Below, piece by piece: positions 1-13,719 of a DNA stretch of 13,719 nt. Each line of letters starts with the position of its first letter. Position 1 is the stretch's first letter. Source of the DNA: Promethearchaeota archaeon (GTDB lineage Archaea; Asgardarchaeota; Lokiarchaeia; Sigyniarchaeales; SOKP01); NCBI GenBank assembly GCA_030603385.1, contig JAUVXW010000050.1, positions 1 through 13,719 of the forward strand. The letters are read 5' to 3'. The notes under the pieces are model-generated. The model saw only the letters and a program-made list of their open reading frames with translations. It made no database searches and had not been told where the DNA came from. The position numbers and the translations under genes were made by a program.

Positions 1-1
1 C

Positions 2-547
2 ACAATACCTCCGGGTAATTACGGTAAAATAATTTTACCTTATTTTTATCCCGAAATAGTGCCATTGGTTCTAGAGCCTAAAGTGTATAGGTTTGGATTG
101 GAAGAAAATGATTTAGCAGGAAATATAAGAGCTATAATCGAATGTCAATTCCTTTCCATGAGATTGCATTCTGAATGGATTAAAGAAAAACCCGAAGAAA
201 TTTACGCAACTGGAGGTGCTTCAGCAAATAGAGAAATATTGCAAGTTGCCGCAGATATATTTAATACTAAGGTACGGTGCTTTGAAATTACGAATTCTGC
301 CGCTTTAGGTGCAACATTGAGAAGTGCCAAATCATATTATGATTATATAAAAAGCAGTAAAAATTGGAGCCAGATTATAAATAAATTCGTAAATTTTCAA
401 CAATCTGATATAATCCTTCCAAATATCAAGTATAAAGAATTATACGACACGATGTTAGAACTTTATAGGAAATATGAAGAATACATATTAAAAAAAGGTA
501 AAAATCCTGAATCTTTTCGAAGGAAATTTATAAAAAAATATTTTTGA
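2..547 (+). CDS. xylB: Xylulokinase (FGGY carbohydrate kinase), C-terminal part; 5'-partial
   Basis: The frame is open from base 2 (TIPPGNYGKIILPYFYPEIVP...), so the GTG at 59 is internal. It has FGGY C-domain motifs IRAIIECQFLSMRLH, IYATGGASANREILQVAADIF and NSAALG. Confidence 0.8.
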   Translation, partial: TIPPGNYGKIILPYFYPEIVPLVLEPKVYRFGLEENDLAGNIRAIIECQFLSMRLHSEWIKEKPEEIYATGGASANREILQVAADIFNTKVRCFEITNSAALGATLRSAKSYYDYIKSSKNWSQIINKFVNFQQSDIILPNIKYKELYDTMLELYRKYEEYILKKGKNPESFRRKFIKKYF

Positions 548-583
548 AATTGATATAATTAAAAAATCAAGGAAAGTTTAATA

Positions 584-1786
584 TTAAACGTAATCTACCT
601 CTAATGATGTTTTCGGAAGCAATTCAGCACCATTCTTAGTTATAAGTGTTGGGGATTCTAAACGTAGACCTCCAAGTCCAGGACGGTTGAATACTACAGC
701 AGCAATTTCAACCATATTTTCTTCAAAAATCATCGAACCCCAATCTTTTCCTGGCACTACAACTGGCCATGATTCATTTCCTATAATGCCTATCCCATGT
801 CCTAAACCAAAGAATAAATCTGTGCCACAGCCCTCCCTTTCAGCAACTTTATGCACGTTTTGATAGCACTCATCAAAAGTATTTCCGGGATACATATTGT
901 CAATGAGGGCATAACACAATTGCTCATAAACATCATTAAATTTCTTAAGCTCAGAAGGACACGATCCAAGAACATAATTGTGACTTAAATCACCTAAGTA
1001 GCATCCATATTCGCTATGCAGATCCACAAGTAATGATTCTCCTTCTTTCACTTTTTTATTTGTAGCTGGTGTACAACCATTAAAGGTCCAGCTTGCTCGA
1101 TAACCAGAACCAATCTCTTGACTTCCTGTAAATGTCCATTCATAATTACTTCCTGCTTTTCTCATTGCTAAAGTTCCAATTCCTGCAATTTCATTTTCAG
1201 TAAATACTTTCCCCTCAGGACGTTCATTTAATTCTTTCTTAACTGTTTCTTGTCCAATGTCCGTAATTTCACTTGCTTTACGTAATAGGGCAATCTCTTC
1301 TGGTTCCTTAATGAACTGGATTCTTTCTGTTTTATCATTAAAATCTACGAGTTCACATCCAGGAAACATTTTCTTGAGAAATTCTGCTTCAGTATATGAA
1401 AGCATTTGACCTGTAACGCATATATCTAATCCCGTTTCAACACCTATCCTTGGTGGTCTTCCTTTAGGATTATATAATCCCGCTTTTTTTGCTGTCTTTT
1501 GAAGTTTCTTCTCTATATAGAAACCTTTAAGAGGTCCCCATCCACTTACTTTTTTTAAATGTCCCTCTGCTTTTATTCGTTCTATATCTAATAACACAGT
1601 AAATAATTCGGGTTCTCCCATTCCTTCTTTTGGGAGAAAAACATAACTTTTCCATGGAACAAAACATCCTGTCAGATAAGTTATTGATTTAACACGAGTA
1701 AGTACGCAAAAATCAAGATTCAATTCTTCCATAGCTGTCTGGTATTTTCTTCTATGACCATCCCAATCAATTTTAATTTCGCTCAT
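584..1786 (-). CDS. M24 (Xaa-Pro peptidase/creatinase fold) family protein
   Basis: Creatinase-like N-domain followed by IKEPEEIALLRKA, VD...GDLSH, GHGIG and GGLRLE pita-bread motifs; 400 aa. Confidence 0.85.
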   Translation of the reverse strand: MSEIKIDWDGHRRKYQTAMEELNLDFCVLTRVKSITYLTGCFVPWKSYVFLPKEGMGEPELFTVLLDIERIKAEGHLKKVSGWGPLKGFYIEKKLQKTAKKAGLYNPKGRPPRIGVETGLDICVTGQMLSYTEAEFLKKMFPGCELVDFNDKTERIQFIKEPEEIALLRKASEITDIGQETVKKELNERPEGKVFTENEIAGIGTLAMRKAGSNYEWTFTGSQEIGSGYRASWTFNGCTPATNKKVKEGESLLVDLHSEYGCYLGDLSHNYVLGSCPSELKKFNDVYEQLCYALIDNMYPGNTFDECYQNVHKVAEREGCGTDLFFGLGHGIGIIGNESWPVVVPGKDWGSMIFEENMVEIAAVVFNRPGLGGLRLESPTLITKNGAELLPKTSLEVDYV

Positions 1787-1907
1787 TTAAAATTTTCCTA
1801 TAGTGTTTAATTGTTTATAATTTAGATAAAGACTTATTTAAAATTAAACAATGGAATATTGATTTAATATTTAATTAAAATAGGAAAGAAGTTAATATAA
1901 TTCTTAT

Positions 1908-4187
1908 TTATTTGTAGAAATCAGCTTTCGAATCCGTAATATTTCTGGATTCTGTTATCTGTTTAGCTATGCTTTCATATCTTTCTGTCATTTCTTTGGG
2001 TAATGTTGACTTTATTTTTGATAATGCAAATTCGAAATGTTTATTTTCAATTTTTTCAAGAGCATCCATTTTTTCTCTTATTGCTTGCATACCTGCTTCA
2101 CGACATACATTTTCTATATCTGCTCCACTATACCCTACGGTATTTTGTGCGATTTCTTTTAATGATACATCCTCAGCTAAAGGCATATTTTTTGTATGAA
2201 CTTCCAAGATTTTCATTCTTGCTTCAAAGTCTGGTTCCTTTACATATATTAAGCGATCAAATCTACCAGGTCTTAAAAAGGCGGGATCAACAATATCAGG
2301 GCGATTAGTACTTGCTATAGTCACAATTCCCTTTCTATTTTCAATTCCATCCATCTCAACTAAAATTTGATTAACTATTGATGCAAAGGTGTGAGTGCTT
2401 TCATAAGCCCCTCTTCCTGCTGAAATCGCATCAATTTCATCAAAATAGATTATTGAAGGAGCAGCTTGTCGTGCCTTGCGAAAAATTTCTCGAACAGCTC
2501 TTTCACTTTCTCCAACCCATTTGGAAAAAATTTCAGGACCTTTAATCGCAATGAAGTTTGATTTGCTCTCATTAGCAATAGCTTTTGCTAGAAGAGTTTT
2601 TCCACATCCTGGTGGCCCAAATAGAAGGATACCGTTTAAAGGGCGTATCCCTGCTTTTTCAAATAGTTTAGGGTATTTTAAAGGCCATTCTACCGCCTCA
2701 TTTAATTCCTCCTTAATTTCCTCTAATCCACCTATATCTTCCCAGGAAGCATTAGGAATTTCAACCATAACTTCTCTCATAGCAGACGGTTCAGTCATAT
2801 TAGTTGCTTTGACGAAGTCATCGTCCCGAATCTTTAATTCTTGAATTATTTCGCTAGGAATAGGCTCATCCAAATTTATTTTAGGTAAAATCCTTCTTAA
2901 TGAGAACATTGCTGCTTCTCTACAAACTGCCATAATGTCTGCTCCCACAAATCCATGAGTTATCTCAGAATAGTCATCTAGTTTCACATCTTCTTCAAGA
3001 GGCATCCCTCTTGTGTGGATTTGGAAAATCTCTTTTCTTCCTTTAACGTTAGGAACACCAAATTCGATCTCTCTATCAAATCGTCCGGGTCTTCGCAAAG
3101 CTTCATCTAGAGAGTTTATTCTATTTGTGGCACCTATACATATTATTTCCCCTCTGCCGCGTAAACCATCCATTAAAGATAATAATTGAGAAACTACACG
3201 TCTTTCAACTTCACCTGAAGTATCCATTCTTTTTGGGGCAATTGAATCAATCTCATCAATAAATATTATGGAAGGAGCGTTTTCTTCAGCCTCTCTAAAT
3301 ATTTCACGAAGTCTTCCCTCACTTGCTCCATAAAATTTACTCATAATTTCGGGTCCATTTATAATAATAAAATTTGCATTTGATTCTTGAGACACAGCTT
3401 TAGCCATTAATGTCTTTCCTGTTCCCGAAGGTCCGTAGAATAGAACTCCCTTTGGGGGGTCAATGTTTAAGCGATGGAATAATTCGGGATGCTTTATAGG
3501 CAATTCGACCATCTCTCGTATTCTTTGAATTTCATCAGTTAATCCTCCAACATCATCATAAGTAACAACTCCACCCGAAACATTCAAAACCGCAACTCTT
3601 TTATTTACTTTTATTATAGTATCGCGAGTTATTTTTACAACTTTATCTGATGGATTCAAATTTTCAACAATGAGCCTTAATGTTCCTAAAGTTGCCCTTT
3701 TTTTTCCACCTAGTTGAAACATTTTCATGAGATCAGACATAGGATTGTCTTGATCTTGTCTTTGAACAAAAGTCCCTAAAACATCAACTATATCACCAAT
3801 TACTACTGGTTTATCAATTAATTTACTTTTAATTGCATCTGCTTGTCTTTTTAAATCGATATTTGGTCTTGTAGGAGTTAATACTAGTTCAATTGCTGGA
3901 TATACTTCTGCTATTTTCAATGAAACATACTCGCCAATAGTTGCTCCTGCGTTAAGTCTCTGAAGACCATCTAATCTTATAATTCCTTTTCCTCTATCAG
4001 GAGCACTCGAAACGGCAATACCCGTAGTTTTTTTCTTTCCCCTAATCTCAATGATATCACCTGTATTAAGCCCTAGATCAAACATTACATCTTGATCTAT
4101 ATAAATTAAAGAACGACCACTTCGGCTTTTTTCTAACCTTTCAATTCTTAATTTGGTTGTTTCTTTAATCTTTCTTTCTTGTGTCAT
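1908..4187 (-). CDS. cdc48: CDC48/VCP/p97-family AAA+ ATPase
   Basis: Double-psi N-domain and two AAA modules: Walker A GPSGTGKT and GPPGCGKT, Walker B IIFIDEID and [22 protein letters not shown] and FLRPGRFDR. The C-terminus is FYK. Confidence 0.97.
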
Positions 4188-4242
4188 TTTCTTAGTAATA
4201 AATTATTCAATTAAAATATCAAAACACAAGTAATTAAAGTAT

Positions 4243-5100
4243 TTATGCTTTATTTTCTTTTTCTTTAATTTTTATAATATTGGGTTTCAAGAGCTTCTCA
4301 GAAATTATAATATTTAACCTTTTTTCTAAGTATTCTTTGAAAGTATTAGCAATTTCAGACTCTTTTAAAGATTTATTTTTATAGAGCTTTACAAATAATT
4401 TCCTTGTCTTTATAATATTTTTTTTCATAGATATGAACTCGGAATTTTGTAAAAGTTTTCCTACATAGATTCTAGTTATCTTATCTAAATTTTCATTATC
4501 CAATTTAAAAAATTCTTTCACTCTATCTTCTTTTTCTAATATTTCTTTTGATATATTTACTTTATTTTTTATTATTTCCACAAGATCTTCAATTTCTTTA
4601 TTTAAATCTTGTATTCGAGAGATATCATATATTGCTTCGGGGTAATCCCAACTATATTTTCCAAAATTATCAAATTTCCTATTAATTTTTTTAATAATTG
4701 TATTTGGAATTGGTTCTCCTCTCATTTCATTCCATGTTAAACACGTTTCAAAAGGGGTAGAGATATGTATAATAAAGAAGTTTACATTAAAATTTTCAGC
4801 AAGATTCTTCAAATCATGCCTCATGCTTGAGTAGTAATTCAGATCATCACTAATAACTATATTTCCTTTGCTTAATTCCTTGGTTATTTCTGTTAAATTT
4901 CTTTCCCTAACAATGGGTTCGAGGGTATAATTAAACTTGTTAGGAGCCATTGTGTGGCGTATTATATCTGGATCTATTATGCTAACAGTAAGTTTCGTGA
5001 ATTTTTTCTCTAATATTTCTTTTAACTTACTAGCAAACGTAGTTTTACCTGATGCTGGTAATCCTGTTAAACAAATTAAAAAGTTTTTGTTTACCAACAT
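4243..5100 (-). CDS. pstK: PSTK/Kti12-family P-loop kinase, probably O-phosphoseryl-tRNA(Sec) kinase
   Basis: ICLTGLPASGKTT Walker A, IIDPDIIR, DDLNYYSSMRHDL family motif and helical C-terminal domain. The ATG at 5100 is preferred over the TTG at 5109. Confidence 0.75.
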   Translation of the reverse strand: MLVNKNFLICLTGLPASGKTTFASKLKEILEKKFTKLTVSIIDPDIIRHTMAPNKFNYTLEPIVRERNLTEITKELSKGNIVISDDLNYYSSMRHDLKNLAENFNVNFFIIHISTPFETCLTWNEMRGEPIPNTIIKKINRKFDNFGKYSWDYPEAIYDISRIQDLNKEIEDLVEIIKNKVNISKEILEKEDRVKEFFKLDNENLDKITRIYVGKLLQNSEFISMKKNIIKTRKLFVKLYKNKSLKESEIANTFKEYLEKRLNIIISEKLLKPNIIKIKEKENKA

Positions 5101-5116
5101 TAATCTCAATTAATTA

Positions 5117-5404
5117 TTATAAATAGATGCTATTTATTAATTCTTTTTTCTGCTTTCTTGAAAAAGTCTTTATTTCTAATTCTCGCTTCATTGCTTCCTT
5201 TCTGTTTGTATATGCCTCAAAATATTTTAATTCAAGGTACTTTTTTCCTCGACAAAATTTGGCACCCTTCCCACTTCGATGTTCATTCCATCTTCTATAG
5301 AGATTATTTGTATATCCTGTATAAAATCTCTTTTTTCCATTCATCGCGATTGTTTCTAATATATATACATAAAAAACGGTCAAATCTTCCTCACTAAGTG
5401 ACAA
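5117..5404 (-). CDS. Small GIY-YIG nuclease (UPF0213/YhbQ-like)
   Basis: FYVYIL...FYTGYTNNLYRRWNEH..GKGAKFCRG...EAMKRELEIK. The start is uncertain and could be a downstream TTG. Confidence 0.9.
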   Translation of the reverse strand: MSLSEEDLTVFYVYILETIAMNGKKRFYTGYTNNLYRRWNEHRSGKGAKFCRGKKYLELKYFEAYTNRKEAMKRELEIKTFSRKQKKELINSIYL

Positions 5405-5621
5405 ATCACTATTGTCTTATTTATTTTTTTAGTTATACTTTCTGCATTTATTTCAGTTGTAACTGTTTAAAATCAGATATGAAAAAACATTATAACGATT
5501 GATTGATTAGACCAAGAACACCTAAATTTTTATTAGTAAATTTTATTATTTTATTAATAAGGTTATTTTTTCTGGTAGTATACCCAGACATATACTAAAA
5601 AAAATTATAAAGCAATCCAAA

Positions 5622-6257
5622 ATGCCAACGGGTATCTTTTTAATAAAATGGGATGAGATTATAGGAGGAACTGTTTATATGAGATACCCAGAAGATTTAG
5701 AAATTCCAGACCCAATTGTGCAACAAATAACTATATCGCATAATTTTACAGAATCCTATATAATTACTAAAGAAAAACAATGGAACTCAGTTTCTTACTA
5801 TAATGAAAATAAAGAGATGATAATCGTTCTAATTTTAGGCATATATGATGATGGGAAAGATTATTTAGAGCTTCTCGAGGATTTTAATAAAGAATTGGAC
5901 AAGGAATTTAAAGAAGATATGCTGAAAATCCGGTTAGAAACAATGTTCATCTCTAGTTTAGAAGCCTTTCGAACTACAGATGCAGTTATTACCAAATTAA
6001 GCAATGAAGTAGCTTTTCTGAGGACTAAAGAATATGATTTCGAGGAACGATTTAAGAAAATACAAAACTCGGATCATTTACATGTGAAAAGTAAAATTTT
6101 ATTTCTATTAGCCATAAACGATGGGCTTAGCCTCGAAGAAATTAAAAATTCTGTTAATACCAGCTCAAAATGGTTAAAAGGTGTACTCGAAACACTTGTT
6201 AAAAATAGAGTTGTTGGGTATAACTCTAATCAGGATGTCTATTATATAAATTTATGA
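5622..6257 (+). CDS. Hypothetical protein: probable N-terminal longin/uDENN-like domain, coiled coil and C-terminal winged HTH
   Basis: The N-terminal GIFLIKWDEIIGGTVYMRYP beta-hairpin is typical of longin-like starts. A heptad-like segment follows, and the C-terminal KILFLLAINDGLSLEEIK...LETLVKNRVVGY...YY fits a wHTH pattern. Confidence 0.55.
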   Translation: MPTGIFLIKWDEIIGGTVYMRYPEDLEIPDPIVQQITISHNFTESYIITKEKQWNSVSYYNENKEMIIVLILGIYDDGKDYLELLEDFNKELDKEFKEDMLKIRLETMFISSLEAFRTTDAVITKLSNEVAFLRTKEYDFEERFKKIQNSDHLHVKSKILFLLAINDGLSLEEIKNSVNTSSKWLKGVLETLVKNRVVGYNSNQDVYYINL

Positions 6258-6532
6258 AAGTATTACGGATTATCATTAAAGTAAGTGGAATTGTGCAGGG
6301 GGTATTCTTTCGCTATACGACTCGTAAAGTTGCTCGAAAATTAAATTTGTCTGGATATGTTAAAAATATGCCTAATGGCAGTGTTTTTATAGAAGCTGAA
6401 GGTCCTGAGGATAAATTAAAAGAACTCTTAAAATTCGTAAAAGTTGGACCTAAAAATGCTCGAGTAGATCAAGTAGAATACGAATTTACACCCCCTAACT
6501 ACCAGTTTAAGGGTTTTGACTATGCTTTTTAA
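6254..6532 (+). CDS. acyP: Acylphosphatase
   Basis: VSGIVQGVFFR, GYVKNMPNGSV and GP..ARV signature; ATGA overlap with the upstream gene. Confidence 0.95.
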   Translation: MKVLRIIIKVSGIVQGVFFRYTTRKVARKLNLSGYVKNMPNGSVFIEAEGPEDKLKELLKFVKVGPKNARVDQVEYEFTPPNYQFKGFDYAF

Positions 6533-6632
6533 AAAGTAAAATTACCATTCATTATTATACTATTTTGATGATTTCTTTGATATTATCTAAATATTACTTC
6601 TTTTCAATAATCAGATTTTTAATTTATTATTT

Positions 6633-6968
6633 ATGTCGGCTTATTTAAAAAGAACCAAATATCTTAAAGAATTCCAATCATTACGTAATAATACAGTCAA
6701 ATTTCAAGCACCTCTGATTTTTAGGATGTTCGGTGCTCTGAACAAAGTAAATATGAGGAACGAAAATAGATATATCCTATGTAATTTTCTTGATCAACAC
6801 AGTGATATTCTAAAAATTGAAGACATTTATGAAGCTAACAATGAAATAAGTTTGAATCAATTACTTCTTTTCGCTCTTATTAAAGCCAAGGAGTTTAGTT
6901 TGTTGAATTTATTATATGATGAGTATTTAAACTCAATTAATGCTATTAACAGTAAAAAAGCCGTTTAA
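6633..6968 (+). CDS. Hypothetical protein, 111 aa
   Basis: ATG-started ORF filling the gap between acyP and tbp; no motif recognised. Confidence 0.6.
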   Translation: MSAYLKRTKYLKEFQSLRNNTVKFQAPLIFRMFGALNKVNMRNENRYILCNFLDQHSDILKIEDIYEANNEISLNQLLLFALIKAKEFSLLNLLYDEYLNSINAINSKKAV

Positions 6969-7073
6969 TCGAATAAGCTCCTCTTCTTATAGAATTTAAA
7001 AATAAATTAGAAAATGCTTGAACTTGAGCATATGTTTTGATAAAAGTGTAAAAATAACAAAAATATATAAAAA

Positions 7074-7766
7074 TTAAATGAAAGTAATGTCTTGATACTC
7101 AGAGTTTCCTATATCTTTTTTTGCGACTCCTAATTCTCTAACTTGTTGATTTAATTTCAAAACAGCATCTCTAACGATTTCCTTTCGTTTAGCTCCTGTA
7201 CATACTATACGTCCTGTGCTGAAAATTAGAAAAACTGTCTTAGGTTCTTGCATACGATAGATTAATCCTGGAAATACCTCTGGTTCGTACATCGCATATT
7301 CCATCACGATGGCCGCCATGTTTAAATCAATATTCGTGTGCAAGTCTCCAGAAGCTACAATATTCTGAATGGTGATTTCTGGATTAGATACTTTTATTCC
7401 TGCCTTTTTAATATTCTTAACAACCTTATCAACAACTCTATCTGCTTCTGATGCTTGTCTCAATCCTGTGACAACCATTTTTCCGGTTGAAAAGATTAGT
7501 ATTGTTGCTCGAGGTTTTTCAATACGCATTACAAGACCAGGAAAACGTTCTGGATTATATTCAACATCAGCATGACGTCTTGCTATTTGATTAAGATCTA
7601 TTTTTTCGGTTATCTCCACTACTACTGTTGCTACTACATTTTCTATCTTGTAATCTAAGTCAGTCTCATAATCGTATTCTCCTTTTTCCCCTTCCTTTAA
7701 TTCATCTTTATCTTTTTCTTCAACTTCTTTATCTTCTTCTCCAAATTCTTTATCTTCTTCTGACAT
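7074..7766 (-). CDS. tbp: TATA-box binding protein with acidic N-terminal extension
   Basis: Two TBP repeats: IENVVAT...YNPERFPGL...LIFSTGKMVVTG and IQNIVAS...YEPEVFPGLIYR...LIFSTGRIVCTGAK. Confidence 0.98.
   Translation of the reverse strand: MSEEDKEFGEEDKEVEEKDKDELKEGEKGEYDYETDLDYKIENVVATVVVEITEKIDLNQIARRHADVEYNPERFPGLVMRIEKPRATILIFSTGKMVVTGLRQASEADRVVDKVVKNIKKAGIKVSNPEITIQNIVASGDLHTNIDLNMAAIVMEYAMYEPEVFPGLIYRMQEPKTVFLIFSTGRIVCTGAKRKEIVRDAVLKLNQQVRELGVAKKDIGNSEYQDITFI
7698..7760 (-). repeat. Three degenerate 21-nt tandem repeats in the tbp 5' coding region
   Basis: GAAGAAGATAAAGAATTTGGA / GAAGAAGATAAAGAAGTTGAA / GAAAAAGATAAAGATGAATTA, encoding EEDKEFG / EEDKEVE / EKDKDEL. Confidence 0.7.
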
Positions 7767-7866
7767 AATAATAATCTTAATGTGATAATTGGGATTTAAA
7801 AATTGAGAACTAAAAAAATATTCTATTTTACATGGTTCTTATGTTATTTGTATTTAAATAAATCTT

Positions 7867-7878
7867 CCTTTATAAAGG
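7867..7878. promoter_or_regulatory. 12-bp palindrome containing a TATA-box-like TTTATAAA, upstream of tbp
   Basis: CCTTTATAAAGG is self-complementary and lies about 100 nt upstream of the tbp ATG. Confidence 0.3.
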
Positions 7879-7990
7879 TGGTAGATTTGTAGAAGTTATA
7901 AGCTTAAATCACTAAATTTTGATAGTAACTATATCAATATTTAAATTTTTTATTTTAAAATTAATGAAGAAAAGAAAAAGTATCAAATAG

Positions 7991-8515
7991 CTATTTATTA
8001 ATCATTTTATCTAAAATTCGTTTTGTTAATTTGATAAAAGCTTCTTCAACATTCTTACCAGTTTTAGCGGATGTTGTAATTAAATCCATATTATTACTCT
8101 GAGCATATTGACTCGCTTCTTTATCTGTAATTTTTATCTGATTTTCTAAATCAGATTTGTTACCTATTAAAAGTAAAGGTTGTTCTCCTCTCGTATTTTT
8201 AAAACTTTCAATCCACTCATTAAGTTTATCAAAAGAATTTCTGTCTGTCAAATCAAAAATTACTAACCCGCCATTAGCGCCTTCTAAATATAGTTTCCTT
8301 AGAGATCTAAAAGACTCTTGGCCCCCAAGATCCCAGATTTGGGCAGAAACACCGCCATTTATATCTATATCTTTTTTTAGAAGATTAACACCAAGAGTTG
8401 CTTTATAATTTTCTCTGAATTTATTCTCTATAAAGCGATAGACCAATGATGTTTTACCTACATTCTTTTCGCCCAAAAGAGTTATCTTTATAACCCACTT
8501 AGGTTCTTCGTGCAT
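7991..8515 (-). CDS. Rab-like small GTPase (uninterrupted)
   Basis: G1 GEKNVGKTS, G2 ATLG, G3 WDLGGQ, G4 NKSD, G5 SAK; no C-terminal Cys prenylation motif. Confidence 0.93.
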   Translation of the reverse strand: MHEEPKWVIKITLLGEKNVGKTSLVYRFIENKFRENYKATLGVNLLKKDIDINGGVSAQIWDLGGQESFRSLRKLYLEGANGGLVIFDLTDRNSFDKLNEWIESFKNTRGEQPLLLIGNKSDLENQIKITDKEASQYAQSNNMDLITTSAKTGKNVEEAFIKLTKRILDKMINK

Positions 8516-8653
8516 TACAATTCACGTAATTTCAAAAATTAATAATTTTTTTTATATTCACAATATAGTTTATACTTATTAATAATTTTCTTATTCAATT
8601 TCAAGAATAAATTATCAATAAAAAAAAGTAAAATTTACGACAATTAGTCTTTT

Positions 8654-8755
8654 TTGATACTTCTTGAATTATGTAAGGAAAACGGTGGATATTGCGATTG
8701 CGAAATCCTCATGAACGGCGCACCTCATCTTTTAGGAGAAGAGACACCGTGGTAA
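8654..8755 (+). pseudogene. C-terminal remnant of a DUF2695-like protein (or a 33-aa small ORF)
   Basis: Not in the ORF track. It translates as LILLELCKENGGYCDCEILMNGAPHLLGEETPW*, with the GGxCDCE(V/I)LxN motif I associate with DUF2695. An in-frame TAG lies just upstream at 8645-8647. Confidence 0.6.
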
Positions 8756-8837
8756 ACCGTATTAAATCACAACACTATAGGGTTTAAATAACACTAACAA
8801 ATATCATTATTAAAGACAAAAAATTGGTGTTGATATT

Positions 8838-9872
8838 ATGCAAACCTTTAGGATTAATGAATATTTAGAAGTGCGATTGGAAGGGAAGAATACTAACATC
8901 TATGTGAAAGGAAAACCAATTAGAACTTGTAAATACCTGCTTCTCAACATTCCTGCTGAAGAGATTGAGACTTTTGATGAGATAGAGTCAATCGATGAAG
9001 CGGCTGTAAAGCTTGATCACCAGCTCCATAGCAAACGTATTCCTTTAATACCTCCTGAAGTAGAATTCTGGGGTCATTGTTCAAACCTTCAGGTATGGGC
9101 AGAAAATAATTATGATACTCGATTGATCCATAGTAATTTGGCATTTCCCCTTTTGGAACAGATCTACCAAGAAGGAAACTCGGTAGCAACAAAAGTGTTT
9201 AAAGAAGAGATTGCCAAACGGTATGAGAGCGGGTATCAACCAGTTATTGAGTATCTTAGAGAAAAAAACTTCCTAAGACTTCTTTCGACAGCAGAACTCT
9301 CTGCCGTAGGTATTGATCCTAAATTTTTCCTCAAAGACGGGCATTTAGATATTATGATCTTGGGAGATGTAGGAGTAGGGAAACGAACCCTCATTGACTA
9401 TCTTATTGATGGAGAATATAAGGATGCGTCTGCTCGTTCCCCAAAATTGGCAGATGTAAGTCTTTTCGTACAGCATAAATGGCTTACGGTGGATGAAACC
9501 CCTTATCTTTACTTTTTCTATACTTTTGCCAATAGTTTACTAGAGAAACCGATGTTTCTTCATCTGTTTAGGAGAACATTAGGGATTATTCTAGTTTACG
9601 ATATCACCAATAGACAAAGTTTTAATAATCTCTCCCGTTGGGTACCATTCGTGCAAGATATTTTCAAAGGACGTGAAATGGCACCAATACTATTAGTTGG
9701 CACGAAAAGTGACCTTGAAAATGAAAGAGTGGTAAATCGAGAAGAAGGGGAAAAGGTAATGGAGCGATACAAATTGCTAGATCATTACGAGTGTTCGGCG
9801 AAACATGGAGAAAATACTAAAGGAATATTCGAAAAATTAGCCCAAACAATCATTCATAAAATGACATTATAG
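8838..9872 (+). CDS. Fusion of a Loki-type N-terminal domain (FWGHCSNLQVWAE) and a degenerate Rab-like GTPase domain
   Basis: The N-terminal F.INEY...CKYLLLNIP...SIDEAA...FWGHCSNLQVW.ENNYDTRLIHSNLAFPLL domain is one I recall from expanded Lokiarchaeal families. The C-terminus has GDVGVGKRT, LVYDITNRQSF, TKSD and CSAK. Confidence 0.8.
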   Translation: MQTFRINEYLEVRLEGKNTNIYVKGKPIRTCKYLLLNIPAEEIETFDEIESIDEAAVKLDHQLHSKRIPLIPPEVEFWGHCSNLQVWAENNYDTRLIHSNLAFPLLEQIYQEGNSVATKVFKEEIAKRYESGYQPVIEYLREKNFLRLLSTAELSAVGIDPKFFLKDGHLDIMILGDVGVGKRTLIDYLIDGEYKDASARSPKLADVSLFVQHKWLTVDETPYLYFFYTFANSLLEKPMFLHLFRRTLGIILVYDITNRQSFNNLSRWVPFVQDIFKGREMAPILLVGTKSDLENERVVNREEGEKVMERYKLLDHYECSAKHGENTKGIFEKLAQTIIHKMTL

Positions 9873-10074
9873 AGTTAAAAAATATCAAGAGTATGTTTTA
9901 TTTCGTTGTAGTTTTAATGAAATATGGTTGTTTACTTTATAATTTAATACTGATTTCATCATAGAATTTTGGGCTTTTATACTAAAATAATAGAGTTTTG
10001 ATATTTTAATAATTAAAGAATTAACAAGCTAAGAAAAGAAATTTATGATCTCTTTTCATTTAGATTCAAAAAGA

Positions 10075-10557
10075 TTATGACTCTTTTTGAAAGACAACCA
10101 TGAACTTACAGTAATCTTGACCCGTTTGTAAACTGCACCCCGTCTCTTGAGCAAAGCAATTCCGATCACTTAGCTTCTCTACTATTCCTGCTAATAATCC
10201 TGCTTCAAATGAACAAAAGTTCACTGTTGCTTTTATTCCCTTTTTAATAAGATCTTTAATAGATGAATGATCTTTCATTTTTAGCTCAACTATTTCATCT
10301 GAACTCTCTGTTATTTCAATGTCTCCTATATTGAATTGAGATATAATATCTCTTAATTCGTTTGGGATTTGAGAGATATCTTTTGCTTGTTTTACTTTTA
10401 ACGTACTGCCTAACTCATGGCCGATGTAGTAGTGAAGTGCCTCGAGTTGCGATCCTAAAGCTAGTAAGGCTCCAACCTTCATATCCCCGATAGCTTTTCC
10501 CTCCTTCAAATTCTTTCTCATTTGGGCTAAAATTTTTGAGAGTAATTGTCTATCCAT
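10075..10557 (-). CDS. V4R-domain protein
   Basis: YYIGHELG, FCSFEAGLLAGIVE and ETGC....DYCKF V4R signature. Confidence 0.85.
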   Translation of the reverse strand: MDRQLLSKILAQMRKNLKEGKAIGDMKVGALLALGSQLEALHYYIGHELGSTLKVKQAKDISQIPNELRDIISQFNIGDIEITESSDEIVELKMKDHSSIKDLIKKGIKATVNFCSFEAGLLAGIVEKLSDRNCFAQETGCSLQTGQDYCKFMVVFQKES

Positions 10558-10642
10558 ACTTTATCACTTTTTTCTTTTAAGTTAATATTTTATTTTATTT
10601 CTAGTTTATTTTACAATACACTAACATTTTTTGAATTTTTTT

Positions 10643-10942
10643 TCATATTTTTACTGATGTGATGAATGCGTATAGGACAGCATCAATGATTTCTTCTTCC
10701 GTAATATTTACAGATAATTTTTTATCTGCTATTATCAATGTTGGGACTGAAGTAATCCGATATTCTTGTGTAAAATGTCGATTTTCTTCTAAGTCAATTG
10801 AGATTTTTTCAATTCTTAATTTTTTACCAAACAGTGAAATATTTATTCTCTTCAGTTTTTCTTCTATGGGGATACAAGGGGCGCAATGGCTCGATGAGAA
10901 AAATAGTATTTTCGGATAGCCTTGATCAATATCATCGTACAT
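10643..10942 (-). CDS. Thioredoxin-like protein (CAPC)
   Basis: ILFFSSSHCAPC active-site motif and ITSVPTLII cis-Pro motif; it starts 3 nt after the GTPase stop. Confidence 0.88.
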   Translation of the reverse strand: MYDDIDQGYPKILFFSSSHCAPCIPIEEKLKRINISLFGKKLRIEKISIDLEENRHFTQEYRITSVPTLIIADKKLSVNITEEEIIDAVLYAFITSVKI

Positions 10943-10945
10943 TTT

Positions 10946-11518
10946 TTAAGCTTCTTTGTATTTATGATATAAATTTTTAATTATTGCTTGAAAGGCTTGA
11001 AACACACCTTGTCCGGTCTTAGCAGATGTCTTGTAATATCCAAGAAAGTCCTTTTCTTTCACTATCTTTTCAACCTTCTCATCATCTACCTCATTTTCGT
11101 CAACCAAATCGGTTTTATTGCCGAATAAAACAATGGGGAGTTCTCCGGTATAACTTTTGATATCCTCATGCCAATTTGCGATATTATTAAAACTTTCATC
11201 ATCTGTATGGCTGAATACTATGATAGCGGCTTTTGAGCCTTTATAAAACGTCGGTCTCATGAAATCAAATTCTCTTTGACCTGCAATATCCCAAAAAAAT
11301 AATTTGCAATTGTTTCCTTCAATTTCTTCATCATATTTCGAAAATTGTGCCCCCAAAGTTTTAATATAATCTTTTTTAAAGCTTCCTTGAGTATATTTTT
11401 TAATTAGGCTCGTCTTTCCAACGGCTCCATCGCCGATGACAATGATCGTCAACGATTAATTATCGAAGACAGTAATCTTAAAGACAAAGCCTTTTGCAAC
11501 ATCATCATTTTTTCCCAT
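10946..11518 (-). CDS. Rab-like small GTPase split by a 30-nt insert: exon 1 11472..11518, exon 2 10946..11441; spliced product 180 aa
   Basis: ATG at 11518 with SD GGAGTGA reads MGKNDDVAKGFVFKITV-[FDN*SLTIIV]-IGDGAVGKTS in a single frame. G2 TLG, G3 WDIAGQ, G4 NKTD and G5 SAK are intact. Confidence 0.88.
11442..11471 (-). other. Candidate 30-nt BHB-like (HBh') archaeal mRNA intron
   Basis: Sequence 5'-UGUCUUCGAUAAUUAAUCGUUGACGAUCAU-3'. It has a 4-bp central helix GAUU/GAUC, a 3-nt bulge ACU, and intron stems GUC/GAC and CGAU/AUCG. It contains an in-frame UAA (11456-11458), and excision restores KITVIGDGAVGKT. Confidence 0.7.
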
Positions 11519-11523
11519 TTAAT

Positions 11524-11530
11524 TCACTCC
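11524..11530 (-). promoter_or_regulatory. Shine-Dalgarno site for the split GTPase
   Basis: GGAGTGA lies 5 nt upstream of ATG 11518 on the minus strand. Confidence 0.7.
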
Positions 11531-11668
11531 GTAAAATTTTATTTAAGATTTTTTCCGTTATTTATGCAATAATTTTAAAATTATTAGATATTATTTTTTA
11601 TTTATTTTTATTTGTTATTAATTTATATTAATAATAATAACTCGTTTTAAATGTTTACATCGAGATAG

Positions 11669-12112
11669 ATGGCTCAAAATTTAGATGATATGCAATTTTG
11701 CACGAATTGTAAAATGAATGTGTTTCCTACAAGACCCAAATTCAACATTAAAATATTTGGATTATTTTTTATTCTTGTTTCGGCAACAATTATCCCCATT
11801 ACAATTATATCAATTCCTATTTTATCAGGACTTTTTATATTTCTATTCTTAATGTGGGGCTTCATGCTGATAAATCCCTACCTGATCTATTATAGTACTA
11901 GGAAAAAGCAATTTTGTCCAAGATGTTATCAAAAAGTTATTGAGAAAAACTTGGATTATTATCCATTTGGAGATAAAGAACCTGAAGTTTATAAGCTTAT
12001 AGCCCCCCCCAAAAAATCAATTAATTGGCATTGCCCTTATTGTGGAAATTCCTTGATTGAAGGAGCAAGATTTTGCAAGTCATGTGGGAAAAAATTTGAG
12101 ATTCAAAGGTGA
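11669..12112 (+). CDS. Membrane zinc-ribbon protein with LITAF-like architecture and a C-terminal zinc ribbon
   Basis: CTNC, a long hydrophobic hairpin, CPRC, then CPYC...CKSC. Confidence 0.7.
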   Translation: MAQNLDDMQFCTNCKMNVFPTRPKFNIKIFGLFFILVSATIIPITIISIPILSGLFIFLFLMWGFMLINPYLIYYSTRKKQFCPRCYQKVIEKNLDYYPFGDKEPEVYKLIAPPKKSINWHCPYCGNSLIEGARFCKSCGKKFEIQR

Positions 12113-12603
12113 TTAAAAGTATGAATGTTTTAGAAAGAATAGATAAAATCATTAAAACCTATACTACAAAGAGCTTAAAAATTGCCGTTGCCGAGTCATG
12201 TACAGGAGGATATGTTTCACACATGTTCACAAATATTTCTGGAGCCTCTAAAGTATTTGAAAGAGGAATTGTTTGTTATAGCAATCAAGCAAAAATAGAT
12301 TTACTGAATGTAGAACGTAAAACCCTTGAAATTCATGGTGCTGTATCTGAAAATGTTGTAAAACAATTAGCCTATAACATAAGAACACTATCAAATGTTG
12401 ATATTGGGATTGGTATTAGTGGCATTGCTGGACCAACAGGCGGTACTCCTGAAAAACCCGTTGGCACAGTCTATATTGGATTCTCAACGGAAGAAGAAAC
12501 TCAAGCTAATAGATTTGATTTTAAGGCAGATAGGATAATGTTTAAAAAAATGGTTTTAGAGAAAATTATAGAACATTTAGAGCAAATAGTGAAAATAAAC
12601 TAA
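12109..12603 (+). CDS. pncC: CinA C-terminal domain / nicotinamide-mononucleotide deamidase (PncC family)
   Basis: AVAESCTGG, GAS.VF..G.V.YSN.AK, HGAVSE and GISGIAGPTGGTPEKPVGTV. The start is GTG 12109 (overlapping) or ATG 12121. Confidence 0.9.
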   Translation: MIKSMNVLERIDKIIKTYTTKSLKIAVAESCTGGYVSHMFTNISGASKVFERGIVCYSNQAKIDLLNVERKTLEIHGAVSENVVKQLAYNIRTLSNVDIGIGISGIAGPTGGTPEKPVGTVYIGFSTEEETQANRFDFKADRIMFKKMVLEKIIEHLEQIVKIN

Positions 12604-12634
12604 AATATTAACGATTATAATATTTTAAATCATT

Positions 12635-13657
12635 TTAAATTAATTTTCCATTTTCCATTATAGTTCTTTTAGTACCTTCTTTATATTCTACAGTAATATT
12701 TGCGTTAGGAGCAGTAACAAAATCCCAATGCATTTGAGAGGTCGAAGTTCCACCGAAGGATTTATTAAATCCAAATGCAACGTGAACACTTCCATTTATT
12801 TTTTCATCAGTAAGAATATATCCAATAGCTTTTGTTATAACAGGATTACATCCTATACCGAGTTCTCCAATATTATATGTCCTAAGTTCAGGAACATTAT
12901 TTGCTCTATCGATCTGTTCACTTTGCTTAAAAGCATCAGTTAGAACATCTAAATTAGAGTCTGCTGTGACTTTCTCAAGTAATAATTTTCCATCTTTAAA
13001 AGGCAATTCTACGTTTTTTACAAATTTATGAGTGTATCTTTCTTTAGTCAAAGGACAAAATATCTTTCCTTCTCCTCGAGTCTCTATAGGTGCGAAAAAG
13101 ACTTCACCCGCAGGTAGATTTCCTCCTAGATCACCCAAAGCTATTTGTTCTTCTGATAAAATTCCGTCATCAAGTATCTTTACTCTATTTTCGACCGAAA
13201 CCCAGAATTCTGTACCATAACTATCGCTCACATACACTTTTTTTGCATTTTCGAACTTATCTCCTAAATTTTTCACTATTCTTGTGAACTCTTCGGTTGG
13301 AATACACATTCCATCTACAATGAATTTTTCAAATAAATTATAATCGATATTAAAAAATTTAGCTGCTTTTTTCGAAGGCCAAGCGGCATAACACCATTTC
13401 TTACCAGGAGCATATTCCTCTTTAAAACCATAGAGTATATTCCTAATAGGTGCTATTGATTTTTGATAAGCCTTAAGTTTTTCTTTTGGAGCTTTATAGC
13501 GAATAGAAGGATCTTCAAGTTGTTCTATTGCGATGTAGGCATCAATATTCTCTATTAATTTCAAATAATGCAGAGGTGGGGTAATTTTATAAATGAATGA
13601 AGAATTATAAAGTCTTTCAACGCCATTCGCTTGTAAAATCTTTCTACCCGCTTTTTT
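12635..13657 (-). CDS. M29 (thermophilic metalloprotease/aminopeptidase T) family protein; 5' end unclear, possibly truncated
   Basis: GNLPAGEVFFAP, GELGIGCNP, DEKINGSVHVAFG and HWDFV motifs. The frame stays open upstream of TTG 13564 to a TAA at 13658-13660, with no in-frame ATG. Confidence 0.8.
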   Translation of the reverse strand, partial: KKAGRKILQANGVERLYNSSFIYKITPPLHYLKLIENIDAYIAIEQLEDPSIRYKAPKEKLKAYQKSIAPIRNILYGFKEEYAPGKKWCYAAWPSKKAAKFFNIDYNLFEKFIVDGMCIPTEEFTRIVKNLGDKFENAKKVYVSDSYGTEFWVSVENRVKILDDGILSEEQIALGDLGGNLPAGEVFFAPIETRGEGKIFCPLTKERYTHKFVKNVELPFKDGKLLLEKVTADSNLDVLTDAFKQSEQIDRANNVPELRTYNIGELGIGCNPVITKAIGYILTDEKINGSVHVAFGFNKSFGGTSTSQMHWDFVTAPNANITVEYKEGTKRTIMENGKLI

Positions 13658-13719
13658 TTATCTTTCACCTCATTAACGCCAAGAACTAATTTGAATATTT
13701 AAGAATTTTATCGGTCTTA

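What the first reader, a model, noticed from the sequence alone, without database searches (positions are those of the whole stretch)
11423..11530. Candidate EndA-spliced (bulge-helix-bulge type) micro-intron inside an Asgard small-GTPase mRNA
Seen: from the SD-preceded ATG 11518 the frame reads MGKNDDVAKGFVFKITV-FDN*SLTIIV-IGDGAVGKT. A 30-nt in-frame block with a stop thus sits in beta1 just before the P-loop, while the paralog at 7991..8515 runs WVIKITLLGEKNVGKT with no insert. Hand folding gives a central 4-bp helix GAUU(11477-74)/GAUC(11447-44) and a 3-nt bulge ACU 3' of it. Next come GUC/GAC, a UU/UU mismatch, CGAU/AUCG and an AAUUA loop. AUU follows the helix on the other strand, and a distal exon-exon helix GGCUUUGUC(11491-83)/GAUGGAGCC(11431-23) closes the structure. 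Established: archaeal EndA cuts after the second nt of each bulge, and RtcB ligates. Applying that rule (AC|U and AU|U) removes exactly 11442..11471 and gives AAG AUU ACU GUC AUC GGC = KITVIG. Archaeal protein-gene introns are very rare (the crenarchaeal cbf5 intron is the classic case), and I know of none in an Asgard eukaryotic-signature gene. Inference: GTPase expression depends on tRNA-type splicing, conceptually like HAC1/XBP1 non-spliceosomal splicing. Caveat: the exon-proximal helix is not canonical (A-G mismatch), so the motif is the relaxed HBh'/BHL form.
Basis: partly seen in the sequence, partly recalled or inferred. Interest (0 to 1): 0.95.

Follow-up and report, generated by a model that had tools for sequence, protein, structure and literature searches.

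The report
tRNA-type mini-intron in Asgard GTPase gene
A Rab/Ras-like GTPase gene of a Loki-type Asgard archaeon is split by a 30-base insert shaped like a tRNA intron; comparison with 53 related genomes indicates it is cut out of the mRNA by the tRNA-splicing enzymes, which in print is confirmed for only one archaeal protein gene (cbf5).

Summary
On the minus strand an SD-preceded ATG (11518) opens a 20-codon frame that ends at TAA 11458-56. A 30-nt block (11471..11442) separates it from a complete Ras domain.

Evidence for an mRNA intron:
- The gene is single-copy in all 54 species genomes of the genus. In 45 it has no insert and reads exactly the predicted spliced product (…KGFVFKITVIGDGAVGKT…).
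- Nine genomes carry an insert at this spot: six of 30 nt and three of 29 nt, the latter frameshifting and with splice sites 2 nt further on.
- All nine fold as a 4-bp central helix, 3-nt bulges and a 9-bp inner hairpin, with compensatory changes.
- Cutting after the second bulge base restores the conserved frame in all nine.
- Six of nine have no start codon between the stop and the P-loop.
- Exon 1 shows only synonymous change.
- The genome encodes a two-subunit EndA with the broad-specificity loop, and RtcB.

No RNA data could be obtained, so splicing itself is inferred (about 85%). The nearest published case is the crenarchaeal cbf5 intron. This scan has already noted similar mini-introns elsewhere in this genome (histone, moxR, uL11, alba) and in Rab-like, EF-2 and YchF genes of other Asgard genomes.

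The parts
11525..11530 (-). Shine-Dalgarno-like GGAGTG, 6 nt before the ATG
   Evidence: Read directly. A GAGTGA/AAGTGA-type motif sits at the same place in the orthologs.
11472..11518 (-). Exon 1: ATG to the second base of the Thr codon (MGKNDDVAKGFVFKI + AC)
   Evidence: The KGFVFKIT block shows 139 synonymous and 0 non-synonymous pairwise differences among the nine intron carriers.
11474..11477 (-). Ha: exon strand (GAUU) of the 4-bp central helix
   Evidence: Pairs with 11447-44. 100% of cells are paired in the six 30-nt carriers. All six carriers use AAG-AUY here, against 9 of 45 intronless genomes.
11471..11473 (-). Bulge 1 (ACU); predicted 5' cut between 11472 and 11471
   Evidence: Invariant ACU in the 30-nt class. 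The cut rule 'between 2nd and 3rd bulge residue' is from PMC2738675.
11442..11471 (-). The 30-nt intron, holding the in-frame TAA at 11458-56
   Evidence: Absent from 45 of 54 orthologs, which read the joined sequence. Unique in the genome, so not a repeat element. Identical in four other assemblies.
11448..11470 (-). Inner hairpin h' (9 positions per arm with a UU.UU internal mismatch, loop AAUUA)
   Evidence: 5 of 9 pairs show changes on both sides across carriers, and 0 of 500 shuffles reach the covariation score. RNAalifold predicts the same helix unprompted.
11444..11447 (-). Hb: intron strand (GAUC) of the central helix
11441..11443 (-). Bulge 2 (AUU); predicted 3' cut between 11442 and 11441
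   Evidence: The bulge is closed by the central helix only; no adjacent outer helix exists in the 30-nt class.
10946..11441 (-). Exon 2 with stop: rest of the G domain (GDGAVGKT, WDIAGQ, GNKTD, TSAK)
   Evidence: Pfam Ras E = 1.8e-46. dN/dS is 0.03-0.10 between carriers.
11450..11452 (-). TTG inside the intron, which gene callers take as the start (168-aa product)
   Evidence: The 168-aa form is what public collections hold. It lies 3 nt after the TAA and has no SD. It is present in only three of nine carriers.
11423..11491 (-). Span of a possible distal exon-exon helix (11491-83 with 11431-23) enclosing the motif
   Evidence: 89% of cells are paired among 30-nt carriers, with no double changes. 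RNAalifold does not choose it. Its strands lie in the G-F-V and D-G-A codons, so it may reflect coding sequence only.

Best explanation
The 30 nt at 11471..11442 (minus strand) are a bulge-helix-bulge intron of the relaxed HBh' type in the mRNA of a Rab/Ras-family GTPase of a Lokiarchaeial (Promethearchaeota) archaeon.

Proposed mechanism:
1. The last bases of exon 1 (GAUU) pair with the intron's 3' end (GAUC) to form the 4-bp central helix.
2. A 9-position intron hairpin stacks on one side. A 3-nt bulge lies 3' of each strand of the central helix.
3. The two-subunit splicing endonuclease cuts after the second base of each bulge (AC|U and AU|U).
4. RtcB joins the exons, giving a 180-aa protein that reads ...KGFVFKITVIGDGAVGKT..., and probably circularises the 30-mer.
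5. Unspliced message yields only a 20-residue peptide from the SD-ATG.

Shown here: the anatomy, the intronless orthologs, the covariation, purifying selection on both exons, and the presence of the enzymes.
Inferred: the cleavage and ligation themselves.

The intron is polymorphic within the genus. It occurs as two classes whose splice sites are 2 nt apart. The 30-nt class travels with a flanking exon haplotype, which suggests gain or loss through homologous recombination as well as precise deletion.
For: 1. The ortholog is single-copy in all 54 genomes of the genus. 45 have no insert and encode exactly the predicted junction.
2. Nine genomes carry an insert at this spot: six of 30 nt (G000, G048, G013, G069, G020, G068) and three of 29 nt (G012, G056, G065). 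A tenth carrier is contig L117.
3. Cutting after bulge base 2 restores ...KITVIGDGAVGK in all nine, including the 29-nt class. There the insert shifts the frame, and moving both cut sites one base to either side would replace the conserved Val by Asp or Leu (the shifted codons are read directly from the sequence).
4. Covariation: the central helix is 100% paired. 5 of 9 inner-helix pairs have changes on both sides. No shuffle of 500 reaches the score, and slid registers drop to 15-68% paired. RNAalifold finds the same structure unaided. The 29-nt class also has an outer helix (5 of 6 pairs).
5. Six of nine carriers have no ATG, GTG or TTG between the last in-frame stop and the P-loop.
6. Exon 1 (KGFVFKIT) shows 139 synonymous and 0 non-synonymous pairwise differences among carriers. 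Exon 2 dN/dS is 0.03-0.10.
7. Synonymous exon sites that build the central helix go with intron presence: AAG-AUY in 6/6 carriers against 9/45 intronless, and AUC-AC in 3/3 against 2/45 (the genomes are not phylogenetically independent).
8. Enzymes:
   - There are two EndA paralogues.
   - One is most similar to the A. pernix alpha subunit (3P1Z_B, E = 8e-36). It keeps Tyr/His/Lys and the Crenarchaea-specific loop, with Lys-Pro-Arg aligned to K44-P-R46.
   - The other lacks the catalytic His.
   - There is one RtcB.
   - Asgard (alpha-beta)2 EndA carrying this loop is reported in PMC5829648.
9. The insert is identical in four independent assemblies.
Against: - No RNA evidence exists: no spliced read, no circular 30-mer, no peptide across the junction.
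- In G000 the bulge at the 3' splice site has no adjacent outer helix, so the motif is the relaxed form. Cleavage by this organism's enzyme is assumed from crenarchaeal enzymes.
- The fold is not thermodynamically exceptional (z = -0.97 and -1.45).
- In G000, G048 and G013 a TTG 3-6 nt after the stop gives a full Pfam Ras match. In these three genomes some protein could therefore be made without splicing.
- The carriers are related, so the covariation and association counts overstate independence.
Confidence: 0.85

Rival explanations
1. The insert is not spliced. It is a tolerated insertion, and the GTPase is translated from the TTG at 11452 by termination-reinitiation after the 20-codon upstream frame. 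The product is a 168-aa protein that lacks the N-terminal extension.
For: The TTG ORF matches the Pfam Ras profile from position 2. The TAA and TTG are 3 nt apart. Public gene calls use this form.
Against: Six of nine carriers have no in-frame start there, and the 29-nt class is frameshifted. Exon 1 stays under strict protein-level selection in carriers. This model does not explain the compensatory changes that keep the hairpin and central helix. There is no SD before the TTG.
Confidence: 0.07
2. Translational bypassing: ribosomes take off at GUC 11470-68 and land at GUC 11440-38, skipping 30 nt, as in phage T4 gene 60.
For: In G000 identical GUC codons flank a 30-nt gap, with a stop and a hairpin soon after the take-off site.
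Against: Matching take-off and landing codons are absent in G020 and G068 (GUU/GUA). In the 29-nt class the skip is not a whole number of codons. The conserved features are those of a BHB, not of a hop signal.
Confidence: 0.02
3. The interrupted copies are pseudogenes, or the insert is a mobile DNA element or an assembly error.
For: The distribution is patchy, needing at least 8 state changes on the gene tree.
Against: Both exons are intact and under purifying selection in all carriers. It is the only ortholog in each genome. The insert sequence is unique in the genome. It is identical in four independent assemblies. Ten MAGs carry it.
Confidence: 0.03

Closest known systems
BHB intron in the cbf5 (pseudouridine synthase) pre-mRNA of Crenarchaeota (Watanabe 2002; Yokobori 2009, PMC2738675)
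   Same: A short intron lies inside a coding sequence. It usually has an unconventional or relaxed BHB and is cut between bulge residues 2 and 3. The enzyme is a heterotetrameric EndA. The product is non-functional unless spliced. The intron has been lost secondarily in some lineages.
   Different: The phylum (Asgard/Lokiarchaeia) and the gene (a eukaryote-like small GTPase) are different. The intron is polymorphic among species of one genus. Two classes have splice sites 2 nt apart. cbf5 splicing has cDNA and in vitro proof; this case has none.
Non-canonical tRNA introns of Asgard and Thermoproteales (PMC11291895; bioRxiv 10.64898/2026.10.13.758758; PMC5829648)
   Same: The motif grammar is the same (hBHBh', HBh'). 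So is the presumed enzyme pair, and the pattern of repeated gain and loss. Asgard genomes are known to be rich in such introns.
   Different: [quoted passage not shown]
BHB intron in the 5' UTR of Haloferax volcanii HVO_1309 (PMC7714728)
   Same: An EndA substrate within an mRNA, confirmed by circRNA-seq and in vitro cleavage.
   Different: It lies in the untranslated leader, not in the coding sequence, and does not interrupt a protein.
HAC1 / XBP1 unconventional splicing (my own knowledge, not checked here)
   Same: Non-spliceosomal endonuclease cuts at small stem-loops in an mRNA, followed in metazoans by RtcB ligation. Splicing changes the reading frame or the product.
   Different: The endonuclease (Ire1) and the motif are different, and the splicing is stress-regulated. 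No regulation is shown for the archaeal intron.

Membership tests
Archaeal BHB (EndA-dependent) intron | Central helix of exactly 4 bp between the exon end and the intron's 3' end | tested here: met
   GAUU/GAUC in G000. 100% of cells are paired in both classes.
Archaeal BHB (EndA-dependent) intron | Two 3-nt bulges on opposite strands flanking the central helix | tested here: met
   ACU and AUU in G000. The geometry is the same in all nine carriers. Bulge 2 of the 30-nt class is closed on one side only.
Archaeal BHB (EndA-dependent) intron | At least one flanking helix (h or h') | tested here: met
   The inner helix h' has 9 positions, 5 of them with compensatory double changes.
Archaeal BHB (EndA-dependent) intron | Strict hBHBh' form: outer exon-exon helix next to the 3' bulge | tested here: not met
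   In the 30-nt class the positions next to the bulge read A.G, A-U, U.C, U-A, so G000 is HBh' (relaxed). The 29-nt class has 5 of 6 outer pairs.
Archaeal BHB (EndA-dependent) intron | Cutting after bulge base 2 on both sides gives a functional joined RNA | tested here: met
   The joined frame equals the sequence of the 45 intronless orthologs in all nine carriers.
Archaeal BHB (EndA-dependent) intron | Host encodes an EndA able to cut relaxed motifs, and an RNA ligase | tested here: met
   An alpha-like and a His-less beta-like paralogue are present. The CSL Lys-Pro-Arg aligns to A. pernix K44-R46. RtcB scores 558 bits. Activity was not assayed.
Archaeal BHB (EndA-dependent) intron | Spliced RNA and/or excised circular intron observed | not testable with these tools
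No spliced-form protein of G000 is among the 15 listed cluster members.
Ras/Rab-type small GTPase | Ras-family G domain with G1, G3, G4 and G5 motifs | tested here: met
   Pfam Ras E = 1.8e-46. GDGAVGKT, WDIAGQ, GNKTD and TSAK can be read. Relatives are annotated 'Rab family GTPase'.

The most novel reading that the evidence does not exclude
This intron is one visible member of a genome-wide, evolutionarily mobile population of EndA/RtcB-spliced micro-introns in Lokiarchaeial mRNAs.
- Such introns are gained at codon contexts that can supply half a BHB.
- They are lost by precise deletion.
- They are passed between species by homologous recombination together with flanking exon sequence. Here the AGY serine codon 27 nt downstream accompanies all six 30-nt introns, even in G020 and G048, whose gene bodies cluster with TCN genomes.

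The closest archaeal relatives of eukaryotes would then routinely splice protein-coding messages with the tRNA machinery.
Probability: 0.5. Interest if true: 0.88.

Novelty: new member of a known kind. Interest (0 to 1): 0.75.

Why it matters
- In the papers I could search, endonuclease-mediated splicing inside an archaeal coding sequence is confirmed only for cbf5. A well-supported case in an Asgard eukaryotic-signature GTPase extends it to the lineage nearest to eukaryotes.
- Gene callers hide such introns. Here they report a 168-aa TTG-started protein.
- The polymorphism within one genus gives a rare natural series for studying how protein-gene introns are gained, lost and moved: intron present, precisely deleted, or replaced, and two classes 2 nt apart.
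- The case is directly testable by RT-PCR, circRNA sequencing or an in vitro EndA assay.

Tried and rejected
- Spliced product in public collections: the 90% cluster holds the 168-aa TTG form and intronless relatives. No exact spliced G000 product is among the 15 members listed of 44.
- Generic genome-wide census in G000: I scanned for BHB-like motifs whose excision joins two open frames. It gave 1,713 candidates against 1,602-1,788 for decoy excision lengths, so there was no enrichment. The scan cannot count introns without homology. It did recover this intron and the uL11 one. No second convincing case turned up among the roughly 67 Ras-like matches in G000.
- Repeat or mobile element: the insert and its halves are unique in the genome.
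- Joint alignment of the 29- and 30-nt classes: MAFFT aligns them by exon homology or not at all, so I analysed them separately.
- Rfam and ARAGORN find nothing in the window.
- Thermodynamic stability alone is not significant.
- I first doubted the bulge polarity (bulges 3' of each central-helix strand). I checked it against the canonical 37/38 tRNA intron layout from my own knowledge and against the stated cut rule in PMC2738675.

Full report
**What is in the sequence.** The window is a whole 13,719-nt contig (C1) of a 3.9-Mb, 30.7% G+C genome. On the minus strand, GGAGTG (11530-25) precedes ATG 11518. The frame reads MGKNDDVAKGFVFKITVFDN and stops at TAA 11458-56. The same frame then continues as SLTIIVIGDGAVGKT… to the stop at 10948-46. 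ORF finders start this gene at TTG 11452. That 168-aa product already covers the Pfam Ras profile from position 2 (E = 1.8e-46), and it is the form that public collections hold. It is not unusually stable (z = -0.97 and -1.45). Motifs of this quality occur at about 3.9e-4 of all position/length combinations in this AT-rich genome. A single copy therefore proves little.

**Comparative evidence.** Record titles place the relatives in Promethearchaeota (Lokiarchaeia-type Asgard MAGs). The gene is single-copy in all 54 species genomes of the genus.
- Nine carry an insert at this spot. Six are 30 nt long (G000, G048, G013, G069, G020, G068), with the 5' splice site after AC of the Thr codon. Three are 29 nt long (G012, G056, G065), with the splice site 2 nt further on (ACA G|). 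Contig L117 is a tenth carrier, of the 29-nt type.
- All share one architecture: a 4-bp helix between the exon end and the intron's 3' end, a 3-nt bulge 3' of each strand, and an inner hairpin of 9 positions per arm with a 4-5-nt loop.
- Applying the published rule (cut between bulge residues 2 and 3; PMC2738675) restores …KITVIGDGAVGK in all nine.
- The 29-nt class shifts the frame. Moving both of its cut sites by one base either way would replace the conserved Val by Asp or Leu; I read this from the sequence.

**Covariation.**
- 30-nt class: the central helix is 100% paired. 5 of 9 inner pairs show changes on both sides (for example CGAU/AUCG to CAAU/AUUG, and wholly different arms in G020 and G068). 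No shuffle of 500 reaches the covariation score. Slid registers fall to 15-68% paired.
- RNAalifold, given only the alignment, predicts the same central helix, bulge and hairpin.
- 29-nt class: it adds an outer exon-exon helix (5 of 6 pairs), which makes it nearly a full hBHBh' motif.
- In G000's class no helix lies next to the 3' bulge, so the motif is HBh'.
Its two strands are the G-F-V and D-G-A codons, so I cannot separate it from coding constraint.

**Is splicing needed?**
- Six of nine carriers have no ATG, GTG or TTG between the last in-frame stop and the P-loop. An intact G domain can then be made only by joining exon 1.
- Exon 1 is under strict protein-level selection in carriers: 139 synonymous and 0 non-synonymous pairwise differences in KGFVFKIT. 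Exon 2 has dN/dS of 0.03-0.10.
- Synonymous exon sites that form the central helix go with intron presence. AAG-AUY occurs in 6/6 carriers of the 30-nt class against 9/45 intronless genomes. AUC-AC occurs in 3/3 carriers of the 29-nt class against 2/45. The genomes are related, so these are not clean statistics.
- In G000, G048 and G013 a TTG just after the stop could allow reinitiation and a shortened protein without splicing. I keep this as the main rival for G000 (about 7%).
- Ribosomal hopping fits G000 (GUC…GUC) but not G020, G068 or the 29-nt class.
- A pseudogene, a repeat element or an assembly error is excluded by three results: selection on both exons, uniqueness of the insert, and base-identical copies in four independent assemblies.

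**Machinery.**
- G000 has two EndA paralogues and one RtcB.
- The C44 protein is closest to the A. pernix catalytic alpha subunit (3P1Z_B, E = 8e-36). It keeps the Tyr/His/Lys positions.
- In the Crenarchaea-specific loop, its Lys-Pro-Arg aligns to K44-P45-R46. K44 is the residue shown to confer cleavage of non-standard motifs (PMC3241643).
- The C9 protein has Thr where the catalytic His sits, as expected for a structural beta subunit.
- This matches the report that Asgard archaea carry (alpha-beta)2 EndA with the L1 loop (PMC5829648).
- HBh' is the relaxed form that even the constrained M. kandleri enzyme can cut (same paper).

**Evolution.**
- On a tree of exon 2 the three states need at least 8 changes.
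- The 30-nt intron is linked to a flanking haplotype. All six carriers have an AGY serine codon 27 nt downstream. 39 of 45 intronless genomes, and all three 29-nt carriers, have TCN.
- G020 is 88-90% identical overall to G015, G010 and G023. In the 60 nt around the intron, however, it matches the carrier G068 (28/30 and 28/30 identities) rather than those relatives (19-23/30). G048 behaves the same way relative to G060.
- Intronless G019, G051 and G061 keep the AGY haplotype, which looks like precise deletion. G002, G060 and others have TCN, which looks like replacement.
- I read this as gain or loss by homologous recombination with co-conversion of exon flanks, plus precise loss. This is inference from one short gene.
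- The two classes, 2 nt apart and unrelated in sequence, suggest either two gains at a favourable codon context or intron sliding.

**What is known.** The papers I could search state that cbf5 is the only confirmed BHB intron inside an archaeal coding sequence (PMC7714728; PMC2738675). The Haloferax HVO_1309 intron lies in a 5' UTR. Asgard work so far concerns tRNA introns. No paper found links BHB introns to Asgard mRNAs.

**Earlier notes of this scan.** Notes report similar mini-introns in this same genome (histone, moxR, uL11, alba, a mutase subunit, hdrB). Others report them in Rab-like, EF-2 and YchF genes of other genomes. I treated these as leads. My own scan independently re-found the uL11 case at C41:68127..68091. 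My generic scan could not count introns, because decoys scored equally.

**Verdict.** The interpretation as an EndA/RtcB-spliced mRNA intron is strongly supported by comparative evidence (about 85%). It is a new member of the cbf5-type kind, in a new phylum and gene, with an unusually informative presence/absence polymorphism.

Noticed in passing
G000 contig C41:68091-68127 (minus strand; outside the window): A 37-nt BHB-like insert (central helix UGGG/CUCA, bulges AGU and AAU) lies just upstream of the only uL11 N-domain match. Excising it joins ...KALVTGG to SASGGPPIGPAVGP....
   Followed up: partly
window 11412-11414 (AGC, Ser codon of GKTS) and the same codon in loci of 53 relatives: The AGY serine codon accompanies all six 30-nt introns, while most intronless genomes have TCN. 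G020 and G048 are mosaics whose intron-flanking 60 nt match other carriers rather than their nearest relatives. This suggests recombination with exon co-conversion.
   Followed up: partly
L025, L059, L060, L117 (orthologs in G012, G065, G056 and a DZ2M.159 contig): A second intron class of 29 nt has splice sites 2 nt downstream of the 30-nt class, a different central helix (UCAC/GUGR) and a near-complete outer helix. This points to independent gain or intron sliding at the same codons.
   Followed up: partly
whole genome G000: ARAGORN calls only 22 tRNA genes (9 with anticodon-loop introns) in a 94%-complete genome. Many tRNA genes are probably hidden by non-canonical introns, in line with reports of heavily interrupted Asgard tRNA genes.
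   Followed up: no
window 12635-13564 (minus strand): A 309-aa M29 aminopeptidase-like ORF matches the Pfam profile only from position 87 of 406 and starts at a TTG. The 155 nt upstream, up to the contig end, show no obvious missing N-terminal piece.
   Followed up: partly
window 7991-8515 (-), 8838-9872 (+), 10946-11518 (-): Three Ras-family genes lie within 3.5 kb. One is a 344-aa protein with about 170 unassigned N-terminal residues. They sit next to a thioredoxin-like gene, a V4R/DUF2507 gene and a 230-aa TBP-domain protein. The genome gives about 67 Ras-like matches.
   Followed up: no
orthologs in 16 of the 54 genomes (e.g. L066-L072): The P-loop reads GNGAVGKT instead of GDGAVGKT in one intronless clade.
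   Followed up: no
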